Source: Escherichia coli
GTDB lineage: Bacteria > Pseudomonadota > Gammaproteobacteria > Enterobacterales > Enterobacteriaceae
Length of the DNA stretch: 64,000 nt
NCBI RefSeq assembly: GCF_044324875.1
Contig: NZ_CP172185.1
Direction: 5' to 3' (one strand)
Shown: piece by piece, positions 1 to 64,000 of the stretch
Layout of the letters: every line of letters begins with the position of its first letter
Position numbering within the stretch: the first letter of the stretch is position 1
Translations under genes and position numbers: made by a program
The notes under the pieces: model-generated
The model's input: the letters and a program-made list of their open reading frames with translations, nothing else
Told to the model about the DNA's origin: nothing
Databases searched by the model: none

Positions 1-522
1 ACTGGCCATCGCCAGTAAAATAGAACCTAACGCGCCGACCCAGGTCAGCGGCGCGCTGCGCTGTTGATCTTCCATCGCTCGCGCCAGGTGACGTTGGGTG
101 ACGTGGGAGATTTCGTGCGCCATAACTGAAGCCAGTTGGCTTTCGTTATCGGAATAACGGAACAGGGCAGAGTGCAGTACCACGTTGCCGCCAAAGAAAG
201 CAAAGGCGTTAATTTCGTCGTTGTTGATCAGAAAAAAATGAAACGGTGTCTTAACCGAATTGGCATGCGAAACCAGACGCATTCCTAGTGAATTAATGTA
301 CTGCGTTAATAGTGGATCATTAATTAACGGCGCGCTGCCGCGTAGCTGGCGGACATAATAGTCGCCCATCTGCATTTCCTGACCAATGGAAAGCGTGCTT
401 CCTGCGGAGGTTCCCATATCCGGCAAGGTGTCTGCACTATCGGCAAACGCCGGGGCTACCTGACCAATGGTCATGGCAGCAATGAGGGTTGCAACCAGGT
501 TTTTTTTCAACTGCCTGAACAT
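1..522 (-). CDS. bepA: Periplasmic M48 metalloprotease/chaperone BepA (YfgC), N-terminal ~174 codons; 3' end lies beyond the window start
   Basis: Minus-strand frame from ATG at 522 reads [27 protein letters not shown] (signal peptide) and contains [10 protein letters not shown] (HExxH zinc motif); frame stays open to base 1, so it is absent from the ORF track. Confidence 0.85.
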
Positions 523-734
523 AACCTCTATCCTGTATTTCTGGAGATAGTCATTTGACCGATACTGTGAAATATCGTTCCCACCGCGCCGCCTTTGAGT
601 GTAACGGCGAAGATTAGTCCACTCAAATGACTTTTCAGTTTCCTGAATCCGTCATAAAAAGCGAAGTCTTTTTTGTGACATTTCGATACAATTGCGGATC
701 GCAATCCCGCTCTTGAGGTTCAGGGAAGGTCTTT

Positions 735-1796
735 ATGCTCGAAATGTTGATGCAATGGTATCGCCGCCGTTTTAGCGACCCGGAAGCGATTGCCTTGCTG
801 GTTATTTTAGTTGCCGGATTTGGCATTATCTTTTTCTTTAGTGGCCTGCTTGCTCCGCTGTTGGTGGCTATTGTGCTGGCCTATTTGCTGGAATGGCCAA
901 CCGTGCGCCTGCAATCTATTGGCTGCTCCCGCCGCTGGGCGACGTCGATTGTATTGGTGGTTTTCGTCGGTATATTGCTACTGATGGCGTTCGTGGTACT
1001 GCCTATCGCCTGGCAGCAGGGCATCTACTTAATCCGCGATATGCCGGGGATGCTCAATAAGCTTTCTGACTTTGCCGCCACGTTGCCGCGCCGCTATCCG
1101 GCGTTAATGGATGCGGGCATTATTGATGCAATGGCCGAAAATATGCGCAGTCGGATGCTGACCATGGGCGATTCGGTGGTGAAAATTTCCCTCGCCTCGC
1201 TGGTCGGTTTGCTGACCATAGCCGTCTATCTGGTGCTGGTGCCATTGATGGTCTTCTTCCTGCTGAAAGACAAAGAGCAGATGCTGAACGCCGTTCGTCG
1301 GGTGCTACCGCGTAACCGCGGACTGGCAGGACAGGTGTGGAAGGAGATGAATCAACAAATCACCAACTATATCCGCGGCAAAGTGCTGGAGATGATCGTG
1401 GTGGGGATCGCCACCTGGCTGGGATTCTTACTCTTCGGGCTGAACTATTCGCTGCTGCTGGCTGTGCTGGTCGGCTTCTCGGTACTTATTCCGTACATTG
1501 GCGCATTTGTGGTGACCATTCCGGTGGTTGGCGTGGCGCTATTCCAGTTTGGTGCTGGCACGGAATTCTGGAGCTGCTTCGCGGTGTATCTGATCATTCA
1601 GGCGCTGGACGGCAACCTGTTAGTACCTGTGTTGTTCTCCGAAGCGGTTAACCTGCATCCGCTGGTCATTATTTTATCAGTAGTGATCTTCGGTGGTTTG
1701 TGGGGATTCTGGGGCGTATTCTTCGCCATTCCATTGGCGACGCTGATCAAAGCCGTGATTCACGCCTGGCCCGATGGGCAAATCGTGCAAGAATAA
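735..1796 (+). CDS. perM: AI-2E family inner membrane permease PerM (YfgO)
   Basis: 353 aa ORF, hydrophobic multi-helix protein, ATG start, matches known PerM length and sequence. Confidence 0.93.
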   Translation: MLEMLMQWYRRRFSDPEAIALLVILVAGFGIIFFFSGLLAPLLVAIVLAYLLEWPTVRLQSIGCSRRWATSIVLVVFVGILLLMAFVVLPIAWQQGIYLIRDMPGMLNKLSDFAATLPRRYPALMDAGIIDAMAENMRSRMLTMGDSVVKISLASLVGLLTIAVYLVLVPLMVFFLLKDKEQMLNAVRRVLPRNRGLAGQVWKEMNQQITNYIRGKVLEMIVVGIATWLGFLLFGLNYSLLLAVLVGFSVLIPYIGAFVVTIPVVGVALFQFGAGTEFWSCFAVYLIIQALDGNLLVPVLFSEAVNLHPLVIILSVVIFGGLWGFWGVFFAIPLATLIKAVIHAWPDGQIVQE

Positions 1797-1800
1797 TCTT

Positions 1801-1834
1801 CAGCCCGACGAACTGTTTCGCCGGGCTGATTTTT
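1801..1834 (+). terminator. Rho-independent terminator after perM (shared 3' region with convergent focB)
   Basis: 12-bp stem cagcccgacgaa/ttcgccgggctg (one mismatch), 4-nt loop, followed by T-run. Confidence 0.6.
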
Positions 1835-2681
1835 AGGGTTCCTGACGTAAATAAATAGCCCGATAACAAATACTCACCAGCACTGCACCGCCGATAATAT
1901 TACCCAGCATCACCGGGAGCAGATTGGCGGTAATAAAATGGCTGACCGTCAGTGCCGGAAAATGGTCTGCGCTACTGTGCGCCAGTTGCCAGAAGGTGGT
2001 AGGGGCGAAATGGCGAATGGCAATGGCGAACGGAATCACAAACAAATTGGCGATACAGTGCTCAAAACCACTGGCGACAAACAGGGTGATGGGCAAAATC
2101 ATGGCGACGATTTTGTCGCATAACGAACGTCCGCAATAACTCATCCACAGCGCCAGACAAACCATCAGATTGCACATAATGCCGAGGCTGACTGATTCAG
2201 TAAATGTATGATGCATTTTGCCCTCGGCGCAGTGTAAAACCGCGACTCCCCACATCGCGTTTTCACTCATCACCAGCCCGGAAAACCAGGTTAACAAACT
2301 GAAACAGGCAATACCTGCCAGATTACCGCAGGCCACCAGAAGTGCATTAATCAGCCAAGTTCGCCAACTAATAACGCCCCGACTTTTTGCCATTACCGTC
2401 ATTACCGACGAGGTGAACAGGTTGGTGCCGCAAACCGCCAGCAAAATAAAGCCAAGTGTAAAGCAAAGGCCGCCCACCAGATGGGTTAATGCCTGTGAAG
2501 ACGGGGCATCGGCGATAACGGAAAGGTAAAAAGTAAATCCGATCGCCATAAACATGCCAGCGGACATCGCCATTAAAAAGACCGACACTTTACTGCGGGC
2601 AATTTTATGGGCGGCAATCCGTTCAGCGATTGCCGCTTTTCTGGCGCTCAACTGCAAGTCGAAAGAGAGTTTGTTTCTCAT
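1833..2681 (-). CDS. focB: Formate channel FocB (formate/nitrite transporter family)
   Basis: 282 aa membrane ORF immediately downstream of hyfR on the same strand; matches known FocB. Confidence 0.93.
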   Translation of the reverse strand: MRNKLSFDLQLSARKAAIAERIAAHKIARSKVSVFLMAMSAGMFMAIGFTFYLSVIADAPSSQALTHLVGGLCFTLGFILLAVCGTNLFTSSVMTVMAKSRGVISWRTWLINALLVACGNLAGIACFSLLTWFSGLVMSENAMWGVAVLHCAEGKMHHTFTESVSLGIMCNLMVCLALWMSYCGRSLCDKIVAMILPITLFVASGFEHCIANLFVIPFAIAIRHFAPTTFWQLAHSSADHFPALTVSHFITANLLPVMLGNIIGGAVLVSICYRAIYLRQEP

Positions 2682-2702
2682 GCATACTCCTGCAAAAACA
2701 GA

Positions 2703-4715
2703 TTACAACACCTCGCGAACCGAGATCCCCAGCCGCTGCATTCGTGACAGCAGCGTGGTGCGCTTCATCCCTAATCGCGTCGCCGCGCCACGGGGCCCGG
2801 CAACAATGCCATTGGTTTCTCGCAATACCTGAACAATGCGCTGACGTTCTTCTTCGTCATTCTCTGGCGTCGTCGGGTGCAGCAATTGCGCCATTGAACT
2901 GCGAAGCGCTGAATCTTCATTTAGCGTCGGCAGTAAACGGCTTTGTCGGACATTAAGATGTAAATTCAGACTGTTACCGCGAGTCAGTAGTACCGCTCGC
3001 TCAATCACGTTTTCCAGCTCGCGCACGTTGCCCGGCCAGTCCCACGACATCAACTGGCGTAGCGCCTCGGTCGGGATGGCGTCAATTGCGCGATTCATAT
3101 GGCGCGCCATTTTTTGCGTGAAATGCTTTGCTAAAAGAGGGATATCTTCCGGACGGTCGCGCAGCGGCGGCAATTCCAGTGGGAAGACATTCAGGCGATA
3201 AAAGAGATCGCTGCGAAACTGGCGATCTTCAACCATTTGCCACAAATCACGGTTGGTGGCGGCAATGACTCTGACATTTACCGGGATCGTTCTACTCCCG
3301 CCGAGACGCTCAATCTCCCGTTCCTGCAATACGCGCAGCAGTTTAGGCTGAAGTTCTAACGGCAGATCGCCAATTTCATCGAGAAACAACGTGCCGCCAT
3401 CGGCAATTTCAAAACGACCACGATGGGTATTAATCGCACCAGTAAACGCCCCTTTGTCATGACCGAATAACTCACTTTCCAGAAGACTGGCGGGGATGGC
3501 AGCGCAGTTGATTTTGACCAGTGGCTTGTCGCGTCGTGGGCTAAGTTGATGGATCGCTCTGGCGATCACCTCTTTGCCGGTTCCGGTTTCACCACAAATC
3601 AACACCGTACTGTCGCTCTTCGCCACAATATCTACCTGCTGGAGCAAATCTTCCATTGCCTGGCTTTGATAGATAATGTCACCGACGCCCAGATTCGAAA
3701 GGAGCTGCTCGCTAAGCTGGTGGTTTTCTTGCTGCAAGCTTTCCTGCAAATCGGTCATGCTGCGCCAGGCATCGGCATTGCCAACGGCAATAGCGATGCG
3801 ATCGGCAATATGTTGTAGTAGCTGGCAGTTTTCCTCACTAAAGAGAGTGGAAGAGGTATGCGCCAGCAACAATGCGCCCGGTGTATGGTTGCCAAAGGTG
3901 AGCGGTATAAGGAGCGCAGATTCGCAGCCGTTAGATGCAAGTAAGTGTAATAACGGGTCGCGTTGCCAGAGAAACAGATCGTCTGCACGGTGCGTCAAGG
4001 TCGGTTGTCGGGTTTGTAGCGTTTGTGTCAGCAATACACTTTCGCCAGGCATACAGCGTGGCAGACACGCACAATGTGAGGCAGAAAGATCGCTGCACCA
4101 CAGGCTGAACTTCTCGTTCTTTCGATGATCGCCCAGTACCATACTGACTGAAGCCAGACCGAAAAAATGATGGATCTCACGAGCGACGTCAGCGATCAGA
4201 TCGTCGAGATCAAGATGTGACAGCACTGCATTAGTGATATCCACCAGTACCCGATGATGATCGCGATCTTTCTCCAGCAAACGCAGCGCCACCTGTTGTT
4301 CTTCATCATTGAGCCATGATTGCAGAACCGGGGTGATAATGCGTGCCAGCCAGTTAAACAGTGTGCAATCCTGGGGAGTAAAACGCCTGCCGTGGGTACG
4401 AATAAAGCGTAGCTCCGCCATTCCACTACTGCCGAGAAGGACGGCGTGACGCGAATAATCGACCATCTCGCCCTGATACTCTGTTGTTGCCGTCACATCG
4501 CTGCCATCATCATGGTAGCGGTAATAGAAGTTGCTTTTGAGAACATGCAGTTCAATAAGTTGTACCGGGCTGAACGGCGGCGGCAGCGGGATGAAGGCGC
4601 GTAATAAAGACGCCTTGCCGTGTTTCTGCGCTAACCGCTCCGCGAGCATTCCGTTTACCGCTTCAATTGTTATTCCTTGCGGCGGGGCAAACATCGCCTC
4701 GTCTGACATAGCCAT
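2703..4715 (-). CDS. hyfR: Sigma-54-dependent transcriptional activator of the hyf operon (FhlA-like)
   Basis: Contains GETGTGKE Walker A and GAFTGA sigma-54 contact motif, C-terminal HTH; ATG at 4715 gives 670 aa (track ORF begins one codon earlier at a TTG). Confidence 0.93.
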
Positions 4716-4744
4716 CAACAGTCCTTATTAATGAGAAATCCTTC

Positions 4745-5158
4745 TCACGCAATTTTTCTGGCCATCAGATAGATGGCCGGTTCCTGCACAATTTCATCCA
4801 ACAGATGAATGAATTGAATGCTACGCGCCTGCCACGCCGACGTCGCGTCATCTGCCAGTGGCGCGAATGCCCGGGTCAACAGGGCGGTGTGGCTGGCGTC
4901 AATAACAATCTCACCAAAAGTCATCACCCCCAGCATCTTACGTCGGGCTTGCTCCTCTTCGACCAGTGCAAGCCAATCTTCGTATTCCGTCAGTGGGCAG
5001 CGGAAGGCGACATTCAGACAATCAATCACGCCAACGTGATGGCCGATAGCCAACGAGTAATACATTACCTGGGAGCTGTGTTCCGGCATCTCGTCGCTAC
5101 TGGCGATAAATTTTTTTCGCAGCGTCCAGAAAACAATTTCCCTGCACTCCTCAGCCAT
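4745..5158 (-). CDS. hyfJ: Hydrogenase-4 maturation/assembly protein (HycH-like)
   Basis: 137 aa ORF, last gene of hyf structural cluster before hyfR. Confidence 0.9.
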
Positions 5159-5909
5159 GTAACCCCCGGAGAACGCGAAAGAGTTGCTGAACGATACTAT
5201 TGAGACGCGGATCGTCGGCTTCGCGCAACCAGGTGTTAACCCGATTTCCTGTGGGATCGTCGCTTAAATGGCGCAGGAGTCGATCGCAAATTTCTCGCCC
5301 TTGACGATAGCCCGCCAGCCGCCTCGCTTCTCGCTCAATGGCGATACGCTGTGATGGCGGGATCTGCGGCCACAGCGGTTGCATGGTCACCCCGGTGGGA
5401 TCGCGATAATCCACCGCGTGAATCTTCTGTTGCAGCAAACCGAGCGCCACGGCGAAACCGTGAATGGTGGCGGCCGGTGTTGGCGGGCAGCCGGGGATCC
5501 AAACATCAATGGGGACAATGGTGTCGCTGCCGCCCCAGACGCTGTAGAGATCGTGGAAAATACCGCCGCCGACACCGCACGCGCCGTAGGAAACACAGAT
5601 TTTATGATCGGGGGCAGACTCATACGCCCGAAGTGCAGGCATACGCATCGCCCGGGTGACTGCGCCAGTAAATAACAAAATATCGGCGTGACGCGGTGAT
5701 GAAACAACCTTAATGCCAAAACGTTCTGCGTCGAATACTGGTGTGATGGCGGCAAAAATTTCGATTTCGCAGGCGTTGCAGCCGCCGCAATCGACGCGAT
5801 AAACGTAGGCCGAGCGACGGATATCCTGTAACAAATGCTGCTTCATCTTTTGCGTTTGCTCGTCCAGCGTGATGGGCTGGCTGACATGTTGCGTAAGCAC
5901 TGGACTCAT
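5151..5909 (-). CDS. hyfI: Hydrogenase-4 small subunit (NuoB-like, Fe-S)
   Basis: 252 aa ORF with conserved cysteine ligands (CGGCN, GCPP); overlaps hyfJ start by 8 nt. Confidence 0.93.
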
Positions 5910-6451
5910 AGCTGCTCCTTAGCCACCAGCGGTTCATCTGTGTCGTCGTTGATCAGCGTCGCGCGTTGTTTGCATTCCGGGCAGACGCTCGCTTGCGCCC
6001 GTAACATTTCGCGGTTTTGTGGCGCATTTTGTTGCTGTGCCAACAGTTCTGCAGCCAGTACGACGGTTTTTTGCGGGGCAAACGGGCGTTCGCAACGGCT
6101 GCAACGTTGTAGATGGAACGTCGCGCGGGTATAGAGATCGGCTTTATTGGTGACGGTCAGTTCAAAGTTATTGGTAAGCTGAATGGCTCTGGTCGGGCAC
6201 ACTTCTTCACAACGTCCGCAGTAAATACAACGCCCCAGATAGAGCTGCCAGGTGCGCGTATTTTGCTGGTCGTCGGTCTGGATAGTCAGCGCATTTGCCG
6301 GACAAGCACAGGCGCAGGCACCGCAGGCAATACATTGGCTGGGCATCAGGTCCGGTTTCCCGCGAAAGCCTGGGCTGACTTCCAGTGGTGCGAAGGGATA
6401 TTTCACCGTCGCGGTTCCGGCGCGCATAATAGTTTTCAGTAACTTCAGCAT
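5906..6451 (-). CDS. hyfH: Hydrogenase-4 ferredoxin-like subunit (2x 4Fe-4S)
   Basis: 181 aa; two CxxCxxCxxxCP motifs ([24 protein letters not shown]). Confidence 0.93.
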
Positions 6452-6460
6452 CTTCTGTCC

Positions 6461-8176
6461 TTACTTCAGCGGCGAACGGTTACGATCAATGCCGTAGCGT
6501 TCGATCTCTTTATACGGCACGGTTTTTGACTGGCGCTTGCGCACATCAACCAGCGTCACACGGTCGGTACAGGAGTAGCAGGGATCAAGGCTACCGATAA
6601 TCAGCGGTGCGTCAGAAACGGTATTGCCGCGCAGCATGTAACGCAGCACTGGCCAGTTGGCGTAGGTGGCGGCACGACAGCGCCAGCGGAACAATTTTTG
6701 GTTATCACCGAGCATGCTCCAGTGCACGTCTTCACCACGTGGCGCTTCAACAAAGCCCAGCGCGAATGCGTGAGGTTTATAGCTAAAGCCTTCGGTCAGC
6801 AGTGGGGTATCTGGCATGTTGTCGAGGGCAAATTCCAGCATTGCCAGCGAATCAAACGTCTCTTTGACACGGACCATCACGCGGGAGAAGACATCGCCGC
6901 CGGTAAAGGTAAACAGCGTTTTGGGAATATTGCCGTAGTCGGCGTAGGGGTGATCAAAGCGCAAATCACGGGCAAAACCACTGCCGCGGATCAGCGGCCC
7001 TACGGGGCTATAATCACGGGCGATTTGTCGGTCGAGAATGCCAATGCCCTGAGTGCGTTGTTCCATATTCGGCGTGGCAAGCAGCATCTCTACCAGCTCC
7101 GACACGTCAGCGCGCATCTCGCGCACTAGTTTCAGCGTTTGCAGACGTTGCTCTTTGAGAATATCGCGGCGAACACCACCAATCAGATTCAGACCGTAGG
7201 TTTTACGCGACCCGGTCAGCAATTCCGCCATCGTCATCGACTTTTCCCGCACGCGGAAAAATTGCATAAAGCCGGTATCAAATCCAACAAAATGGCAGGA
7301 GAGGCCAAGGTTGAGCAAATGACTATGCAGCCGTTCGACTTCCAGCAGAATCGAGCGAATAGTATGCGCTCGTTGCGGCACCTCAATCCCCAGTGCATTT
7401 TCAACCGAGTTGGTATAGGCCACACTGTGGGCAAAACCGCAAATCCCACACACGCGGTCGGATAAGAAGGTCACTTCGTTGTAGCCCATCCGCGTTTCTG
7501 CCAGTTTCTCCATGCCGCGATGGACATAAAACAGGCGGTAATCAGCATCGACAATTTGCTCGCCATCCACAAACAAGCGGAAGTGACCTGGTTCATCGGA
7601 GGTGATATGCAGCGGGCCGACAGGGATAACCCGCGCATCGCTGTTGCCCTCGTTGATAAACGGATACGTTTCGGTATCAGTCGTCGGTTCTGGGCGCAGT
7701 CGATAATCCATCGCGTCTTTGCGCAGCGGATGCATATCTTCCGGCCAGTCATCGGGCAACACCAGCCGACGCTGATCCGGCAGGCCAACCGGAATCAGCC
7801 CGTACATATCGCGAATTTCTCGCTCGCCCCAGACCGCGGCAGGGACGCGCGGTGTGACTGACGGAAACTCCCGACTGTCGGCATCGACCAGTGCCTTCAC
7901 CACGATCCAGCATTTTTCGGCCCCTTCCATAGAAAGGGCATAATAAACCGCGTAATGACCGTTAAGTGTCCGCTCGTCGTTGCCAAACAGGACTGGAAGC
8001 CAGCCATCATGTTGATAATAAAGATAATGCACAACGTCAGGCAGCAGATTGATTTTCACCGTAATGGTGACCTGTTCAGGCGTTTGTCGCTCTTCATCCA
8101 GCACCGCGCCGGGGAACTGCGTTTTCAGGGCGGCGAGAATCGCTTCGCCACGATTTGACGATGAATTAACGTTCAC
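6461..8176 (-). CDS. hyfG: Hydrogenase-4 [NiFe] large catalytic subunit
   Basis: N-terminal [11 protein letters not shown] and C-terminal DPCYSCTDR nickel-ligand motifs; chosen start is GTG at 8176 (MNVNSSS...) preceded by GGAG SD; the track ORF extends to an ATG at 8221 that lacks an SD. Confidence 0.88.
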
Positions 8177-9746
8177 TGTGTTTCTCCGAAACAGATGCGG
8201 TGCCTGAAGGCAAAAAATCATGCCAGGTGCTACGTTGTGCAGGCAGGTCGTGCGTCCCTGAGAGGACTATAGTGGAAGCGCCCGCCAGGATCCTGATGAC
8301 AGGTTGTGGAATATGCGTTCCCATCGCCAGCATCATGACCAGCAGAATCACCATTGGCGAGGTGGTCAACCAGCCAAGTTCACCCCGGTTAACGGCCTGC
8401 GGCGGTTTCGCCATTAACACCCGCGCAGCCATCCGTACCAGGCCCGCCAGCACCAGCGTTAACAGAAATAACAGCAGGACGATAAGCAGCAGATGATTAC
8501 GCGCCAGTCCGGCGGTAACGGTCATAAATTCGCTAAGAAAAATGTTGAAGGGCGGCATCCCGGCCAGCGCCAGCGCACCGCCGCCAAACAACACGGCGGT
8601 AAATGGCATGATTTTGAGCATCCCACAGACGACGTTGAGATCGCGCGTGCCGTACTTGAGCAGTACATTGCCGGAACCGCAGAACAACAGCGTTTTTGCC
8701 AGACTGTGGTTTAAGGTGTGCAGCAGCGCGGCAAAAATTCCCAGCGGCCCGCCAATGCCTAACGCCACCGCGACCAGTCCCATGTTCTCCACGCTGGAGT
8801 ACGCCAGCAGACGCTTAATGTCCCGCTGTACCAGAATGAAAAATGCCGCCACGGCAACCGACAACATGCCGAAGATGAGCAACAACCGGTTGGGGAAATC
8901 GCTGCCGATGGCCTGGCAAATAATGATGTAATAGCGAATCAGCACCAACAGCGCGCAGTTCAGCAATACGGCGGAGAGCAGGGCGCTGACCGGACTCGGC
9001 GCTTCACTGTGAGCATCTGGCAGCCAGGCGTGCATGGGGAATAGCCCGGTTTTAGTGCCAAAGCCAATTAGCACGAACACAAAGGCCAACAGCATTAATG
9101 TTGGGTCAAGCAAGGACGATTGCTTAAGAACCTCGCTCCAGAATATCGCCATTTCTGCCTGCGGCATAACGCTGGCGGCGTTGGCGTATACCAGCACGGT
9201 ACCGAACAGACCAAAAGCGACACCAACAGTACAAATAATGATGTACTTCCATGCAGCTTCCAGCGATGAACGCTGACCGTAAATGCCTACCAGAAACGCC
9301 GAGCTTAAGGTGGTGGCTTCGATCGCCGCCCACATCACAATAAGGTTATTGCTGGTGACAACCAGCAGCATGGTGAACAAAAACAGATGGAAGAAACCGT
9401 AGTAATCGCACAGCGTAACGGGTGAAAGCTCGCCGTGTGCCACTTCATGACGCATGTAGCCAATCGAGTAAACACCGGTGAGAAAGCCAATCACACCAAG
9501 AATGGCGAGGAACAAACCGCCCAGACCATCAATGTGAAGCCACAGTCCCGCAGCGAATATTTCTCCCGCATCAGCGGCAGTTTGGACCACCCACAGTGCC
9601 AGAATCAGCAGCAGTGTGATCCCTAAGCCATGTAGTACTGTCACCGTGCGAGTCGCAGAGTGTCCCCGTTTCCGGCAGGCAAAACAGAGCAGCGAAAAAA
9701 GCAGCGGCGTGAGCAGGAGTAAAGCGAACATCACAGAATAACTCAT
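8166..9746 (-). CDS. hyfF: Hydrogenase-4 membrane subunit, complex I antiporter-like (NuoL/M/N family)
   Basis: 526 aa polytopic membrane ORF, matches HyfF. Confidence 0.93.
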
Positions 9747-9750
9747 TTCA

Positions 9751-10401
9751 TTATCCCTTCAGCGCGGTCAAGTTGTTCACGTCCAGCGTGCCGTGGGTAC
9801 GCCATATTTTTCTTGCCAGTAACACCATTACAATGACGGCGAAGATGGCGTCGGTAGCGATACCAATTTCCACCAGTTCCGGTGCACGCCAGGCTAGAAG
9901 CGCCAGCACCAGATGGGAGCCGTTTTCCATCAGGCAGTAACCAAAAATTTGCCGCAGGATATTGCGCTGGCTGACAATGCACAGCAGGCCAAGCAGAAAA
10001 TGACCTAACGCCACCGCCAGCGCCGGTTTCAGCCCGGTAGCCATCGGTAGCTTCACGGGCTGAACGACAAATGCGCAAAGCAGGACAATTAACGCCGCGA
10101 GCAGTGTCATCATTGCCGGACCGAATAACGCTTTTTCCGGGATGTTCTGGGGAATATTTCGTGCAGCGTAAGTCATGATTAACGGTACCAGCAGCACTTT
10201 GGTGATAAAGGCGCTGGCGGACCAGATCAGCAGTTGCTCTGCGGCGAACAGGCACGAGAGGGTGGCGAAAATAGACACCAGCACCAGCGACTGGCAGGCG
10301 TAAAATCCGCATGACAGGCGATAGCTTTTGACGCTAATCACAAACAGCGATGTCAGCATCATCAGTCCCGCCAGATTATTTACGATCATAGAACCGGTCA
10401 T
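9751..10401 (-). CDS. hyfE: Hydrogenase-4 membrane subunit
   Basis: 216 aa hydrophobic ORF in conserved position. Confidence 0.9.
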
Positions 10402-10412
10402 TCATCATCTCC

Positions 10413-11852
10413 TTACTGCAACCAGGTCGCGGCGATTACGCTGGAAATCAGCGACATCACAATCAGTACAATCAACACCAGGCGCATTGATCCTGGCAGC
10501 GGTGCGGCATCGGCGACGGCCTCGCTCGGTTTGCCAGGCACGACGCGACCAAACCAGCGAATAAACCAGGCGAAACTGGCGACCGATTCAATCATCAGCA
10601 GAATTATGGCGGGCAGCAGGATCCAGTACTCCACTGACAACGCAAAACCGGCGGCAAACAGCGGGAATTTACTGAAGAAGCCGTTGAACGGCGGTACGCC
10701 GGTAATCGCCAGCGCTGCCACGCAGAACCCCACGCCTGGCAACGGCAGGGTGTGCAATACGCCACGCAGACGCGGCAACAGGCGCGTGCCGCAGCTGTAA
10801 CTCAGCGCACCTGCTACAAGGAAAAACAGGCTTTTAGCGAACGCGTGGTTGACGATGTAGGCGATGCTGCCCTCCAGTGCCAGCCGCGAGCCGAAGATGG
10901 AGAGCGACAAGCCGAAGAACATCCAGCCAAGTTGAGTGATGGTCGACCAGGCCAGCAACCGCTTCATATCCTGCTGTGGCAAATACATCAGGAAGCCATA
11001 AAGAATGGTGACCAGTGCCATGACCATGCCAACGCCGCCAATCACATGCGGGATATTGCCGCCGTCGATAATGGCGCGGGCAAAAATGTAAACGCCCACT
11101 TTCACCATCGATGCGGCGTGGAGATAGGCGCTGATCGGTGTTGGCGCTTCCATTGCATCCGGTAGCCACGCTTGCATCGGTAGCTGGGCCGATTTCCCCC
11201 ACGCGGCAAACAGGATGCCGCCATAAACCAGATAACGTGCGTCGCCGTGTAACTCGCTCATCGCGCTGAGCGCAAACGTTCCGGTCTGCAAAAACAGCGT
11301 GGCGGCGGCAAGATACAACCCCAGCGAACCGATATGAGTGATAAGCAACGCTTTTAGTGCTGAACGCTGCGCTTTATCGCTCTGGTAATAACTGATCAAC
11401 GCCCAGGAGCAGCCGCCCGTAATTTCAAAAAACAACAACTGACCGAGCAGCGTCGAGGAGAGTACCAGTCCCGCCATCGCGCCGATAAAAACCAGCAAAA
11501 ATGCGTAATAACGATTCGTGCCGTTATGCGGGTGTTCGCGATTTTTATCCGTCAGATAACCCGTGGAGTAGATCGTGACCAGCAAACCGAGGAACACCAC
11601 CACAAACAGAATCAGCGTACTCACGCGATCAATGACCAGGCCAAACAACGCCACATCCCCTACGTTGACCAACGTCAACGTGACGGCAACTTTATCGGCC
11701 TGATAAAACGCGGAGATCAGCGACAACATGCACAGCGTGGTCAGCGCGGCGAACAAAACCCCCCATTCGGCGGCCCGACGTTGTGGCGAAAACGAAACGA
11801 CCAGTGCGCCGATAAAAGGCAGCAATAACGTCGTCAGAGCAAGATTTTCCAT
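10413..11852 (-). CDS. hyfD: Hydrogenase-4 membrane subunit, antiporter-like (NuoM/N family)
   Basis: 479 aa polytopic ORF, matches HyfD. Confidence 0.93.
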   Translation of the reverse strand: MENLALTTLLLPFIGALVVSFSPQRRAAEWGVLFAALTTLCMLSLISAFYQADKVAVTLTLVNVGDVALFGLVIDRVSTLILFVVVFLGLLVTIYSTGYLTDKNREHPHNGTNRYYAFLLVFIGAMAGLVLSSTLLGQLLFFEITGGCSWALISYYQSDKAQRSALKALLITHIGSLGLYLAAATLFLQTGTFALSAMSELHGDARYLVYGGILFAAWGKSAQLPMQAWLPDAMEAPTPISAYLHAASMVKVGVYIFARAIIDGGNIPHVIGGVGMVMALVTILYGFLMYLPQQDMKRLLAWSTITQLGWMFFGLSLSIFGSRLALEGSIAYIVNHAFAKSLFFLVAGALSYSCGTRLLPRLRGVLHTLPLPGVGFCVAALAITGVPPFNGFFSKFPLFAAGFALSVEYWILLPAIILLMIESVASFAWFIRWFGRVVPGKPSEAVADAAPLPGSMRLVLIVLIVMSLISSVIAATWLQ

Positions 11853-11868
11853 ATTCCGTCAGTGCTCC

Positions 11869-12816
11869 TTACAGACCGGTTAACCAGAAGACCCATGCAA
11901 GCGCAGCAAGGCTGAAGCCAAGCCAGGTCACATGGTGAATGAGTAAAAAACGCCCGCGTGCCAGCGTGTTTTCTGCGATTGAGGCCAGTACAAAAATCAG
12001 CAAAACCTTGAGCAGCGTAACGACAAGAGAAGTCAGCAGGCAGGCGAGAGAAAGTTCTTGCGCGCGCCCAAAGGGCAGAAACAGGGCCACAAACAGTGAT
12101 GCCATCACGACCTGTTTCAGCCCCAGCCCGCATTTCGCCAGCGCCAGCCCGGCACCGGAATATTCGGTCAGCGGGCCTTCCTGTAATTCCTGTTCTGCTT
12201 CAGCAACATCAAAGGGAATTTTTCCCATCTCAATGAAGCAGGCAAAACCACAGGCCAGTAACGCCAGTACGGTGGTTAGCGGCGAGCTCCAGCGCGTTGC
12301 CAGCGTATTGCTGATCATCTCGATATGCGTGGAACCCGCTATCAGCGCCAATACCAGCAGTGAGAGAATGAGCATGGGTTCGACCAGAATGCCGAGCGTC
12401 AACTCGCGACTGGCACCGACTCCCGCAAAGGGGCTTCCGGTATCCAGCCCGGAAAGAGCAAAGAAAAAACGAAACAGGGCAAGAAGATAGATAAGGGTGA
12501 TCAGATCGCCGCCGCCCGCAAAAGGGGAAACAGTAATAAATAGTGGTAGAGCCATCGCCAGCACCAGCATGCTGCTGATTAATACCCACGGCATCAGGCG
12601 GAACATCAGACCTGAAGATGTCGGCGCAACTTCCTGGCGTTTAAACAGTTTGTGGATATCGCGATAATCCTGCCAGATCCCCGGTCCGCGACGGGAGTGC
12701 ATTCGCGCGCGTATCTGCCGGGAAATCCCCGTAAAAAGCGGGGTTAGCGCCAGCAGAATCACGGCCTGTGCTAACGCAAAAATGATCAGATATCCGTCGC
12801 AAAGAGTTTGTCTCAT
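11869..12816 (-). CDS. hyfC: Hydrogenase-4 membrane subunit (NuoH/HycD-like)
   Basis: ATG at 12816 (MRQTLCDGYL..., 315 aa) preceded by AAGGAA SD; track ORF is extended 7 codons upstream. Confidence 0.9.
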   Translation of the reverse strand: MRQTLCDGYLIIFALAQAVILLALTPLFTGISRQIRARMHSRRGPGIWQDYRDIHKLFKRQEVAPTSSGLMFRLMPWVLISSMLVLAMALPLFITVSPFAGGGDLITLIYLLALFRFFFALSGLDTGSPFAGVGASRELTLGILVEPMLILSLLVLALIAGSTHIEMISNTLATRWSSPLTTVLALLACGFACFIEMGKIPFDVAEAEQELQEGPLTEYSGAGLALAKCGLGLKQVVMASLFVALFLPFGRAQELSLACLLTSLVVTLLKVLLIFVLASIAENTLARGRFLLIHHVTWLGFSLAALAWVFWLTGL

Positions 12817-12826
12817 GGTGATTTCC

Positions 12827-14845
12827 TTAGACGGCAATAGCGATTAGCAGCACAACCAGTGCGGCGACCACATACAGGCAATAGAGACGAAAGTCGCCGC
12901 TTTGCAGATGCTGTATTTCTTTGGCCAGCCGTTGGGTGGCGCTCACGATGGGGCGGATCACCCGCTCATCCCAGAAGGGTTCTGTGCTCTGAGCCCTGGC
13001 GGTGACATGCGCAAGACCTTTGTTCAGCCTCAGCGTAGGGTCGAGCTGTTGTCGTAGACGAAATAGCGCACAAAAGACCACACGCAGCGGTTGCATCACG
13101 CCATTGCCTGACGGGGCCATCGCATTATCCCAGCCGTAGCCGCATGCCCAGGCATCTCCTGTGCGACGAAACGCTGCGCGGCGCGAACGACACCACAGCC
13201 AGTAAAGGCCAGGCAGCAAAGGCATCGCCAGTAGTAACAGCAACAGTAATGAGGGAGTGACCCGTGTATGAAACGTGCCTGGTACAAGTGCTATTCCGCT
13301 GGCGACAGTGACGGGAGGGGTATTGGTAAACGCATGGGCAATGTGCATTATCTTCGGTGCCAGCCAACTGGCACTAAGCGCAATGAATACGCAGAGTGCC
13401 GCGAGCAGTAGCATGGCGACGATCATCGTATTCGGCACTTCCTGTGCCTCTTCAGCGTGTGTACTGCGCGGCGCTCCACAGAAAGTAATACCGTACATTT
13501 TGACGAAGCACATTACTGCCAGCCCACCAGTGACTGCCAGCATCACCATAGCAATAGGACCCGCAAGTTGTAGCGCTACGGCTTCCACACGACTTAGTGA
13601 GAACAGCGACTGCCAGGTGTACCATTCGCTGATAAAACCATTCAGCGGAGGAATAGCAGATATCGCGAGGCAACCAATCAGGCATGCTGCGGCTGTCCAC
13701 GGCATACGTTTCGCCAGTGCCCCCATTTTTTCCATGTCGTGGGTATGCAAACGCGAAATAATCGCACCCGCGCCGAGAAACAGCAGCCCTTTGAACAGCG
13801 CATGGTTGAGCAGATGAAACAGTGCGCCGAGCAGTCCAACCACGGTGAGCAGCGGGTCGTGCAGTGACAGACCGACCATCGCCACACCGACTGCCAGCAA
13901 AATAATGCCGACGTTTTCGACGGTACTCCAGGCCAGCAGCCGTTTGATATCCTGTTCCGCCAGCGCATACAGCACGCCCAGGAGCGCGGAGATTGCGCCG
14001 ATCGCCATCACCAGAATGCCCCACCACAGCGGCAAACCCGTTTGCGCCAGCAGGTCCATCGCTACTTTCAGGATGCCGAAAATACCGATTTTGACCATTA
14101 CGCCAGACATCAACGCCGAAGCGTGCGATGGTGCGGCAGGGTGAGCGCGTGGCAACCAGCTGTGCAACGGCATCATCCCGGCTTTCGCGCCAAAACCGAA
14201 GAAGGCCAGCAGGAACACCGCCGACGCCAGCCCCGGAGAAAGTGAAAGCGTGCGGAAACTGACAAAATCGAGGCTGCCGCTTTCGCGCCACATCAGCAAG
14301 AAGGCGATCATAATCAGCACCGATCCGGCGTGGGCGATAAAAAAGTAGAGCATGCCAGCGTTGATTGACGTTTTATCCTGCCTGGCAATGACCAGAAACC
14401 AGGAAGACAGCGACATCATTTCAAACAGCACGATGAACCAAAAAGCGTTGTCCATCACCAGCAGGGCAACCATCGATGCGATGAAAAGATTCATAAAGAA
14501 GCCCATCGCCGCCGCGCCTTTGCCCTCGTATTCGCGCATATAAGTCAATGAATAGAGAGAACAAACCACCACCAGCAAGGAGATAACCAGCACCATAAAT
14601 GCCGAGAGGCTATCCATTCGCAGGGTTAAATCGGCAAAGTCAAAAGGCGTGGCAAAACGGGCGACTAAAGTTACGCCTGCATGTAATTGCGTAATTCCGC
14701 TGATGATGCCAATCACGCCACCCACCAGCGATGTGATGCCGGAAAGCTTAATAGCCAGTCTGTCCAGACCGAGTAAAAACAGCGAAGCCAGACTGGCAAA
14801 CAGATAGAGGATCAGCGACCAGGTTAATAATTGCAGGGCATCCAT
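12827..14845 (-). CDS. hyfB: Hydrogenase-4 membrane subunit, antiporter-like (NuoL family)
   Basis: 672 aa polytopic ORF; start overlaps hyfA stop (TAATG). Confidence 0.93.
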   Translation of the reverse strand: MDALQLLTWSLILYLFASLASLFLLGLDRLAIKLSGITSLVGGVIGIISGITQLHAGVTLVARFATPFDFADLTLRMDSLSAFMVLVISLLVVVCSLYSLTYMREYEGKGAAAMGFFMNLFIASMVALLVMDNAFWFIVLFEMMSLSSWFLVIARQDKTSINAGMLYFFIAHAGSVLIMIAFLLMWRESGSLDFVSFRTLSLSPGLASAVFLLAFFGFGAKAGMMPLHSWLPRAHPAAPSHASALMSGVMVKIGIFGILKVAMDLLAQTGLPLWWGILVMAIGAISALLGVLYALAEQDIKRLLAWSTVENVGIILLAVGVAMVGLSLHDPLLTVVGLLGALFHLLNHALFKGLLFLGAGAIISRLHTHDMEKMGALAKRMPWTAAACLIGCLAISAIPPLNGFISEWYTWQSLFSLSRVEAVALQLAGPIAMVMLAVTGGLAVMCFVKMYGITFCGAPRSTHAEEAQEVPNTMIVAMLLLAALCVFIALSASWLAPKIMHIAHAFTNTPPVTVASGIALVPGTFHTRVTPSLLLLLLLAMPLLPGLYWLWCRSRRAAFRRTGDAWACGYGWDNAMAPSGNGVMQPLRVVFCALFRLRQQLDPTLRLNKGLAHVTARAQSTEPFWDERVIRPIVSATQRLAKEIQHLQSGDFRLYCLYVVAALVVLLIAIAV

Positions 14846-15462
14846 TAGCGTTGCTCCTGAGTGAGGGAAAGGGGATCCTCCCCGCCATTGGCAAACCAGC
14901 TTGCGGCAAGGCGCTGTTTTTCTTTCATCTGACGTTGCAGGCTATCGCCGGTGATCAGCCGTAACGCCTGATTCGGGCAAGCGCGAACGCAGGCCGGACC
15001 TTCTGGCAAGAAATCACACAGGTCGCATTTCACCGCGACGGTCTGGACACCCGGTTCCCAGCGCAGCAAAGCATGTTGGGTTGGCGCGTTTTCTTCGCCG
15101 TCTTTGAGTGAGCCCTCAGCCTGAAAAACATATTGCGCAGGGGCATTCACCGGACGGCTTCCTGAAGCGCTGATTGCGCCAAATGGGCAGACCACGGCAC
15201 AAAGCTTGCAGCCAATACAGAGGCTTTCGTTGAGTTGGATCGCATCATCCCTCTGGGAGATGGCATTGACCGGGCAGACCTGCAGGCAAGGGGCTTCCTC
15301 ACAGTGATGACACACGACAGGGGCAGTGAGTGTTGACGTCTTCGCCAGGGCCAGGCGCGGGTGTTGCTGTAAACCTTGCGTTTTATGCACGTCCGAACAG
15401 GCAGCGAGACAGGTATTACATCCTGTACACCACAGTGGTTCGGCCACCACAAAGCGGTTCAT
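14845..15462 (-). CDS. hyfA: Hydrogenase-4 ferredoxin-type electron transfer subunit (4x Fe-S cluster motifs)
   Basis: ATG at 15462 (MNRFVVAEPLWCTGCNTC..., 205 aa) with AGGAG SD; four Cys-cluster motifs; track ORF is extended 13 codons. Confidence 0.92.
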   Translation of the reverse strand: MNRFVVAEPLWCTGCNTCLAACSDVHKTQGLQQHPRLALAKTSTLTAPVVCHHCEEAPCLQVCPVNAISQRDDAIQLNESLCIGCKLCAVVCPFGAISASGSRPVNAPAQYVFQAEGSLKDGEENAPTQHALLRWEPGVQTVAVKCDLCDFLPEGPACVRACPNQALRLITGDSLQRQMKEKQRLAASWFANGGEDPLSLTQEQR

Positions 15463-15503
15463 GTCGGCTCCTTGAAAATGATATGAAACATTGCATTTCA
15501 TAT

Positions 15504-15520
15504 TGCATAAAGGATGCCAG
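15504..15520 (-). promoter_or_regulatory. Candidate sigma-54 (-24/-12) promoter of the hyf operon
   Basis: Minus strand reads cTGGCATcctttaTGCA (GG-N10-GC spacing of the sigma-54 consensus TGGCAC-N5-TTGCA), about 40 nt upstream of hyfA ATG; the operon ends with the sigma-54 activator hyfR. Confidence 0.55.
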
Positions 15521-15714
15521 TCTGATTAATTTAATATATTCAATAAGTTATGTGTTAACTGGATTCTGAACGGTACAAAAATGATGGTCATTAACGTTCA
15601 GCAAAAAATGAATTCGACACCCGTGTCGCAGGGGAAAGCGAGAATGTGATCTTGATCACGAGAAGTGAGGTGTGCTGACCGCAAGCGCAGCCAGCACGGA
15701 ATGGAGCAAAGTAA

Positions 15715-16185
15715 TCAGGCGTGTTCTTTCAGCCAGTTCAGCACAACGTCGTGGTGATTGCTGGTTTTGAAATCGTCAAAGACATGTTCGATTTTGCCAT
15801 CAGCGTCAATCAGGAAGCTGATGCGATGAATACCATCGTAGGTTTTGCCCATGAAGGACTTTTCACCCCAGACGCCGAATTGTTCGCACACCTGGTGGTC
15901 CTCATCAGACAGGAGCGTAAAGTTAAGCAGCTCTTTTTCCGCAAAACGGGAGAGTTTTTCGGGTTTATCGGTGCTGATACCCAGCACATCAACGCCCGCT
16001 TTTTTCAACTCATCCATGTTATCGCGTAAGCCGCAGGCCTGTACGGTACAGCCGGGGGTCATGGCTTTCGGGTAGAAATAAACCAGAACACGCTGTCCCT
16101 GGAAGTCGGTCAAATTAACTTGTTCTCCGTCTTGATCCGGCAAGCTAAATTTCGGTGCGATATCACCGGCTTTCAGTGGATTCAT
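15715..16185 (-). CDS. bcp: Thiol peroxidase / peroxiredoxin Bcp
   Basis: 156 aa; peroxidatic Cys motif KAMTPGCTVQACG. Confidence 0.95.
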   Translation of the reverse strand: MNPLKAGDIAPKFSLPDQDGEQVNLTDFQGQRVLVYFYPKAMTPGCTVQACGLRDNMDELKKAGVDVLGISTDKPEKLSRFAEKELLNFTLLSDEDHQVCEQFGVWGEKSFMGKTYDGIHRISFLIDADGKIEHVFDDFKTSNHHDVVLNWLKEHA

Positions 16186-16757
16186 TACTTAACTCCATCC
16201 TGTTCATCATGTTGGGAATAATTGACGACGTTAATACTGCCTTGTGCATTGAGTTCTGTACATAGGGCTTTGAACGCTTGCTCAATATTTGCTGCGTCCG
16301 CAGATGCGGGGCTGTGGGCGGTTATCTGAATATGCAACTGCGCAGCCCGTTCATTTTCAGCAGGTTGCGTGCGTGACACCAGCTCCGCAATGTTCATATG
16401 ATGCGCGTCGAAAAGTGCTGTGAAGCGTTCAATTAAATGCGGGGAGTCTGCCACATCGACCTGAACCCAGACAGATGCTGGCATTGGCGGACGCGGACGC
16501 GCCGTCGTGCGCTTCATCACGATTAAAAGATCCAGTTCTGCACCTTTCAACGGTAACGTTGATTCAATCAGAGTAATGGCATTCCATGAACCGGAAAGCA
16601 GCATGATAAACGTGAACTCTTCTCCCAGCATCGCCAGGCGACTGTCTTCAATATTACAGCCGCAACTACTGACATGACGGGTGATGGTGTTCACAATTCC
16701 AGGGCGATCGGCACCCAACGCAGTGATCACCAGATAATGTTGCGATGACAGTGTCAA
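16185..16757 (-). CDS. gcvR: Glycine cleavage system transcriptional repressor GcvR
   Basis: 190 aa from TTG start at 16757 (MTLSSQHYLVITALGADRPGIV...); track ORF is extended 22 codons; stop overlaps bcp start by 1 nt. Confidence 0.85.
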   Translation of the reverse strand: MTLSSQHYLVITALGADRPGIVNTITRHVSSCGCNIEDSRLAMLGEEFTFIMLLSGSWNAITLIESTLPLKGAELDLLIVMKRTTARPRPPMPASVWVQVDVADSPHLIERFTALFDAHHMNIAELVSRTQPAENERAAQLHIQITAHSPASADAANIEQAFKALCTELNAQGSINVVNYSQHDEQDGVK

Positions 16758-16902
16758 ACTGGTTATTCCTTTAAGGGGTGAGTTGTTCTTAAGGAAAGCA
16801 TAAAAAAAACATGCATACAACAATCAGAACGGTTCTGTCTGCTTGCTTTTAATGCCATACCAAACGTACCATTGAGACACTTGTTTGCACAGAGGATGGC
16901 CC

Positions 16903-17781
16903 ATGTTCACGGGAAGTATTGTCGCGATTGTTACTCCGATGGATGAAAAAGGTAATGTCTGTCGGGCTAGCTTGAAAAAACTGATTGATTATCATGTCGC
17001 CAGCGGTACTTCGGCGATCGTTTCTGTTGGCACCACTGGCGAGTCCGCTACCTTAAATCATGACGAACATGCTGATGTGGTGATGATGACGCTGGAGCTG
17101 GCTGACGGGCGCATTCCGGTGATTGCCGGGACCGGCGCTAACGCTACTGCGGAAGCCATTAGCCTGACGCAGCGCTTCAATGACAGTGGTATCGTCGGCT
17201 GCCTGACGGTAACCCCTTACTACAATCGTCCGTCGCAAGAAGGTTTGTATCAGCATTTCAAAGCCATCGCTGAGCATACTGACCTGCCGCAAATTCTGTA
17301 TAATGTGCCGTCCCGTACTGGCTGCGATCTGCTCCCGGAAACGGTGGGCCGTCTGGCGAAAGTAAAAAATATTATCGGAATCAAAGAGGCAACAGGGAAC
17401 TTAACGCGTGTAAACCAGATCAAAGAGCTGGTTTCAGATGATTTTGTTCTGCTGAGCGGCGATGATGCGAGCGCGCTGGACTTCATGCAATTAGGCGGTC
17501 ATGGGGTTATTTCCGTTACGGCTAACGTCGCAGCGCGTGATATGGCCCAGATGTGCAAACTGGCAGCAGAAGGGCATTTTGCCGAGGCACGCGTTATTAA
17601 TCAGCGTCTGATGCCATTACACAACAAACTATTTGTCGAACCCAATCCAATCCCGGTGAAATGGGCATGTAAGGAACTGGGTCTTGTGGCGACCGATACG
17701 CTGCGCCTGCCAATGACACCTATCACCGACAGTGGTCGTGAGACGGTCAGAGCGGCGCTTAAGCATGCCGGTTTGCTGTAA
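16903..17781 (+). CDS. dapA: 4-hydroxy-tetrahydrodipicolinate synthase (dihydrodipicolinate synthase)
   Basis: 292 aa from ATG 16903 ([17 protein letters not shown]...); GTTGES motif; matches DapA. Confidence 0.96.
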
Positions 17782-17797
17782 AGTTTAGGGAGATTTG

Positions 17798-18832
17798 ATG
17801 GCTTACTCTGTTCAAAAGTCGCGCCTGGCAAAGGTTGCGGGTGTTTCGCTTGTTTTATTACTCGCTGCCTGTAGTTCTGACTCACGCTATAAGCGTCAGG
17901 TCAGTGGTGATGAAGCCTACCTGGAAGCGGCACCGCTTGCGGAGCTTCATGCCCCGGCTGGAATGATTTTGCCGGTGACCTCCGGTGATTATGCAATCCC
18001 GGTGACCAACGGTAGTGGTGCTGTCGGTAAGGCGCTGGACATTCGTCCACCAGCCCAGCCGCTGGCACTGGTTTCTGGCGCGCGTACCCAGTTCACGGGC
18101 GATACCGCTTCATTGCTGGTGGAAAATGGTCGTGGCAATACTCTGTGGCCGCAGGTGGTTAGCGTGCTGCAGGCGAAAAACTACACCATCACCCAACGTG
18201 ATGATGCTGGTCAGACACTGACCACCGATTGGGTACAATGGAACCGTCTGGACGAAGACGAGCAGTATCGTGGTCGTTATCAAATCTCTGTTAAGCCGCA
18301 GGGTTATCAGCAGGCGGTTACGGTTAAACTGCTGAACCTGGAACAGGCGGGCAAACCGGTTGCAGACGCGGCTTCCATGCAGCGTTACAGCACGGAGATG
18401 ATGAACGTTATTTCCGCCGGTCTGGATAAATCTGCCACTGACGCCGCGAACGCTGCGCAAAATCGTGCCTCCACCACTATGGACGTACAAAGTGCAGCTG
18501 ATGACACCGGTTTACCGATGCTGGTCGTACGCGGGCCGTTCAATGTGGTTTGGCAACGTCTGCCAGCGGCGCTGGAAAAAGTGGGCATGAAAGTGACCGA
18601 CAGCACCCGTTCGCAGGGCAACATGGCCGTAACTTATAAGCCGCTGTCTGACAGCGACTGGCAGGAACTGGGCGCGAGCGATCCAGGCCTGGCATCCGGT
18701 GACTATAAACTGCAGGTTGGCGATTTAGATAACCGCAGCAGCCTACAGTTCATCGATCCGAAAGGTCATACTCTGACTCAGAGTCAGAACGACGCGCTGG
18801 TAGCTGTCTTCCAGGCTGCGTTTAGCAAGTAA
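17798..18832 (+). CDS. bamC: Outer membrane protein assembly factor BamC (NlpB) lipoprotein
   Basis: 344 aa; lipobox LLAACSS after signal peptide; AGGGAG SD upstream of ATG 17798. Confidence 0.95.
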
Positions 18833-18840
18833 AAATACAG

Positions 18841-18865
18841 GGCTGGAGTCATCCGGCCCTTTTTT
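18841..18865 (+). terminator. Rho-independent terminator after bamC
   Basis: 7-bp stem ggctgga/tccggcc (one G-U pair), 4-nt loop, then TTTTTT. Confidence 0.6.
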
Positions 18866-18875
18866 CTGATATGAT

Positions 18876-18891
18876 ACGCAAACGTGTGCGT
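18876..18891 (+). promoter_or_regulatory. Candidate PurR operator (pur box) upstream of purC
   Basis: ACGCAAACGTGTGCGT, one mismatch to the palindromic pur box ACGCAAACGTTTGCGT. Confidence 0.5.
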
Positions 18892-19044
18892 CGGCAGGAA
18901 AACGCGATTTTAGCGGTAATTCGCACGAAATTTGTTTGTCGGACGTCGTTCGGATAAAGCGTTCTTGCCGCATCTGACAAAACATCCGGCACACCAGACA
19001 GCAAAAGATTTTAAAACGTTAATTCACACCCAGGAGTGATAAAG

Positions 19045-19758
19045 ATGCAAAAGCAAGCTGAGTTGTATCGTGGTAAAGCGAAAACCGTATACAGCACGGA
19101 AAACCCGGACCTGTTGGTGCTCGAATTCCGCAATGATACGTCAGCAGGGGATGGCGCGCGCATTGAGCAGTTTGATCGCAAAGGTATGGTGAACAACAAG
19201 TTCAACTACTTCATTATGAGCAAACTGGCTGAAGCGGGTATCCCGACTCAAATGGAGCGTCTGCTCTCCGATACCGAATGTCTGGTGAAAAAGCTGGATA
19301 TGGTGCCGGTTGAGTGTGTCGTGCGTAACCGTGCTGCTGGCTCTCTGGTAAAACGTCTTGGAATCGAAGAAGGTATTGAGCTGAACCCACCGCTGTTCGA
19401 TCTGTTCCTGAAAAACGACGCCATGCACGATCCGATGGTCAACGAATCTTACTGCGAAACCTTTGGCTGGGTGAGCAAAGAGAATCTGGCGCGTATGAAA
19501 GAGCTGACCTACAAAGCGAACGACGTGCTGAAAAAACTGTTCGATGATGCTGGTCTGATTTTGGTCGACTTTAAACTGGAGTTTGGCCTGTACAAAGGTG
19601 AAGTGGTACTGGGCGATGAGTTCTCCCCGGACGGCAGCCGCCTGTGGGACAAAGAAACGCTGGAGAAAATGGACAAAGACCGTTTCCGCCAGAGCCTCGG
19701 TGGCCTGATCGAAGCCTATGAAGCCGTCGCCCGCCGCCTGGGTGTACAGCTGGACTGA
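19045..19758 (+). CDS. purC: Phosphoribosylaminoimidazole-succinocarboxamide (SAICAR) synthase
   Basis: 237 aa from ATG 19045 ([22 protein letters not shown]...); CAGGAG SD. Confidence 0.96.
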
Positions 19759-19925
19759 TTTTTCTGTTCATCATCTTGCCGTGCAGCTGGCACGGCAAGA
19801 CAACCGCTCTCGGCAGATGTGCATTGAACGCTCATTCCTCCGCCATTTCATCCCGCTTTCCTGTGGTAATCTTCCTCTGAACCACCTACGATCATTTCTA
19901 TAATGAATATATTGTTGAGGTATCT

Positions 19926-20789
19926 ATGCGTTGGCAAGGGCGACGTGAAAGTGACAATGTTGAAGACAGGCGCAACAGCTCTGGTGGTCCGTCAATGGGC
20001 GGTCCAGGTTTTCGCCTGCCAAGCGGTAAAGGCGGGCTGATTTTACTGATAGTCGTGCTGGTTGCAGGCTACTATGGCGTTGATTTAACCGGGTTGATGA
20101 CCGGACAGCCGGTTTCCCAACAGCAATCAACACGGTCAATTAGTCCTAATGAAGACGAAGCCGCAAAATTCACTTCGGTGATTCTGGCAACCACGGAAGA
20201 CACCTGGGGACAGCAATTCGAGAAGATGGGTAAAACCTATCAGCAACCGAAGCTGGTCATGTACCGTGGAATGACGCGCACCGGCTGCGGGGCGGGCCAG
20301 TCCATTATGGGGCCGTTCTATTGCCCGGCGGATGGCACGGTTTATATCGATCTCTCTTTCTATGATGACATGAAAGACAAACTTGGCGCGGATGGCGATT
20401 TTGCCCAGGGGTACGTTATCGCCCATGAAGTCGGTCATCATGTGCAGAAACTGTTAGGCATCGAGCCGAAAGTTCGTCAACTGCAACAAAACGCGACGCA
20501 GGCGGAAGTGAACCGCTTATCTGTGCGTATGGAACTCCAGGCCGACTGTTTTGCCGGTGTCTGGGGGCATAGTATGCAGCAGCAAGGTGTTCTGGAAACC
20601 GGCGATCTGGAAGAGGCGCTGAACGCGGCGCAGGCCATCGGCGATGACCGTTTACAACAGCAAAGTCAGGGGCGAGTAGTACCAGACAGTTTCACTCATG
20701 GTACTTCTCAGCAACGCTACAGCTGGTTTAAACGTGGTTTCGACAGCGGCGATCCGGCACAATGCAATACTTTTGGTAAAAGCATTTAA
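19926..20789 (+). CDS. ypfJ: Putative zinc metalloprotease-like protein YpfJ
   Basis: 287 aa; N-terminal TM segment; HEVGHH zinc-binding motif. Confidence 0.9.
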
Positions 20790-20803
20790 CTTCCGGGGCA
20801 GGG

Positions 20804-22819
20804 ATGGCTGAACTGACTGCGCTTCACACATTAACAGCGCAAATGAAACGTGAAGGGATCCGCCGCTTGCTGGTGTTGAGCGGGGAAGAGGGTTGGTGTT
20901 TTGATCATGCGCTTAAGTTGCGTGATGCTTTACCTGGCGACTGGCTGTGGATTTCGCCGCAGCCAGATGCTGAAAACCACTGTTTTCCCTCGGCGCTACA
21001 AACTTTACTTGGGCGCGAGTTCCGGCATGCGGTATTCGACGCCCGTCACGGCTTTGATGCCGCTTCCTTTGCCGCACTTAGCGGAACGTTGAAAGCGGGA
21101 AGCTGGCTGGTGTTGTTACTCCCTGTATGGGAAGAGTGGGAAAACCAACCTGATGCCGACTCGCTGCGTTGGAGTGATTGCCCTGACCCTATTGCGACGC
21201 CGCATTTTGTCCAGCATCTCAAACGTGTACTTACGGCGAATAACGACGCCATCCTCTGGCGGCAAAACCAGCCGTTCTCGCTGGCGCATTTTACTCCCCG
21301 TACTGACTGGCACCCCGCGACCGGCACACCACAACCAGAACAACAGCAACTCTTACAGCAGTTACTGACCATGCCGCCGGGCGTGGCAGCGGTAACGGCT
21401 GCGCGTGGGCGCGGTAAATCGGCGTTGACAGGGCAACTCATTTCTCGTATTGCGGGCAGTGCGATTGTCACCGCGCCCGCAAAAGCGGCAACGGATGTAC
21501 TGGCACAATTTGCGGGCGAGAAGTTTCGCTTTATTGCGCCGGATGCCTTGTTAGCCAGCGATGAGCAAGCCGACTGGCTGGTGGTCGATGAAGCCGCAGC
21601 TATACCTGCGCCGTTGTTGCATCAACTGGTATCGCGTTTTCCTCGAACGTTGTTAACCACTACGGTGCAGGGCTACGAAGGCACCGGACGTGGTTTTTTG
21701 CTGAAATTTTGCGCTCGCTTTCCGCATTTACACCGTTTTGAACTACAACAGCCGATCCGCTGGGCGCAGGGATGCCCGCTGGAAAAAATGGTTAGTGAGG
21801 CACTGGTGTTTGACGATGAAAACTTCACCCATACACCACAAGGCAATATCGTCATTGCCGCATTTGAACAGACGTTATGGCGAAGTGAGCCAGAAACGCC
21901 GTTAAAGGTTTATCAATTATTGTCTGGTGCGCACTACCGGACCTCGCCGCTGGATTTACGCCGCATGATGGATGCACCAGGTCAACATTTTTTACAGGCG
22001 GCTGGCGAAAACGAGATTGCCGGAGCGCTGTGGCTGGTGGATGAGGGCGGATTATCTCAAGAACTCAGTCAGGCGGTATGGGCGGGTTTTCGTCGCCCGC
22101 GGGGTAATCTGGTGGCCCAGTCGCTGGCGGCGCACGGCAGCAATCCACTGGCGGCGACATTGCGCGGACGGCGGGTTAGCCGGATAGCAGTTCATCCGGC
22201 GCGTCAGCGGGAAGGCACAGGGCGGCAACTTATTGCTGGTGCTTTGCAATATACGCAGGACCTCGACTATCTTTCGGTGAGTTTTGGTTACACCGGGGAA
22301 TTATGGCGTTTCTGGCAACGCTGCGGTTTTGTGCTGGTGCGAATGGGTAATCATCGTGAAGCCAGCAGCGGTTGCTATACGGCGATGGCACTGTTACCGA
22401 TGAGTGATGCGGGTAAACAGCTGGCTGAACGTGAGCATTACCGTTTACGTCGCGATGCGCAAGCTCTCGCGCAGTGGAATGGCGAAATGCTTCCTGTTGA
22501 TCCACTAAACGATGCCGTCCTTTCTGACGACGACTGGCTTGAACTGGCCGGTTTTGCTTTCGCTCATCGTCCGCTATTAACGTCGTTAGGTTGCTTAATG
22601 CGTCTGTTACAAACCAGCGAACTGGCATTACCGGCTCTGCGTGGACGTTTACAGAAAAACGCCAGTGACGCGCAGTTATGTACCACACTTAAACTTTCAG
22701 GCCGTAAGCTGTTACTGGTTCGCCAGCGGGAAGAGGCCGCGCAGGCGCTGTTCGCACTTGATGATGTTCGCACTGAGCGTCTGCGCGATCGCATAACGCA
22801 ATGGCAATTTTTTCACTGA
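20804..22819 (+). CDS. tmcA: tRNA(Met) cytidine acetyltransferase TmcA (YpfI)
   Basis: 671 aa; P-loop GRGKSA plus C-terminal GNAT-like region; matches TmcA length. Confidence 0.92.
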   Translation: MAELTALHTLTAQMKREGIRRLLVLSGEEGWCFDHALKLRDALPGDWLWISPQPDAENHCFPSALQTLLGREFRHAVFDARHGFDAASFAALSGTLKAGSWLVLLLPVWEEWENQPDADSLRWSDCPDPIATPHFVQHLKRVLTANNDAILWRQNQPFSLAHFTPRTDWHPATGTPQPEQQQLLQQLLTMPPGVAAVTAARGRGKSALTGQLISRIAGSAIVTAPAKAATDVLAQFAGEKFRFIAPDALLASDEQADWLVVDEAAAIPAPLLHQLVSRFPRTLLTTTVQGYEGTGRGFLLKFCARFPHLHRFELQQPIRWAQGCPLEKMVSEALVFDDENFTHTPQGNIVIAAFEQTLWRSEPETPLKVYQLLSGAHYRTSPLDLRRMMDAPGQHFLQAAGENEIAGALWLVDEGGLSQELSQAVWAGFRRPRGNLVAQSLAAHGSNPLAATLRGRRVSRIAVHPARQREGTGRQLIAGALQYTQDLDYLSVSFGYTGELWRFWQRCGFVLVRMGNHREASSGCYTAMALLPMSDAGKQLAEREHYRLRRDAQALAQWNGEMLPVDPLNDAVLSDDDWLELAGFAFAHRPLLTSLGCLMRLLQTSELALPALRGRLQKNASDAQLCTTLKLSGRKLLLVRQREEAAQALFALDDVRTERLRDRITQWQFFH

Positions 22820-22892
22820 CTCCTTCAATTTTCTCCCATGGTCATTGTGAGTCAGCGGCGTAAAATTAATGACATCAGTTAAGGAGTTCGCC

Positions 22893-23591
22893 ATGAAACA
22901 TGACCATTTTGTTGTTCAAAGCCCGGATAAACCTGCGCAACAGTTGTTACTGCTTTTCCACGGTGTCGGGGATAACCCGGTGGCAATGGGGGAAATAGGC
23001 AGCTGGTTTGCGCCGCTGTTTCCTGATGCGCTGGTGGTGAGTGTCGGTGGCGCGGAGCCGAGCGGTAATCCGGCGGGGCGTCAGTGGTTTTCGGTGCAGG
23101 GTATTACGGAAGATAATCGCCAGGCGCGTGTGGATGCCATCATGCCGACGTTTATTGAAACGGTGCGCTACTGGCAGAAACAGAGCGGAGTAGGGGCTAA
23201 CGCCACGGCGCTAATCGGTTTCTCTCAAGGCGCGATTATGGCGCTGGAGAGCATTAAAGCCGAACCGGGCCTTGCTTCGCGCGTCATTGCCTTTAACGGA
23301 CGGTATGCGAGCCTGCCGGAAACCGCGTCTACAGCCACGACAATTCACTTGATTCATGGTGGTGAAGATCCGGTTATCGATCTGGCGTATGCGGTTGCGG
23401 CGCAGGAAGCGTTAATCAGTGCCGGTGGTGACGTGACGCTGGATATCGTGGAGGATTTAGGCCATGCGATCGACAATCGCAGTATGCAATTTGCCCTGGA
23501 TCACTTGCGTTATACCATTCCGAAACATTATTTCGACGAAGCGCTAAGCGGCGGTAAGCCTGGCGATGATGATGTGATTGAAATGATGTAA
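22893..23591 (+). CDS. ypfH: Esterase YpfH (alpha/beta hydrolase)
   Basis: 232 aa from ATG 22893 (MKHDHFVVQSP...) with AAGGAG SD; GFSQGA (GxSxG) nucleophile motif. Confidence 0.92.
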   Translation: MKHDHFVVQSPDKPAQQLLLLFHGVGDNPVAMGEIGSWFAPLFPDALVVSVGGAEPSGNPAGRQWFSVQGITEDNRQARVDAIMPTFIETVRYWQKQSGVGANATALIGFSQGAIMALESIKAEPGLASRVIAFNGRYASLPETASTATTIHLIHGGEDPVIDLAYAVAAQEALISAGGDVTLDIVEDLGHAIDNRSMQFALDHLRYTIPKHYFDEALSGGKPGDDDVIEMM

Positions 23592-23604
23592 TAATAGCCG
23601 GGTA

Positions 23605-23682
23605 GGCCTGATAAGACGCGTGATGCGTCGTATCAGGCATCGTTCACCATTGCCGGATGCGGCGTTAACGCCTTATCCGGCC
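23605..23682. repeat. REP/BIME element (two REP palindromic units) between ypfH and ypfN
   Basis: gtaggcctgataagacgcg...gcgtcgtatcaggcat and tgccggatgcggcgttaacgccttatccggcc, the classic E. coli REP (PU) signatures. Confidence 0.75.
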
Positions 23683-23689
23683 ACTCAGC

Positions 23690-23890
23690 TCACTTCTTCG
23701 GTTGATCCTTTTTCGGCCAGTCGTCGTCATCGTCCCACTTATCGTTGAAATCACGATGCGGGGGAAGCTCCGGCTTGTTGGCGAGAAATTTCTTATGGTC
23801 GACGCGCTTGAGATCTTTAATCACGTTCAGCAGGACGCCTACCAAAAAGACAATCACCAGAATCCACCAATATTTAGCCAGCCAGTCCAT
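23690..23890 (-). CDS. ypfN: Small membrane protein YpfN (UPF0370)
   Basis: 66 aa from ATG 23890 ([23 protein letters not shown]...); one TM helix, acidic C-terminus. Confidence 0.8.
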
Positions 23891-23917
23891 GCTTATTTCC
23901 TCTTGCAGAACCACCCA

Positions 23918-25045
23918 TCAGGCGACGAGCTGTTCCATGATACGTTGATACATACGGGCAAGTAGCTGCAGGTCGGCAGCGTTCACACATTCATTAATTT
24001 TATGAATAGTGGCATTGACCGGCCCGAGTTCCACCACCTGCGCCCCCATGCGGGCAATAAAGCGCCCGTCGGACGTTCCGCCTGTGGTCAGTAGCTGCGG
24101 TTTAATTTCATTATAGTGCTCAACCGCGTTAACGACCGCATCCACCAGTTTACCGCGCGCGGTCAAAAATGGCTGCCCGGAAAGCCACCAATCCACCGTA
24201 TAGCGCAGTTGATGTTTTTCAAGCAGGGCAAGTACCTGCGCTTTGATCATCTCATCAGTCAGTTCGGTGCTGAAGCGGAAGTTAAACTGCACAAACAGTT
24301 CACCCGGAATAACGTTGTTACTGCCCGTTCCCGCCTGAATATTGGCAATCTGCATACTGGTCGCCGGGAAGAATTCATTGCCCTGATCCCACTCAATAGC
24401 CACTAATTCATTAAGGAAAGGTGCTGCGCGATGTACCGGATTGTCAGCCAGATGTGGGTAGGCAACATGCCCCTGCACGCCATGAATGGTGAGGTTGCAG
24501 GTTAACGATCCGCGACGACCATTTTTCACCACATCACCAACCACTTCGATACTCGACGGTTCGCCGACCAGGCAGTAATCGAGACGCTCATTACGCGCCA
24601 TTAACGCTTCGACGACTTTTACCGTACCGTTGTGGGCACTGGCTTCTTCATCAGAGGTGATCAGAAATGCCAGTCGTCCCGTATGGTTGGGATGTTGTGC
24701 GACAAAGCGTTCTGCAGCTACCACCATCGCCGCCAGCGAGCCTTTCATATCTGCCGCACCGCGCCCGAATAACATGCCATCACGAATGGTGGGTTCAAAC
24801 GGCGGATTGATCCAACGATCGGCGTCGCCAGGCGGCACCACATCGGTATGCCCGGCAAAGGCCAACGTTTCACCTTGCCCACGCCATGCCCAAAAATTCT
24901 GCGTATCGGCAAAATCCATGCGTTCAACGGTAAAACCGATCGCCTGCAAACGTTCAATCAACAAAGCCTGGCATCCTGCGTCATCAGGACTCAGGGAAGG
25001 GCGGCGAATAAGCTGTTGTGTCAGCTCAATAACCGGGCACGACAT
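23918..25045 (-). CDS. dapE: Succinyl-diaminopimelate desuccinylase (M20 peptidase family)
   Basis: 375 aa; matches DapE. Confidence 0.96.
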
Positions 25046-25048
25046 AGA

Positions 25049-25423
<375 letters not shown>

Positions 25424-25731
25424 TTATGAGAATAAATACTCATTTAAGAGTGAAAACATTTTGCCTGCAAATGATTATCAGGAAATATAACATTATCGAA
25501 GTATTCAAATTAACAACTATTAAATAATATTAAACATTTTTAACGTAAACATTAAGAATATTCATCTTGTTATCTGTCTGTATTTTAACCAGAATTAAAT
25601 CAGTATTAGATGCCGTATGAATATCTCGAAATGTTGCTGTGTATCACATACAAATCATCACCGCAGGACCATAGTATTTACATAAGGTTTGTCCCCCGGA
25701 GGTAGTCATCGCAGCAATCGAGTAAATTAGC

Positions 25732-25760
25732 TTCACCACGGTATATTGTTTCCGTAGAAT
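25732..25760 (+). promoter_or_regulatory. Candidate sigma-70 promoter for ypfM
   Basis: TTCACC-N17-TAGAAT ending 26 nt upstream of ypfM ATG. Confidence 0.35.
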
Positions 25761-25785
25761 ACCCATAATTATAAGAGAGGTTGTT

Positions 25786-25845
25786 ATGATTGAACGTGAA
25801 CTGGGGAACTGGAAAGACTTTATCGAAGTTATGCTTCGTAAGTAA
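25786..25845 (+). CDS. ypfM: Small protein YpfM (19 aa)
   Basis: ATG 25786 reads MIERELGNWKDFIEVMLRK then stop; AGAGAGG SD 6 nt upstream; two hairpins with a T-run follow; too short for the ORF track. Confidence 0.7.
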   Translation: MIERELGNWKDFIEVMLRK

Positions 25846-25910
25846 TTCCTGAGACAAAGTACAAACAACAAGAACCTGCTGAGCAGGTTCTTAATCGGAA
25901 AGTTGAAAAG

Positions 25911-25938
25911 GGCGACACATTGGCATGTCGCCTTTTTT
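25911..25938. terminator. Rho-independent terminator between ypfM and the 3' end of acrD
   Basis: 7-bp stem ggcgaca/tgtcgcc, 8-nt loop, TTTTTT; preceded by a second hairpin agaacctgc/gcaggttct. Confidence 0.6.
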
Positions 25939-25943
25939 ATTGC

Positions 25944-28900
25944 TTATTCCGGGCGCGGCTTCAGCGGGAAGCGGCGGCGCACCAGCACAAAGAACAGCGG
26001 CACGAAGTAAATAGCCAGAATAGTGGCCGAAATCATCCCGCCCATTACGCCAGTACCCACCGCATGCTGACCACCGGAACCGGCACCCGTGCTGGTTGCC
26101 ATTGGCAATACGCCGAAGATAAATGCCAGCGAGGTCATCAGAATCGGGCGTAAACGCTGACGGCAGGCGTGGAGCGTCGCTTCAAACAGGTCGTGGCCTT
26201 TTTGGTTCATCTCGTTAGCAAATTCGACGATCAGGATGGCGTTTTTCGCCGATAAACCAATGACCGTTAACAGCCCCACCTGGAAGTAAACGTCGTTTTC
26301 CAGCCCGCGCATCCAGGTTGCCAGCAGCGCGCCGATAACCCCCAGCGGCACGACCAGCATTACCGAGAACGGCACCGACCAGCTTTCATACAACGCAGCC
26401 AGACACAGGAATACCACCAGCAAGGAAATGGCGTACAGCGCCGGAGCCTGCGCGCCGGAAAGTCGCTCCTGATACGACATCGCCGTCCACTCCAGACCAA
26501 AGCCGTTTGGCAACTGCTTCACTAACGATTCCATAATATCCATCGCCGTACCGGTACTGACCCCCGGTGCGGCTTCTCCGACAATCTCTACTGCAGAATA
26601 ACCGTTATAGCGTTCCAGACGCGGCGAGCCTGTCTCCCAGCGTGATGTCGCGAAAGCAGAGAAGGGCACCATGCCGCCATCTTTATTTCGGACATACCAG
26701 AGATTGATGTCATCTGGCAGCATGCGATATGGCGCAGCTGCCTGCACATAGACTTTCTTCACGCGACCGCGATCCATAAAGTCATTCACATAGCTCGAAC
26801 CCCAGGCGGTTTGCAGTGTGTCGTTAATATCGTCGATAGCAACGCCCAGCGCCTGAGCTTTACGCTGGTCGATATCAATCTGCAACTGCGGACTGTCGTC
26901 GAGGCCGTTATGGCGCACACGGGTTAGCTCCGGGTTTTCCGCTGCCAGCGCCAGCAACTGGTTTCGTGCTGCCATCAGCGCATCGTGACCCGCTCCAGCG
27001 TGGTCCTGCAACTCCATATCAAAACCCGCAGAACTGCCAAGACCGCTAATTGCTGGCGGGCTGCTGGCGATAACGCGAGCTTCTTTAATCTTGTTAAACG
27101 CCTTCGTTGCACGTTCGATAATGGCAAACGAGGTGCCGGTCTTACTGTCGCGTTCGCTCCAGTCTTTCAGGCGGATAAACATTCGCGCCACGTTTTGCCC
27201 GTTACCCCCAGGGCCAGAACCAACGGTGGCAAACACCGACATGATGTTGTCTTTTTCATGGGTGAAGTAGTATTTCTCGATTTGCTCAACGACTTTCAGG
27301 GTCTGTTGTTGGGTTGAACCGCTGGGCAACTGTACCGAGGTAGTAAACATGCCCCGGTCTTCCAGTGGCAAGAACGACGTCGGCAAACGCAGGAACAGGA
27401 ACACCATGCCGCCAAGCAGCAGGACATAAATCACAATCCAGCGCAGGCTACGGTGGAGAATTTTCGCCACCCCTTTTTCGTAGCGTTCGGCGTTGCGGTT
27501 AAACATCTGGTTAAACCAGGCAAAAAAGCCTTTTTGCCCGTGATGCTCACCCTTTTTCAGTGGCTTAAGTAGCGTGGCACACAGAGCCGGAGTGAGGATC
27601 ATCGCTACCAGTACTGACAGCACCATCGCCGCAACAATGGTAATAGAGAACTGGCGATAGATGGCACCGGTGGTGCCGCCGAAGAAGGCCATTGGTACAA
27701 ATACCGCCGAAAGCACCATCGCAATCCCGACCAGTGCCCCCTGGATCTGCCCCATCGATTTACGTGTGGCTTCGCGAGGAGTGAGTCCTTCCTCACTCAT
27801 AATACGTTCGACGTTTTCCACCACCACGATGGCATCATCCACCAGCAGACCGATCGCCAGCACCATCGCGAACATGGTTAAGGTGTTGACGCTGTAACCG
27901 AAGGCATAAAGTACGGAGAAGGTTCCCATCAACACCACCGGCACGGCGATAGTGGGTATCAGCGTGGCGCGGAAGTTTTGCAGGAACAGATACATAACGA
28001 GGAAAACCAGAGCGATAGCTTCCAGCAGCGTTTTCACCACGTCTTCAATGGAGGCTTTAACAAACGAGGTGGTTTCATACGCCACCTTGTATTCCAGTCC
28101 ATGCGGGAAATACTGCGCCAGCTCGTCAAGACGATTGAGCACCAGCTCCGCTGTCGCCATTTCGTTCGCGCCGGAGGCCAGTTTTACCCCCAACCCGGAG
28201 GCTGGCTTACCATTGAAGCGGCTAAGATAATCGTATTTCTCCGCCCCCATTTCGACGGTGGCGACATCGCCCAGCCTTACCTCTGAGCCGTCCTGATTCA
28301 CCCGCAAGGTGATATCGCGGAACTGTTCTGGTGTTTGCAGCAGTGACTGGGCGTTAATGGTGGCGTTGAGCGCCTGCTTATCGACGGAAGGCGTACCACC
28401 AAGTTGCCCAACCGCAATCTGCGCGTTCTGTGACTCAATGGCATCAGTGACATCTTTAGCCGTCATCTGGAAACTGTTGAGTTTCGCCGGGTCCAGCCAG
28501 ATACGCATGGAATATTGCGAACCATAGGCATCGATATCCCCAACGCCATTCACGCGGCTTAACGGATCCTGAATATTACTGGCAACGTAATCGGCAATAT
28601 CCTGTTTATCCATCGAACCATCGGTAGAGACGAAGGCAATGGTCAGAATGTTGGTATCGCCGGTTTTACGCACCGTCACGCCCTGATTTTGCACTGCCTG
28701 CGGTAACTTTCGCATGGCAGATTGCAGCTGGTTTTGTACTTGCTGCACGGCTTCGTCCGGATCGGTGCCTGCTTTAAAACTTAAAGTGACAGATGCCTGA
28801 CCGGTGCCACTGCTCTGAGATGACATATACATCAGATTATCGAGACCGGTCATATTTTGCTCGATAACCTGGGTCACGGTGTTTTCCAGCGTCTGGGCCG

Positions 28901-29057
28901 ATGCGCCGGGATAGTTAGCGGTCACTCGCACATTCGGTGGCGCGAGATCGGGGTATTGTTCAACGGGCAATGAAAAAATCGCCAGGGTACCTGTCAGACA
29001 CAACAGGATTGCCAGCACCCAGGCAAAAATGGGGCGATCAATAAAGAAATTCGCCAT
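25944..29057 (-). CDS. acrD: RND-family aminoglycoside/multidrug efflux pump AcrD
   Basis: 1037 aa, 12-TM RND transporter with two large periplasmic loops. Confidence 0.96.
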
Positions 29058-29127
29058 TAAAAGAGGACCTCGTGTTTCTGCGTATCGTTGTAGGCTTGAC
29101 TTGCTTCACTGTAGCGGCAAGGTACGA

Positions 29128-29145
29128 GCCAATCGTGGAGAAAAA
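29128..29145 (-). promoter_or_regulatory. Candidate BaeR binding box in the acrD promoter
   Basis: Minus strand reads TTTTTCTCCACGATTGGC, one mismatch to the BaeR box TTTTTCTCCATDATTGGC; 71-88 bp upstream of acrD ATG. Confidence 0.55.
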
Positions 29146-29220
29146 AAGGAGTTAATGTAAATTATCATGCCCTTTTATACTGAACTTTAAGGGCCAGTAT
29201 TCTTTGGTCAGTCGGAGGCA

Positions 29221-30921
29221 TTACATCAGCTGACTTTCCTCACCCTCCGCGGAGCGAAAGCTAATACTCACTAACGTGCCGCCGCCGGAAGGTTGTGAAA
29301 AAGTCAGCGTCCCACCCAGCCGTTCCGCGCGCTCGCGCATGATATTCAGACCATAATGACCTTCGGGTTCTTTCGGTTCACCGATGCCAATCCCGTTATC
29401 ACGGATATAAACCGTGTGATTGCCGTCCGGCGCAGTGACGCAGCTAACGGCGATTTCGCTGGCGTTGGCGTGCTTCATCGCATTCAGCACCGCTTCGCGA
29501 ATAATTTGCAACAAATGCACCTGCATTTGCGCATCCAGCGCCAGGGTTGGCAGACGGCAGTCGAGGGTCAGTTTAGCGCTGGTTTGATTTTGTAACGTAT
29601 CCAGCATTTCACGTAGCGCAGAGGGGAGATCTGCCTGCTGCAGCGTCAGGCGGAAAGTAGTTAACAGCTCGCGTAACTGCCGATAAGCATCATTCAACGC
29701 TTGGGAAAAATCGGCCATGATACTTTGTGCGGTGGCGTTATCTTCCGGTATCGAACGCTTCAGTAACGTCAACTGGATACGTAAGTAAGAAAGTACCTGA
29801 GCCAGCGAGTCGTGCAATTCGCGGGCGATGGTCGCACGTTCTTCCATCAACAATAACTGCTGAAAATGCTTCTGCGCCTGATTAAAGTACAAACCGCGTC
29901 CCAGCATCGACGAAACACTGTTAAGCAGCGGTTCTGATGATGAAACGTGACTATTTTGCCAGTGCAGTTCGCCGTAAACCGTCTCTTGCATTGTCACCGG
30001 TAAAATCTGCATCGGCAATTCCGGGTTTGGTTGCCCTTCGCTAATCCGCCAGTTTTCACCGACATTTAACTCCAGATATTCAGCCGCTTCGTTGTCGCGC
30101 ACAATCTGCAAAATATGGCGGAAACAATGCACATCAATCTGGCTGGTGTTCAGCGCCTGCGAACACTGATACAACACCTCCAGGCGACGCTTGGCCTCGT
30201 GGAGATCGCGGGTCTTTTCTTCTACTGACGCCTCCAGCGAACGGTACAATTTATGCAGCTCGCTCGACATCTGGTTAAAGGTTTTGGCAAGCAGGCCAAG
30301 CTCATTCGGCAGGCTGGTATCCAGCGGTGGCGAGTCGAACTGCCCGTGTTCAATACGCTGACTGGCGGTAACCAGCTGATTCAGCGGGGCAACCACCTGA
30401 TGGCGTATGCGGCGCAAAGTAAAAAAGACCAGCGTGAAAATACCGATGCCGCCAGCCAGGGAAATTGCCACCACCAGCAGCATTTTGCGTTCAGCGTAGT
30501 GCTGTAAAGCCAGCACGAACAGGTCTATCTGATTAACATAATTATTAATATTGGCCTGATACCACGGCAAGTCGCCCTTGCTGAGCCGATTATTCATCTC
30601 CAGCCAGTTGGCATTCAGATGCGCATAGCGGGTTTTTACTGCCTCTGGCACATACCAGACGTTGAGATTGGTTAATACCGGTGAATGCAGTGCCTGCTGA
30701 AATAACTGGCGATGTGCATTGAGTTGTGGACTGCCACTTTGCAAGTCGTAGCCCAGGCGGTAACTCTGCATACGCAGCGATCCGGCAATATTGATAGCCT
30801 CAGCATCGCGCAAACTGCTCGCCAGAGTTAGCAGAGCGATACCCGTGGAAAGAATCGACAGCAGGACAATGTAAAAAAAGGCCCGGGCCAGACTGGCCGA
30901 GACGGGTCGTTTAACAATCAC
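29221..30921 (-). CDS. narQ: Nitrate/nitrite sensor histidine kinase NarQ
   Basis: 566 aa from GTG at 30921 (MIVKRPVSASLARAF...); H-box ELHDSLAQ; HAMP and HATPase regions. Confidence 0.93.
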   Translation of the reverse strand: MIVKRPVSASLARAFFYIVLLSILSTGIALLTLASSLRDAEAINIAGSLRMQSYRLGYDLQSGSPQLNAHRQLFQQALHSPVLTNLNVWYVPEAVKTRYAHLNANWLEMNNRLSKGDLPWYQANINNYVNQIDLFVLALQHYAERKMLLVVAISLAGGIGIFTLVFFTLRRIRHQVVAPLNQLVTASQRIEHGQFDSPPLDTSLPNELGLLAKTFNQMSSELHKLYRSLEASVEEKTRDLHEAKRRLEVLYQCSQALNTSQIDVHCFRHILQIVRDNEAAEYLELNVGENWRISEGQPNPELPMQILPVTMQETVYGELHWQNSHVSSSEPLLNSVSSMLGRGLYFNQAQKHFQQLLLMEERATIARELHDSLAQVLSYLRIQLTLLKRSIPEDNATAQSIMADFSQALNDAYRQLRELLTTFRLTLQQADLPSALREMLDTLQNQTSAKLTLDCRLPTLALDAQMQVHLLQIIREAVLNAMKHANASEIAVSCVTAPDGNHTVYIRDNGIGIGEPKEPEGHYGLNIMRERAERLGGTLTFSQPSGGGTLVSISFRSAEGEESQLM

Positions 30922-31126
30922 ACGCGTCTTCTCCACAAAAAATCATTAATGTTCCAGTTCGCTGAAACGCAATTTAGTCAGTGATGGGATTATTTGATCT
31001 GCCACAGTTTATAGCGAAATAGTTACTTATTCTGGGCACATGAACATTGCCGATTCCCCTGTAAGTCGGGTAATAACAACACTCATATAAAGAATAAGGT
31101 TTTTACAACCAAAAAAGAAGGTCGTT

Positions 31127-33106
31127 ATGAATCGTTTTATTATGGCCAACAGTCAGCAATGTCTGGGTTGTCATGCTTGTGAAATCGCCTGTGTCATGGC
31201 TCACAATGATGAACAACATGTCTTGAGCCAACACCATTTTCATCCCCGAATTACGGTTATCAAACATCAGCAGCAACGTAGTGCAGTGACCTGTCACCAT
31301 TGCGAAGATGCGCCCTGCGCCCGTAGCTGCCCTAATGGCGCAATCAGCCACGTTGATGACAGCATTCAGGTCAATCAGCAAAAGTGTATTGGCTGTAAAT
31401 CCTGCGTGGTGGCCTGTCCATTTGGTACGATGCAAATCGTCCTGACACCCGTCGCGGCGGGCAAAGTAAAAGCCACGGCGCATAAATGCGACCTTTGTGC
31501 AGGGCGCGAAAACGGTCCTGCCTGTGTCGAGAATTGCCCGGCGGACGCGCTGCAACTGGTCACTGACGCCGCACTCTCTGGCATGGCGAAATCCCGCCGC
31601 CTGCGCACCGCACGTCAGGAACATCAACCGTGGCATGCCAGTACCGCGGCACAAGAAATGCCGGTAATGAGTAAAGTGGAGCAAATGCAGGCAACGCCCG
31701 CGCGCGGTGAGCCGGATAAACTGGCGATTGAAGCGCGCAAAACCGGTTTTGATGAAATTTATCTGCCATACCGTGCCGATCAGGCACAACGGGAAGCCTC
31801 GCGCTGCCTTAAGTGCGGCGAGCACAGCGTTTGTGAATGGACCTGCCCGCTGCATAACCATATTCCGCAGTGGATTGAACTGGTGAAAGCCGGAAACATC
31901 GACGCCGCCGTCGAGCTTTCTCACCAGACCAACACCCTGCCGGAAATTACCGGACGCGTTTGTCCGCAAGACCGTTTGTGTGAAGGTGCCTGTACTATTC
32001 GCGATGAGCACGGCGCAGTAACTATCGGCAACATTGAACGCTACATTTCAGATCAGGCGTTGGCGAAAGGTTGGCGTCCTGACTTAAGCCATGTCACCAA
32101 AGTGGACAAGCGGGTGGCGATTATCGGTGCAGGTCCGGCAGGGCTGGCCTGTGCGGATGTTCTGACCCGCAATGGCGTGGTGGTGACGGTGTACGATCGC
32201 CATCCAGAAATCGGTGGCTTGCTCACTTTCGGCATTCCTTCTTTCAAACTGGATAAATCCCTGCTGGCACGCCGTCGGGAAATCTTCAGCGCGATGGGGA
32301 TTCACTTCGAACTCAATTGTGAAGTGGGTAAAGATGTCTCTTTGGATTCGCTTTTGGAACAATACGACGCGGTCTTCGTTGGCGTAGGCACTTACCGTTC
32401 CATGAAAGCGGGTTTACCCAATGAAGATGCGCCGGGCGTTTATGACGCCCTGCCGTTCCTCATCGCCAACACTAAACAGGTGATGGGACTCGAAGAGCTA
32501 CCGGAAGAGCCGTTTATCAATACCGCCGGACTCAACGTCGTGGTACTGGGCGGCGGCGACACCGCGATGGACTGTGTGCGTACCGCGCTGCGCCACGGCG
32601 CGAGTAACGTCACCTGCGCTTATCGTCGTGATGAAGCTAACATGCCAGGCTCGAAGAAAGAGGTGAAGAACGCCCGCGAAGAGGGGGCCAACTTTGAATT
32701 TAACGTCCAGCCGGTGGCGCTTGAGCTGAATGAGCAAGGTCACGTTTGCGGGATTCGTTTCCTGCGTACGCGTCTTGGCGAGCCGGATGCCCAGGGGCGT
32801 CGGCGTCCAGTACCGGTGGAAGGCAGTGAATTTGTCATGCCAGCCGACGCGGTGATTATGACGTTTGGCTTCAATCCGCACGGGATGCCGTGGCTGGAGT
32901 CGCACGGTGTAACGGTAGACAAATGGGGCCGCATCATCGCGGATGTGGAAAGCCAGTACCGTTACCAGACCACGAATCCGAAAATCTTCGCCGGTGGTGA
33001 CGCCGTGCGTGGTGCGGATCTGGTGGTTACCGCAATGGCAGAAGGACGTCATGCGGCACAGGGGATTATTGACTGGCTGGGGGTAAAATCAGTCAAATCT
33101 CACTGA
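31127..33106 (+). CDS. aegA: Putative Fe-S/FAD oxidoreductase AegA (anaerobically expressed)
   Basis: 659 aa; N-terminal multiple 4Fe-4S Cys motifs, C-terminal GltD-like Rossmann folds (IGAGPAGL, GGGDTAMDC). Confidence 0.93.
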   Translation: MNRFIMANSQQCLGCHACEIACVMAHNDEQHVLSQHHFHPRITVIKHQQQRSAVTCHHCEDAPCARSCPNGAISHVDDSIQVNQQKCIGCKSCVVACPFGTMQIVLTPVAAGKVKATAHKCDLCAGRENGPACVENCPADALQLVTDAALSGMAKSRRLRTARQEHQPWHASTAAQEMPVMSKVEQMQATPARGEPDKLAIEARKTGFDEIYLPYRADQAQREASRCLKCGEHSVCEWTCPLHNHIPQWIELVKAGNIDAAVELSHQTNTLPEITGRVCPQDRLCEGACTIRDEHGAVTIGNIERYISDQALAKGWRPDLSHVTKVDKRVAIIGAGPAGLACADVLTRNGVVVTVYDRHPEIGGLLTFGIPSFKLDKSLLARRREIFSAMGIHFELNCEVGKDVSLDSLLEQYDAVFVGVGTYRSMKAGLPNEDAPGVYDALPFLIANTKQVMGLEELPEEPFINTAGLNVVVLGGGDTAMDCVRTALRHGASNVTCAYRRDEANMPGSKKEVKNAREEGANFEFNVQPVALELNEQGHVCGIRFLRTRLGEPDAQGRRRPVPVEGSEFVMPADAVIMTFGFNPHGMPWLESHGVTVDKWGRIIADVESQYRYQTTNPKIFAGGDAVRGADLVVTAMAEGRHAAQGIIDWLGVKSVKSH

Positions 33107-33173
33107 TAGCCTGCGCAGACAAACCCGACTTCACAGCGTAAGATAATTGTTCATTTCGCGCTGTGGAGTCGGT

Positions 33174-33749
33174 ATGACGCAACAAATCACCCTCATTAAA
33201 GACAAAATTCTCTCCGATAACTATTTCACCCTGCACAACATTACTTACGATCTCACGCGCAAAGATGGCGAAGTTATCCGCCATAAACGTGAAGTTTACG
33301 ATCGCGGTAATGGTGCAACGATCCTCCTGTACAACGCGAAGAAAAAGACCGTGGTTCTGATTCGTCAGTTCCGCGTCGCTACCTGGGTTAATGGCAATGA
33401 AAGCGGGCAGCTGATCGAAACCTGCGCCGGGCTGCTGGATAACGACGAACCGGAAGTGTGCATTCGCAAAGAAGCGATTGAAGAGACGGGTTATGAAGTT
33501 GGCGAAGTGCGCAAATTATTTGAACTGTATATGTCGCCAGGCGGTGTGACTGAGCTAATCCACTTCTTTATCGCCGAATACAGTGACAGCCAGCGCGCTA
33601 ACGCCGGTGGTGGTGTCGAAGATGAAGATATTGAAGTGCTCGAGCTGCCGTTCAGCCAGGCGCTGGAGATGATCAAAACCGGCGAGATACGTGACGGTAA
33701 GACGGTGTTATTGCTTAACTATTTGCAAACGTCACATTTAATGGACTGA
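33174..33749 (+). CDS. nudK: GDP-mannose pyrophosphatase NudK (YffH), Nudix hydrolase
   Basis: 191 aa from ATG 33174 ([13 protein letters not shown]...); Nudix box [21 protein letters not shown]. Confidence 0.93.
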
Positions 33750-33874
33750 AAAATAACAATAATATTTCGTTGTTTATTATTGGCTCAATCCGACAAATCC
33801 GATTGAGCCGCGCTACCTGCGCAACGAAGATACGACTTGTGCTGTTTGTTTGAACTTCTGGGGTCGTACCGTCC

Positions 33875-34918
33875 ATGCGCTATCGCATTTTCCTTCTCTT
33901 TTTTTTCGCTTTGTTGCCGACGTCTTTGGTGTGGGCGGCACCAGCGCAACGGGCGTTTTCCGACTGGCAGGTCACCTGTAATAATCAAAATTTTTGTGTG
34001 GCGCGCAATACGGGCGATCATAATGGACTGGTGATGACCCTGAGCCGCAGCGCTGGGGCGCATACCGATGCCGTTTTACGTATTGAGCGCGGCGGGTTGA
34101 AGTCGCCGGATGCGTCGGAAGGGGAGATAGCGCCACGGCTGCTGTTAGATGGTGAGCCGTTGGCATTAAGTGGTGACAAGTGGCGGATTTCACCATGGTT
34201 ATTAGTAACCGATGATACGGCAACCCTCACCGCGTTTTTGCAGATGATTCAGGAAGGGAAGGCAATCACCTTACGCGATGGCAATCAGACCATTTCTCTG
34301 AATGGCTTAAAAGCGGCGTTGTTGTTTATTGATGCTCAGCAAAAGCGCGTTGGCAGTGAAACCGCGTGGATAAAGAAAGGGGACGAACCGCCGCTCAGCG
34401 TACCGCCCGCGCCTGCGCTGAAAGAGGTCGCGGTGGTTAACCCAACGCCGACGCCACTCTCACTCGAAGAACGCAACGATTTGCTGGATTATGGAAACTG
34501 GCGGATGAATGGTCTGCGCTGCTCGCTTGATCCGTTACGTCGTGAGGTGAATGTCACTGCGCTGACCGATGATAAAGCACTGATGATGATTAGCTGTGAG
34601 GCAGGGGCCTATAACACCATTGATTTGGCATGGATTGTGTCGCGTAAAAAGCCGCTAGCCTCGCGCCCGGTACGGTTGCGTTTGCCGTTCAACAACGGTC
34701 AGGAGACGAATGAACTGGAACTGATGAACGCAACATTTGATGAGAAATCGCGTGAACTGGTGACCTTAGCGAAAGGGCGCGGATTAAGCGATTGTGGCAT
34801 TCAGGCGCGCTGGCGCTTTGACGGTCAGCGTTTTCGCCTGGTGCGTTACGCCGCAGAACCCACCTGCGATAACTGGCATGGGCCAGACGCCTGGCCCACG
34901 TTGTGGATCACCCGTTAA
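33875..34918 (+). CDS. ypfG: DUF1176 family protein YpfG (secreted, function unknown)
   Basis: 347 aa with N-terminal signal peptide MRYRIFLLFFFALLPTSLVWA. Confidence 0.9.
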   Translation: MRYRIFLLFFFALLPTSLVWAAPAQRAFSDWQVTCNNQNFCVARNTGDHNGLVMTLSRSAGAHTDAVLRIERGGLKSPDASEGEIAPRLLLDGEPLALSGDKWRISPWLLVTDDTATLTAFLQMIQEGKAITLRDGNQTISLNGLKAALLFIDAQQKRVGSETAWIKKGDEPPLSVPPAPALKEVAVVNPTPTPLSLEERNDLLDYGNWRMNGLRCSLDPLRREVNVTALTDDKALMMISCEAGAYNTIDLAWIVSRKKPLASRPVRLRLPFNNGQETNELELMNATFDEKSRELVTLAKGRGLSDCGIQARWRFDGQRFRLVRYAAEPTCDNWHGPDAWPTLWITR

Positions 34919-34947
34919 ACAAAATCGCAGATGAGGCCCTAAAAAGC

Positions 34948-34998
34948 GCACGGACCGTCCCCTCGCCCCTCTGGGAGAGGGTTAGGGTGAGGGGAACA
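34948..34998. repeat. GC-rich extragenic repeat, copy 1 (ypfG/tktB convergent gap)
   Basis: gcacggaccgtcccctcgcccctctgggagagggttagggtgaggggaaca; about 92% identical to the copy at 48326-48377. Confidence 0.7.
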
Positions 34999-35005
34999 TA
35001 CAGCA

Positions 35006-37009
35006 TCAGGCACCTTTCACTCCCAGCACCTTATGCGCTTTTGCCACAATATTCTCGGCGGTAAAGCCAAAGAACGGGAACAGCTTATCTGCCGGAGCAG
35101 ATTCCCCATAACCTGTCATCCCAACAATCGCCCCTTTCAAACCAACATACTTGTACCAGTAATCGGCGATGCCTGCTTCCACCGCCACGCGAGCCGCAAC
35201 GTTAGAAGGCAACACCGACTCCCGATATTCCTCATCCTGGGCGTCGAAAATATCGGTCGAAGGTAGGGAAACTACGCGTACATTACGACCTTCTCCCGCT
35301 AATTTCTCCGCCGCTTGCAGGGTGATTTCCATCTCTGAACCGGTGGCAATCAAAATAATATCTGGCTTGCCGCCGCTGTCTTTCAGCACATAACCACCAC
35401 GAGCAATCTCTTTAACCTGATCCGGCGTACGTTCCACCTGGGCCAGATTCTGCCTTGAGAGGATCAGTGCCGTCGGTCCGTTGTGGCGCTCAACCGCCAG
35501 CTTCCAGCCTACCGCTGCTTCCACCTGATCGCACGGTCGCCAGGTGCTGAAATTTGGCGTTAAGCGCAAACTGGCCAGTTGCTCAACAGCCTGGTGGGTC
35601 GGACCATCTTCCCCTAAGCCAATTGAGTCGTGGGTATAAACCATAATCTGCCGCGCTTTCATCAGTGCCGCCATCCGCGCGGCGTTACGGGCGTATTCAA
35701 CAAACATCAGGAACGTCGCGGTATACGGCACAAAGCCGCCGTGGTGCGCAATGCCGTTGGCGATAGCGGTCATGCCAAATTCACGCACCCCGTAGTGAAT
35801 GTAGTTGCCCGCCGGATCTTCCTTCAGCGAAACAGAACCTTTCCAGATGGTCAGGTTGCTGGGAGCCAGATCCGCCGAACCGCCGAGCAACTCCGGTAGC
35901 ATAGGCCCGTAAGCGTTAAGCGTATTTTGCGAAGCCTTACGGGTAGCGATTTTCGCCGGATTCGCCTGCAATTCATTGATATATTTCTGAGTCGTTTTCT
36001 CCCAGTCCTTCGGCAAACCGCCGCTCATCCGACGGGTAAACTCTTCTGCCAGTTGCGGATGGGCCTTTTTATAGGCGGCAAACTTCTCATTCCAGCTCTG
36101 CTGCGCTTTTTCGCCTTTTTCGCGGGCATCCCAGGCGTGATAAATCTCTTTAGGGATCTCAAATGGCGGATGGTGCCAGCCCAGTTTTTGCCGTGCCAGC
36201 GCCACTTCTTCTTCCCCCAGCGGTGCGCCGTGCGCCTCTTCCTTACCTGCTTTATTCGGCGAACCAAAGCCAATTACTGTGCGGCAGATAATCAGCGACG
36301 GCTTATCTTTCACGCTTTGCGCTTCAAGGATCGCTTTCTTCACCGCCTGCGGATCGTGACCGTCGATTTCATGGATCACATGCCAGTGATAGGCTTCAAA
36401 ACGTTTTGCTGTATCGTCGGTAAACCAGCCTTCGGTTTCACCGTCGATGGAAATACCGTTGTGATCGTAAAAACCAATCAGCTTGCCCAGTCCCAGCGTG
36501 CCCGCCAGCGAACAGACTTCGTGGGAAATACCTTCCATCAGGCAACCGTCGCCCATAAACACATAGGTGAAGTGATCGACAATTTCATGATCCGGCTGGT
36601 TAAACTGCGCCGCCAGTGTACGCTCTGCTATCGCCAGTCCGACGGCGTTCGCCAAACCTTGTCCAAGTGGACCGGTGGTGGTTTCAACACCTGGCGTATA
36701 GCCAATCTCCGGGTGACCTGGGGTTTTTGAATGCAACTGACGGAAGTTCTTCAGCTCTTCCAGCGGCAGGTCGTAACCGGTCAGATGTAGCAAACTGTAG
36801 AGCAGCATCGACGCGTGGCCGTTGGAAAGAATAAAGCGGTCGCGATCATACCAGGTTGGGTCGGTGGGGTTATGTTTAAGAAAATCGTTCCACAGCACTT
36901 CGGCAATATCAGCCATGCCCATCGGCGCGCCGGGATGACCAGAATTGGCTTTTTGTACCGCATCCATACTGAGTGCGCGAATCGCATTGGCAAGGTCTTT
37001 TCGGGACAT
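35006..37009 (-). CDS. tktB: Transketolase 2
   Basis: 667 aa from ATG 37009 ([27 protein letters not shown]...) with GGAG SD; track ORF is extended 21 codons. Confidence 0.96.
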
Positions 37010-37028
37010 ATAACACTCCGTGGCTGGT

Positions 37029-37979
37029 TTATAGTTTGGCGGCAAGAAGATCTTCCAGTTTGCGTTGATCAACGGCGAACAGACGAATGCCTTCAGACAG
37101 TTTTTCTACCGCCATCGCATCCTGATTGTGCTCCCAACGGAACTCCGCTTCGCTCATGGGAGCGGGGCGTGGGAACGTCTGAGAAGGTGGGATTAATTTA
37201 CGTACCACTGGCGAAACTTTTTCCTGCAGCTCCTTCAGCAAATTCGGTGCGATAGTCAGTCGATCGCAGCCGGTTAAGGCGAGGATTTGTTCGGTGCGAC
37301 GGAAGCTCGCGCCCATCACAATGGTTTCATAGCGGTGTTGCTTATAGTAGTCGTAGATATTGCGCACCGATTTAACGCCCGGATCTTCTTCCACCACATA
37401 CGGGTCCATCGGCTTGCGTGCCTGATACCAGTCATAAATACGCCCGACAAACGGCGAAATCAGAAAAACGCCTGCTTCTGCACAGGCCCGCGCCTGGGCA
37501 AAAGAAAACAGCAGCGTCAGGTTGCAGTTAATACCTTCTTTTTCCAGCTCTTCTGCCGCGCGAATTCCTTCCCAGGTCGAAGCCAGTTTGATCAGAATGC
37601 GTGATTTCTCAACGCCTTGTTGCTGATACAAGTCCACCAGATGGCGCGCCTTCTCAATACTCTTTTCTTTATCAAAAGAGAGGCGTGCATCAACTTCTGT
37701 TGACACGCGACCGGGTACGATTTTGAGAATTTCAGCACCGAAATTGACCGCCAGTTTGTCACACGCTGCGACCACCTGTTGTTCCTGGGTCTTGCCATTT
37801 TTTTTACCCCAGGCGATAGCATCGTCTATTAAATGCTCATATTGTGATAATCCGGCAGCCTTGAGTAACAGCGAAGGATTGGTGGTGGCATCCTGGGGAT
37901 GATAATGGCGAATGGACTCAATATCGCCGCTGTCTGCCACGACAGTGGTGAACTGTTTGATGCCGTCTAACTCGTTCAT
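37029..37979 (-). CDS. talA: Transaldolase A
   Basis: 316 aa; immediately upstream of tktB on the same strand (talA-tktB operon). Confidence 0.96.
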
Positions 37980-38267
37980 AGGAAATACTCCTTGAAAAGT
38001 AAAGTGTTAGATGAGTGCGTTAATTCACACTTCTGAGAAATTTCGCTAAACGCATCAAAAAAGCATAGCAGACAGGCATGGTATTGCTGGATTAAGCAGG
38101 TAACATCAGTGTTATAGGATTATTACCAAAACATTATATTAATGGTGAGAGTTTGGACTTGCTCAAAGTCTGTAGACTCCGGCAGGGTAATAATGTGCGC
38201 CACGTTGTGGGCAGGGGCTGTTGCCCACACACTTTATTTGTGAACGTTACGTGAAAGGAACAACCAA

Positions 38268-40547
38268 ATGGATGACCAGTTAAAACAAAGTGCACTTGAT
38301 TTCCATGAATTTCCAGTTCCAGGGAAAATCCAGGTTTCTCCAACCAAGCCTCTGGCAACGCAGCGCGATCTGGCGCTGGCCTACTCACCAGGCGTTGCCG
38401 CACCTTGTCTTGAAATCGAAAAAGACCCGTTAAAAGCCTACAAATATACCGCGCGCGGTAACCTGGTGGCGGTGATCTCTAACGGTACGGCGGTGCTGGG
38501 GTTAGGCAACATTGGCGCGCTGGCGGGCAAACCGGTGATGGAAGGCAAGGGCGTTCTGTTTAAGAAATTCGCCGGGATTGATGTATTTGACATTGAAGTT
38601 GATGAACTCGACCCGGACAAATTTATTGAAGTCGTCGCCGCGCTTGAACCGACCTTCGGCGGCATCAACCTCGAAGACATTAAAGCGCCAGAATGTTTCT
38701 ATATTGAACAGAAACTGCGCGAGCGGATGAATATTCCGGTATTCCACGACGATCAGCACGGCACGGCAATCATCAGCACTGCCGCCATCCTCAACGGTTT
38801 GCGCGTGGTGGAGAAAAACATCTCCGACGTGCGGATGGTGGTTTCCGGCGCGGGTGCCGCAGCAATCGCCTGTATGAACCTGCTGGTAGCGCTGGGTCTG
38901 CAAAAACATAACATCGTGGTTTGCGACTCAAAAGGCGTTATCTATCAGGGCCGTGAGCCAAACATGGCGGAAACCAAAGCCGCATATGCGGTGGTGGATG
39001 ACGGCAAACGTACCCTCGATGATGTGATTGAAGGCGCGGATATTTTCCTGGGATGTTCCGGCCCGAAAGTGCTGACCCAGGAAATGGTGAAGAAAATGGC
39101 CCGTGCGCCAATGATCCTGGCGCTGGCGAACCCGGAACCGGAAATTCTGCCGCCGCTGGCGAAAGAAGTGCGTCCGGATGCCATCATCTGTACCGGCCGT
39201 TCCGACTACCCGAACCAGGTGAACAACGTTCTTTGCTTCCCGTTCATCTTCCGTGGCGCGCTGGACGTTGGCGCAACCGCCATCAACGAAGAGATGAAAC
39301 TGGCGGCGGTACGCGCGATTGCAGAACTGGCCCATGCGGAACAGAGCGAAGTGGTGGCTTCAGCGTATGGCGATCAGGATCTGAGCTTTGGTCCGGAATA
39401 CATCATTCCAAAACCGTTTGATCCGCGCTTGATCGTCAAGATCGCTCCTGCGGTGGCGAAAGCGGCGATGGAGTCGGGCGTGGCGACGCGTCCGATTGCT
39501 GATTTCGACGTCTACATCGACAAGCTGACGGAGTTCGTTTACAAAACCAACCTGTTTATGAAGCCGATTTTTTCCCAGGCTCGCAAAGCGCCGAAGCGCG
39601 TCGTTCTGCCGGAAGGTGAAGAGGCGCGCGTTCTGCATGCCACTCAGGAACTGGTAACGCTGGGGCTGGCGAAACCGATCCTTATCGGTCGTCCGAACGT
39701 GATCGAAATGCGCATTCAGAAACTGGGCTTGCAGATCAAAGCGGGTGTTGATTTTGAGATCGTCAATAACGAATCCGATCCGCGCTTTAAAGAGTACTGG
39801 ACTGAATACTTCCAGATCATGAAGCGTCGCGGTGTCACTCAGGAACAGGCGCAGCGTGCATTGATCAGTAACCCGACAGTGATCGGCGCAATCATGGTTC
39901 AGCGTGGCGAAGCCGATGCAATGATCTGCGGTACGGTGGGCGATTATCATGAACATTTTAGCGTGGTGAAAAATGTCTTTGGTTATCGCGATGGCGTTCA
40001 CACCGCAGGTGCCATGAACGCGCTGCTGCTGCCGAGTGGTAACACCTTTATTGCCGATACATACGTCAATGACGAACCAGACGCAGAAGAGCTGGCGGAG
40101 ATCACCTTGATGGCGGCAGAAACTGTTCGTCGTTTTGGTATTGAGCCGCGTGTGGCTCTGTTGTCGCACTCCAACTTTGGTTCTTCTGACTGCCCGTCGT
40201 CGAGCAAAATGCGTCAGGCGCTGGAACTGGTCAGGGAACGTGCACCAGAACTGATGATTGATGGTGAAATGCACGGCGATGCAGCGCTGGTGGAAGCGAT
40301 TCGCAATGACCGTATGCCGGACAGCCCTTTGAAAGGTTCCGCTAATATTCTGGTGATGCCGAACATGGAAGCTGCCCGCATTAGTTACAACTTATTGCGC
40401 GTTTCCAGCTCGGAAGGTGTGACTGTCGGCCCGGTGCTGATGGGTGTGGCGAAACCGGTTCACGTGTTAACGCCGATCGCATCGGTACGTCGTATCGTCA
40501 ACATGGTGGCGCTGGCTGTGGTTGAAGCGCAAACCCAACCGCTGTAA
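38268..40547 (+). CDS. maeB: NADP-dependent malic enzyme (malic enzyme domain fused to PTA-like domain)
   Basis: 759 aa, two-domain architecture. Confidence 0.96.
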
Positions 40548-40564
40548 TTCATTCTTAACTCTCA

Positions 40565-40597
40565 CGCTTACCCTGAATATTCAGGGTAAGCGGTTTT
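40565..40597 (+). terminator. Rho-independent terminator after maeB
   Basis: Perfect 12-bp stem cgcttaccctga/tcagggtaagcg, 4-nt loop, then GTTTTCC. Confidence 0.75.
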
Positions 40598-40839
40598 CCT
40601 GAAATATATTAGTAAAGCTTATTACTGAGTTTACGAATAATAAAAAAAGCAGTATATGAAATATCTCGATATTATTTTATTTATATTCATGCGTCGCATA
40701 TGAAAGTTTATTCATAACAGTAAATATCTCTCCATTCTTAGTGATCTACCTCACCTTTTAAACGCGCTTGCCGAATTTTGTTATTTACTCTGACGAAAAA
40801 TTGTCACGATACACGAAAGTTTTTCACAGGCGGCGACTC

Positions 40840-41175
40840 ATGGATAAAGAACGCATCATTCAGGAATTTGTGCCCGGCAAACAGGTCACGCTGGCGCATC
40901 TCATCGCGCATCCCGGCGAGGAACTGGCGAAGAAAATCGGCGTTCCTGATGCGGGCGCAATCGGCATTATGACGCTAACTCCTGGCGAAACGGCGATGAT
41001 CGCCGGTGATTTAGCATTGAAAGCCGCTGATGTGCATATCGGTTTTCTCGACCGCTTCAGCGGTGCATTGGTGATTTATGGCTCGGTGGGCGCAGTAGAA
41101 GAAGCATTATCACAAACCGTCAGCGGTTTAGGTCGCTTATTAAATTATACGCTTTGTGAAATGACCAAAAGTTAA
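40840..41175 (+). CDS. eutS: Ethanolamine utilisation microcompartment shell protein EutS (BMC domain)
   Basis: 111 aa from ATG 40840 ([23 protein letters not shown]...); track ORF is extended 24 codons into the promoter. Confidence 0.9.
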
Positions 41176-41187
41176 TACGAGGCATTC

Positions 41188-41667
41188 ATGAAACGAATTG
41201 CGTTTGTGGGTACCGTCGGGGCAGGAAAAACAACGTTATTTAATGCGTTGCAGGGGAATTATACCCTCGCCAGAAAAACACAGACCGTGGAATTTAATGA
41301 TAAGGGCGATATTGATACGCCGGGTGAATATTTTAGCCATCCCCGCTGGTATCACGCCTTAATTACCACGCTACAGGATGTGGACATGCTGATCTATGTC
41401 CATGGCGCAAATGACCCGGAAAGCCGATTGCCTGCCGGGTTGCTGGATATTGGCGTCAGCAAACGGCAAATCGCCATCATCAGTAAAACGGACATGCCGG
41501 ATGCTGACGTCGCCGCAACGCGAAAGTTATTGCTTGAGACGGGCTTCGAGGAGCCGATTTTCGAGCTAAACAGCCACGACCCGCAAAGCGTGCAGCAACT
41601 GGTGGATTATCTGGCATCTCTCACCAAACAGGAGGAAGCAGGTGAAAAAACTCATCACAGCGAATGA
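41188..41667 (+). CDS. eutP: Ethanolamine utilisation GTPase/acetate-kinase-like protein EutP
   Basis: 159 aa; Walker A GTVGAGKTT. Confidence 0.92.
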   Translation: MKRIAFVGTVGAGKTTLFNALQGNYTLARKTQTVEFNDKGDIDTPGEYFSHPRWYHALITTLQDVDMLIYVHGANDPESRLPAGLLDIGVSKRQIAIISKTDMPDADVAATRKLLLETGFEEPIFELNSHDPQSVQQLVDYLASLTKQEEAGEKTHHSE

Positions 41668-42343
41668 TATTCGTGAAGCACACGCGCGCGGCGAACAGGC
41701 AATGTCCGTGGTTCTGCGCGCCAGCATTATTACCCCGGAAGCCCGTGAAGTGGCAGATCTACTGGGTTTTACCATCACTGAATGTGATGAATCGACCCCG
41801 GTAACGGCGTCCGTTCCCGCCAGCGTGCCAGCCGATAAAACCGAAAGCCAGCGCATCCGCGAAACCATCATCGCCCAGCTACCGGAAGGCCAGTTTACCG
41901 AAAGCCTGGTCGCGCAGCTGATGGAAAAAGTGATGAAGGAAAAACAGTCACTGGAGCAGGGTGCAATGCAGCCGAGTTTCAAATCGGTTACCGGCAAAGG
42001 CGGCATCAAAGTTATTGATGGCAGCAGCGTCAAGTTTGGTCGTTTTGACGGCGCACAGCCACACTGCGTCGGATTAACGGATCTGGTCACCGGAGACGAC
42101 GGCAGCAGCATGGCCGCTGGTTTTATGCAGTGGGAGAACGCCTTCTTCCCGTGGACCCTGAACTATGACGAAATCGACATGGTACTGGAAGGGGAACTGC
42201 ACGTTCGCCACGAAGGCGAAACCATGATCGCCAAAGCAGGCGACGTGATGTTTATCCCGAAAGGCTCCAGCATCGAATTTGGTACGACATCCAGCGTGAA
42301 ATTCCTGTATGTCGCCTGGCCGGCTAACTGGCAATCCCTATGA
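41642..42343 (+). CDS. eutQ: Ethanolamine utilisation cupin-fold protein EutQ
   Basis: 233 aa; GTG start overlapping the eutP 3' end by 26 nt. Confidence 0.9.
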   Translation: MKKLITANDIREAHARGEQAMSVVLRASIITPEAREVADLLGFTITECDESTPVTASVPASVPADKTESQRIRETIIAQLPEGQFTESLVAQLMEKVMKEKQSLEQGAMQPSFKSVTGKGGIKVIDGSSVKFGRFDGAQPHCVGLTDLVTGDDGSSMAAGFMQWENAFFPWTLNYDEIDMVLEGELHVRHEGETMIAKAGDVMFIPKGSSIEFGTTSSVKFLYVAWPANWQSL

Positions 42344-43143
42344 AAGATTTCATCACCGAAGCATGGCTAAGAGCGAACCATACGCTCAGCGAAGGCGCAG
42401 AGATCCATCTCCCTGCGGACAGTCGCCTGACGCCCTCTGCCCGGGAGTTGCTGGAAAGCCGCCATCTGCGCATCAAGTTTATTGACGAGCAGGGCCGCCT
42501 GTTTGTTGACGATGAACAGCAGCAGCCGCAGCCCGTTCATGGGCTGACCAGTAGCGATGAACATCCGCAGGCGTGCTGCGAACTGTGCCGCCAGCCGGTA
42601 GCAAAAAAGCCGGATACGCTGACTCACCTGTCGGCGGAAAAAATGGTCGCCAAAAGCGATCCGCGCCTGGGTTTTCGCGCTGTTCTCGACAGCACCATTG
42701 CGCTGGCAGTGTGGCTGCAAATTGAACTGGCAGAACCGTGGCAGCCATGGCTGGCGGACATCCGCTCGCGTCTTGGCAACATTATGCGCGCCGATGCGCT
42801 CGGGGAACCGCTGGCCTACCAGGCGATTGTCGGGCTTTCTGACGAAGATCTGCATCGGCTTTCTCATCAGCCGCTGCGCTATCTCGACCACGATCATCTG
42901 GTGCCGGAAGCCAGCCACGGGCGCGATGCTGCGTTGCTCAATCTGCTACGCACCAAAGTGCGGGAAACCGAAACCGTAGCGGCGCAGGTGTTTATAACCC
43001 GCAGTTTTGAAGTATTACGCCCGGACATCTTGCAGGCGCTGAACCGCCTTTCGAGCACGGTCTACGTGATGATGATCCTGAGCGTAACGAAGCAGCCTCT
43101 AACGGTGAAGCAGATCCAACAACGACTGGGGGAAACGCAATGA
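42340..43143 (+). CDS. eutT: Ethanolamine utilisation cob(I)alamin adenosyltransferase EutT
   Basis: 267 aa; 4-nt overlap with eutQ stop. Confidence 0.92.
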
Positions 43144-44156
43144 TTATTGAACGTTGTCGTGAACTGGCGTTGCGAGCGCCCGCCAGAGTGGTTTTTCCGG
43201 ATGCGTTAGATCAACGTGTGCTGAAAGCCGCGCAATATTTACATCAACAAGGTCTGGCAACGCCCATTCTGGTCGCCAATCCGTTTGAACTTCGTCAGTT
43301 TGCGCTCAGTCACGGCGTGGCGATGGACGGGCTACAGGTGATAGATCCGCATGGCAACCTCGCAATGCGGGAAGAATTTGCTCTCCGCTGGCTGGCCCGT
43401 GCGGGCGAAAAAACGCCGCCGGATGCGTTGGAAAAACTCACCGATCCGCTGATGTTCGCTGCCGCAATGGTCAGCGCCGGGACAGCGGATGTCTGTATCG
43501 CGGGCAATCTCTCTTCCACGGCGAATGTGCTGCGTGCCGGATTACGCATTATTGGCTTACAGCCAGGCTGTAAAACGCTCTCCTCCATTTTCCTGATGCT
43601 GCCACAGTACAGCGGTCCGGCGTTGGGTTTTGCCGATTGCAGCGTGGTACCACAGCCGACGGCGGCACAACTGGCGGATATCGCGCTTGCCAGCGCCGAA
43701 ACCTGGCGCGCCATCACCGGAGAAGAGCCGCGCGTGGCGATGTTGTCGTTTTCCAGTAACGGCAGCGCCCGTCACCCCTGCGTTGCCAATGTCCAGCAGG
43801 CGACAGAAATCGTCCGTGAGCGCGCGCCGCAGTTGGTAGTCGATGGCGAGTTGCAGTTTGACGCCGCCTTCGTGCCGGAAGTGGCGGCGCAAAAAGCGCC
43901 TGCCAGCCCGCTACAAGGCAAGGCCAATGTGATGGTTTTTCCGTCGCTGGAAGCCGGAAATATTGGCTACAAAATCGCACAACGACTCGGCGGATATCGT
44001 GCCGTCGGGCCATTGATACAAGGACTTGCCGCGCCGATGCACGATCTCTCTCGTGGTTGTAGCGTGCAGGAAATTATCGAGCTGGCGCTGGTGGCAGCTG
44101 TGCCGCGTCAGACAGAAGTAAACCGTGAAAGCAGTTTACAAACACTGGTTGAATGA
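43140..44156 (+). CDS. eutD: Phosphotransacetylase EutD (EutI)
   Basis: 338 aa PTA-family protein; 4-nt overlap with eutT. Confidence 0.93.
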
Positions 44157-44194
44157 ACGGTCCCGTTCTGGACCCTGATAAAGAGGAAAGCACA

Positions 44195-44488
44195 ATGGAA
44201 GCATTAGGAATGATCGAAACCCGGGGCCTGGTTGCACTGATTGAGGCTTCTGACGCGATGGTGAAAGCTGCGCGCGTCAAGCTGGTTGGTGTTAAGCAGA
44301 TTGGCGGCGGCCTGTGTACTGCCATGGTTCGTGGTGATGTTGCAGCCTGTAAAGCCGCGACCGACGCAGGTGCTGCAGCGGCACAGCGTATCGGCGAGCT
44401 GGTATCTGTACACGTTATCCCGCGTCCGCACGGCGACCTGGAAGAAGTCTTCCCGATCGGCCTGAAAGGCGATAGCAGCAACCTGTAA
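44195..44488 (+). CDS. eutM: Major microcompartment shell protein EutM (BMC domain hexamer)
   Basis: 97 aa from ATG 44195 ([28 protein letters not shown]...); AAGAGGAAAG SD; track ORF is extended 14 codons. Confidence 0.93.
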
Positions 44489-44497
44489 TCACCCTGT

Positions 44498-44556
44498 GTG
44501 ACGTCGATTCGGGCGTCACGCTCTCTCCTTTTTCAGTTTACCTTCCGCGGAAGGTA
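44498..44556 (+). promoter_or_regulatory. Two stem-loops in the eutM-eutN spacer (candidate intra-operon attenuator or mRNA processing/stability element)
   Basis: Hairpin gtgacg/cgtcac followed by T-run, then 18-bp perfect palindrome taccttccgcggaaggta. Confidence 0.45.
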
Positions 44557-44594
44557 GGGGGAGCTTTTACCTGAAATACGCCACGGAGGCGGGT

Positions 44595-44882
44595 ATGAAA
44601 CTGGCAGTCGTCACTGGACAAATTGTTTGTACCGTACGCCATCACGGACTGGCGCATGACAAATTGCTGATGGTGGAAATGATTGATCCACAAGGTAATC
44701 CTGACGGGCAATGCGCCGTCGCCATCGACAATATTGGCGCGGGAACCGGGGAGTGGGTGTTGCTGGTGAGTGGCAGTTCTGCCCGCCAGGCGCATAAAAG
44801 CGAAACGTCACCGGTCGATCTGTGCGTGATTGGCATCGTCGATGAGGTGGTGACTGGCGGTCAGGTAATTTTCCACAAATAA
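44595..44882 (+). CDS. eutN: Microcompartment vertex protein EutN (EutN/CcmL pentamer family)
   Basis: 95 aa; GGAGG SD upstream. Confidence 0.92.
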   Translation: MKLAVVTGQIVCTVRHHGLAHDKLLMVEMIDPQGNPDGQCAVAIDNIGAGTGEWVLLVSGSSARQAHKSETSPVDLCVIGIVDEVVTGGQVIFHK

Positions 44883-44893
44883 GGCAGAACATC

Positions 44894-46297
44894 ATGAATC
44901 AACAGGATATTGAACAGGTGGTGAAAGCGGTACTGCTGAAAATGCAAAGCAGTGATACGCCGCCCGCCGCCGTTCATGAGATGGGCGTTTTCGCGTCCCT
45001 GGATGACGCCGTTGCGGCAGCCAAAATTGCCCAGCAAGGGTTAAAAAGCGTGGCAATGCGCCAGTTAGCCATTGCTGCCATTCGTGAGGCAGGCGAAAAA
45101 CACGCCAGAGATTTAGCGGAACTTGCCGTCAGTGAAACCGGCATGGGCCGCGTTGAAGATAAATTTGCCAAAAACGTCGCTCAGGCGCGCGGCACGCCAG
45201 GCGTTGAGTGTCTCTCTCCGCAGGTGCTGACCGGCGACAACGGCCTGACCTTAATTGAAAACGCGCCCTGGGGCGTAGTGGCTTCGGTGACGCCTTCCAC
45301 TAACCCGGCGGCAACCGTAATTAACAATGCCATCAGCCTGATTGCGGCGGGCAACAGCGTCATTTTTGCCCCGCATCCGGCGGCGAAAAAAGTCTCCCAG
45401 CGGGCGATCACGCTGCTCAACCAGGCGATTGTTGCCGCAGGCGGGCCGGAAAACTTACTGGTTACTGTGGCAAATCCGGATATCGAAACCGCGCAACGCT
45501 TGTTCAAGTTTCCGGGTATCGGCCTGCTGGTGGTGACCGGCGGCGAAGCGGTAGTAGAAGCGGCACGTAAACACACCAATAAACGTCTGATTGCCGCAGG
45601 CGCTGGCAACCCGCCGGTAGTGGTGGATGAAACCGCTGACCTCGCCCGTGCTGCTCAGTCCATCGTCAAAGGCGCGTCTTTCGATAACAACATCATTTGT
45701 GCCGACGAAAAGGTACTGATTGTTGTGGATAGCGTAGCCGATGAACTGATGCGTCTGATGGAAGGCCAGCACGCGGTGAAACTGACCGCAGAGCAGGCGC
45801 AGCAGCTGCAACCGGTGTTGCTGAAAAATATCGACGAGCGCGGAAAAGGCACCGTCAGCCGTGACTGGGTTGGTCGCGATGCGGCGAAAATCGCGGCGGC
45901 AATCGGCCTTAAAGTTCCGGAACAAACGCGACTGCTGTTTGTAGAAACCACCGCAGAACATCCGTTTGCTGTGACTGAACTGATGATGCCGGTGCTGCCC
46001 GTCGTGCGCGTCGCCAACGTGGCGGATGCCATTGCGCTGGCGGTGAAACTGGAAGGCGGTTGCCATCACACGGCGGCAATGCACTCGCGCAACATCGAGA
46101 ACATGAACCAGATGGCGAACGCCATTGATACCAGCATTTTCGTTAAGAACGGACCGTGCATTGCCGGGCTGGGGCTGGGCGGGGAAGGCTGGACCACCAT
46201 GACCATCACCACGCCAACCGGTGAAGGGGTAACCAGCGCGCGTACGTTTGTCCGTCTGCGTCGCTGTGTATTAGTTGATGCGTTTCGCATTGTTTAA
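44894..46297 (+). CDS. eutE: CoA-acylating acetaldehyde dehydrogenase EutE
   Basis: 467 aa aldehyde dehydrogenase-family protein. Confidence 0.93.
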   Translation: MNQQDIEQVVKAVLLKMQSSDTPPAAVHEMGVFASLDDAVAAAKIAQQGLKSVAMRQLAIAAIREAGEKHARDLAELAVSETGMGRVEDKFAKNVAQARGTPGVECLSPQVLTGDNGLTLIENAPWGVVASVTPSTNPAATVINNAISLIAAGNSVIFAPHPAAKKVSQRAITLLNQAIVAAGGPENLLVTVANPDIETAQRLFKFPGIGLLVVTGGEAVVEAARKHTNKRLIAAGAGNPPVVVDETADLARAAQSIVKGASFDNNIICADEKVLIVVDSVADELMRLMEGQHAVKLTAEQAQQLQPVLLKNIDERGKGTVSRDWVGRDAAKIAAAIGLKVPEQTRLLFVETTAEHPFAVTELMMPVLPVVRVANVADAIALAVKLEGGCHHTAAMHSRNIENMNQMANAIDTSIFVKNGPCIAGLGLGGEGWTTMTITTPTGEGVTSARTFVRLRRCVLVDAFRIV

Positions 46298-46307
46298 GGA
46301 GTAACCG

Positions 46308-47144
46308 ATGGCGCACGACGAACAATGGCTCATCCCGCGTCTGCAAACGGCGGCAACGCTGTGTAACCAGACGCCTGCCGCAACGGAATCTCCGCTGTGG
46401 CTGGGGGTGGATCTGGGCACCTGCGATGTGGTGTCGATGGTTGTCGACCGCGACGGTCAGCCGGTGGCGGTATGCCTCGACTGGGCTGATGTGGTCCGCG
46501 ACGGCATCGTCTGGGATTTCTTCGGTGCGGTCACCATTGTTCGTCGCCATCTTGACACCCTCGAGCAGCAATTCGGTCGCCGTTTTAGCCATGCGGCGAC
46601 CTCTTTTCCTCCAGGTACGGACCCGCGTATTTCCATCAACGTGCTGGAGTCTGCCGGGCTGGAAGTGAGCCATGTGCTGGATGAGCCAACCGCAGTCGCG
46701 GATCTGCTGCAACTGGACAACGCCGGTGTAGTGGATATCGGCGGCGGCACCACCGGCATTGCCATCGTGAAAAAGGGCAAGGTGACTTACTCGGCAGATG
46801 AAGCCACCGGCGGACATCACATCTCTCTGACTCTCGCCGGAAATCGTCGTATTTCGCTGGAGGAGGCAGAGCAGTACAAGCGCGGTCACGGTGAAGAGAT
46901 TTGGCCCGCGGTGAAACCGGTGTACGAAAAAATGGCGGACATTGTCGCCCGGCATATTGAAGGGCAGGGCATTACTGATTTATGGCTGGCGGGCGGCTCT
47001 TGTATGCAACCGGGCGTGGCGGAACTGTTTCGCAAACAATTCCCGGCGTTACAGGTGCATTTACCGCAGCACAGTTTGTTTATGACCCCGCTGGCGATCG
47101 CCAGTAGCGGGCGAGAGAAAGCGGAGGGGATCTATGCAAAATGA
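46308..47144 (+). CDS. eutJ: Ethanolamine utilisation chaperone-like protein EutJ (actin/Hsp70 fold)
   Basis: 278 aa; VDIGGGTTGIA phosphate-binding loop. Confidence 0.92.
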   Translation: MAHDEQWLIPRLQTAATLCNQTPAATESPLWLGVDLGTCDVVSMVVDRDGQPVAVCLDWADVVRDGIVWDFFGAVTIVRRHLDTLEQQFGRRFSHAATSFPPGTDPRISINVLESAGLEVSHVLDEPTAVADLLQLDNAGVVDIGGGTTGIAIVKKGKVTYSADEATGGHHISLTLAGNRRISLEEAEQYKRGHGEEIWPAVKPVYEKMADIVARHIEGQGITDLWLAGGSCMQPGVAELFRKQFPALQVHLPQHSLFMTPLAIASSGREKAEGIYAK

Positions 47145-48321
47145 ATTGCAGACCGCGCTCTTTCAGGCGTTCGATACCCTGAATCTGCAACGGGTAAAAA
47201 CATTTAGCGTTCCACCGGTGACGCTTTGCGGTCCGGGCGCGGTGAGCAGTTGTGGGCAGCAAGCGCAAACGCGTGGGCTGAAACATCTGTTCGTGATGGC
47301 AGACAGCTTTTTGCATCAGGCAGGGATGACCGCCGGGCTGACGCGTAGCCTGGCCGTTAAAGGTATCGCCATGACGCTCTGGCCATGTCCGGTGGGCGAA
47401 CCATGCATCACCGACGTGTGTGCAGCCGTGGCGCAGTTGCGTGAATCAGGCTGTGACGGGGTGATTGCGTTTGGCGGCGGCTCGGTGCTGGATGCAGCAA
47501 AAGCCGTGGCGTTGCTGGTGACGAACCCGGATAGCACGCTGGCAGAGATGTCAGAAACCAGCGTTCTGCAACCGCGCCTGCCGTTGATTGCCATTCCAAC
47601 GACCGCCGGAACCGGCTCTGAAACCACCAACGTAACGGTGATTATCGACGCGGTGAGCGGGCGCAAGCAGGTGTTAGCCCATGCCTCGCTGATGCCGGAT
47701 GTGGCGATTCTCGACGCTGCGCTGACCGAAGGCGTGCCGTCGCATGTCACGGCGATGACCGGTATCGACGCGTTAACCCATGCTATTGAAGCGTACAGCG
47801 CGCTGAACGCCACACCGTTTACCGACAGCCTGGCGATTGGTGCCATTGCGATGATTGGCAAATCGCTGCCGAAAGCGGTGGGCTACGGTCACGACCTTGC
47901 CGCCCGCGAGAGCATGTTGCTGGCTTCATGTATGGCGGGAATGGCGTTTTCCAGTGCGGGGCTTGGGTTGTGCCACGCGATGGCGCATCAGCCAGGGGCG
48001 GCGCTGCATATTCCGCACGGTCTGGCGAACGCCATGCTACTGCCAACGGTGATGGAGTTTAACCGGATGGTCTGTCGTGAACGCTTTAGTCAGATTGGTC
48101 GGGCGCTGCGAACTAAAAAATCCGACGATCGTGACGCTATTAACGCGGTAAGTGAGCTGATTGCGGAAGTCGGGATTGGTAAACGACTGGGCGATATTGG
48201 TGCGACATCTGCGCATTACGGCGCATGGGCGCAGGCCGCGCTGGAAGATATTTGTCTGCGCAGCAACCCGCGTACCGCCAGCCTGGAGCAGATTATTGGT
48301 CTGTATGCTGCGGCGCAATAA
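47134..48321 (+). CDS. eutG: Iron-containing alcohol dehydrogenase EutG
   Basis: 395 aa; GGGSVLD motif; overlaps eutJ 3' end by 11 nt. Confidence 0.93.
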   Translation: MQNELQTALFQAFDTLNLQRVKTFSVPPVTLCGPGAVSSCGQQAQTRGLKHLFVMADSFLHQAGMTAGLTRSLAVKGIAMTLWPCPVGEPCITDVCAAVAQLRESGCDGVIAFGGGSVLDAAKAVALLVTNPDSTLAEMSETSVLQPRLPLIAIPTTAGTGSETTNVTVIIDAVSGRKQVLAHASLMPDVAILDAALTEGVPSHVTAMTGIDALTHAIEAYSALNATPFTDSLAIGAIAMIGKSLPKAVGYGHDLAARESMLLASCMAGMAFSSAGLGLCHAMAHQPGAALHIPHGLANAMLLPTVMEFNRMVCRERFSQIGRALRTKKSDDRDAINAVSELIAEVGIGKRLGDIGATSAHYGAWAQAALEDICLRSNPRTASLEQIIGLYAAAQ

Positions 48322-48325
48322 AAGT

Positions 48326-48440
48326 GTACGGACAGTCCCCTCGCCCCTTTGGGGAGAGGGTTAGGGTGAGGGGAACAGAGTCGCGCCGGTGCAAATAATT
48401 ACCCTCACCCCGACCCCTCGGCTTCCAGAGTGAGGGAAAA
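48326..48440. repeat. GC-rich extragenic repeat, copy 2 plus partial inverted copy (eutG-eutH gap)
   Basis: gtacggacagtcccctcgcccctttggggagagggttagggtgaggggaaca, then ccctcaccc 28 nt downstream as an inverted partner of gggtgaggg. Confidence 0.7.
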
Positions 48441-48490
48441 ACCCACTTTCAGCATTGGCAATAAATAACAACTAACAGGGAGTAAAGGCG

Positions 48491-49717
48491 ATGGGAATTA
48501 ACGAAATCATCATGTACATCATGATGTTCTTTATGCTGATAGCTGCCGTAGACAGGATCCTGTCGCAGTTCGGCGGTTCTGCTCGTTTCCTCGGTAAGTT
48601 CGGTAAAAGTATCGAAGGATCAGGCGGTCAGTTCGAAGAAGGCTTTATGGCAATGGGCGCACTGGGCCTGGCGATGGTCGGTATGACCGCGCTGGCACCG
48701 GTACTGGCTCACGTACTCGGGCCGGTGATTATCCCGGTTTACGAAATGCTCGGCGCAAACCCATCGATGTTCGCCGGAACACTGCTGGCGTGCGATATGG
48801 GCGGCTTCTTCCTCGCCAAAGAGCTGGCGGGCGGCGACGTAGCAGCGTGGCTATACTCTGGGTTAATTCTCGGGTCGATGATGGGGCCAACGATTGTGTT
48901 TTCCATTCCGGTGGCGCTCGGCATTATCGAACCTTCTGACCGTCGTTATCTGGCGCTCGGCGTGCTGGCGGGCATTGTGACCATTCCGATTGGCTGTATT
49001 GCCGGTGGTCTGGTGGCTATGTATTCCGGTGTGCAGATCAACGGTCAGCCAGTGGAATTCACCTTTGCCCTGATCCTGATGAACATGATCCCGGTACTTA
49101 TCGTCGCGGTACTGGTGGCGCTGGGGCTGAAATTCATCCCGGAAAAAATGATCAACGGCTTCCAGATCTTCGCCAAATTCCTCGTTGCATTGATCACCCT
49201 CGGTCTTGCCGCTGCGGTAGTGAAATTCCTGCTCGGTTGGGAACTGATCCCCGGTCTGGATCCGATCTTCATGGCTCCAGGCGATAAACCCGGTGAAGTG
49301 ATGCGCGCCATTGAAGTTATCGGTTCTATCTCCTGCGTGCTGTTAGGGGCGTACCCGATGGTACTGCTGCTGACCCGCTGGTTTGAAAAACCGCTGATGA
49401 GCGTCGGTAAGGTGCTGAATATGAACAACATCGCGGCAGCTGGCATGGTGGCAACGCTTGCCAACAACATCCCAATGTTTGGCATGATGAAGCAGATGGA
49501 TACCCGCGGCAAAGTCATCAACTGCGCCTTCGCCGTTTCCGCTGCTTTCGCCCTGGGTGACCACTTAGGCTTCGCCGCTGCCAACATGAACGCCATGATT
49601 TTCCCGATGATTGTCGGCAAGTTGATCGGCGGCGTAACGGCGATTGGCGTGGCGATGATGCTGGTGCCAAAAGAAGACGCGACCGCGGCCAAAACCGAAG
49701 CGGAGGCACAATCGTGA
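48491..49717 (+). CDS. eutH: Ethanolamine permease EutH
   Basis: 408 aa polytopic membrane protein. Confidence 0.93.
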   Translation: MGINEIIMYIMMFFMLIAAVDRILSQFGGSARFLGKFGKSIEGSGGQFEEGFMAMGALGLAMVGMTALAPVLAHVLGPVIIPVYEMLGANPSMFAGTLLACDMGGFFLAKELAGGDVAAWLYSGLILGSMMGPTIVFSIPVALGIIEPSDRRYLALGVLAGIVTIPIGCIAGGLVAMYSGVQINGQPVEFTFALILMNMIPVLIVAVLVALGLKFIPEKMINGFQIFAKFLVALITLGLAAAVVKFLLGWELIPGLDPIFMAPGDKPGEVMRAIEVIGSISCVLLGAYPMVLLLTRWFEKPLMSVGKVLNMNNIAAAGMVATLANNIPMFGMMKQMDTRGKVINCAFAVSAAFALGDHLGFAAANMNAMIFPMIVGKLIGGVTAIGVAMMLVPKEDATAAKTEAEAQS

Positions 49718-51117
49718 ACACTCGCCAGCTACTGAGCGTCGGTATCGATATCGGCACCACCACCACCCAGGTGATCTTCTCCCACCTGGAGCTGGTTAAC
49801 CGTGCGGCGGTGTCGCAGGTGCCGCGCTACGAATTCATCAAACGCGAAATTAGCTGGCAAAGCCCGGTGTTCTTTACCCCTGTCGATAAACAGGGTGGTT
49901 TAAAAGAAGCGGAACTGAAATCGCTGATTTTAGAGCAATATCAGGCTGCGGGCATTGCGCCGGAAAGCGTTGATTCTGGTGCCATCATCATCACCGGTGA
50001 AAGCGCGAAAACCCGCAACGCTCGCCCGGCGGTGATGACGCTCTCCCAGTCGCTGGGCGATTTTGTCGTCGCCAGCGCCGGGCCGCATCTCGAATCCGTG
50101 ATCGCCGGTCACGGTGCCGGGGCGCAAACCCTTTCTGAACAACGGCTGTGTCGGGTACTGAATATCGACATCGGCGGTGGCACCGCGAACTACGCCCTGT
50201 TCGATGCCGGAAAAATCAGCGGCACTGCCTGCCTCAACGTCGGTGGTCGCCTGCTGGAAACCGACAGCCAGGGGCGCGTGGTTTACGCTCATAAACCGGG
50301 GCAGATGATTGTGGATGAGTGCTTCGGTGCAGGCAGTGACGCCCGTTCGCTGACCGGCGCGCAGCTGGTGCAGGTTACCCGCCGGATGGCAGAGCTGATT
50401 GTCGAAGTGATTGACGGAACGCTCTCGCCGCTCGCGCAGGCATTAATGCAAACCGGTTTGCTGCCCGCAGGTGTTACGCCCGAAATCATTACGCTTTCTG
50501 GCGGCGTGGGCGAATGTTATCGCCACCAGCCCGCCGCCCCGTTCTGTTTTGCCGATATCGGCCCGCTGCTGGCAACGGCGCTGTATGACCATCCGCGCCT
50601 GCGTGAGATGAACGTGCAGTTTCCGGCGCAAACCGTGCGCGCCACGGTGATTGGCGCGGGTGCACATACCCTTTCGCTCTCTGGCAGCACAATCTGGCTG
50701 GAGGGCGTCCAACTGCCGCTGCGCAATTTGCCGGTGGCGATCCCGATTGATGAAACGGATCTGGTGAGTGCCTGGCAACAGGCGCTGATTCAGCTGGATC
50801 TTGATCCCAAAACTGACGCGTACGTGCTGGCGCTTCCCGCCTCGCTGCCTGTGCGTTACGCCGCGGTACTGACGGTCATCAACGCGCTGGTCGATTTCGT
50901 CGCGCGTTTTCCGAATCCGCATCCCCTGTTGGTGGTGGCCGGGCAGGACTTTGGTAAAGCTCTGGGCATGTTGTTGCGCCCACAGCTACAACAACTCCCG
51001 TTGGCAGTCATTGACGAAGTGATTGTCCGCGCGGGGGACTATATCGACATTGGTACGCCTCTTTTTGGCGGATCGGTTGTGCCGGTGACGGTGAAATCAC
51101 TCGCATTTCCTTCCTGA
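49714..51117 (+). CDS. eutA: Ethanolamine ammonia-lyase reactivating factor EutA
   Basis: 467 aa; 4-nt overlap with eutH stop. Confidence 0.93.
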   Translation: MNTRQLLSVGIDIGTTTTQVIFSHLELVNRAAVSQVPRYEFIKREISWQSPVFFTPVDKQGGLKEAELKSLILEQYQAAGIAPESVDSGAIIITGESAKTRNARPAVMTLSQSLGDFVVASAGPHLESVIAGHGAGAQTLSEQRLCRVLNIDIGGGTANYALFDAGKISGTACLNVGGRLLETDSQGRVVYAHKPGQMIVDECFGAGSDARSLTGAQLVQVTRRMAELIVEVIDGTLSPLAQALMQTGLLPAGVTPEIITLSGGVGECYRHQPAAPFCFADIGPLLATALYDHPRLREMNVQFPAQTVRATVIGAGAHTLSLSGSTIWLEGVQLPLRNLPVAIPIDETDLVSAWQQALIQLDLDPKTDAYVLALPASLPVRYAAVLTVINALVDFVARFPNPHPLLVVAGQDFGKALGMLLRPQLQQLPLAVIDEVIVRAGDYIDIGTPLFGGSVVPVTVKSLAFPS

Positions 51118-51128
51118 GGGAACGACTT

Positions 51129-52496
51129 ATGAAACTAAAGACCACATTGTTCGGCAATGTATATCAGTTTAAGGATGTAAAAGAGGTGCTGGCTAAAGCC
51201 AACGAACTGCGTTCGGGGGATGTGCTGGCGGGCGTCGCAGCGGCAAGCTCACAGGAGCGCGTGGCGGCAAAGCAGGTGTTGTCGGAAATGACCGTAGCGG
51301 ACATCCGCAATAATCCGGTGATTGCTTATGAAGATGACTGCGTGACGCGGCTGATTCAGGACGACGTTAACGAAACGGCCTACAACCAGATTAAAAACTG
51401 GAGCATCAGCGAACTGCGTGAATACGTCCTGAGCGACGAAACCAGCGTTGACGACATTGCCTTTACCCGCAAAGGGTTGACCTCGGAAGTGGTCGCGGCG
51501 GTAGCGAAGATTTGCTCCAACGCGGACCTGATCTACGGCGCGAAGAAAATGCCGGTGATCAAAAAGGCCAATACCACCATCGGTATTCCGGGCACCTTCA
51601 GCGCCCGCTTGCAGCCAAACGACACCCGTGACGACGTGCAAAGTATCGCCGCGCAAATCTACGAAGGGCTTTCTTTCGGGGTGGGCGATGCGGTGATCGG
51701 CGTTAACCCGGTGACTGACGACGTGGAAAACTTAAGCCGCGTGTTGGACACCATCTATGGCGTGATCGACAAATACAACATTCCGACCCAGGGCTGCGTG
51801 CTGGCGCACGTCACCACCCAGATTGAAGCAATTCGTCGCGGCGCGCCTGGCGGACTGATTTTCCAGAGTATCTGCGGCAGCGAAAAAGGGCTGAAAGAGT
51901 TTGGCGTGGAACTGGCGATGCTCGACGAAGCGCGCGCAGTGGGCGCGGAGTTCAACCGTATCGCCGGGGAAAACTGCCTCTACTTCGAAACCGGACAAGG
52001 CTCTGCGCTATCCGCTGGCGCTAACTTCGGCGCAGACCAGGTGACGATGGAAGCGCGTAACTACGGGCTGGCGCGTCATTACGATCCGTTTATCGTCAAC
52101 ACCGTGGTCGGCTTTATTGGGCCGGAGTATCTCTACAACGACCGCCAGATTATCCGTGCGGGCTTAGAAGATCACTTTATGGGCAAGCTGAGCGGCATCT
52201 CTATGGGCTGTGACTGCTGCTACACCAACCACGCTGACGCTGACGCTGACCAGAACCTCAACGAAAACCTCATGATCCTGCTCGCCACCGCAGGCTGCAA
52301 CTACATCATGGGGATGCCGCTGGGCGATGACATCATGCTCAACTATCAGACCACCGCATTCCACGACACTGCCACTGTGCGTCAGTTACTCAACCTGCGC
52401 CCGTCACCGGAGTTTGAACGCTGGCTGGAAAGCATGGGCATTATGGCAAACGGTCGCCTGACCAAACGGGCGGGCGATCCGTCACTGTTCTTCTGA
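51129..52496 (+). CDS. eutB: Ethanolamine ammonia-lyase large (heavy) subunit
   Basis: 455 aa from ATG 51129 (MKLKTTLFGNVYQFKDVKEV...); contains in-frame (GCTGAC)3 repeat encoding ADADAD. Confidence 0.95.
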   Translation: MKLKTTLFGNVYQFKDVKEVLAKANELRSGDVLAGVAAASSQERVAAKQVLSEMTVADIRNNPVIAYEDDCVTRLIQDDVNETAYNQIKNWSISELREYVLSDETSVDDIAFTRKGLTSEVVAAVAKICSNADLIYGAKKMPVIKKANTTIGIPGTFSARLQPNDTRDDVQSIAAQIYEGLSFGVGDAVIGVNPVTDDVENLSRVLDTIYGVIDKYNIPTQGCVLAHVTTQIEAIRRGAPGGLIFQSICGSEKGLKEFGVELAMLDEARAVGAEFNRIAGENCLYFETGQGSALSAGANFGADQVTMEARNYGLARHYDPFIVNTVVGFIGPEYLYNDRQIIRAGLEDHFMGKLSGISMGCDCCYTNHADADADQNLNENLMILLATAGCNYIMGMPLGDDIMLNYQTTAFHDTATVRQLLNLRPSPEFERWLESMGIMANGRLTKRAGDPSLFF

Positions 52497-52516
52497 TGAC
52501 GCGGAGATAACACATC

Positions 52517-53404
52517 ATGGATCAAAAACAGATTGAAGAAATTGTACGCAGCGTGATGGCGTCAATGGGACAAGCGGCCCCCGCGCCGTCAGAAGCAAAG
52601 TGCGCCACCACCACCTGTGCGGCACCGGTGACCTCGGAAAGCTGCGCGCTGGACTTAGGCTCTGCGGAAGCAAAAGTGTGGATTGGTGTTGAAAACCCGC
52701 ATCGCGCAGACGTATTAACAGAACTGCGTCGCAGCACCGTGGCCCGCGTTTGTACCGGTCGTGCCGGTCCGCGTCCGCGTACCCAGGCGTTGCTGCGTTT
52801 CCTGGCCGATCACTCTCGTTCGAAAGATACCGTACTGAAAGAAGTGCCGGAAGAGTGGGTGAAAGCGCAGGGCTTGCTGGAAGTCCGCTCTGAAATTAGC
52901 GACAAAAATCTCTACCTGACTCGTCCGGATATGGGCCGCCGCCTGTGTGCAGAAGCTGTTGAAGCCCTGAAAGCACAGTGTGTTGCTAATCCGGACGTGC
53001 AGGTCGTTATTTCTGATGGCCTGTCAACTGATGCGATCACCGTGAACTACGAAGAGATCCTGCCGCCGCTGATGGCGGGCCTGAAACAGGCCGGGCTGAA
53101 AGTCGGTACGCCATTCTTTGTTCGTTATGGTCGCGTGAAGATTGAAGATCAGATCGGTGAGATCCTCGGCGCGAAAGTAGTGATCCTGCTGGTGGGGGAA
53201 CGCCCGGGATTAGGGCAGTCAGAAAGCCTCTCCTGCTACGCCGTTTACTCGCCGCGTATGGCGACCACCGTTGAGGCCGATCGCACCTGTATTTCTAACA
53301 TTCACCAGGGCGGCACGCCGCCGGTTGAAGCCGCAGCCGTCATTGTGGATTTGGCGAAACGTATGCTGGAGCAGAAAGCATCCGGCATCAACATGACCCG
53401 ATAA
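52517..53404 (+). CDS. eutC: Ethanolamine ammonia-lyase small (light) subunit
   Basis: 295 aa. Confidence 0.95.
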
Positions 53405-53413
53405 GGAGGCATC

Positions 53414-54073
53414 ATGCCAGCTTTAGATTTGATTCGACCGTCGGTCACCGCCATGCGGGTGATTGCCTCCGTTAACGCCGAATTTGCGCGTGAACTGAAA
53501 TTGCCGCCGCATATTCGTAGCCTCGGGCTGATTTCTGCTGATTCCGATGACGTCACCTACATTGCGGCTGACGAAGCGACCAAGCAGGCGATGGTCGAAG
53601 TGGTGTATGGCCGCTCGCTGTATGCGGGCGCTGCACACGGACCGTCACCGACTGCCGGTGAAGTGCTGATTATGCTCGGTGGGCCAAACCCGGCGGAAGT
53701 GCGTGCTGGTCTGGATGCGATGGTTGCGCATATTGAAAATGGCGCGGCTTTCCAGTGGGCTAATGATGCGCAAGATACGGCATTCCTGGCACATGTAGTT
53801 TCGCGTACCGGTTCTTATCTCTCATCAACCGCCGGGATCACGCTTGGCGATCCGATGGCGTATCTGGTGGCACCGCCGCTGGAAGCGACCTACGGCATTG
53901 ATGCAGCGTTGAAATCTGCCGACGTACAGCTGGTGACCTATGTCCCGCCACCGTCTGAAACCAACTACTCGGCAGCATTTTTAACCGGTAGCCAGGCCGC
54001 GTGTAAAGCAGCCTGTAACGCCTTTACCGATGCAGTGCTGGAAATCGCGCGTAATCCAATCCAGCGTGCGTAA
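53414..54073 (+). CDS. eutL: Microcompartment shell protein EutL (tandem BMC domain trimer)
   Basis: 219 aa. Confidence 0.93.
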
Positions 54074-54085
54074 CGGAGGTTGCCG

Positions 54086-54586
54086 ATGATCAATGCACTG
54101 GGATTGCTGGAAGTGGACGGCATGGTCGCCGCGATAGATGCAGCTGATGCCATGCTCAAAGCAGCTAACGTTCGTCTGCTCAGTCACGAAGTGCTTGACC
54201 CTGGTCGCCTAACGCTGGTGGTGGAAGGCGATCTGGCGGCGTGTCGTGCGGCGCTGGACGCAGGTTGTGCTGCCGCGATGCGTACCGGGCGTGTCATCAG
54301 CCGTAAGGAGATCGGTCGGCCAGACGATGACACCCAGTGGCTGGTTACTGGCTTTAACCGCCAGCCGAAGCAACCCGTAAAGGAACCCGACGCGCCAGTT
54401 ATCGTCGCGGAATCTGCTGACGAGTTGTTGGCGCTGTTAACATCAGTACGTCAGGGAATGACGGCAGGAGAAGTGGCAGCCCACTTTGGCTGGCCGCTGG
54501 AAAAAGCCAGAAATGCGCTCGAACAGCTCTTTTCTGCCGGGACGTTACGTAAACGCAGTAGTCGTTACCGTCTCAAGCCCCATTAA
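54086..54586 (+). CDS. eutK: Microcompartment shell protein EutK (BMC domain plus C-terminal nucleic-acid-binding-like domain)
   Basis: 166 aa from ATG 54086 (MINALGLLEVDGMVAAIDAADAMLKAANV...). Confidence 0.9.
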   Translation: MINALGLLEVDGMVAAIDAADAMLKAANVRLLSHEVLDPGRLTLVVEGDLAACRAALDAGCAAAMRTGRVISRKEIGRPDDDTQWLVTGFNRQPKQPVKEPDAPVIVAESADELLALLTSVRQGMTAGEVAAHFGWPLEKARNALEQLFSAGTLRKRSSRYRLKPH

Positions 54587-54598
54587 CCTGTCGGAGGT

Positions 54599-54622
54599 GC
54601 CGGGTGTCCTACAACACCCGGC
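54599..54622 (+). promoter_or_regulatory. Stem-loop in the eutK-eutR spacer
   Basis: Perfect 9-bp stem gccgggtgt/acacccggc with 6-nt loop, ending 10 nt before eutR ATG; flanked by direct cattaac repeats. Confidence 0.45.
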
Positions 54623-54631
54623 ATTAACATC

Positions 54632-55684
54632 ATGAAAAAGACCCGTACAGCCAATTTGCACCATCTTTATCATGAACCCTTACCCGAAAACCTGAAGCTC
54701 ACGCCGAAGGTCGAAGTGGATAATGTTCATCAACGACAGACAACGGACGTCTATGAACATGCTTTGACAATTACCGCCTGGCAGCAGATTTACGATCAGC
54801 TGCATCCGGGCAAGTTTCATGGTGAATTTACGGAAATTCTACTCGATGATATTCAGGTTTTTCGTGAATACACTGGTCTGGCGCTGCGTCAGTCGTGCCT
54901 GGTCTGGCCGAACTCGTTCTGGTTTGGCATTCCGGCGACGCGCGGTGAGCTGGGATTTATCGGTTCGCAATGTCTGGGAAGCGCAGAAATTGCGACGCGC
55001 CCGGGTGGAACTGAGTTTGAATTAAGTACGCCGGACGATTACACGATCCTTGGCGTAGTGCTTTCTGAAGATGTCATCACTCGTCAGGCTAACTTTTTGC
55101 ATAATCCGGATCGGGTATTACATATGCTGCGTAGCCAGTCGGCGCTGGAAGTGAAAGAGCAGCATAAAGCCGCGCTGTGGGGCTTTGTCCAACAGGCGCT
55201 GGCGACGTTTTGCGAGAACCCGGAAAATCTCCATCAGCCTGCAGTGCGAAAAGTGCTGGGGGATAATTTGCTCATGGCGATGGGGGCGATGCTGGAAGAA
55301 GCGCAGCCGATGATGACGGCGGAAAGCATCAGTCATCAGAGTTACCGTCGATTGCTTTCCCGCGCCCGTGAATATGTGCTGGAAAACATGTCCGAACCGG
55401 TGACGGTGCTGGACTTGTGTAATCAACTGCATGTCAGCCGCCGCACGCTACAAAACGCGTTTCACGCCATTTTGGGCATTGGTCCGAACGCGTGGCTGAA
55501 ACGTATTCGCCTGAACGCCGTGCGCCGCGAACTCATAAGTCCGTGGTCACAAAGCACAACGGTAAAAGACGCCGCCATGCAGTGGGGATTCTGGCATCTT
55601 GGGCAATTTGCCACGGATTATCAGCAACTGTTTGCCGAGAAGCCGTCACTGACGCTGCATCAGCGGATGCGAGAGTGGGGGTGA
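54632..55684 (+). CDS. eutR: AraC-family transcriptional activator of the eut operon
   Basis: 350 aa; C-terminal AraC-type HTH. Confidence 0.93.
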
Positions 55685-55689
55685 GGGAG

Positions 55690-56592
<903 letters not shown>

Positions 56593-57462
56593 TTACCGCT
56601 TTCTCGAGTGTGCTTTCTGGTTGTCAAACCAGTGGAAATAACTGATCACGCCTTCGGCAATCGCTGTGGCGATTTTCTGGCGAAACGCCGCAGTGCCTAA
56701 CAGCCGCTCTTCTTCTGGGTTGGTGATAAACGAGGTTTCCACCAGCACCGAAGGAACCGACGGCGATTTCAACACCACAAACGCGGCTTGTTCGGTGTTG
56801 CGGCTGTGCAGTTTATGCACCGGCTTAATCTTTTTCAGAATATGCGAGCCGAGCGTCAGGCTGTTTTTAATAGTATCGGTTTGCACCAGATCAAACAGCA
56901 CTTGCTGCAATAGGTGATCCTTGTCAGTCGCCTTTTTACCGGCAACTTCATCGGCGCGGTTTTCGCGTTCAGACAGGTATTTCGCCATTGCGCTACTTGC
57001 CCCACGGTTAGAGAGGGCAAATACCGAAGCACCGGCAGCTTTCGGGTTGGTAAAGCCGTCGGCATGAATTGACATAAACAGATCTGCGCCATGTTTATGG
57101 GCGATTTCAACGCGATCGTATAGTGGGATAAACGTATCGCCAGAACGCGTTAAACGCGCATCAATGCCATGATTACGCAAAATGGAACGGACGTTTTTAG
57201 CAATCGCCAGCACCACATGTTTTTCTTTCGAACCGTTGCGCCCGATCGCTCCGGTATCAATCCCGCCGTGGCCTGGATCGAGAACAACGACACGTTTGCC
57301 GCCAGATTTTTTGGCTTTCGGCTTGCTGTGTCCGTTGCTGGTTTTTAAAGGTTCGTCTTTGGCGATGGCTTGCGACATTCCTGACAACGTCAGGGCAGCC
57401 AAACCGGCTTTCAGCACCTGGCGGCGCGAAGTGAGTGTTTTTAGTGGTTTAAAAGTGCTCAT
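56593..57462 (-). CDS. amiA: N-acetylmuramoyl-L-alanine amidase AmiA
   Basis: 289 aa; twin-arginine signal (TSRRQVLKAGLAAL); amidase_3 domain. Confidence 0.95.
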   Translation of the reverse strand: MSTFKPLKTLTSRRQVLKAGLAALTLSGMSQAIAKDEPLKTSNGHSKPKAKKSGGKRVVVLDPGHGGIDTGAIGRNGSKEKHVVLAIAKNVRSILRNHGIDARLTRSGDTFIPLYDRVEIAHKHGADLFMSIHADGFTNPKAAGASVFALSNRGASSAMAKYLSERENRADEVAGKKATDKDHLLQQVLFDLVQTDTIKNSLTLGSHILKKIKPVHKLHSRNTEQAAFVVLKSPSVPSVLVETSFITNPEEERLLGTAAFRQKIATAIAEGVISYFHWFDNQKAHSRKR

Positions 57463-57675
57463 ACGGCCTGAGTTGTAATAATAAAGTTCCAGATGTTATA
57501 TCGTATCGCGTAATCCGTTACGACCGTTTGCTGTTGAGAATTGTTTTACTTTTCATTTCAATAGTTGACAACTCCCCATTATGCCACTTTTTCAACCGAT
57601 TTTCGTCAGATATTGGCTAATTCGACCGTTCACGCCATAATCAGCCTTTTAACCCGCAAAAAGGTAACGAATACC

Positions 57676-58101
57676 ATGGAGATACGCGTATTTCGCCAGG
57701 AAGATTTCGAAGAGGTCATCACCCTTTGGGAGCGTTGCGACTTGCTGCGTCCGTGGAACGATCCGGAAATGGACATCGAGCGTAAGATGAACCATGACGT
57801 CAGTTTGTTTCTGGTCGCTGAGGTAAACGGTGAAGTGGTCGGAACGGTGATGGGCGGTTATGACGGGCATCGCGGGTCTGCTTATTATCTTGGCGTGCAT
57901 CCAGAGTTTCGTGGGCGTGGGATTGCTAATGCGTTGCTTAATCGGTTGGAGAAAAAGCTGATTGCTCGCGGCTGCCCGAAAATTCAGATCAACGTGCCGG
58001 AAGATAACGACATGGTGCTCGGAATGTATGAACGCCTGGGATATGAACACGCCGACGTGCTGAGTCTGGGTAAGCGTTTGATTGAAGATGAAGAGTACTG
58101 A
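57676..58101 (+). CDS. ypeA: GNAT-family N-acetyltransferase YpeA
   Basis: 141 aa from ATG 57676 ([19 protein letters not shown]...); track ORF is extended 37 codons. Confidence 0.9.
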
Positions 58102-58537
58102 GTTTCATCCTGTCCATTATGATGCACACGGTCGCCTGCGTTTACCCTTGCTCTTCTGGCTTGTGCTATTGCTTCAGGCGCGAACCTGGGTGCTGTTTGT
58201 CATTGCCGGTGCGTCGCGCGAGCAGGGTACTGCGCTGCTAAATCTGTTTTATCCCGATCACGATAATTTCTGGCTGGGGTTGATTCTCGGCATTCCGGCG
58301 GTGCTGGCGTTTTTGCTGAGTGGTCGGCGGGCTTCATTTCCCCGTATCTGGCATGTGCTCTATTTTCTGTTGCTGTTGGCGCAGGTGGTTTTACTTTGCT
58401 GGCAACCGTGGCTGTGGCTGAACGGTGAATCCGTTAGCGGTATCGGGCTGGCGCTGGTAGTGGCGGATATTGTGGCGTTAATCTGGCTGCTGACCAATCG
58501 ACGTTTACGCGCTTGTTTTAATGAAGAAAAAGAATAA
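58088..58537 (+). CDS. yfeZ: Inner membrane protein YfeZ
   Basis: 149 aa hydrophobic ORF; start overlaps ypeA 3' end by 14 nt. Confidence 0.85.
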
Positions 58538-58538
58538 C

Positions 58539-58566
58539 GGCACTTTTTGGTGAATTTGCACTCCAA
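58539..58566 (+). promoter_or_regulatory. Candidate sigma-E promoter for yfeY
   Basis: GGCACTT-N16-TCCAA against sigma-E consensus GGAACTT-N16-TCNAA; about 32 nt upstream of yfeY ATG. Confidence 0.45.
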
Positions 58567-58597
58567 GCAACGTTATTGAATAACCAAAGGAAGTGAC

Positions 58598-59173
58598 ATG
58601 AAATCGCTGCGTTTAATGTTATGCGCTATGCCGTTGATGCTGACCGGCTGTTCCACGATGTCGTCAGTTAACTGGTCTGCCGCTAACCCGTGGAACTGGT
58701 TTGGGTCGTCCACCAAAGTGAGCGAGCAGGGCGTTGGTGAATTAACGGCGTCCACACCACTGCAAGAACAAGCCATTGCTGATGCGCTTGATGGCGATTA
58801 TCGCCTGCGCAGCGGAATGAAAACCGCGAACGGCAACGTGGTGCGCTTTTTTGAAGTGATGAAAGGCGACAACGTGGCGATGGTGATTAACGGTGATCAA
58901 GGCACGATCAGCCGCATTGATGTGCTGGATAGCGATATTCCTGCTGACACCGGTGTTAAAATCGGTACACCGTTTAGCGACCTTTACAGCAAAGCATTTG
59001 GCAATTGCCAAAAAGCTGATGGTGATGATAATCGTGCCGTCGAATGTAAAGCCGAAGGCAGTCAACATATTAGCTACCAGTTCAGCGGGGAATGGAGTGG
59101 TCCTGAAGGGTTAATGCCTTCGGACGATACCCTGAAAAACTGGAAAGTCAGTAAAATTATCTGGCGGCGTTAA
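58598..59173 (+). CDS. yfeY: Lipoprotein YfeY (sigma-E regulon member)
   Basis: 191 aa; signal peptide with lipobox LTGCS. Confidence 0.9.
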   Translation: MKSLRLMLCAMPLMLTGCSTMSSVNWSAANPWNWFGSSTKVSEQGVGELTASTPLQEQAIADALDGDYRLRSGMKTANGNVVRFFEVMKGDNVAMVINGDQGTISRIDVLDSDIPADTGVKIGTPFSDLYSKAFGNCQKADGDDNRAVECKAEGSQHISYQFSGEWSGPEGLMPSDDTLKNWKVSKIIWRR

Positions 59174-59184
59174 TTTGCGTCTGA

Positions 59185-60168
<984 letters not shown>

Positions 60169-60190
60169 TCGTTTCTGATTCGATGATTAA

Positions 60191-60225
60191 AGGCCAGCCA
60201 GTATCACAACTGACTGGCCTTTTTA
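60191..60225. terminator. Bidirectional terminator between convergent yfeX and yfeW
   Basis: Stem aggccag/ctggcct with T-run on the plus strand and A-run/T-run on the minus strand. Confidence 0.6.
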
Positions 60226-61527
60226 TTACTGCTTTAACGCCGCATACACCTGATCAACCACCCAACCATAAGTTGCAATCGGCAACTGACCGCTTTCGAA
60301 CATATTGGGATTCTTTTGTGGATCGGCAACTGGCGAATGTGGCTTGTTGCTTAACATCACAATCGCCATATGATTCACCGGATCGATAACGGTCACCGTC
60401 CCGGTCCAGCCAGTGTGACCGTAGGTTTGCGGGCTTGCCAGCGTGCCAAACGTCGGCGTCATGGTGGCATTACCATTCACGCGCCAGCCAAGGCCAAAAG
60501 TGGCATCTTCCTTAGAGCTGGTGGTGAACATCTTCACCGTTTCTGCATTGAACAGCTGCACATCGCCATAGCCGCCGCCGTTCAGCATCGTTTGCATTAA
60601 CACCGCAATATCGCCGGTATTGGAAAACAAACCTGCGTGCCCGGAAACGCCGCCCATCGAATAAAAGGCTTTTTCATCGTGCACCTGACCCCAGAGAGTG
60701 GAGGTGCGGATATTCGGGAAATGGATCACGCCATCGCGGGTATTGCCGTTGAGTTCCGTGGCGGCAATTTGTTGCGGTTTAAAGCCTTTCAGCAGCGGAT
60801 TAAATACCGTGTGCGTCAGGCCGAGCGGGCGATAAATCGACTCTTCAACATAGCGGTCAAGTGGCTGACCGGTAACCGACTCGACGATAAATCCAAGCAG
60901 CATATAATCGACATCGCTGTAGATATGCTTGCTGCCGGGCTGATACTCCAGCGGCGTGCGCTTGATCATCTCCAGCGTCTGGCCTTTATCCTGGGAATAT
61001 AACGCGCCCGCGACCGCTTTATTCGGGTATTGCGGATCTGCCGGGAAACCGCCGCTGTGATGCAGCAGGTCAGAAATCCGCAGCGTGTTTTTGCCTTTGA
61101 TGGTGTCATTTGGACTATCGGCAAATCCCGGAATATATTTCGCAATCCGATCGTCAGGATGCAGCTTGCCTTCGCTCATCAGCTTTTGCAGCGCGAAGTT
61201 AGTGGCGTACATCTTGGTGTTTGAGGCCAGATCATACAGCGTCCCGGTGGTGGCTTTTACAGGCTGCGCCATTAACGCGCTGCCATCGTACTTTTTCGCC
61301 GCGCCCCAGGCTTTGCGATAAACAATCTGATTATCTTTTATAATCAGCAGGTTTACTCCCGGATAACCGGCATCCACCTGCTGGCTTATCCAGCGATCCA
61401 TCTGGTTAAGCCGTTCGACGTTAAACCCTGCTTTCTCTGGCGAACTTTCTGTCAGAACAGGGTATTTTGCGGCGCTGACGCTACAGCTAATAGCCAGCAG
61501 AGAAAGATAGAGCATTGTCCGTTTCAT
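60226..61527 (-). CDS. yfeW: Penicillin-binding protein 4B / putative D,D-carboxypeptidase YfeW (class C beta-lactamase fold)
   Basis: 433 aa; signal peptide and active-site SNTK (SxxK) motif. Confidence 0.92.
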   Translation of the reverse strand: MKRTMLYLSLLAISCSVSAAKYPVLTESSPEKAGFNVERLNQMDRWISQQVDAGYPGVNLLIIKDNQIVYRKAWGAAKKYDGSALMAQPVKATTGTLYDLASNTKMYATNFALQKLMSEGKLHPDDRIAKYIPGFADSPNDTIKGKNTLRISDLLHHSGGFPADPQYPNKAVAGALYSQDKGQTLEMIKRTPLEYQPGSKHIYSDVDYMLLGFIVESVTGQPLDRYVEESIYRPLGLTHTVFNPLLKGFKPQQIAATELNGNTRDGVIHFPNIRTSTLWGQVHDEKAFYSMGGVSGHAGLFSNTGDIAVLMQTMLNGGGYGDVQLFNAETVKMFTTSSKEDATFGLGWRVNGNATMTPTFGTLASPQTYGHTGWTGTVTVIDPVNHMAIVMLSNKPHSPVADPQKNPNMFESGQLPIATYGWVVDQVYAALKQ

Positions 61528-61529
61528 AA

Positions 61530-62954
<1,425 letters not shown>

Positions 62955-62957
62955 GGG

Positions 62958-63854
62958 TTATTCCTTTTCCAGAGCTTTGCGAATAAAGCCGCCGTGTTGA
63001 TCCAGGCGTTTTTTAGCTTCTGCGGCATCGAGATTTTTCAGCACCATCACAATGGCCGTTTTACAGTTGCGCTCGCAGGCAACCAATGCCGCTTCCGCTT
63101 GCTCTGCGCTACATCCGGTAGCGTTTTTGACGATATTGACCTGGCGCACATGCAGTTTTTCGTTGGTGGCGACCACATCGACCATCAGGTTGCCGAACAC
63201 TTTGCCGGATTTAATCATCAGCCCGGTGGAAAGCATATTGAGCACCAGTTTCTGCGCCGTGCCTGCTTTCATTCGCGAAGAACCGGTGACTACTTCGGCA
63301 CCTACAATCGGTGTAATGGCAAACTCTGCGGTGGTTGAAACGGCGCTCCCCGGATTACAGGAAATTCCCACTGTGCGGCAGCCGAGCTGGCGCGCGTATT
63401 CCAGTCCGGCAATCACATACGGCGTGCGTCCGCTGGCCGCAATCCCAACCACCACATCCTGTGCCGTTAAATTAATATTTTTTAGATCGTTAACACCACC
63501 TTCCCGGCTATCTTCCGCGCCTTCCACCGCGTGCTGAATGGCATATTCGCCGCCAGCAATCAAACCAACTACCAGGCCCGGTTTCACGCCGTAGGTCGGC
63601 GGACATTCACTGGCATCAAGAATACCCAGACGACCAGAGGTCCCCGCACCGATGTAAATCAGACGGCCGCCGCCGCTCACCTGGGCGTGAATAACATCGA
63701 TCGCCGCTGCAATATCCGGCAGTACGCGCTCAACGGCGAGTGGTACGGTTTTATCTTCATCGTTGATAATCCGGCACATTTCCAGCGTCGAAACGCGGTC
63801 AATTTCAGCCGAGGCGGCATTCGAGCCTTCGGTAATCATCTTTTCAAGTTGCAT
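62958..63854 (-). CDS. murQ: N-acetylmuramic acid 6-phosphate etherase (SIS domain)
   Basis: 298 aa; 3-bp gap to murP (murQP operon). Confidence 0.95.
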
Positions 63855-63957
63855 CGGTGGTGACCTTACTATTTACGATCAAATAATTGCAGATGTATGG
63901 AATCATATATCCCGAATTGACAGACTTAAAGGAATCATTGAGTCTACACTCGCAGAG

Positions 63958-63973
63958 TGTGAAGAGCGTCATA
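63958..63973 (-). promoter_or_regulatory. Candidate CRP site upstream of murQP
   Basis: TGTGAagagcgTCATA, one mismatch to the CRP consensus TGTGA-N6-TCACA, about 105-120 bp upstream of murQ ATG in the murQ-murR divergent region. Confidence 0.4.
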
Positions 63974-64000
63974 AGAACTTAAGCGGAATTTTTGCTGCCA

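Follow-up and report, generated by a model that had tools for sequence, protein, structure and literature searches.

In the window, by which we mean the whole stretch of 64,000 nt analysed from Escherichia coli contig NZ_CP172185.1, the hyfG gene very probably starts at GTG 8176 on the minus strand. Initiation at this codon would be positioned by a GGAG Shine-Dalgarno (SD) sequence and probably also be fed by ribosomes coming from hyfF, while an ATG further upstream at 8221, which opens the longest ORF, would be a chance by-product of the hyfF sequence. In the proposed course of events the GGAG at 8187-8184 places a 30S subunit, or a ribosome arriving from the end of hyfF, on GTG 8176, and the product would be a HyfG of 571 residues starting with MNVNSSS. 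The GTG start and its 11-nt overlap with hyfF are the existing reference annotation of a well-known operon and as such already known.

The minus strand of the window carries the hyfABCDEFGHIJR-focB operon for hydrogenase 4 (Hyd-4), or formate hydrogenlyase-2 (FHL-2), with all hyf ORFs in full length. Over 60 kb the window runs collinear with E. coli strain 7/2 at an identity of 98.35%. The hyfF CDS (8166..9746, minus strand; taken from ORF and translation and concordant with RefSeq) encodes the hydrogenase-4 membrane subunit F with 526 aa, which matches the NCBIfam equivalog NF005041.0 with residues 1-526 on a profile of 526 positions (1174.7 bits, cutoff 951). The hyfG CDS from GTG (6461..8176, minus strand) encodes the catalytic large subunit with 571 aa plus stop. 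When the 586-aa form starting at ATG 8221 is used for the domain search, an N-terminal NuoC-like (30 kDa) domain is found at residues 54-170 (PF00329, E = 6.7e-24), and the C-terminal part is recognized as a NuoD-like/NiFe large-subunit domain (PF00346, E = 4.8e-50; PF00374, E = 2e-14). The translation contains RVCGICG as well as DPCYSCTDR, the latter followed by 32 residues (VTLVD...SPLK); a 32-residue peptide of HyfG has been described by Finney et al. 2020 (PMC7654741). With these features HyfG would be classed as a group 4a [NiFe]-hydrogenase large subunit, a NuoC-NuoD fusion of the HycE type.

A preliminary description of this region had presented the start of hyfG as ambiguous. It had placed the longest-ORF start at ATG 8221, without SD and 56 nt inside hyfF, and the preferred start at GTG 8176, with a GGAG SD, an 11-nt hyfF/hyfG overlap and an N-terminus MNVNSSS that differs by 15 residues from the longer one. 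Direct reading of the strand reproduces these positions exactly. The GTG occupies 8174..8176 and the GGAG 8184..8187, inside the hyfF coding sequence, with a spacer of 7 nt (AAACACA) between them. The hyfF stop codon TAA (8166..8168) follows three codons into hyfG, so that both genes share 11 nt (8166..8176, spacing -11), as against 56 nt if hyfG is counted from the ATG. The ATG (8219..8221), which we judge not to be a start, lies 45 nt or 15 codons upstream of the GTG and opens an ORF of 586 aa (6461..8221). Going upstream, the hyfG frame meets its first stop in a TAG at 8269-8267, and up to there ATG 8221 is the sole ATG, GTG or TTG ahead of GTG 8176. It arises where the Trp-His-Asp codons of hyfF (TGG-CAT-GAT) are read in the +1 frame, and the 15 codons that follow it would have remained open by chance. 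According to our own arithmetic, which takes codon usage as uniform, 15 codons are free of stops with a probability of (61/64) to the power of 15, or about 0.49, and an open frame some codons 5' of a true start is therefore unremarkable. Two in-frame candidates thus do exist, as had been described, but their ambiguity is a formal one, because the comparative data presented below settle on the GTG.

The GTG is the annotated start of hyfG in all 14 RefSeq E. coli genomes examined, including K-12 MG1655 (NC_000913.3), in which 2608497 is the last position of hyfF and 2608487 the first of hyfG. The K-12 genes (hyfF, b2486; hyfG, b2487; UniProt HYFG_ECOLI) are the same as those of the window, with the GTG, the 11-nt overlap and the N-terminus in common; the K-12 protein is shorter (555 aa versus 571 aa) by 16 internal residues, a difference unrelated to the start. 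The numbering used in the literature is in line with this, as Finney et al. 2020 (PMC7654741) give the site of the HyfG His-tag as Gly-85/Ala-86. An exact-sequence look-up in public collections leads in the same direction: GTG forms of HyfG are found on at least 1000 contigs each, the exact 571-aa sequence on at least 1000 contigs under the name HyfG, and the ATG-extended forms on 9 contigs (586 aa, including WP_001309644.1) and 20 contigs (570 aa, K-12-type). These few annotations are one of the points in favour of ATG 8221 as the sole start, which would give a HyfG of 586 aa and an overlap of 56 nt. The longest ORF also opens with this codon, and ATG initiates more strongly than GTG. The 14 RefSeq annotations and the published numbering contradict such a start, and together with the evidence given in the following we regard it as extremely improbable.

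The two codons differ clearly in their SD sequences. The duplex between SD and anti-SD at GTG 8176 has an energy of -6.6 kcal/mol, which belongs to the top 3.2% of the 853 NTG triplets found on the minus strand between window positions 30 and 16000. At ATG 8221 the best value is +0.6 kcal/mol, which means no pairing, and 87% of the NTG triplets are equal or better. For the other hyf genes energies of -5.1 to -9.3 kcal/mol were calculated, so that the value of hyfG is typical for this operon. The start codon itself is less typical, since hyfG has the sole GTG among nine located starts from hyfC to focB (hyfI was not matched).

Homology boundaries point to the same codon. HycE, the catalytic subunit of formate hydrogenlyase-1 (PDB 7Z0S/7Z0T, chain E), is a paralogue of HyfG and likewise a NuoC-NuoD-type fusion, and the alignment of both proteins runs through the whole N-terminal domain (E = 2.4e-67). 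An alignment with HycE N-termini had been proposed in the preliminary description as a check, and it favours the GTG: residue 4 of HycE (7z0s_E) pairs with residue 7 of HyfG in GTG numbering. Relative to HycE the GTG form therefore has 3 extra residues and the ATG form 18. All matches to HycE, NCBIfam and Pfam start at or after residue 17 of the 586-aa form, and residues 1-16 are not reached by any Pfam or NCBIfam model, so that neither HycE nor the family models contain a counterpart of the extension, which speaks against ATG 8221 as the only start. In the long query, the top database relatives cover residues 16-182 exactly, and they start with MNVNSSS. NCBIfam contains no HyfG-specific equivalog that scores above cutoff, hence this library does not place the N-terminus. 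Leader length is not decisive in itself. Orthologues have between about 6 and about 18 residues ahead of the conserved G..Y/I-L/V-A motif, and length alone is thus no argument against ATG 8221.

For a comparison across genera we used the hyfF loci of Klebsiella indica, four Citrobacter, Phytobacter ursingii and Brenneria, seven loci from outside E. coli; the Superficieibacter locus (L010) was left out as a decayed hyf locus without hyfG. A GGAG followed by a spacer of 7-8 nt and a GTG is present in all seven of them. In a seven-taxon alignment GGAGA and GTGA form contiguous invariant blocks within a stretch that is otherwise weakly conserved (mean column identity of 63%), and a start at the ATG would leave these blocks unexplained. 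The position of the E. coli ATG reads CAA, CAC or CGT in the other genera compared. This is the place of the HyfF His codon, and with these other codons there ATG 8221 is specific for E. coli. Furthermore, in four of the seven loci the hyfG frame contains a stop upstream of the GTG, at a distance of 11 codons in K. indica, 11 in Citrobacter sp. NCU1, 14 in Phytobacter and 8 in Brenneria (L003, L006, L007, L008), with no start in between. An N-terminal extension is therefore impossible in these four loci. In two of the Citrobacter loci (L004, L009) an in-frame GTG is found at the position homologous to E. coli ATG 8221, so that, judged from the sequences, an upstream start may be conceivable in some lineages.

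The start of hyfG is conserved in this way, and the length of its overlap with hyfF varies. Phytobacter and Citrobacter sp. NCU1 have a GTGA with a spacing of -4, E. coli and Brenneria have -11, and the remaining Citrobacter share -23 with K. indica. Compared with this last state, the E. coli sequence shows a gap of 12 nt directly behind GTGAA which is in frame for both genes and takes four codons from each; the HyfF tail lacks LFRQ, and the N-terminus of HyfG lacks Y-S/L-D-S.

Within E. coli a query of 601 nt over the junction matches 4294 of 5426 complete genomes, always with the annotation hyfF followed by hyfG, and over 136 nt of the junction 4280 of these 4294 genomes reach an identity of at least 99%. 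The K-12-type junction (BW25113, H97) differs from that of the window at one of 136 nt (99.3%). Because the junction is nearly invariant in E. coli, population data lack the power to discriminate between the starts. Variants which break the 15-codon extension were sought over the 4294 genomes, and a single match with an indel, PK8217, was obtained. This indel is probably an assembly artefact, since frameshifts are called in hyfD and hyfF of PK8217 too.

The fixation of the ATG in E. coli bears on the idea that both codons are used, the GTG for the main product and the ATG for a minor, E. coli-specific isoform with 15 additional residues. Nothing in the sequence forbids this: the frame is open, and initiation within coding regions that is independent of an SD occurs at low levels. 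On the other hand the ATG has no SD and is not conserved beyond E. coli, no sign of selection on the extension was seen, and its invariance in E. coli is explained by HyfF coding together with low diversity of the species. In addition, the ATG site is constantly crossed by ribosomes elongating hyfF. We consider a second, minor start at the ATG to be very unlikely. GTG 8176 as the start of hyfG is consistent with annotation, conservation across genera, SD energetics, homology boundaries and published numbering alike, so that the preference for the GTG in the preliminary description is borne out. A literature search for ribosome profiling or N-terminal proteomics of hyfG initiation found none, and Hyd-4 is, according to the literature, barely expressed in laboratory E. 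coli.

The architecture of the junction makes translational coupling from hyfF to hyfG plausible. Within the hyf operon, in which all measured junctions are tight (-11 to +29 nt), hyfF and hyfG are direct neighbours with the same orientation, and annotation and literature place HyfF and HyfG in one complex. Coupling is probable because the hyfF stop lies three codons past the hyfG start and because both proteins would be subunits of one membrane complex (Hyd-4/FHL-2). Ribosomes ending hyfF would then probably feed initiation at hyfG, beside ordinary SD-directed initiation, either by a short backward repositioning (termination-reinitiation or scanning) or merely by keeping the site unfolded. 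For overlapping unidirectional gene pairs encoding one complex, termination-reinitiation coupling has been demonstrated (Huber et al. 2019, PMC6728339; 2023, PMC10666635). With these pairs and with those covered by a recent review (PMC12548453, 2025) hyfF/hyfG shares that the genes are co-directional neighbours of one operon, that their products belong to one heteromeric complex, that the downstream start precedes the stop by a few nucleotides and that the SD lies inside the upstream ORF. According to the same review scanning ribosomes prefer the start closest to the stop, which would favour 8176 over 8221. The spacing is a point of difference. Coupled overlapping pairs are enriched for -4, -1 and -8, and coupling persists but weakens from -4 towards -25 (PMC12548453); hyfF/hyfG of E. 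coli has -11, and the canonical GTGA (-4) is that of Phytobacter and Citrobacter sp. NCU1. As -11 falls outside the enriched classes and coupling weakens with the length of the overlap, we expect coupling to be partial at best. The paralogous hyc operon has two membrane subunits where hyf has five, so that no hyfF-type gene would precede that of HycE.

The same facts on spacing can be read to mean that the GTG is the start but that initiation is driven purely de novo by the SD, the 11-nt overlap being compact packing without any coupling. Independent initiation appears feasible, as the SD of hyfG equals in strength those found at hyf genes with intergenic gaps. There is also no inhibitory RNA structure which would need unfolding: a region of 110 nt around the ribosome binding site (RBS) of hyfG folds no better than its shuffles (z = -0.19), which gives no specific support for the version of coupling by RNA unfolding. 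The drift of the overlap among the genera (4, 11 and 23 nt) speaks against selection for one geometry. Against a complete independence of the two genes stands that a ribosome terminating at 8168-8166 physically covers both the GTG and the SD, so that translation of hyfF must affect hyfG initiation in one way or the other. Moreover, the distance between start and stop stays at 4-23 nt in all genera examined, and overlapping unidirectional pairs of one complex are just the class with experimentally observed coupling (PMC10666635, PMC6728339; reviewed in PMC12548453). We therefore regard initiation entirely without coupling as rather unlikely, and prefer a GTG start with partial input from hyfF. 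Published coupling data for hyfF/hyfG were not found in the literature search. A small hairpin in this region, UGUUUC-GGA-GAAACA, is according to the alignment not conserved in the other genera.

Apart from its start, hyfG shows a difference in length among E. coli strains. The RefSeq gene has 1716 nt in strain 7/2, which resembles the window, and 1668 nt in others; relative to the allele of the window, K-12 MG1655 and WF5-5-T2 carry an in-frame deletion of 48 nt. The indel is bounded by a 10-nt repeat, GCCCGTGATT, with copies at window positions 7021-7012 and 6973-6964. Of the 4294 complete E. coli genomes that possess hyf, 2096 have the 48-nt segment, so that the deletion is carried by about half, and on an evenly spaced genome sample a junction query gave a split of 15 versus 14, with one row unassigned. 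The long allele, which encodes 571 aa in the window, is by sequence comparison the ancestral one, because the segment is present in Citrobacter HyfG and in HycE. Its GP..R.SG core is also kept in MbhL of the Pyrococcus membrane-bound hydrogenase and in a mitochondrial ND7, and in part in Thermus Nqo4 (GG..RASG). The motif that is deleted is thus conserved from hydrogenases to complex I. Three sites vary within the segment, and all of the changes are synonymous.

Among 14 genomes compared, a common local haplotype is found in all seven short alleles, which group as a single clade over the 1.4 kb around the indel; when 4.6 kb are used, they come to lie in two places. This pattern fits one origin of the deletion followed by recombination. 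Several lineages have in addition frameshifts in hyfI or internal stops in hyfF. The inactivity of Hyd-4 in K-12 has been called a "long-standing mystery" (Lindenstrauss & Pinske) and stayed unexplained despite promoter replacement, swaps of the assembly peptide and an added maturation protease (Finney et al. 2020, PMC7654741). We found no mention of the 48-nt hyfG deletion in the freely available literature searched. The difference between the hyfG alleles may be more consequential than the finding on the start codon.

With the start at GTG 8176, the few older records in which hyfG is called as the longest ORF (586 or 570 aa) are to be seen as over-extended. A correct HyfG N-terminus is of practical use when the protein is tagged, when its residues are numbered and when the structure of Hyd-4/FHL-2 is studied. 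It is conceivable, but in our view a long shot, that a minor isoform with 15 additional residues arises from the ATG, or that the drift of the overlap (-4, -11, -23) tunes the amount of HyfG per HyfF. If one of these were true, the hyfF/hyfG junction would be a small natural example of how start sites or coupling strength evolve in a complex-I-like enzyme.

Comparing the catalytic large-subunit gene of hydrogenase 4, hyfG, among E. coli genomes reveals two length alleles. The window carries an allele encoding 571 aa, with the indel region at 6964-7021 on the minus strand. An in-frame deletion of 48 nt inside the gene is found in K-12 MG1655 (locus L011, 9636-9660) and in about half of the hyf-bearing E. 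coli; the segment is kept in 2096 of the 4294 complete genomes of this species which bear hyf. The deletion is flanked by two 10-nt direct repeats (GCCCGTGATT) and removes 16 residues from HyfG. The core of the lost segment, GP..R.SG, is conserved in the formate hydrogenlyase-1 paralogue HycE, in MbhL of the Pyrococcus membrane-bound hydrogenase and in mitochondrial ND7, and partly in Nqo4 of Thermus. Judged by sequence comparison, the long form is the ancestral state of hyfG. Because the seven short alleles sampled all have one local haplotype in common, the data point to a single origin of the short allele. In the literature the inactivity of hydrogenase 4 in K-12 is described as unexplained, and in the open literature on this enzyme in K-12 we found no mention of the 48-nt deletion.

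A second length difference is located at the hyfF/hyfG junction, where E. coli lacks 12 nt in comparison to Citrobacter, K. indica and Phytobacter. This gap (window ~8171, minus strand) directly follows the GTGAA of hyfG and preserves the reading frame of each of the two overlapping genes, costing HyfF the residues LFRQ of its tail and HyfG four residues of its N-terminus, and shortening the overlap from 23 nt to 11 nt.

As at hyfG, the longest ORF does not match the annotated start at two further genes of the minus strand: for hyfA (14845-15501) it comprises 218 aa versus 205 aa annotated, and for hyfC (11869-12837) 322 aa starting with TTG versus 315 aa starting with ATG.

The 64 kb of the window are collinear with E. 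coli strain 7/2 from murP to bepA, a stretch that takes in the eut operon, maeB, tal-tkt, narQ, acrD and hyf, apart from an IS200C-family element (tnpA) which strain 7/2 harbours between pbp4b and yfeX and which the window lacks (~60220-60224). By this collinearity naRNA4 / CssrE (RF02564, 23605-23682, minus strand, 85.7 bits) could be placed in the ypfN-ypfH intergenic region. It is the sole Rfam match above the gathering score in the entire window, and no tRNA genes were found across the 64 kb.

A decayed hyf locus was observed in Superficieibacter sp. 1612_C1 (locus L010, 2500-5000), where broken-up hyfF reading frames pass directly into hyfR-like and focB-like remnants and hyfG is absent.

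All hyf genes of the window (1833-15501) are full length. Among complete E. coli genomes, 1132 out of 5426 are without hyf. According to RefSeq, hyfI is frameshifted in E. coli E2865, AUSMDU00014361, O91 RM7190 and LP5-1 (loci L015, L016, L020 and L024), and RM7190 and LP5-1 additionally have an internal stop in hyfF. Considering these frameshifts and stops, the hyf operon seems to be decaying in several E. coli lineages.

Follow-up and report, generated by a model that had tools for sequence, protein, structure and literature searches.

PhyfA, the promoter of the hyf operon of Escherichia coli, is already known as a catalogued and well-characterised sigma-54 promoter. In strain K-12 the orthologous −24/−12 element is site OS23 of the sigma-54 ChIP-seq map, where it is located 31 nt from hyfA and carries the flag "C" for experimental confirmation in EcoCyc (PMC4591121). 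The bcp/hyfA spacer was also the strongest RpoN-holoenzyme peak in gSELEX, at 92% and 100% of the highest peak (PMC8743547). Skibinski et al. (2002, J Bacteriol 184:6642) appear to have addressed the mapping of the start site and the dependence of hyf on rpoN and hyfR, in a paper whose title ascribes the regulation of hyf to FhlA and HyfR, with FhlA named first.

The FhlA-dependent promoters of fdhF, hydN-hypF, hycA, and hypA each possess, like hyf, a −24/−12 element and an upstream pair of CGWCA/TGWCG pentamers, and the activator of this regulon is from the same family as HyfR. The K-12 upstream regions of fdhF (CGTCAAAACTGACG) and hydN (CGTCACTAGTGTCG) contain palindromes of the CGWCA-N4-TGWCG class, as does that of hyf. 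The palindrome begins approximately 109 bp upstream of TGGCA at hyf, compared with approximately 85 bp at fdhF and 75 bp at hydN. A single clear palindrome is found at hyf, whereas the hyc-hyp region has several pentamer copies. The hyf locus further differs from the FhlA-dependent promoters in having a second, dedicated activator encoded in cis and a CRP-type site.

Functional studies of formate hydrogenlyase-2 (FHL-2) have been conducted in Pectobacterium and Trabulsiella. These two genera encode the protease HyfK, which is missing from the hyf cluster of E. coli (PMC7654741), and focB is specific to E. coli relative to Trabulsiella. In the hyf loci of Citrobacter, Klebsiella indica, Phytobacter, and Brenneria, homologues of HyfA, HyfF, and HyfG are found in the same order. 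These loci agree with E. coli in the cores of the promoter and in the enhancer palindrome, but the CRP-type site is not universal. The clusters of Citrobacter and Phytobacter occupy the same locus as in E. coli, after bcp.

The DNA analyzed here, referred to as the window, is a stretch of 64,000 nucleotides from an E. coli chromosome that carries the hyf cluster on the minus strand. The interval from 15463 to 15714 is exactly the 252-bp spacer between bcp and hyfA. It is bounded at one end by the stop codon of bcp (16185–15715, minus strand) and at the other by the ATG of hyfA at 15462. A 421-bp query covering window positions 15380–15800 was 100% identical to an annotated genome. We assign a probability of approximately 0.93 to the conclusion that this interval is PhyfA, the sigma-54 (RpoN)-dependent promoter and control region of hyfABCDEFGHIJ-hyfR-focB.

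The 12 genes of the cluster are found in this order between bcp and yfgO. All of the following are on the minus strand. HyfA (14845–15462, 205 aa) is a 4Fe-4S ferredoxin-type subunit, and HyfH (5906–6451, 181 aa) is also of the ferredoxin type. Three antiporter-like membrane subunits match Proton_antipo_M: HyfB (12827–14845, 672 aa, E = 3e-54), HyfD (10413–11852, 479 aa, E = 1e-53), and HyfF (8166–9746, 526 aa, E = 9e-56). HyfC (11869–12816, 315 aa) is NuoH-like (NADHdh, E = 5e-58), HyfE (9751–10401, 216 aa) has a NuoK-like C-terminus (Oxidored_q2), and HyfI (5151–5909, 252 aa) is the NuoB-like small subunit (Oxidored_q6). The [NiFe] large subunit HyfG (6461–8176, 571 aa) is encoded by a full-length allele and matches Complex1_30kDa, Complex1_49kDa, and NiFeSe_Hases as the NuoCD-like subunit. 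HyfJ (4745–5158, 137 aa) is a maturation protein of the HycH family (HycH, E = 1e-56). HyfR (2703–4715, 670 aa) is a sigma-54 enhancer-binding protein with GAF, Sigma54_activat, and AAA_lid_14 domains above the cut-offs, and FocB (1833–2681, 282 aa) is a channel of the formate/nitrite transporter family (Form_Nir_trans, E = 7e-64). The cluster is the hydrogenase-4/FHL-2 operon of E. coli, which encodes a group 4a [NiFe]-hydrogenase. None of the 12 open reading frames is interrupted, they are 96.7–99.8% identical to those of K-12, and the K-12 length is kept in 11 of them, the exception being HyfG (571 aa versus 555 in K-12). The first-pass annotation of the window, made from the sequence alone, had described this operon with hyfR and focB downstream, three complex-I antiporter-like subunits (HyfB, HyfD, and HyfF), and intact genes throughout, and the open reading frames and Pfam matches bear out each of these statements.

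The same annotation had placed a −24/−12 element about 40 nt upstream of hyfA, and this was confirmed. The element, cTGGCAT-CCTTT-ATGCA (cTGGCATCCTTTATGCA, 15520–15504, minus strand), is identified by its motif, its conservation, and the binding literature for K-12. The core sequence TGGCATCCTTTATGCA is found on the hyf coding strand at 15519–15504, with its last base 41 nt before the hyfA ATG. The GG (15518–15517) and GC (15506–15505) dinucleotides are both intact and are one helical turn apart. Relative to TGGCAC-N5-TTGCA, the element has 2 mismatches over the 11 specified positions. It is intergenic and faces hyfA from close by, in the same orientation. The predicted transcription start, taken as the center of the motif plus 19 bp by the rule of PMC4591121, falls at 15492–15493, 12 nt downstream of the −12 GC, and would give a leader of 30–31 nt; the rule yields 31 nt to hyfA, as in Table 1 of that paper. 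The Shine-Dalgarno sequence of hyfA, AAGGAG (15468–15473, minus strand), was read from the sequence 5 nt before the ATG, and seven of the eight aligned sequences keep AAGGAGCC. A search of the spacer against Rfam gave no match near any threshold, and an RNA element in the spacer was dropped from consideration.

The motif alone is no better than chance in the window. Sequences within two mismatches of the TGGCAC-N5-TTGCA consensus occur 29 times against 30.6 expected, and with the Barrios RpoN matrix the PhyfA element reaches 12.4 out of a maximum of 20.9, which puts it only sixth; statistical support from the motif by itself was rejected on these grounds. For the exact pattern, a single occurrence compares with 0.09 expected, but this test is circular. 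Since five equal or better matrix matches are located inside genes of the same window, the sigma-54 assignment cannot rest on the motif alone. If the matrix scan counts only the 252 positions in front of hyfA and in its orientation, simple arithmetic gives approximately 0.012 expected matches of this strength. The real evidence for PhyfA is its position, its invariance in an alignment of eight sequences that span five enterobacterial genera (one each from Escherichia, Klebsiella indica, Phytobacter, and Brenneria and four from Citrobacter), and the literature. The TGGCA and TGC cores are invariant in all eight sequences, whereas the spacer between the cores varies. The cluster also encodes a predicted cognate enhancer-binding protein, HyfR, and the predicted enhancer, approximately 128 bp upstream, is within the range of about 80–200 bp expected for a sigma-54 promoter.

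The PhyfA region of K-12 MG1655 (the b2480/b2481 spacer) is identical to the window at 245 of 252 positions. It has the same TGGCAT-N5-ATGCA element, CRP-type palindrome, CGACA-N4-TGTCG palindrome, Shine-Dalgarno sequence, and spacing. The K-12 element, ATGGCATCCTTTATGCA, is identical to that of the window except at −26, where the window has C for the A of K-12 and is thereby closer to the YTGGCAC consensus. A 40-mer probe for the −26 variant was uninformative on allele frequency, with megablast requiring an exact word of 28 nt. The seven substitutions include one at the edge of the bcp-end hairpin, three in the A/T-rich tract, and the one at −26, and one is located just 3′ of the palindrome (GAATTC versus GAATCC).

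The enhancer candidate, or upstream activating sequence (UAS), is the palindrome gCGACA-CGGG-TGTCGa at 15614–15629, centered at approximately −128.5 from the predicted start, and we propose it as a site for HyfR or FhlA. Within it, CGACACGGGTGTCG at 15628–15615 forms a CGWCA/TGWCG pentamer pair 4 bp apart upstream of the sigma-54 promoter, the arrangement of an FhlA-type UAS. The positions CGACA..TG.CGA are invariant in all eight aligned sequences. Two copies of the pattern CGWCA-N4-TGWCG are present in the 64 kb, where 0.25 would be expected; the second copy (51620–51633), which is inside eutB, was dismissed as a chance occurrence. In one hyf-less genome the leftover palindrome has decayed to CAACAC-TCG-TTTCAA. 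A terminator call on this palindrome was rejected, since its conservation is that of a DNA site and its position is upstream of the promoter.

Two further boxes are found between this palindrome and the promoter. The conserved box TGACCATCATTTTTG (15576–15590, minus strand) is centered at approximately −90, contains TGACCATCAYTTTTG, which is kept in 7 of 8 aligned sequences, and overlaps a weak FhlA-matrix match, GAACGTTAATGACC, with a score of 5.5–5.7. This box could serve as another half-site for the activator or belong to a bending site. An IHF-like site, TAACTTATTGAAT (15538–15550, minus strand), which reads as the consensus WATCAANNNNTTR on the opposite strand, is centered at approximately −51 in the A/T-rich tract. 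It fits 8 of the 9 specified positions in E. coli and in C. amalonaticus, and all 9 in Klebsiella indica and the other three Citrobacter sequences. The consensus is degenerate.

On the bcp side, the CRP-type palindrome cGTGA-TCAAGA-TCACA (15645–15660) is centered at approximately −159.5 and is a candidate site for cAMP-CRP. In E. coli it fits 9 of the 10 core positions of TGTGA-N6-TCACA. It was not found in the aligned hyf upstream regions of Klebsiella indica, Phytobacter, and Brenneria, and it is absent from the scar of the hyf-less genome. Its core also fits matrices of the FNR and FhlA types, and PMC3688515 mentions a predicted FNR site at hyfA that is silent. RNA folding showed a hairpin with an 11-bp stem immediately downstream of the bcp stop codon (15672–15697, minus strand; −20.2 kcal/mol, z = −4.7, 0 of 200 shuffles as stable). 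There is no U-tract after the stem, and the hairpin is retained in the one hyf-less genome that was examined. It is probably a terminator or 3′ stabiliser of bcp and not part of hyf control. Alignment across the genera maps the control region more clearly than does the motif by itself, and picks out a palindrome of the FhlA class, IHF-like and CRP-type sites, and a further conserved box.

In the scheme that we infer, the assignment of proteins to boxes, the use of IHF and of CRP, and the sensing of formate by HyfR are all putative. Sigma-54 RNA polymerase would bind to the −24/−12 element (15519–15504) as a closed complex, and an AAA+ activator of the FhlA family, either HyfR, the paralogous formate sensor FhlA, or both, would bind to CGACA-N4-TGTCG approximately 128 bp upstream. 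Bending at the IHF-like site at approximately −51 would bring the activator and the polymerase together, and ATP hydrolysis would then open the promoter, with transcription starting near 15493, 30–31 nt before hyfA. Probably, cAMP-CRP would contribute an additional input through the CRP-type palindrome at approximately −160.

The most serious alternative accepts the promoter but gives the physiological role of activator to FhlA, which senses formate for the hyc/hyp/fdhF regulon, and not to HyfR, which would matter only when it is artificially over-expressed. We give this proposal somewhat less than even odds. HyfR shares 51% identity with FhlA across residues 104–664 and contains the GAFTGA motif. 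Its HTH_8 match is weak, at 21.1 bits just under the 22-bit cut-off, but 27 of 33 residues of the C-terminal helix-turn-helix segment are identical to those of FhlA, which would explain an enhancer common to the two proteins. The conserved enhancer is of the same class as those of the FhlA-dependent fdhF and hydN promoters. HyfR has no similarity to roughly the first 100–135 residues of FhlA, and formate sensing by HyfR is therefore not implied by homology. A scan for a sigma-70 promoter of hyfR identified none. Inactivation of the chromosomal hyfR gene reportedly had no effect on hyfA-lacZ, and a transcript spanning hyfJ and hyfR is said to have escaped detection. The order of names in the title of the published regulation study points in the same direction, and both hyc and hyf are activated by FhlA according to PMC7658346. 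Against this proposal, hyfR is located downstream of hyfA, together with the palindrome, in 6 of the 7 foreign loci that include the hyfA region; among the loci compared, it was not found downstream of hyf in Brenneria. Purified HyfR, moreover, reportedly binds the hyf promoter region. In Pectobacterium, deletion of hyfR nearly abolishes FHL-2 activity (PMC7384014). The description of hyf in the first-pass annotation as having "its own activator" is thus half of the account: HyfR is a sigma-54 activator encoded in the cluster, but FhlA is named as well in the published title, and the enhancer is of the FhlA type.

It is improbable that the HyfR/FhlA enhancer is instead the CRP-type palindrome at 15660–15645. 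A published FhlA matrix of 14 columns and 13 sites ranks this palindrome as the best match in the spacer (10.0 or 9.6 in two scans), a score of 10.0 being reached by 35 of 127,974 window positions, and a distance of approximately −160 would be acceptable. The conserved palindrome at 15629–15614 scores only about 5 with the same matrix. The CRP-type palindrome, however, is conserved only in Escherichia and Citrobacter, its counterpart in all four Citrobacter upstream regions is a perfect TGTGA-N6-TCACA, and the two positions at which it departs from the FhlA matrix are the symmetric C/G specificity positions that distinguish TGWC/GWCA. The palindrome at 15629–15614 is the one that is invariant and that fits the fdhF and hydN motifs. 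The matrix, which favors the CRP-type palindrome and scores the conserved one low, was rejected as an enhancer detector and was replaced by direct comparison with the upstream regions of fdhF, hydN, and hyc-hyp. Because the matrix ranks the CRP-type palindrome higher, the assignment of the enhancer to 15629–15614 rests on conservation and on the comparison with fdhF and hydN.

It is very improbable that the −24/−12 match arose by accident and that transcription of hyf instead uses a sigma-70 promoter that has gone unrecognised, such as one dependent on CRP: consensus-level matches do occur at chance frequency, stronger matrix matches are found inside genes, and a CRP-type site is present, but ChIP-seq and gSELEX place the sigma-54 holoenzyme on this spacer in K-12, the cores are invariant across the five genera, a sigma-54 activator gene is linked, and a scan of 15300–15900 found no sigma-70-like promoter or hexamer pair.

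As a promoter call, PhyfA changes nothing that is known. It serves as a positive control, in that a reading made with no tools recovered a true sigma-54 promoter.

The less expected feature of the window is in the catalytic gene, where hyfG keeps 16 codons that have been lost in the laboratory strain K-12. The 48 bp at 6974–7021 (GCCCGTGATTATAGCCCCGTAGGGCCGCTGATCCGCGGCAGTGGTTTT) are in-frame and encode 16 conserved codons that are missing from K-12 hyfG. The window allele is the ancestral full-length form. The K-12 deletion is repeat-mediated and removes a core segment of 16 residues, inside the Complex1_49kDa profile, that is conserved in HycE; HyfG matches the HycE of structure 7Z0S with E = 2e-292. 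No mention of this deletion was found in the literature searched, which does not prove it to be unreported. No activity of the K-12 hydrogenase-4 has ever been demonstrated, not even when its promoter was replaced (PMC7654741), and the deletion provides a testable reason for two decades in which no hydrogenase-4 activity was detected in this strain. We suggest, tentatively and as the less probable case, that the "silent" hydrogenase-4 of E. coli may reflect a defect of the K-12-type allele and that PhyfA in full-length strains may control a working FHL-2. This by-product of the analysis could matter more than the promoter, with K-12 falling in the defective-looking class. Among complete E. coli genomes, approximately 40% have full-length hyfG, 39% have hyfG minus the 48 bp, and 21% have the cluster deleted, and the 48-bp deletion is common to approximately 49% of those that carry hyf.

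The interval 15463-15714 was found to be precisely the whole 252-bp spacer between bcp (16185..15715, minus strand) and hyfA (15462..14845), which encodes a ferredoxin-type subunit and is the first gene of the minus-strand hyf (hydrogenase-4) cluster. A 421-bp query across it (15380-15800) is 100% identical to E. coli chromosomes and has at least a partial match in 5,424 of the 5,426 complete E. coli genomes; the best-matching genome is annotated as bcp and then hyfA. On the same strand follow hyfB (14845..12827), hyfD (11852..10413), and hyfF (9746..8166), each with the Pfam domain Proton_antipo_M, together with hyfC (12816..11869; NADHdh), hyfE (10401..9751; Oxidored_q2), hyfG (8176..6461; Complex1_30kDa, Complex1_49kDa, NiFeSe_Hases), hyfH (6451..5906), hyfI (5909..5151; Oxidored_q6), hyfJ (5158..4745; HycH), hyfR (4715..2703; GAF, Sigma54_activat, and a weak HTH_8 match of 21.1 bits against a cut-off of 22), and focB (2681..1833; Form_Nir_trans). 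The gene yfgO (735..1796) is on the plus strand. These domains bear out the three antiporter-like subunits, the downstream activator, and the formate channel described in the first-pass annotation. The genes are intact, as it had stated: all 12 from hyfA to focB translate without a break and are 96.7-99.8% identical to those of K-12 MG1655, with equal lengths except for hyfG.

In the direction of hyf transcription, the spacer sequence is ...TCAGAcTGGCATCCTTTATGCAATATGAAATGCAATGTTTCATATCATTTTCAAGGAGCCGACATG. The -24/-12 element TGGCAT-N5-ATGCA is matched at 15519..15504 (minus strand), 41 nt from the hyfA ATG at 15462, where about 40 nt had been estimated. With the GC at 15506-15505 taken as -13/-12, the predicted transcription start is 15493 and the leader is 31 nt; a ribosome-binding site (AAGGAG) is found at 15473-15468 (minus strand). 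An in-frame ATG at 15499-15501, 39 nt before the annotated hyfA start, gives a mechanical open reading frame of 218 rather than 205 amino acids. It was rejected as the start of hyfA because it precedes the predicted transcription start and is without a ribosome-binding site. Scans of the hyfA control region returned no sigma-70-type promoter and no match to an Rfam family.

The -24/-12 motif alone is at chance level, and it is the context that singles the site out. With up to two mismatches allowed, the window contains 29 matches to TGGCAC-N5-TTGCA, where 30.6 are expected. An RpoN matrix of 186 promoters (as reprinted in PMC7658346) gives the hyfA site 12.4 out of a maximum of 20.9, which places it sixth in the 64 kb. 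The five higher matches, at 15195-15210 (+), 4276-4291 (-), 11016-11031 (-), 2878-2893 (-), and 15353-15368 (+), all lie within hyf genes, including hyfA (antisense, CGGCACAAAGCTTGCA), hyfR (sense, TGGCGCTGCGTTTGCT), and hyfD. The main text of the sigma-54 ChIP-seq paper names no hyf-internal site, "hyf" there being hyfA only (PMC4591121). Over the 252 co-oriented spacer positions, arithmetic from the matrix scan gives about 0.012 expected hits at the score of the hyfA site.

A HyfF scan with one genome per species located hyf loci in Klebsiella indica, four Citrobacter, Phytobacter ursingii, Brenneria, and Superficieibacter, and the hyfA upstream regions of seven scanned loci were aligned with that of the window. 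The two -24/-12 cores, TGGCA and TGC, are unchanged in all eight sequences, and the five bases between them vary (CCTTT, TGTTT, GACTT, GGAAT). Between K-12 and the window, 7 of the 252 spacer positions differ, and within the promoter only -26 does so. At this position (15520, the next base 5' of TGGCAT), the window has C and K-12 has A, the C being nearer to the YTGGCAC consensus. An identical 40-mer around the promoter is present in 673 genomes, a count that is no measure of the -26 allele frequency.

Control of hyf is the subject of a dedicated study by Skibinski et al. and a companion by Self et al. The former (2002) reportedly mapped the start by primer extension to a point 30 bases before hyfA and found expression to depend on sigma-54. 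In the same study, hyfR supplied on a plasmid reportedly raised hyf expression about 1000-fold, the purified protein bound DNA of the promoter region, and knocking out the chromosomal copy of hyfR made no difference. The start mapping and dependence test suggested in the first-pass annotation has thus already been performed, and the promoter is already known. Bonocora et al. (2015) list the K-12 element ATGGCATCCTTTATGCA as sigma-54 ChIP-seq site OS23, with a predicted start 31 bp from hyfA and the flag 'C', for experimentally confirmed in EcoCyc (PMC4591121). Shimada et al. (2021) found a bcp/hyfA spacer peak of 92% with RpoN holoenzyme alone, and with NtrC present this spacer is itself the 100% reference peak (PMC8743547). 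The observation is confirmed, and its reading as a sigma-54 promoter is supported by position, conservation, and the published K-12 sigma-54 data.

The alignment reveals four more blocks in the control region. The palindrome gCGACA-CGGG-TGTCGa (15629-15614, centred at about -128.5) was assigned as a candidate HyfR/FhlA enhancer because it is invariant, resembles other FhlA-dependent promoters, and is rare in the window. CGACA..TG.CGA is unchanged in all eight upstream regions. The FhlA-dependent promoters of K-12 were compared: upstream of fdhF lies the related motif CGTCAAAACTGACG, upstream of hydN lies CGTCACTAGTGTCG, which reads CGACACTAGTGACG on the opposite strand and in that orientation nearly equals the hyf sequence of Phytobacter, and in the hyc-hyp spacer CGACA pentamers recur several times with the same pitch. 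The window has two matches to CGWCA-N4-TGWCG, where 0.25 would be expected; the second copy, CGACACCCGTGACG at 51620-51633, lies inside eutB and was rejected as a chance near-copy. HyfR and FhlA are 51% identical overall and share 27 of 33 residues in the C-terminal helix-turn-helix segment, a near-identity that a shared enhancer would fit. HyfR has no similarity to about the first 100-135 residues of FhlA in the protein comparison, and thus formate sensing by HyfR is not implied by homology.

The second block, TGACCATCAYTTTTG (15590-15576, about -90), is kept in seven of the eight sequences. In E. coli, a 7-bp inverted repeat, CTGAACG...CGTTCAG (15595-15601 and 15566-15572), flanks the conserved TGACCATCATTTTTG box; its arms are not conserved in the other aligned genera. 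The third is an IHF-like site, TAACTTATTGAAT (15550-15538, about -51), the reverse complement of the consensus WATCAANNNNTTR, with one mismatch in E. coli and all nine specified positions matched in Klebsiella indica and three of the four Citrobacter. The fourth, cGTGA-TCAAGA-TCACA (15660-15645, about -160), is most simply a candidate CRP site, because TGTGA-N6-TCACA is perfect in 4/4 Citrobacter though missing from three other genera. It is also the best spacer hit of the published FhlA matrix, and its TGAT-N4-ATCA core may underlie the 'silent' FNR site predicted at hyfA (PMC3688515). A strong hairpin at 15697-15672 (-20.2 kcal/mol, z = -4.7, RNA fold) probably belongs to bcp.

Sequence and alignment show the elements, the degree to which they are conserved, and an activator gene linked to them; in the mechanism that we propose, a closed complex of sigma-54 RNA polymerase at -24/-12 would be remodelled by an FhlA-family hexamer, either HyfR or FhlA, at about -128, a bend at the IHF-like site near -51 would assist contact between activator and polymerase, and cAMP-CRP would provide input at about -160. 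Occupancy of the K-12 hyfA promoter by sigma-54 holoenzyme has been published (PMC4591121, PMC8743547). Bearing on a possible separate promoter for hyfR-focB, a sigma-54-like TGGCAGGCGCGTAGCA is present at 4819-4834 (minus strand) in the 3' end of hyfJ, about 100 nt before the hyfR ATG, and scans of the 29-nt hyfJ-hyfR spacer returned no sigma-70-like promoter and no operon-strand terminator.

For 1,127 of the 5,424 matching genomes, the match ends after the initial ~135-140 bases of the query, which take in the 3' end of bcp, the hairpin, and little beyond it; the entire hyf cluster is absent from about 21% of complete E. coli genomes. The one such genome examined in detail is that of strain E41-1, in which yfgO directly follows bcp. 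Its 97-bp junction still contains the enhancer region in decayed form (CCCTGCAACACTCGTTTCAAATTTTTCGCTGAA versus CCCTGCGACACGGGTGTCGAATTCATTTTTTGCTGAA in the window). The join to the end of yfgO falls at the 6-bp repeat GCTGAA, copies of which are at 15602-15597 and 1804-1799 in the window. The relic and the repeat at both cluster ends indicate that hyf was probably lost by a 13.8-kb deletion rather than never acquired, in agreement with bcp also preceding hyfA in Citrobacter and Phytobacter.

The promoter finding itself is of low interest; the point worth passing on is an allele difference in hyfG. HyfG is 571 amino acids long in the window and 555 in K-12, the difference being 16 codons (48 bp; 7021..6974, minus strand) missing from MG1655. 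The segment is edged by a 10-bp direct repeat, GCCCGTGATT, the signature of deletion by slippage or recombination. It is conserved in HycE, where its counterpart in the solved structure of FHL (7Z0S) is IARDFSNVGPMVRASGH, and it lies within the Complex1_49kDa profile, to which the K-12 allele matches at 16 fewer positions and with 41 bits less (129.6 versus 170.7). The K-12 form is the derived one, since all seven orthologues recovered from other genera are gapless across the segment. The segment is present in 2,179 of 5,426 complete E. coli genomes (2,157 by megablast) and the flanking hyfG sequence in 4,294, so about 2,115 (49% of hyf-bearing genomes) carry the deletion allele. We found no mention of this deletion in the literature searched. 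Finney et al. (2020) detected hydrogenase-4 activity in none of 15 K-12 strains built with hyc or T5 promoters and HyfG-HycE tail fusions, and inferred 'additional, unknown, biosynthetic problems' (PMC7654741). The hyfG deletion is a possible, candidate explanation for the hydrogenase-4 activity never detected in K-12.

Follow-up and report, generated by a model that had tools for sequence, protein, structure and literature searches.

The PurR operator of Escherichia coli purC lies over the transcription start of a leader lengthened by an insertion in Escherichia

The window, the whole stretch of 64,000 nt of E. coli DNA that was analysed, contains the genes bamC and purC in the same orientation. 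Over 18600-19300, its sequence matches that of E. coli strain NY1601 at 100 % identity; this region was found in 5,425 of the 5,426 complete E. coli genomes. The genes annotated in NY1601 are, in this order, gcvR, dapA, bamC, purC, ypfJ, and tmcA. When the bamC-purC region was used as the query, one of 5,426 matches fell on a plasmid-typed record, and one genome contained two copies. The two genes and the elements that are first needed here are the following:

17798-18832, + strand: coding sequence of bamC, the upstream gene (RefSeq annotation of NY1601 mapped to the window; list of open reading frames)
18839-18865, + strand: intrinsic terminator of bamC, with a 9-bp hairpin at 18839-18860 and a T-run at 18860-18865 (terminator scan)
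18876-18891, no strand assigned: PurR operator (pur box) ACGCAAACGTGTGCGT, equal to -6 to +10 of the purC promoter purCp (statistics, published binding, conservation)
19032-19036, + strand: Shine-Dalgarno sequence AGGAG of purC (direct reading; kept in all aligned species)
19045-19758, + strand: coding sequence of purC (SAICAR synthetase, 237 amino acids; annotation, list of open reading frames)

The spacer between the two genes opens with the bamC terminator, the stem of which consists of 9 bp (6 G-C pairs) and is followed by six T residues. Across 20 species, 98 % of the cells of the stem alignment are paired, and three pairs have changed on both sides in a compensatory manner. With its GC-rich hairpin, its T-run, and these compensatory changes, the element is a rho-independent terminator. 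A palindrome begins 16 nt past the hairpin. The sequence-only reading had placed it just downstream of the hairpin, as is indeed the case (hairpin at 18839-18860, box from 18876), and had put it about 150 bp upstream of the purC ATG, which is also right: the box starts 169 nt and ends 153 nt before the ATG at 19045.

On the + strand, ACGCAAACGTGTGCGT at 18876-18891 agrees with the pur box ACGCAAACGTTTGCGT at 15 of 16 positions, so that the palindrome with one mismatch that had been claimed from the letters was found. The sole mismatch is at box position 11, where a G stands in place of T; the CpG at the centre is unchanged. In the layout ACGCAAA-CG-TGTGCGT, this CpG occupies positions 8-9 and is invariant in 20 of the 20 species; it is at the central CpG of the operator that the hinge helices of PurR intercalate in the PurR-DNA crystal structures. 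No other site with at most three mismatches to the pur box was found in the 64-kb window, for which shuffles gave a chance expectation of 0.51 sites at this threshold and of 0.01 sites at no more than one mismatch. A symmetrised position weight matrix (PWM) for PurR was made from 14 PurR sites in the literature, that of purC excluded (Cho et al. 2011, PMC3159470). The purC box scored 19.4 bits with this matrix, which is the maximum of the window, 6 bits ahead of the next site, and falls between the extremes of the training sites (8.5 and 24.6 bits).

The binding of PurR to this sequence has been reported more than once. The ChIP-chip motif for purC is ACGCACACGTTTGCGT at 2,595,794-2,595,809 of MG1655, with an enrichment of 2.08 in the presence of adenine versus 1.52 in its absence (Cho et al. 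2011, PMC3159470). As ACGCACACGTTTGCGT is the reverse complement of the window box ACGCAAACGTGTGCGT, the earlier reading of the palindrome as a PurR operator had hit upon the very 16-mer of the published site. The purC promoter is also a showcase example in a study in which an occupancy peak (IPOD-HR) was seen in rich medium over the PurR site annotated ahead of purC; deletion of purR abolished the peak, as did growth in minimal medium (Freddolino et al. 2021, PMC8282354). Meng 1990 and Tiedeman 1990 are cited as older primary work by Cho et al. (PMC3159470). The published PurR binding comes from K-12, and window and MG1655 are identical across the box. The 1990 paper of Tiedeman is reportedly the primary one with primer extension, and that of He from the same year is said to be the operator paper.

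That the palindrome might be a chance match, or just a part of the bamC terminator region without a regulatory role, could be argued from the shuffles, 38 of 100 of which gave at least one match at three mismatches or fewer. The single mismatch that was actually observed is, as given above, expected 0.01 times, the 16-mer is nearly invariant in 20 species while its flanks diverge, and PurR occupies the site in vivo (PMC3159470, PMC8282354). The chance reading, refuted by conservation and by the ChIP data, keeps a probability close to nil. The palindrome is the PurR operator already known at the purC promoter of E. coli. By its sequence features, all of which are those expected of a PurR operator, it would rank as a member of this class and not as a look-alike: it shares the 16-bp imperfect palindrome and the central CpG with the operators of PurR, a repressor of the LacI/GalR family, at purF, purMN, purL, purT, and purHD. 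Compared with the annotated purC site, sequence and relative position are identical, and at the level of the operator there are no differences. Within the pur regulon the site is textbook material, and its confirmation adds nothing new; its value is that of a correctly called positive control, a real operator having been picked from raw sequence together with a rightly suspected, unusually long leader.

The second-best match to the PurR matrix in the window is CCGGAAGCGATTGCCT at 780-795, with 13.4 bits. It is identical to the PurR ChIP-chip motif between yfgO and yfgC (PMC3159470), which is in the training set of the matrix, so that its score is not an independent one.

The operator and the start of transcription coincide, as can be seen from the following features:

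18867-18875, + strand: extended -10 element of purCp, TG-a-TATGAT (position relative to the published start; direct reading)
18882, + strand: transcription start of purC, an A that is base 7 of the box (Kim et al. 2012, Table S1, PMC3415461)
18882-19044, + strand: 5' untranslated leader of purC, 163 nt (length from PMC3415461; folds)

Mapping of the purC start had been put forward as a check on the operator, and the answer was available in a published map. The purC entry in Table S1 of Kim et al. (2012, PMC3415461) gives a start at 2,595,803 (-), seen in 24 reads, with 163 nt as the length of the 5' UTR; it is the one start listed there for purC, and the accompanying sequence from -50 to +1 (51 nt) ends in ...CTGATATGATACGCAAA. 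This start, which corresponds to 18882 in the window, comes from a single genome-wide data set, and the supplements of Mendoza-Vargas 2009 contain no purC entry. Because the published start is base 7 of the box, the operator covers -6 to +10. Two alternatives had been derived from the distance between box and gene, a long leader or an operator upstream of the promoter: the long leader stands, at 163 nt, while the second option falls with the overlap of box and start.

Immediately 5' of the box, the hexamer TATGAT (18870-18875) takes up -12 to -7 and matches at five of six positions, with a TG at -15/-14. The extended -10 TGaTATGAT adjoins the bamC terminator, and its sequence is identical in Citrobacter, Pseudocitrobacter, and RIT691. 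The -35 region (about 18846-18852) falls in the loop and the 3' arm of the terminator and has no good match to TTGACA. A TG one base 5' of a 5/6 hexamer, combined with a poor -35, is what purCp has in common with the extended -10 (TGn) promoters of sigma-70. A scan for consensus sigma-70 promoters found none at the box and none closer to purC; it missed purCp because the scan requires a -35 and that of purCp is poor. In strain MEW (L083, 470-1175), an IS200C element is present between the T-run of the terminator and CTGATATGAT, which is between 18865 and 18866 of the window (-17/-16). Insertion sequence DNA stands there in place of the native -35 region, and the extended -10, the box, and the leader are undisturbed, an arrangement that is suggestive of a purC promoter that would function independently of a -35.

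The blank result of the scan at the box, the 153 nt that separate the box from the ATG, and the AT-rich stretches near 19005-19025 could also be taken to point to a separate promoter near purC with a short leader, in which case the operator would lie upstream and PurR would act from a distance or without occlusion. The scan, however, found no promoter-like site closer to purC either, and the one start that the table of Kim et al. lists is at box base 7, with the 163-nt UTR (PMC3415461). In relatives that lack the insertion described below, moreover, only some 66 nt separate the box from the ATG, too few for a second promoter plus a leader. A promoter of this kind is therefore considered very improbable, and a start inside the operator is the preferred reading.

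From the geometry of box and start, the established biology of PurR, and the statement of Cho et al. (PMC3159470) that PurR boxes in promoters regulate initiation, we infer that PurR acts at purC by steric occlusion of the start site. With ample hypoxanthine or guanine, the corepressor-loaded PurR dimer would bind the box and kink the central CpG. Bound in this way, PurR would cover DNA that RNA polymerase must melt and load, by which initiation at purC would be blocked. When purines are scarce, PurR would leave, and purC would be transcribed with its 163-nt leader. Like other operators of the pur regulon, the purC box overlaps the core promoter of a gene for de novo purine synthesis, but while PurR boxes are generally situated between -35 and -10 (Cho et al. 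2011, PMC3159470), that of purC extends from -6 to +10 and lies 3' of the extended -10.

A second role, which does not exclude the first, is that PurR bound at the box forms a roadblock to transcription reading through the bamC terminator, which would bring read-through from dapA-bamC into purC under purine control. The box is immediately 3' of the terminator, and at two other genes, purB and purR, it is elongation that PurR blocks according to Cho et al. (2011, PMC3159470). The strength of the terminator (a 9-bp stem with six G-C pairs and six T) and its conservation speak against much read-through to be blocked, and this additional role is regarded as rather unlikely next to occlusion of the start.

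For an examination of the operator in other species, purC loci were fetched from 80 genomes, and the box was searched for within 300 nt upstream of purC. A box with at most two mismatches was present in 30 of these 80 loci, to which the window itself is additional; 25 of the 30 carry the identical 16-mer and two its exact reverse complement. Variant purC boxes are found in Erwinia, Serratia, Providencia, Morganella, and Edwardsiella. The flipped box, ACGCACACGTTTGCGT, occurs in two genomes labelled "Enterobacter sp." (L021:1401-1416 and L064:1432-1447) and has kept the imperfect half-site. The PurR homodimer should read a flipped box as the same site, which a promoter or a transcript would not. 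In the alignment of 20 species, 13 of the 16 box columns are invariant and the other three are at least 90 % conserved, compared with a mean column identity of 70 % for the alignment, flanks included. Among 5,426 E. coli records, a stretch of 36 nt around the box is the same in 3,625, with a single change in 1,792 and two changes in nine. Inspection of three E. coli genomes with such changes gave four variant positions, three of them just past the 3' end of the box, and one rare genome carries an A for the G at box position 11, which is still off-consensus. The off-consensus base of the purC box is thus conserved across genera. The imperfect half-site may have been selected for a tuned, sub-maximal affinity for PurR rather than merely tolerated, and the conserved "mismatch" raises the question of a tuned strength of repression.

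The position of the putative -10 element relative to the box differs among genera. In Escherichia, Citrobacter, Pseudocitrobacter, Kluyvera, and Pluralibacter, the best -10-like hexamer (TATGAT or TATAGT) abuts the box on its upstream side, while in Enterobacter, Leclercia, Phytobacter, Pseudescherichia, and others, it is located 3' of the box. The downstream hexamers are CATAAT, TAGAAT, TAAAAT, or GATAAT and lie 2-5 nt past the end of the box (start at +3 to +6 from it); that of Enterobacter stands in the context TGGCATAAT, which is also that of an extended -10. T-rich -10-like hexamers are present upstream of the box as well in the genera of the downstream type. A downstream -10 would put the box at about -30 to -15, the position that is called typical by Cho et al. 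(PMC3159470). Hypothetically, these alignments reflect a turnover of promoters around a fixed repressor site next to the bamC terminator across the Enterobacteriaceae. If so, purC would be a compact system for the study of how a promoter is reshaped when the repressor site cannot move and a terminator lies hard against it.

The long leader of E. coli contains an extra stretch of DNA with the following parts:

18914-18926, + strand: left copy of a 13-bp direct repeat, CGGTAATTCGCAC (repeat search, alignment)
18927-19016, + strand: inserted DNA of about 90 bp, shared by E. coli and E. albertii and lacking in 17 other Enterobacteriaceae genomes of the alignment
18937-18991, + strand: REP-like palindromic unit with its core at 18945-18978 and outer arms TGTCGGACG and CATCCGGCA
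19017-19029, + strand: right-hand copy of that 13-bp repeat, CGTTAATTCACAC; it is equivalent to the sequence of Citrobacter, taken as ancestral

From the start of the box to the ATG, the distance is about 65-69 nt in Enterobacter, Citrobacter, Leclercia, Pseudocitrobacter, Phytobacter, and others, and 168-169 nt in E. coli and E. albertii. Six other loci have the box 75-130 nt before the ATG, and each of these has, at a similar place in the leader, a shorter extra sequence of its own. In the alignment, the extra DNA of Escherichia forms one block between ...AGCGGTAATTC and TTAATTCACACCCAGGAG. In E. coli as in E. albertii, the direct repeat recurs after 103 bp, and the 103-bp insertion is made up of the stretch of about 90 bp with the REP element and the duplicated 13-mer. 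The purC leader has its 163 nt because of this insertion in the Escherichia lineage, by which it exceeds the leaders of most related genera by some 100 nt; its length is due to a lineage-specific event and not to a need of the operator. The combined reading, in which the palindrome is the PurR operator of purC, transcription starts inside the box, PurR occludes this start, and the leader is long through the Escherichia insertion, is held with near certainty.

In a BLAST search of the 5,426 E. coli genomes, the 96-nt insert was found at the purC locus only. A multi-copy mobile unit was rejected on this ground, the insert being single-copy in E. coli and only its REP core repetitive. An upstream open reading frame was also rejected, there being no ATG in the leader from 18882 to 19044. 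The Rfam scan of 18500-19400 gave no family at E≤1, and this, together with the lack of the extra leader in most genera, led to rejection of a riboswitch, an attenuator, or a known leader RNA. The short leader of Citrobacter is unstructured (z = +1.4).

Other insertions occur close to this place. The Kluyvera locus L018 (at about 1400-1490) and the loci L021, L030, and L031 carry unrelated insertions of about 20-65 nt between a conserved TTAA and ATCAC. All lie at almost one place in the purC leader, which suggests a putative hot spot for insertions and deletions. Also in the leader, GATTTTAGCGGTAATTC at 18906-18922 resembles GAAATAGCGGTTAAA, a motif under the MarA/RamA ChIP peak at purC of Salmonella (PMC10268841).

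The REP core of the window leader is degenerate, and it was by way of the better-preserved alleles of MG1655 and E. albertii that it was recognised; a search with the REP consensus at no more than three mismatches did not find the window leader copy. The MG1655 allele, TTCGGATAAGGCGTTCACGCCGCATCCGAC, matches the REP core at 27 of 30 positions and that of the window at 23 of 30, the core itself having been validated by a one-mismatch copy at 23652-23681 of the window. Both MG1655 and E. albertii carry GTAGTTCGGATAAGGCGTTCACGCCGCATCCGAC inside the insertion block. The MG1655 record has no REP annotated in the bamC-purC spacer, and no paper linking purC and REP was found in the literature searched.

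Besides the match to the core, the purC element shares with the REP/BIME sequences of E. coli its extragenic location, its being transcribed, and, in the MG1655 leader, the fold into a hairpin. It differs from them by its place in a 5' UTR, the usual position of a REP being the 3' end or the space between genes of an operon, and by the 103-bp insertion around it, which has a 13-bp direct repeat at its ends. To our knowledge, a flanking 13-bp direct repeat is no described hallmark of the spread of REP sequences.

The fold of the leader depends on the allele. In MG1655, the leader has a minimum free energy (MFE) of -47.5 kcal/mol (z = -1.9), and the REP forms an extended hairpin in the centroid structure, while the REP hairpin is missing from the MFE structure of the window leader, which folds no better than shuffles (z = +0.1). 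Seven differences between window and MG1655 were counted in the 227-column alignment of the spacer. Five of these cluster within the 34 nt of the REP (18945-18978), against two in the other ~190 nt, and at all five E. albertii agrees with MG1655. Two of the five window substitutions are C-to-T changes by which G-U pairing is kept in the RNA. The window allele of the leader is rare, with two of 5,426 records at least 99 % identical over the insert. Since the window leader folds no better than its shuffles, the REP hairpin is probably not under strong constraint, which argues against an essential function in the leader.

As a candidate role, the REP-bearing insertion may add a post-transcriptional layer to purC expression, through mRNA stability, translation, or the access of Rho to a C-rich stretch. 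No paper on the purC leader was found among the titles and abstracts of the purC and bicyclomycin literature searched. The wider proposal, in which promoters have turned over around a fixed operator of tuned affinity and the insertion in Escherichia adds a post-transcriptional layer, is a tentative one and is judged rather less likely to hold as a whole than to fail in some part. A fixed operator with a moving promoter and the insertion in the leader are both absent from the literature searched.

Two further palindromic structures were noted. The minus strand of the leader insertion carries, at 19000-18983, a terminator-like hairpin with a T-run (TGTCTGGTGTGCCGGATG TTTTGTCAGA), which is probably a by-product of the REP-like palindrome. 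Elsewhere in the window, a near-consensus REP, GCCGGATAAGGCGTTAACGCCGCATCCGGC, lies on the - strand at 23652-23681, and just downstream of it on that strand, at about 23603-23637 in + coordinates, a second REP-like unit (GCCTGATACGACGC...CTTATCAGGCCTAC) is present. Together, at about 23603-23681, they resemble a BIME-type pair located past the end of a gene.

Follow-up and report, generated by a model that had tools for sequence, protein, structure and literature searches.

Escherichia coli transcripts whose termination depends on Rho end precisely, just after stable stem-loops that carry no U-tract (Dar and Sorek 2018). Such stem-loops protect against PNPase and RNase II, a rut-like sequence with more C than G lies just downstream of them, and 3′ ends trimmed by exonucleases characteristically sit right at the base of the stem; the table of this class comprises 462 transcripts (Dar and Sorek 2018). 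The same authors advanced the idea that terminators drift between Rho-independent and Rho-dependent modes through the gain and loss of uridines. The hairpin that follows purC in E. coli resembles this class in being a stable stem-loop of terminator-like energy with neither a U-rich tail nor an upstream A-tract, in lying directly before a precise 3′ end (58 of 88 reads in M9), and in being followed by sequence enriched in C over G. The difference is that, for purC, we infer Rho dependence and trimming by PNPase and RNase II, as we do the stabilizing effect. Since every feature of the class that we examined is present at this locus, we rate Rho-dependent termination downstream of the hairpin, followed by trimming, as the most likely mechanism. 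We regard it as very likely that the hairpin sets the 3′ end of purC mRNA and protects it; that it is the 3′-terminal stem-loop of a message terminated by Rho farther downstream and then trimmed back seems to us probable, with appreciable room for doubt.

Canonical intrinsic terminators, such as that of the neighboring bamC gene (18839–18860), are of comparable size and energy and have the same position after a stop codon. The purC hairpin differs from them in having no T-run (one T in 9 nt), and its transcript ends 1–2 nt after the stem, whereas the bamC transcript ends 5–6 nt after its own stem, in the T-run. Among the defining traits of a canonical terminator, then, purC has the G+C-rich stem-loop and lacks both the U-tract of 7–8 nt and an end within such a tract. 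With REP elements it has in common that it is an extragenic palindrome after a stop codon and that it would form a block to 3′–5′ exonucleases, but it is single-copy and does not resemble the REP consensus.

Coordinates are given for the window, by which we mean the whole 64-kb stretch of DNA that was analyzed. The segment of interest belongs to the E. coli chromosome and carries dapA, bamC, purC, ypfJ, and tmcA in that order, all on the + strand. Between 18700 and 19930 it is colinear with K-12 MG1655 (21 substitutions, no indels); a K-12 position, on the minus strand of that genome, equals 2616663 minus the window position. The features to which we refer are the following.

18876–18891, + strand: PurR-box-like palindrome ACGCAAACGTGTGCGT, covering the purC start site
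19045–19758, + strand: purC coding sequence, with its stop codon TGA at 19756–19758 (from the list of open reading frames and the RefSeq annotation of identical loci)
19759–19773, + strand: T-rich spacer of 15 nt between the purC stop codon and the stem (from the sequence)
19774–19800, + strand: hairpin (from sequence, folding, and invariance in the population)
19774–19784, + strand: 5′ arm of the hairpin, TCTTGCCGTGC (from the sequence)
19785–19789, + strand: loop of the hairpin, AGCTG, 5 nt (from the sequence)
19790–19800, + strand: 3′ arm of the hairpin, GCACGGCAAGA (from the sequence)
19801–19802, + strand: 3′ end of the purC transcript (K-12 2596861 is 19802), a published steady-state end of primary transcripts
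19801–19833, + strand: hypervariable stretch, matched by MAFFT to the ancestral hairpin as present in Salmonella and Citrobacter, its pairing lost
19801–19899, + strand: C-rich, G-poor tract, a candidate rut region by its composition
19864–19891, + strand: ypfJ promoter block TGGTAATC-N-CCTACGATC, invariant in an 11-sequence alignment across genera
19898–19903, + strand: TATAAT, overlapping the mapped start at 19900
19926–20789, + strand: ypfJ coding sequence (from the list of open reading frames), into which read-through transcripts extend

The first-pass annotation, made from the sequence of the window, had described a perfect 10-bp stem with a 5-nt loop beginning at the 17th base after the purC stop codon. 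That stem is present, at 19775–19799, and forms the inner part of a perfect stem of 11 bp, 7 of which are G-C pairs and the outermost of which is T19774-A19800. Folded alone, the hairpin has a free energy of −20.1 kcal/mol, compared with −7.6 ± 2.1 kcal/mol for 200 dinucleotide shuffles (z = −6.0), none of which was as stable, and it appears in both the minimum-energy and the centroid folds of the entire purC-ypfJ spacer. A single T occurs in CAACCGCTC, the 9 nt that follow the stem, the sequence upstream of the stem, TTCATCA, holds no A-tract, and a terminator scan made no call at this position; the absence of a T-run had been noticed from the outset, and the judgment that this is not a canonical intrinsic terminator was correct. 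A scan of 18700–20100 with the Rfam covariance models, at E-values up to 10, returned no match in the purC-ypfJ spacer.

Perfect stems of at least 10 bp with loops of 3–8 nt occur, by a script of our own, at four places in the 64-kb window; these correspond to 7 combinations of stem and loop against about 0.6 expected from first-order Markov simulations, roughly ten times expectation. A general inverted-repeat scan did not list the purC hairpin. The other three places are 25870–25892, 40565–40592, and 54598–54623, and the second of these is a 28-nt perfect palindrome, CGCTTACCCTGAATATTCAGGGTAAGCG. Two further identities for the purC hairpin were considered and rejected. A tandem duplication of the 3′ end of purC is hinted at by CAGCTGG at 19747–19753 and again at 19784–19790, but the match does not extend beyond this 7-mer; the two copies stand 37 nt apart, close to the excess of about 42 nt in the Escherichia spacer, probably by chance. 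A sigma-54 promoter might be suspected from TGGCACG in the 3′ arm, followed by GCAAGACA, but neither strand has a −12 TTGC.

Published data on primary transcripts place the end of purC mRNA at the foot of this stem, and so supply the 3′-end mapping that the first-pass annotation had named as a check. In SMRT-Cappable-seq of E. coli K-12 grown in M9 (Yan et al. 2018, Nat Commun 9:3676, PMC6131387), the purC transcript spans 2596861–2597781 on the reverse strand of NC_000913.3. The entry stands in Supplementary Data 1, sheet M9_TTS, where it is typed “novelTTS” and assigned to b2476, purC (PMC6131387); the 3′ end of purC is thus already public as a table row. It counts 88 reads at the start site and 58 at the termination site; 19 of the 88 go past the site, by a median of 1077 nt, and 8 of the 88 end no more than 50 bp downstream of it (PMC6131387). 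Position 2596861 is 19802 in the window, two bases after the last paired base, so that the mapped end sits 1–2 nt beyond the stem. The bamC end serves for calibration: it is given as 2597797 in the SMRT-Cappable-seq table and as 2597798–9 by Term-seq, that is, 1–2 nt lower in the former, and given this offset between the data sets the purC end could lie anywhere in 19801–19803, 1–3 nt after the stem. The method captures 5′-triphosphate transcripts and adds poly(A) tails to true RNA 3′ ends (PMC6131387). This design, together with a downstream sequence that is not rich in A, suggests that the end is an artifact neither of reverse transcription stops nor of internal priming. SMRT-Cappable-seq does not separate termination from 3′ processing, and its operon table lists purC-ypfJ transcripts that begin at the same purC start site as well as dapA-bamC-purC-ypfJ transcripts (PMC6131387).

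The purC end comes from one data set and one condition, M9, and the site occurs once in that supplementary file. Text searches of Yan et al. (2018; PMC6131387) found no discussion of the purC site, its missing U-tract, its conservation, or its mechanism. In the part of the Adams et al. (2021) Term-seq tables that was searched, bamC has a 3′ end and purC has none. The TERMITe supplements have no purC entry, and a literature search returned no bicyclomycin or pnp/rnb data for purC and nothing relevant on purC together with ypfJ. The conditions of the Term-seq study reportedly include LB, and PurR represses purC in rich medium; such repression would explain both why the purC end is missing from the Term-seq tables and why it occurs in the M9 sheet only, and the Term-seq negative is accordingly a weak one.

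The course of events that we propose is as follows. When the purC promoter is active, during purine limitation or in minimal medium, the transcript would fold, 15 nt beyond the stop codon, into the 11-bp stem, and RNA polymerase would pass the hairpin without stopping. Rho would load on the untranslated C-rich, G-poor spacer downstream and terminate transcription diffusely, PNPase and RNase II would trim the tail back to the stem, and the stem, by blocking these two enzymes, would stabilize purC mRNA. About two-thirds of the primary transcripts would in this way come to have their steady-state 3′ end 1–2 nt after the stem, and the rest would run on through ypfJ. What recommends Rho and trimming as the most likely mechanism is the combination of a missing U-tract with an end directly at the base of the stem and not 5–9 nt downstream of it. 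The ratio of C to G is 2.0–3.1 in windows of 60–80 nt across 19801–19899, and 19801–19880 ranks among the top 1.3% of 80-nt windows in the 64 kb, although the tract also contains the ypfJ promoters and its composition may therefore have another cause. The spacer is untranslated over about 125 nt, which would leave room for Rho to load. The first-pass annotation had offered a Rho-dependent or processing site among its possibilities, and the mapped end, the tract with more C than G, and the match to the class of Dar and Sorek (2018) speak for it, with the part of Rho itself presumed. Its other suggestion, a stabilizing 3′ stem-loop, has fared well: the 3′ end lies 1–2 nt after the stem, and the stem, which presumably stabilizes the message, is constant where the loop and the flank vary.

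The hairpin is real, functional, and under selection, and selection acts on the pairing. Of 5426 complete E. coli genomes, 3805 contain a 43-mer around it, each at exactly one place, and on account of this single copy we rejected a repeat family or REP element as its identity. Three variants that differ in the loop only, AGCTG (2072 genomes), TGCTG (1654), and TACTG (75), with identical arms in all three, make up 3801 of the 3805; the remaining 4 differ at one position, and in the one of these that was inspected, NCTC9066, the change G19790A opens the loop-closing pair only. Among eight diverse strains, none of the 22 stem sites is variable, compared with 14 of 53 neighboring sites in 19759–19833 (Fisher p = 0.007). 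Variation is concentrated in the hypervariable stretch 19801–19833, where 10 of 33 sites differ among the 8 strains, and is scarce in the ypfJ-proximal 92 nt, where 2 sites do. The stem is retained in E. albertii, in which one C-to-T change leaves a G-U pair and the loop differs, and in Escherichia sp. MOD1, again with a different loop. Conservation of the stem in close relatives, which the first-pass annotation had made a touchstone for the hairpin, is therefore borne out within Escherichia, but the sequence is absent outside that genus. Compensatory changes, also anticipated, do not occur within the E. coli stem itself because its arms are invariant; they are found outside Escherichia, where a different hairpin in the same slot covaries at 11 of 11 pairs.

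That slot was followed through a scan with YpfJ, at one genome per species, which yielded 80 purC-ypfJ loci from Enterobacteriaceae; E. fergusonii and E. marmotae are absent from the set. The synteny of purC and ypfJ is kept in nearly all 80, and almost everywhere a strong hairpin begins 8–25 nt after the purC stop codon. Over the 80 loci, the most stable 40-nt fold in the 90 nt that follow the stop codon averages −19.0 kcal/mol compared with −9.9 kcal/mol for shuffles; 73 of the 80 have a z below −2, and only 14 of 1200 shuffles were as good. Most genera have one homologous hairpin of the form CCRGAGRR...YYCTCYGG, exemplified by CCAGAGGATG in Kosakonia, GCCAAAGGAT in Enterobacter, CGCCAGAAGAT in Klebsiella, and CCGGAGAG in Citrobacter, and we refer to this hairpin as ancestral. 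In an alignment of 36 species, both sides change in 11 of its 11 pairs. In the same alignment 87.9% of cells are paired against 42–56% with slid partners, and none of 500 shuffles reaches the observed values; the alignment windows were centered on predicted hairpins, which inflates the percentage paired, and the slid-partner and shuffle controls still separate clearly from it.

The tail of the hairpin is less constant than its pairing. By our own script, which applies the criterion of the terminator tool, at least 5 T in the 8 nt after the stem are found in 33 of 80 loci and at least 6 T in 6 of 80. A canonical T-tract is found in Buttiauxella, Pseudenterobacter, RIT714, and Siccibacter; Enterobacter and Klebsiella have one with interruptions, and Escherichia (1–2 T in 9), the Citrobacter freundii group, Kosakonia, and Kluyvera cryocrescens have none. 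Downstream of the hairpin, C exceeds G in 73 of 76 species. In Kluyvera ascorbata, K. georgiana, and Klebsiella indica, the slot is filled instead by REP-like palindromes, GCCGGATAAGGCGTTTACGCCGCCATCCGGCA; we saw them in the first 80 nt past purC at loci L031, L034, and L042 (Kluyvera) and L087 (Klebsiella indica). Pairing that is kept while sequence turns over, and the substitution of REP elements, point to an RNA 3′-end structure and not to a sequence-specific protein site. The idea of a protein operator, raised in the first-pass annotation, is one that these comparisons speak against, through the pairing kept across genera while its sequence changes and the REP element in the Kluyvera slot.

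Two other accounts of the mapped end deserve weight. A cut by RNase E or RNase III in the spacer of a purC-ypfJ(-tmcA) co-transcript, with trimming back to the hairpin and no termination at this place, would agree with the existence of long dapA-bamC-purC-ypfJ and purC-ypfJ transcripts; here, too, the upstream fragment would be shielded by the hairpin, and SMRT-Cappable-seq is blind to the distinction between processing and termination. Yet only 19 of the 88 reads from the purC start pass the site, which would require very fast cleavage of most co-transcripts, no cleavage site in the spacer has been identified, and few termination sites overlap RNase III sites according to Yan et al. (PMC6131387), so that we consider processing of this kind unlikely. 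Alternatively, the hairpin might act by itself as a weak intrinsic (Rho-independent) terminator that releases the transcript 1–3 nt after the stem without any U-tract. The sharpness with which two-thirds of primary transcripts end at the stem, only 8 of 88 ending in the next 50 bp, could be read in this way, and the orthologous slot does hold a canonical hairpin with a T-run in Buttiauxella, Pseudenterobacter, RIT714, and Siccibacter. A U-rich tract is needed, however, for the polymerase to pause and for the hybrid to be weakened (Dar and Sorek 2018), and the 9 nt in question have one T; moreover, an end 1–2 nt after the stem is what is seen in exonuclease-trimmed ends, whereas that of the bamC control lies at 5–6 nt. 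We find such an intrinsic terminator quite unlikely here, and hold it very unlikely that purC has a true U-tract-independent intrinsic terminator in vivo, one at which two-thirds of transcripts stop with neither a U-run nor Rho.

The remaining accounts deny the hairpin a role in RNA. As a DNA element it could bind, as an operator, some dimeric regulator of ypfJ or purC, or it could be a target of recombination tied to the vapBC polymorphism described below; it is, after all, a perfect 11-bp inverted repeat with invariant arms, and it lies inside the 67-bp segment that is exchanged in the vapBC allele. What makes this most improbable is that pairing and not sequence is kept across genera, with 11 of 11 pairs covarying, and that REP elements stand in for the hairpin in Kluyvera. 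It also occurs once per genome, about 80–100 bp upstream of the ypfJ starts and about 890 bp downstream of the purC start, the vapBC cassette has no flanking integrase or repeat, the vapBC allele has a hairpin of its own outside the part shared with plasmids, and the stem coincides with a mapped RNA 3′ end. A functionless palindrome that arose by chance would agree with the want of compensatory changes in the E. coli stem, whose arms never vary, but it is scarcely credible in view of a z of −6 against shuffles, 0 of 22 stem sites variable beside a hypervariable flank, a perfect stem in 3801 of 3805 genomes, its retention in E. albertii and Escherichia sp. MOD1, and a transcript end at its foot. 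Rho-dependent termination downstream, with trimming back to the stem, stays the account that we prefer.

The history of the slot within Escherichia appears to have been one of replacement. The purC-ypfJ spacer measures 167 nt in Escherichia compared with about 120–130 nt elsewhere, and MAFFT treats the first 42 nt of the Escherichia spacer, with the whole hairpin included, as an insertion. The remnant of the ancestral hairpin can be placed in two ways, and its homology is ambiguous: by eye, CAACCGCTCTCGG (19802–19814) resembles the loop and 3′ arm of the Salmonella hairpin, CAACCGCTCTCCGG, and in the MAFFT alternative GAACGCTCA (19826–19834) is aligned with the ancestral 3′ arm. Under either alignment, the comparison suggests that the ancestral hairpin decayed in Escherichia and that a new, perfect one upstream replaced it. 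The stretch 19801–19833 would then probably be a neutral remnant of the ancestral purC hairpin.

E. coli itself carries two forms of the slot. In 1615 of the 5426 complete genomes (about 30%), the 67-bp segment 19767–19833 is swapped for about 830 bp that contain vapB and vapC with their own promoter (668–1500 of locus L001); together, the hairpin allele in 3805 genomes and the vapBC allele in 1615 account for 5420 of the 5426. The K-12-type hairpin is absent from the vapBC allele. Directly after purC, that allele has a different hairpin, TTAGCCGGAG-GGTA-CTCCGGCTAA, of the ancestral CCGGAG...CTCCGG type, with a partly T-rich tail and a 12-mer, CTTAGCCGGAGG, in common with Pseudescherichia vulneris. 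In no other species sampled was vapBC found in the purC-ypfJ spacer, and the cassette has neither a flanking integrase nor a flanking repeat. We considered whether this hairpin might be part of a mobile vapBC cassette and rejected the idea: plasmid vapBC, at about 78% identity, matches only 782–1444 of L001, and the hairpin, at about 689–712, falls outside that range.

The purC hairpin belongs with the U-less stem-loops already known to cap bacterial transcripts and is unremarkable among them; it is its evolutionary history that is instructive, above all the turnover of hairpins across genera and the two-allele state in E. coli. For E. coli, the analysis fills in an annotation, namely where purC mRNA ends, why, and at what rate transcription leaks into ypfJ-tmcA. 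In the one orthologous slot, a hairpin is constant in nearly all 80 loci, and its sequence, its T-tract, and its kind, REP or plain, turn over. E. coli retains two old alleles side by side, the novel U-less hairpin being found in one and an ancestral-type, partly T-tailed hairpin with vapBC in the other, and the slot with these alleles offers a natural test of the drift proposed by Dar and Sorek (2018). We suggest, tentatively and with more doubt than conviction, that the locus may record a natural, datable switch of terminator from intrinsic to Rho and trimming, in which a hairpin arose de novo within about 42 nt, the ancestral one decayed, and both states now segregate by way of the vapBC allele. 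Annotators should expect a transcript end where a gene is followed by a hairpin, even one that lacks a T-run.

Some observations concern the sequence upstream of purC. The bamC terminator is a canonical one, at 18839–18866, with a 9-bp stem and TTTTTT and a Term-seq 3′ end at K-12 2597798. Its published read-through into purC is 40% in M9 and 11% in rich medium, and purC is therefore transcribed from the dapA and bamC promoters as well. Just downstream lies the palindrome ACGCAAACGTGTGCGT, which we take to be a PurR box from its likeness to the consensus ACGCAAACGTTTGCGT. The purC start site that it covers is K-12 2597781, window 18882 (PMC6131387). The purC leader, which precedes the start codon at 19045, contains at about 18934–18995 a degenerate REP-like sequence, cggataaagcgttcttgccgcatctgacaaaacatccggca, for which the K-12 RefSeq record has no annotation.

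At the other end of the spacer, the first-pass annotation had pointed to a TATAAT ahead of ypfJ, at 19899–19904, as a −10 hexamer. The motif exists, one base away from that position, at 19898–19903, and is partly conserved, appearing as TATAAC, CATAAT, TATTAT, or TATTGA in other genera. It does not appear to serve as proposed. The ypfJ start sites map to K-12 2596784 and 2596763, window 19879 and 19900 (PMC6131387), and since the TATAAT overlaps the second of these it is not the −10 element of that start; there may conceivably be a third ypfJ start near 19910, which is absent from the SMRT-Cappable-seq data set. The mapped starts lie 8–9 nt downstream of GGTAAT (19865–19870, preceded by TGT) and TACGAT (19886–19891), respectively. 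Both hexamers are invariant in the 11-sequence alignment and are presumably the −10 elements. The promoter block to which they belong is also visible in the other spacers that we inspected. ypfJ codes for an uncharacterized zinc metallopeptidase, and such tight conservation of its promoter is notable.

Follow-up and report, generated by a model that had tools for sequence, protein, structure and literature searches.

The ypfH-ypfN gap and its inverted repeats

The window analysed here is a stretch of 64,000 nucleotides (64 kb) of Escherichia coli DNA, and its positions 23592-23689 are exactly the 98-nt intergenic gap between two convergent genes, ypfH on the + strand and ypfN on the - strand. 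The ypfH CDS, which encodes an esterase, occupies 22893-23591 (+) and closes with the stop codon TAA at 23589-23591; the ypfN CDS lies at 23690-23890 (-), and its stop codon, TGA, is the complement of 23690-23692. The ypfH assignment draws on the list of open reading frames and on the annotation of NZ_AP022298.1, an E. coli chromosome with 100% identity across 701 nt, in which ypfH, ypfN and dapE are annotated at the corresponding positions. All three gene names were taken from that record and mapped onto window coordinates.

The ends of both genes differ in detail from those of K-12. In the window, ypfH terminates in three in-frame stop codons in a row (TAA TAA TAG, 23589-23597) rather than in the single TAA of K-12, while the TGA that ends ypfN in the window allele is replaced by TAA in K-12 and in the other E. 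coli alleles examined. Coding potential within the gap was also considered: a 42-aa and a 29-aa open reading frame, both with GTG starts, and a 74-aa frame antisense to ypfH run through the palindromes, ypfH or ypfN, and were treated as mechanical.

From left to right, the gap begins with a 10-nt flank, TAATAGCCGG (23592-23601), which extends from the ypfH stop to the tetranucleotide GTAG and whose first six bases (23592-23597) form the additional in-frame TAA and TAG. This flank haplotype is common to O157/B2-type E. coli, E. whittamii and two further Escherichia species; K-12 has AAGACAGATTACCTGG at the same place. The GTAG itself (23602-23605, +) stands 5' of the foot of the first hairpin, and is evident both in the sequence and in the consensus match described below, which includes it as CTAC on the - strand. 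GTAG is the recognition determinant for the REP-associated transposase, TnpA-REP (Ton-Hoang et al. 2012, PMC3333891).

The first hairpin is a z2-type REP, GCCTGATAAGACGC-GTGAT-GCGTCGTATCAGGC (23606-23638, +), with a 14-bp stem containing one A.G mismatch and a 5-nt loop; the repeat finder placed its 14-nt arms at 23606-23619 and 23625-23638, with 93% complementarity. Between the heads of the two units lies a short (S-type) linker of 13 nt, ATCGTTCACCATT (23639-23651). The second hairpin, a y-type REP (23652-23681, -), reads GCCGGATAAGGCG-TTAA-CGCCGCATCCGGC on the - strand and GCCGGATGCGGCGTT/AACGCCTTATCCGGC on the + strand. Its 15-nt arms, at 23652-23666 and 23667-23681, are 87% complementary with no loop between them according to the repeat finder, and its stem has two mismatches. 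The gap closes with an 8-nt right flank, CACTCAGC (23682-23689), in which the alignments place CACT (23682-23685) at the position expected for CTAC; because of this replacement the y unit has no GTAG on its own strand, whereas the z2 unit has kept its tetranucleotide. Compared with K-12 and with sister species, the right flank is missing the 11 nt CTACGGTTGAG.

The left arm of z2 and the right arm of y are 86% complementary to each other, indicating that the two units are related and lie in inverse orientation. The pair is wholly extragenic, between the stop codons of ypfH and ypfN. A reading of the same DNA made without database searches (the sequence-only reading) had proposed two REP units in opposite orientation filling this convergent gap; the palindromes, together with the consensus and naRNA4 matches given below, bear this out with coordinates that were exact, and "fill" is nearly literal, given that only the 10 nt of the left flank and the 8 nt of the right flank lie outside REP sequence. 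Neither the window nor any of the E. coli alleles examined has tandem multiple copies; each holds a single pair.

Class assignment and the K-12 counterpart

REPs are imperfect palindromes of 30-40 nt with GTAG 5' of the foot, and fall into types y, z1 and z2 (Ton-Hoang et al. 2012, PMC3333891). The sequence-only reading had staked its REP identification on a formal alignment to the consensus. When this was performed, the IUPAC REP consensus GCCKGATGCGRCGYNNNNNRCGYCTTATCMGGCCTAC matched 23602-23638 on the - strand with 1 mismatch, and none of 100 dinucleotide-preserving shuffles of the window yielded a match. The Rfam model naRNA4 (RF02564) aligned over its full length (model positions 1-77 of 77) to 23605-23682 on the - strand, with a score of 85.7 bits against a gathering score of 59.5 bits (E = 7e-14 for the whole window). 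It was the sole Rfam family above threshold in the 64 kb; in and near the gap, the search for further families returned only chance-level snoRNA and miRNA matches (E > 0.5). As the Rfam model is in effect a y-linker-z2 REP pair, the match shows the sequence class of the element and not its function.

In palindrome length, consensus match and extragenic position the window pair agrees with an E. coli REP, departing from the textbook form in that its z2 stem has one mismatch where two are usual. On this evidence we regard the identity of the pair as REP sequence as virtually certain. Two arrangements of such units have been defined: BIME-1, in which z1 and y are joined by a long L linker to which IHF often binds, and BIME-2, in which a short S linker joins z2 and y (Ton-Hoang et al. 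2012, PMC3333891). Having y and z2 in inverse orientation around a 13-nt S linker, the window pair falls within the definition of BIME-2. Judged by its sequence, then, the element in the ypfH/ypfN gap is a single BIME-2-type REP pair (z2, 13-nt linker, inverted y). It shares with the BIME-2 family the inverted units and the short linker, but consists of a single pair where a typical BIME-2 has tandem copies bordered by s, l or r motifs, and its y unit is without the tetranucleotide. The pair can also be described as a REPIN, in which inverted REPs can pair as one long hairpin (at -48 to -50 kcal/mol on the + strand here); the REPINs of Pseudomonas, however, are defined with identical units (Bertels and Rainey 2011, PMC3116915), whereas the arms of the window pair are z2 and y, with the partial complementarity given above.

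The window locus aligns to K-12, in which the element is known as REP180 and is placed in the class "Convergent" (Harris et al. 2026 supplement, bioRxiv 10.64898/2026.03.23.713779). REP180 (MG1655 approximately 2,592,963-2,593,071) occupies the same locus between the same flanking genes and has the same order of z2, 13-nt linker and y, with an identical linker and an identical y core. It differs from the window element in several respects. The gap is 109 nt in K-12 and 98 nt in the window; REP180 has lost the GTAG of z2 (flank AAGACAGATTACCTGG) and kept CTAC and GGTTGAG after y, while the window has kept GTAG and lacks those 11 nt; and where K-12 has GTGA/GC in z2 the window has GTGAT/GT, which closes one of the two stem mismatches.

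In the same supplement (Harris et al. 2026), the K-12 y hairpin (MG1655 2592977-2593015, -20.9 kcal/mol) appears as entry 200 among bidirectional terminators between convergent genes, flagged "gene_convergent_transcription" for both Log and Stationary. The y hairpin of the window has a core identical to that of REP180 and an equal computed energy. We take the list of bidirectional terminators to derive from the work of Ju, Li and Liu in 2019. Data obtained in K-12 transfer to the window allele only by inference, because of the 11-nt deletion beside y, the closed z2 mismatch and the different left flank. The RefSeq record of MG1655 has no repeat_region features at the ypfH/ypfN gap or at REP325; since REP325 is likewise without annotation there, the missing REP annotation at the gap is uninformative.

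REP325 provides a second comparison in K-12. Direct comparison with the window revealed that each of its six units consists of y, a 13-nt linker beginning AAYGGTG, and z2. The window pair aligns to the REP325/naRNA4 model at all 77 positions with no gap in the linker, and both hairpins and the linker start AAYGGUG are conserved. The 3' half of the linker differs, with GAACGAU in the window pair against CCGACU in REP325/naRNA4, and so does the setting: REP325 is a set of six tandem pairs within the yjdM-yjdN operon, between tandem genes, while the window has one pair between convergent genes. The latter setting had been called typical for such elements by the sequence-only reading, and published counts agree: of the REPs of E. 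coli, about 60% fall in gaps between convergent genes, and a REP is present in 207 of the 704 gaps of this kind (Harris et al. 2026 preprint, bioRxiv 10.64898/2026.03.23.713779).

The element is thus already known. It is REP180 in a minority allele, a member of the long-described REP/BIME-2 class, and nothing in it departs from that kind. K-12 has 584 REPs (Ton-Hoang et al. 2012, PMC3333891), and the median number of places matched by our short queries was 3-4 in each E. coli genome.

The gap holds the one intact REP pair of the 64 kb. Five half-site matches elsewhere in the window (11698, 34105, 37269, 45369 and 47694) were considered as further REPs and set aside, as they have no palindromic partner and look like chance. 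In the bamC-purC gap (18931-18975) we observed a decayed single REP with a weak fold (-14.5 kcal/mol) and further substitutions relative to K-12. Its K-12 counterpart is REP181 (Harris et al. 2026 supplement), which still reads GTAGTTCGGATAAGGCGTTCACGCCGCATCCGAC. A separate observation concerns the yffB-acrD region near ypfM, where Rfam STnc250, an sRNA that binds Hfq, matched positions 25825-25944 (+) below threshold, with 34.9 bits as opposed to a gathering score of 42 (E = 0.005); at the corresponding place, STnc250 scored 42-55 bits in E. albertii, E. whittamii and two Citrobacter genomes.

Allelic variation and the gap in related genera

The comparison across strains that the sequence-only reading had suggested found the locus in 5425 of 5426 complete E. 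coli genomes, with a polymorphic gap. By comparing window positions 23592-23689 with extracted loci L001, L003, L005-L009 and L011, we distinguished three major E. coli gap alleles: (i) a 109-nt K-12 type, (ii) an 80-nt O157/B2 type and (iii) the 98-nt window type. The K-12 type has CTAC and GGTTGAG in its right flank and lacks GTAG because its left flank is AAGACAGATTACCTGG; the K-12 query was covered to at least 80% in 2861 genomes. The O157/B2 type combines the flanks of the window with a z2 unit that is short of its central 11 nt and a linker short of 7 nt. The O157 query was covered to at least 80% in 2350 genomes, nearly all with truncated-z2 forms, and on that account the full z2 unit is evidently dispensable. 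The window type (GTAG flank, full-length z2, no CTAC) occurred in only 43 of the 5426 complete genomes, as counted with a 66-nt query diagnostic for the GTAG flank plus full z2 at a coverage of at least 80%.

The y hairpin and its immediate context were invariant in a four-sequence alignment, with two substitutions among additional variants. Three individual strains carry larger changes at this unit. In strain 14EC047 the 11 nt CTACGGTTGAG beside the y unit are duplicated in tandem. In strain J6, a 110-bp duplication joins the GATGCGG of the y unit to a GATGCGG inside ypfN, copying the 3' end of that gene and creating an annotated 34-aa "hypothetical protein". In strain SK1402 (NZ_AP046545.1; extracted locus 2569-4003), an IS1397 copy sits in the loop of the y unit, flanked by a 4-bp TAAC target duplication. 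IS1397 inserts specifically into BIME palindromic units, according to the account of Clement et al. 1999 given in PMC3333891, and its presence in the y loop of SK1402 therefore provides natural and independent support for recognition of the sequence as a REP.

For the wider comparison, a degenerate pattern for the 3' end of ypfN recovered 24 loci from species representatives, and the gap was extracted from each; an earlier pattern (y unit plus ypfN end) had given no matches over the species-representative contigs. Neither scan recovered the main E. coli representative or E. fergusonii, though both patterns match K-12 and B2 sequences; the two were probably missed through a gap in the coverage of the collection.

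Within Escherichia, a 108-nt gap containing z2, the identical 13-nt linker and y was found in E. whittamii, Escherichia sp. E1V33 and Escherichia sp. MOD1-EC7003. The tetranucleotide on the z2 side of these gaps is GTAG, except in MOD1-EC7003, which has GCAG; that on the y side is CTAC, or CTGC in E1V33, followed by GGTTGAG. From these sequences the 108-nt form of the sister species looks ancestral, in which case the window allele would be derived by the loss of 11 nt and the K-12 allele by the loss of GTAG. E. albertii has a longer version of the same z2/y pair, and in CP089930 ("E. coli E69") the order is swapped, as GTAG-y ... z2-CTAC. All five genomes gave naRNA4 scores of 75-93 bits, with E69 matching on the opposite strand.

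Outside Escherichia, Citrobacter sp. R56, NCU1 and C. koseri, as well as Kluyvera genomosp. 3, K. georgiana and K. ascorbata Colony413, have REP-like pairs of their own in the gap, and a plain GC hairpin takes this place in Kluyvera genomosp. 1, K. cryocrescens, K. intermedia, Phytobacter and C. amalonaticus. The sequence-only reading had called the element a marker of an E. coli-type chromosome; this holds at the level of the genus, the same class of pair being present in five other Escherichia genomes, while Citrobacter and Kluyvera have their own variants or none. In K. cryocrescens (extracted locus L032 1075-1112) the gap reads A7-CGGGCTACC-GTAT-GGTAGCCCG-T6, the shape of a bidirectional intrinsic terminator. 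The terminator scan gave no match on the K. cryocrescens gap despite its A7-stem-T6 form, probably because the A and T tracts are taken by the scan as part of the stem. Enterobacteriaceae MGYG-HGUT-00110 and Kluyvera sichuanensis have a different, long palindrome in the gap, CCCGGCGTCGCGTTGCTC.GCCGGGCTAC ... GTAGCCCGGC.GAGCAACGCGACGCCGGG, which may represent another repeat family; that of MGYG-HGUT-00110 contains a y-like REP within its loop. Across the genera examined there is always a strong symmetric hairpin in the gap, and it is the kind of hairpin that turns over.

The pair probably originated through the REP-associated transposase, and now looks inert as a mobile element. TnpA-REP needs both GTAG and a stem mismatch, along with a C|T cleavage site in an inverted REP (iREP) or in the linker, and y units in inverted orientation are without type I cleavage sites (Ton-Hoang et al. 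2012, PMC3333891). In the window z2 has GTAG and one mismatch, and the inverted y unit is without a CC|TAC site; the appearance of inertness follows from z2 alone combining GTAG with a stem mismatch, from the loss of CC|TAC by y and from the general lack of type I sites in inverted y units. Whether the indels among alleles could be natural footprints of cutting and rejoining by TnpA-REP, instead of replication slippage, was also considered. The 11-nt unit TACGGTTGAGC is present in 0, 1 or 2 copies among alleles, the K-12 lineage is short of 8 nt that include GTAG, and one Escherichia lineage has y and z2 in swapped order. What speaks for footprints is that the left breakpoint of the 11-nt unit can be placed exactly at GGCC|TAC, the site at which an inverted REP is cleaved in vitro (iREP-II site) (Ton-Hoang et al. 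2012, PMC3333891). At the other end of the unit the break would fall at C|A, however, and as the C|T dinucleotide is indispensable for TnpA-REP cleavage in vitro (Ton-Hoang et al. 2012, PMC3333891) this weakens the case, and we consider an origin of the indels as footprints very doubtful. If it were true, the locus would be an allelic series recording the activity of the REP transposase in vivo.

Possible action at transcript ends and competing explanations

As RNA, the z2 and y hairpins had computed folds of about -22 and -21 kcal/mol, respectively, on either strand. RNA fold z-scores were about -5 on both strands, and none of 200 shuffles folded equally well. Owing to the palindromic nature of the pair, each of the convergent transcripts would end in two stable hairpins of about -21 kcal/mol each. 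On the + strand, a fold in which z2 and y cross-pair is the minimum-energy structure of the 98-nt gap (-48.3 kcal/mol, versus -43.4 for two local hairpins), and it reaches -50.2 kcal/mol when the flanks are included.

A scan of the gap for Rho-independent terminators found none on either strand, and inspection of the sequence found no A- or T-run flanking the hairpins. A canonical intrinsic terminator was therefore rejected as a description of the element, there being no U-tract after either hairpin. The likeness to a bidirectional intrinsic terminator is nonetheless considerable: a symmetric GC-rich hairpin lies where two convergent genes meet, the list of bidirectional terminators includes the K-12 counterpart, and in Kluyvera species this gap contains a canonical terminator. 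What separates the window hairpins from these is the missing A-tract and U-tract on their flanks.

We consider it most likely that the hairpins act locally as a bidirectional 3'-end element. The ypfN mRNA would meet the y hairpin first, and the ypfH mRNA the z2 hairpin. Without the aid of a U-tract, the hairpins would reduce read-through into the opposing gene, possibly with the help of Rho, and would block 3'-to-5' exonucleases, in this way fixing the 3' ends of both mRNAs as well as their steady-state levels. An effect on translation is also possible, in that hairpins near stop codons may stall terminating ribosomes. The z2 hairpin begins 14 nt after the ypfH stop (10 nt when GTAG is counted) and the y hairpin 8 nt after the ypfN stop. 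As both start within 15 nt, both belong to the class of REPs, at most 15 nt from the stop codon, for which stalling of terminating ribosomes and lowered translation are described (Liang, Rudd and Deutscher 2015, as relayed in PMC12306157). At the level of DNA, the y unit would in addition be a candidate gyrase site.

The class, architecture, position, conservation and polymorphism of the pair come from the present comparisons; its function we infer from the K-12 counterpart and from the REP family, and by that analogy a role at the 3' ends is somewhat favoured. REP325 has been described as a partly Rho-dependent, partial terminator and a stabiliser of upstream mRNA, and convergent gene pairs with a REP are more highly expressed; the same study reported no general difference in half-life for REP-terminated mRNAs and a strong dependence on context (Harris et al. 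2026, bioRxiv 10.64898/2026.03.23.713779). A 3'-end role gains support from positional equivalence, because the same gap in other genera holds REP pairs of their own or plain GC hairpins. It is weakened by the missing U-tract, the lack of a general half-life difference, cross-pairing on the + strand and the frequent truncation of z2. Our confidence in the full explanation, a BIME-2 pair that is the counterpart of REP180 and acts as a 3'-end element, is high, a grading that mainly reflects the identity of the pair.

The heavy structural polymorphism of the gap, with three major alleles around flanking genes that are retained, could be expected of a selfish or neutral relic, that is, a decaying non-autonomous mobile element (REPIN) lying in a permissive convergent gap with no host function. 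Most alleles that have the left flank of the window carry an internally truncated z2, the 11-nt unit varies in copy number as described, GTAG has been lost in K-12 and CTAC in the window, an insertion of IS1397 has been tolerated, the gap is without a REP in some genera, and a decayed REP relic lies nearby in the bamC-purC gap. The y hairpin tells against such decay: it is the part that was invariant in the four-sequence alignment, it is present in all six Escherichia lineages examined, and in K-12 it is listed as a mapped bidirectional terminator; every genus examined, moreover, has kept some stable hairpin in the gap. We therefore think a functionless relic unlikely. The y unit, which is canonical and has two stem mismatches, also bears on the proposal that the y/z2 pair is primarily a DNA-level site that recruits gyrase and relieves positive supercoiling between the convergent units. 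BIME-2 elements are enriched in sites of gyrase cleavage, which favour y units, at their loops and mismatched stem positions, and do not depend on transcription; cleavage is nevertheless limited to some BIME-2 elements, among which multi-copy ones such as those at sucC-sucB and tldD-yhdP stand out (Sutormin et al. 2018). The window has a single pair, and ypfH, ypfN and REP180 are absent from the supplementary Topo-seq files of that study that were examined. Gyrase binding by the pair is plausible given its y/z2 composition, as documented for a subset of BIME-2 elements, while a primary role of this kind appears distinctly unlikely.

Two further proposals concern binding partners other than gyrase. 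The full-length, above-threshold match to naRNA4 would be consistent with transcription of the pair and its processing into a two-hairpin nucleoid RNA that binds HU and condenses the chromosome, a role proposed for the REP325 units (Qian et al. 2015); yet REP325/naRNA4 do not measurably compact the nucleoid, and REP-REP contacts are absent (Harris et al. 2026), so that we judge an RNA of this type to be extremely improbable here. The sequence-only reading had also mentioned IHF binding, a property that belongs to BIME-1 (RIP/RIB) elements. The left unit of the window pair is of the z2 and not the z1 type, a linker of 13 nt takes the place of the long L motif, and the IHF consensus WATCAANNNNTTR has no match in 23592-23689 even at 1 mismatch. 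This part of the earlier reading fell away, and a BIME-1 element, refuted at the sequence level, has practically no chance of being the correct description. Action of the hairpins as a 3'-end element remains our preferred reading of the pair.

In itself the gap is of small importance, catalogues of REP and BIME sequences in E. coli going back decades and the locus being known in K-12 under the name REP180. It nevertheless constitutes a natural allelic series that comprises the full pair, truncated z2, loss of GTAG, loss of CTAC, changes in the copy number of the 11-nt unit and an IS1397 insertion. This series, together with the alternation of REP pairs and terminators across genera, makes it a convenient test locus for the debated effect of REPs on the 3' ends of flanking genes.

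Follow-up and report, generated by a model that had tools for sequence, protein, structure and literature searches.

The narQ-acrD intergenic region of the Escherichia coli DNA analysed here (a single stretch of 64,000 nucleotides, hereafter the window) contains a BaeR box that very probably forms the core of the operator through which BaeR acts on the acrD promoter. This box, TTTTTCTCCACGATTGGC, is 18 nt long, lies on the minus strand at 29128-29145, agrees with the published consensus at 17 of 18 positions and is the same in K-12. It is a textbook BaeR site and, being identical to that of K-12, was already known. Our confidence is not higher mainly because a ChIP-exo experiment under ethanol gave no acrD peak, a single condition set against several lines of evidence. 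The added value of the analysis is a phylogenetic picture of the operator, which comprises the constrained bases, their fixed phasing to the -10 hexamer, a TTTACA element and a change in the distal repeat.

The acrD gene encodes an RND multidrug and aminoglycoside efflux permease of 1037 aa and occupies 25944-29057 on the minus strand, as given by its open reading frame and by the annotation of identical genomes. Its product is identical to K-12 AcrD at 1036 of 1037 residues over the full length (99.9%), which identifies it as the K-12 orthologue. The upstream neighbour of acrD is narQ, encoding a nitrate/nitrite sensor kinase, at 29221-30921 on the minus strand in the annotation of 100%-identical genomes and of K-12. 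The list of open reading frames extends narQ to a GTG at 30936 (571 aa); the genome annotations use the ATG of the 29221-30921 interval (566 aa). Between the two genes lie 163 bp (29058-29220, minus strand) that contain the acrD promoter and coincide exactly with the interval of the original prediction. A terminator consensus scan of 28900-29400 found none, and there is no terminator-like hairpin between narQ and acrD. A narQ terminator or structured RNA element was considered and rejected, the narQ-proximal intergenic fold having a z-score of -0.70. An Rfam search likewise gave no match in the narQ-acrD intergenic region. The only Rfam match in the window is naRNA4 (CssrE, nucleoid-associated noncoding RNA) at 23605-23682 on the minus strand, with 85.7 bits, between ypfH and ypfN.

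On the plus strand the sequence of 29128-29145 is gccaatcgtggagaaaaa, and the box is its reverse complement. Relative to acrD the box has the sense orientation; 70 nt separate its 3' end from the ATG downstream. The BaeR motif 5'-TTTTTCTCCATDATTGGC-3' is credited to Nishino et al. 2005 in PMC3799227, and PMC3915751 cites TTTTTCTCCATDATTGGC as the published E. coli BaeR motif. Against this consensus the acrD box has a single mismatch, at position 11, with C for T, and a scan of the 64-kb window with up to 3 mismatches returned the acrD box as the sole match. At this tolerance a match was also found in 15 of 100 dinucleotide-preserving shuffles, and the intergenic DNA is AT-rich, both of which would fit a fortuitous match in T-rich intergenic DNA that has no regulatory role. 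When at most 1 mismatch was allowed, however, none of the 100 shuffles gave a match. The claim that a sequence one position away from the BaeR box lies at this site is therefore borne out, at 17 of 18 positions and with no shuffle its equal.

The name "near-consensus" given to the box has to be read with more care. In K-12 MG1655 the spy box is TTTTTCTCCATAATTGGC, with 0 mismatches to the consensus, and the mdtA box is TTTTTCTCCCTTATTGGC, with 1 mismatch. The published consensus is exactly what majority rule over the three K-12 boxes (spy, mdtA, acrD) yields, and its degenerate D is A in spy, T in mdtA and G in acrD. The acrD box thus appears, on this agreement, to be among the sequences from which the consensus was drawn. 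The 17 of 18 match stands, but the label looks partly circular, given that majority rule over these boxes reproduces the consensus.

The promoter was also compared among orthologues of acrD. One genome per species was scanned with the first 330 residues of AcrD, which yielded 80 loci from 80 species at 80-99% identity, ranging from Escherichia, Citrobacter, Salmonella, Klebsiella and Enterobacter to Erwinia and Pantoea. The AcrB paralogue has roughly 65% identity, well below the range of these AcrD-orthologue loci. A conserved module was found in all 80 of them, and an alignment anchored on CCAC is free of gaps over ~60 bp. In this ungapped alignment the module covers 37 bp, GATAATTTACATTAACTCCTTTTTTTCTCCACGATTG, at 29130-29166 on the minus strand of the window. 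Its core columns hold 1.5-2.0 bits of information, compared with 0.0-0.4 bits in the flanks, and a position weight matrix (PWM) of the module has its best match in the window at 29130-29166 (z = 9.0). The aligned consensus reads gaTaAtTTACAyTaTCTcCTt..TTTCTCCACGwTTg, followed by ~15 variable bases and cTAnAGTg. With an in-register site in 80 of 80 species, and with experiments available on the identical K-12 sequence, the conservation data effectively refute chance resemblance, to which we assign a negligible probability.

Three elements stand out in the module. The proximal repeat, TCTCCAC (29135-29141, minus strand), has each of its positions kept in 77-80 of the 80 species. The distal repeat (29148-29152, minus strand), 11 bp upstream of the proximal one, is ACTCC in E. 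coli and TCTCC in 79 of the 80 other species. In these 79 species, two TCTCC half-sites in direct orientation begin at columns -18 and -7 of the alignment, about one helical turn (11 bp) from each other, as in an OmpR/PhoB-type operator. The E. coli difference is confined to position 29152, where E. coli has A and 79 of 80 others have T; among the other species only Escherichia sp. MOD1-EC7003 (L004) has the A as well, and it is fixed in ~98% of complete E. coli genomes. The third element, TTTACA (29155-29160, minus strand), lies outside the published BaeR consensus, and 5 of its 6 positions are invariant in all 80 species.

The constrained bases do not coincide with the published box. The GGC at the 3' end of the 18-mer (29128-29130, minus strand) is poorly kept among acrD orthologues, at 61, 30 and 46 of 80 for its three positions, and conservation is strong in the ~20 bp upstream of the 18-mer. 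In acrD orthologues, the published 18-nt box appears to be offset from the element under constraint. The C at 29135, which counts as the mismatch to the consensus, is kept in 79 of 80 orthologues; judged by the alignment, acrD promoters carry it as a constant feature, and it is not a sign of site decay.

The module is present in 80 of 80 loci, although narQ is found upstream in only 46 of the 80, and it therefore belongs to acrD. Within the upstream 2.5 kb of these loci (L004-L083), narQ adjoins acrD in ~30 species, is separated from it by an extra 0.6-1.2 kb in ~16 and is absent in 34. The promoter module is ancestral to the whole group, but the adjacency of narQ and acrD is not. The distance from the module to the ATG is 69-81 nt in most Enterobacteriaceae, and 114-293 nt in the Erwinia/Pantoea/Winslowiella/Chimaeribacter group and a few other loci. 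The loci with the far module are L045, L059, L072-L074, L076, L077 and L079-L083, at positions about 2200-2390. The greater distance implies that the leaders of these loci are long, or that DNA has been inserted downstream of the promoter. The acrD of Erwinia amylovora is the orthologous gene, and the loci of the Erwinia group have the same module, TTTACA...TCTyC...TTTCTCCACGATT. Judged from these related species, the 18-mer marked by the authors of the Erwinia amylovora study (PMC3915751) appears to be shifted by a few bases from the conserved register.

Analysis of the promoter itself suggests that it depends on an activator. A sigma-70 consensus scan of 28900-29400 found no promoter with -35 and -10 hexamers at a spacing of 16-18 bp, that is, no promoter of the constitutive sigma-70 type, and the -35 position reads ACGATT, with 2 of 6 matches. 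We read the lack of a sigma-70 consensus promoter as activator dependence and not as the absence of a promoter. The predicted -10 hexamer is TACAGT (29108-29113, minus strand), in which T, A, A and T do not vary in any of the 80 species and which keeps an ungapped, fixed distance from the box. A predicted transcription start follows 7 nt after the -10, at 29100-29102 (near 29101, minus strand); its position is read from the -10 hexamer only, and it would give acrD a leader of ~44 nt. This predicted start gives the proximal repeat a position of about -40 to -34; the distal repeat (-51 to -47) and then TTTACA (-59 to -54) lie farther upstream. A literature search gave no usable mapped acrD start site or footprint. 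An alternative promoter, with TTTACA as the -35 and CACGAT 17 bp downstream as the -10, was rejected; its -10 has only 2-3 of 6 matches and overlaps the activator site.

BaeR is a regulator of the OmpR/PhoB family, and activators of this family such as PhoB bind direct repeats that are one helical turn apart and cover a missing -35. The acrD promoter resembles the pho box in having tandem direct repeats with ~11-bp periodicity over the -35 position, a recognisable -10 and no -35. It differs from the pho box in the sequence of the repeats and in the regulator, and a contact of BaeR with sigma-70 region 4 would follow by analogy only. For the acrD promoter, the start site, the assignment of the -10 and a geometry of tandem dimers are predictions.

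Comparison with the two other K-12 boxes places the acrD element in the same class. The spy, mdtA and acrD boxes share a TTTTTCTCC...ATTGGC core in sense orientation, upstream of a hexamer that resembles TAnAnT. On the acrD strand the box is 14 bp upstream of TACAGT, the same distance as that from the spy box to TACACT, in contrast to 12 bp to TATCAT in mdtA. The boxes also differ in that acrD has CCACG where spy has CCATA and mdtA CCCTT, and the invariant upstream TTTACA is found in acrD alone. The repeats stand 11 bp apart in acrD and 22 bp apart in spy; in mdtA, where as in acrD a further CTCC is found one helical turn upstream of the box, the spacing is 10 bp. A PWM was built from non-Escherichia acrD promoters only, with no use of the published consensus. 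The top matches of its 14-column proximal-repeat portion in the 4-kb spy and 3-kb mdtA loci of K-12 fall inside the BaeR boxes, and its second-best match in the mdtA locus is the repeat 10 bp upstream of the BaeR box. Footprint and PWM together support the view that the conserved acrD element is a site under selection, and that the boxes of spy and mdtA are of its kind.

The promoter of the window is that of E. coli at large. The 148 bp nearest acrD (from 29205 to the ATG), in which the box is included, align without a difference to K-12 MG1655, and all six substitutions relative to MG1655 in the aligned region fall within the narQ stop codon and the adjacent 55 bp (29166-29223). The window is chromosomal DNA of E. 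coli: of 5426 complete E. coli genomes, 5424 contain the region as queried with 363 bp, with annotated narQ and acrD, and several strains are 100% identical. For the 71-bp core (29100-29170), which takes in the box and its flanks, at least 5323 of the 5426 genomes (~98%) show 100% identity. The baeSR genes lie outside the 64-kb window; baeR was found in 5422 of the 5426 complete genomes, and from this near-universality the same genome very likely carries baeSR as well. The original prediction had placed acrD under BaeSR "in this strain". Control by BaeSR is supported, but nothing about it is specific to the strain, since the 71-bp core is the same in ~98% of genomes.

The published evidence on this control comes largely from K-12, where acrD, mdtA (mdtABCD-baeSR) and spy make up the core BaeSR regulon (PMC3160322, PMC3915751). 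An acrD(-274..+11)-lux fusion in a baeS deletion with an empty vector gave no response, and it answered indole once a plasmid supplied baeS-mYFP and baeR (PMC4780735). Tungstate induces acrD in MG1655, but neither a baeS deletion nor the kinase-site mutant BaeS N364A shows this induction (PMC13209484). With a promoter identical to that of K-12, these indole and tungstate data (PMC4780735, PMC13209484) uphold the assignment of acrD to the BaeSR envelope stress response. Direct regulation of acrD by phosphorylated BaeR is cited in PMC10052836, and direct binding of BaeR at acrD in E. coli and Salmonella is cited by later papers (PMC3915751, PMC10052836). For Erwinia amylovora, a 246-bp fragment of the acrD promoter was shifted by BaeR in a gel shift (PMC3915751). 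The experiments proposed with the original prediction have largely been done already in the literature.

One data set points the other way. BaeR ChIP-exo in MG1655 with 5% ethanol gave peaks at spy and mdtA and none upstream of acrD; acrD also lies outside the BaeR iModulon, and the authors describe it as indirectly regulated (bioRxiv 10.1101/2020.06.23.168344). In addition, the BaeS phosphorylation-site mutant H250A cuts the acrD promoter's response only partly (PMC4780735), which indicates that BaeS-BaeR is not the sole input. It could be, then, that the box is conserved and that acrD in E. coli nevertheless responds to BaeSR mostly indirectly, with negligible BaeR occupancy and with another regulator or envelope-stress cross-talk in between. 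The T-to-A change of E. coli in the distal repeat, at a position kept in 79 of 80 species, could weaken the site and would agree with this. The ChIP-exo result, however, was obtained under one condition with one tagged construct. The in vitro binding cited for E. coli and Salmonella in later papers, together with the gel shift of the Erwinia orthologue (PMC3915751), speaks against a mostly indirect response, as does the loss of acrD induction in the baeS deletion (PMC13209484, PMC4780735). The proximal motif, moreover, is the same as in spy and mdtA and is under strong purifying selection. We consider a mostly indirect response unlikely.

Possibly, although we hold this reading only tentatively, the functional operator is a 37-bp composite (29130-29166) in which TTTACA and the distal TCTCC are as important as the proximal repeat and the 3' GGC is dispensable. 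The A at 29152 might then weaken BaeR occupancy in E. coli relative to other enterobacteria and to spy and mdtA. If true, this would help to explain the missing acrD ChIP-exo peak in MG1655 and a reliance on a second input such as CpxR.

The TTTACA element raises the further question of whether the module is mainly the operator of another OmpR-family regulator (CpxR or OmpR) that reads TTTACA, with BaeR in a secondary role. On the opposite strand TTTACA is TGTAAA, which contains the CpxR half-site GTAAA, and we take it to resemble the OmpR half-site TTTACATT as well. Its invariance in 80 of 80 species, outside the BaeR consensus, would fit a second regulator, and CpxR has been reported as a co-regulator of acrD and mdtA (PMC3160322, PMC10052836). 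TTTACA is not, however, part of a GTAAA-N5-GTAAA tandem, and a search for this CpxR tandem in 81 promoters found no conserved site or shared position. The best candidate in E. coli, TTAAAGTTCAGTATA, with 8 of 10 matches, lies away from TTTACA and is not conserved. What acrD shares with spy and mdtA, furthermore, is the TCTCC repeats and not TTTACA, and for tungstate in Salmonella BaeR, not CpxR, has been described as the primary regulator (PMC3160322). A module that serves mainly CpxR or OmpR is accordingly very improbable.

With BaeR as the regulator, the following mechanism can be proposed. As the literature shows, envelope stress from indole, tungstate, zinc or copper, or some beta-lactams activates the sensor kinase BaeS, and BaeS in turn phosphorylates BaeR. 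Phosphorylated BaeR, a winged-helix protein, would then bind head-to-tail to the TCTCC-type repeats at 29148-29152 and 29135-29141, 11 bp apart; the repeats are seen in the sequence, and tandem binding to them is suggested by the analogy with PhoB. Occupying about -51 to -34, the BaeR sites would cover the position of the absent -35, and sigma-70 RNA polymerase may be recruited to TACAGT (29108-29113). Transcription of acrD would follow. AcrD acts together with AcrA and TolC, and the three export aminoglycosides, some beta-lactams, bile salts, SDS and novobiocin. CpxR may provide a secondary input to acrD, through a site that the scan did not locate.

Control of AcrD by BaeSR is clinically relevant, but the link is established, and the window adds no strain-specific twist to it. 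The new details are minor: the unconserved 3' GGC, the conserved "mismatch" C, the invariant TTTACA and the T-to-A change in the distal repeat of the E. coli lineage. The operator picture could guide mutagenesis or better motif models for the prediction of the BaeR regulon. On the clinical side, a baeS deletion mutant exposed to temocillin overexpressed acrD and mdtABC and had a raised temocillin MIC, and temocillin-resistant mutants obtained by serial passage carried baeS mutations (PMC10904727). Such baeS mutations, with raised acrD/mdtABC expression and temocillin MIC, are known from E. coli and have likewise been reported for Enterobacter (PMC10904727).
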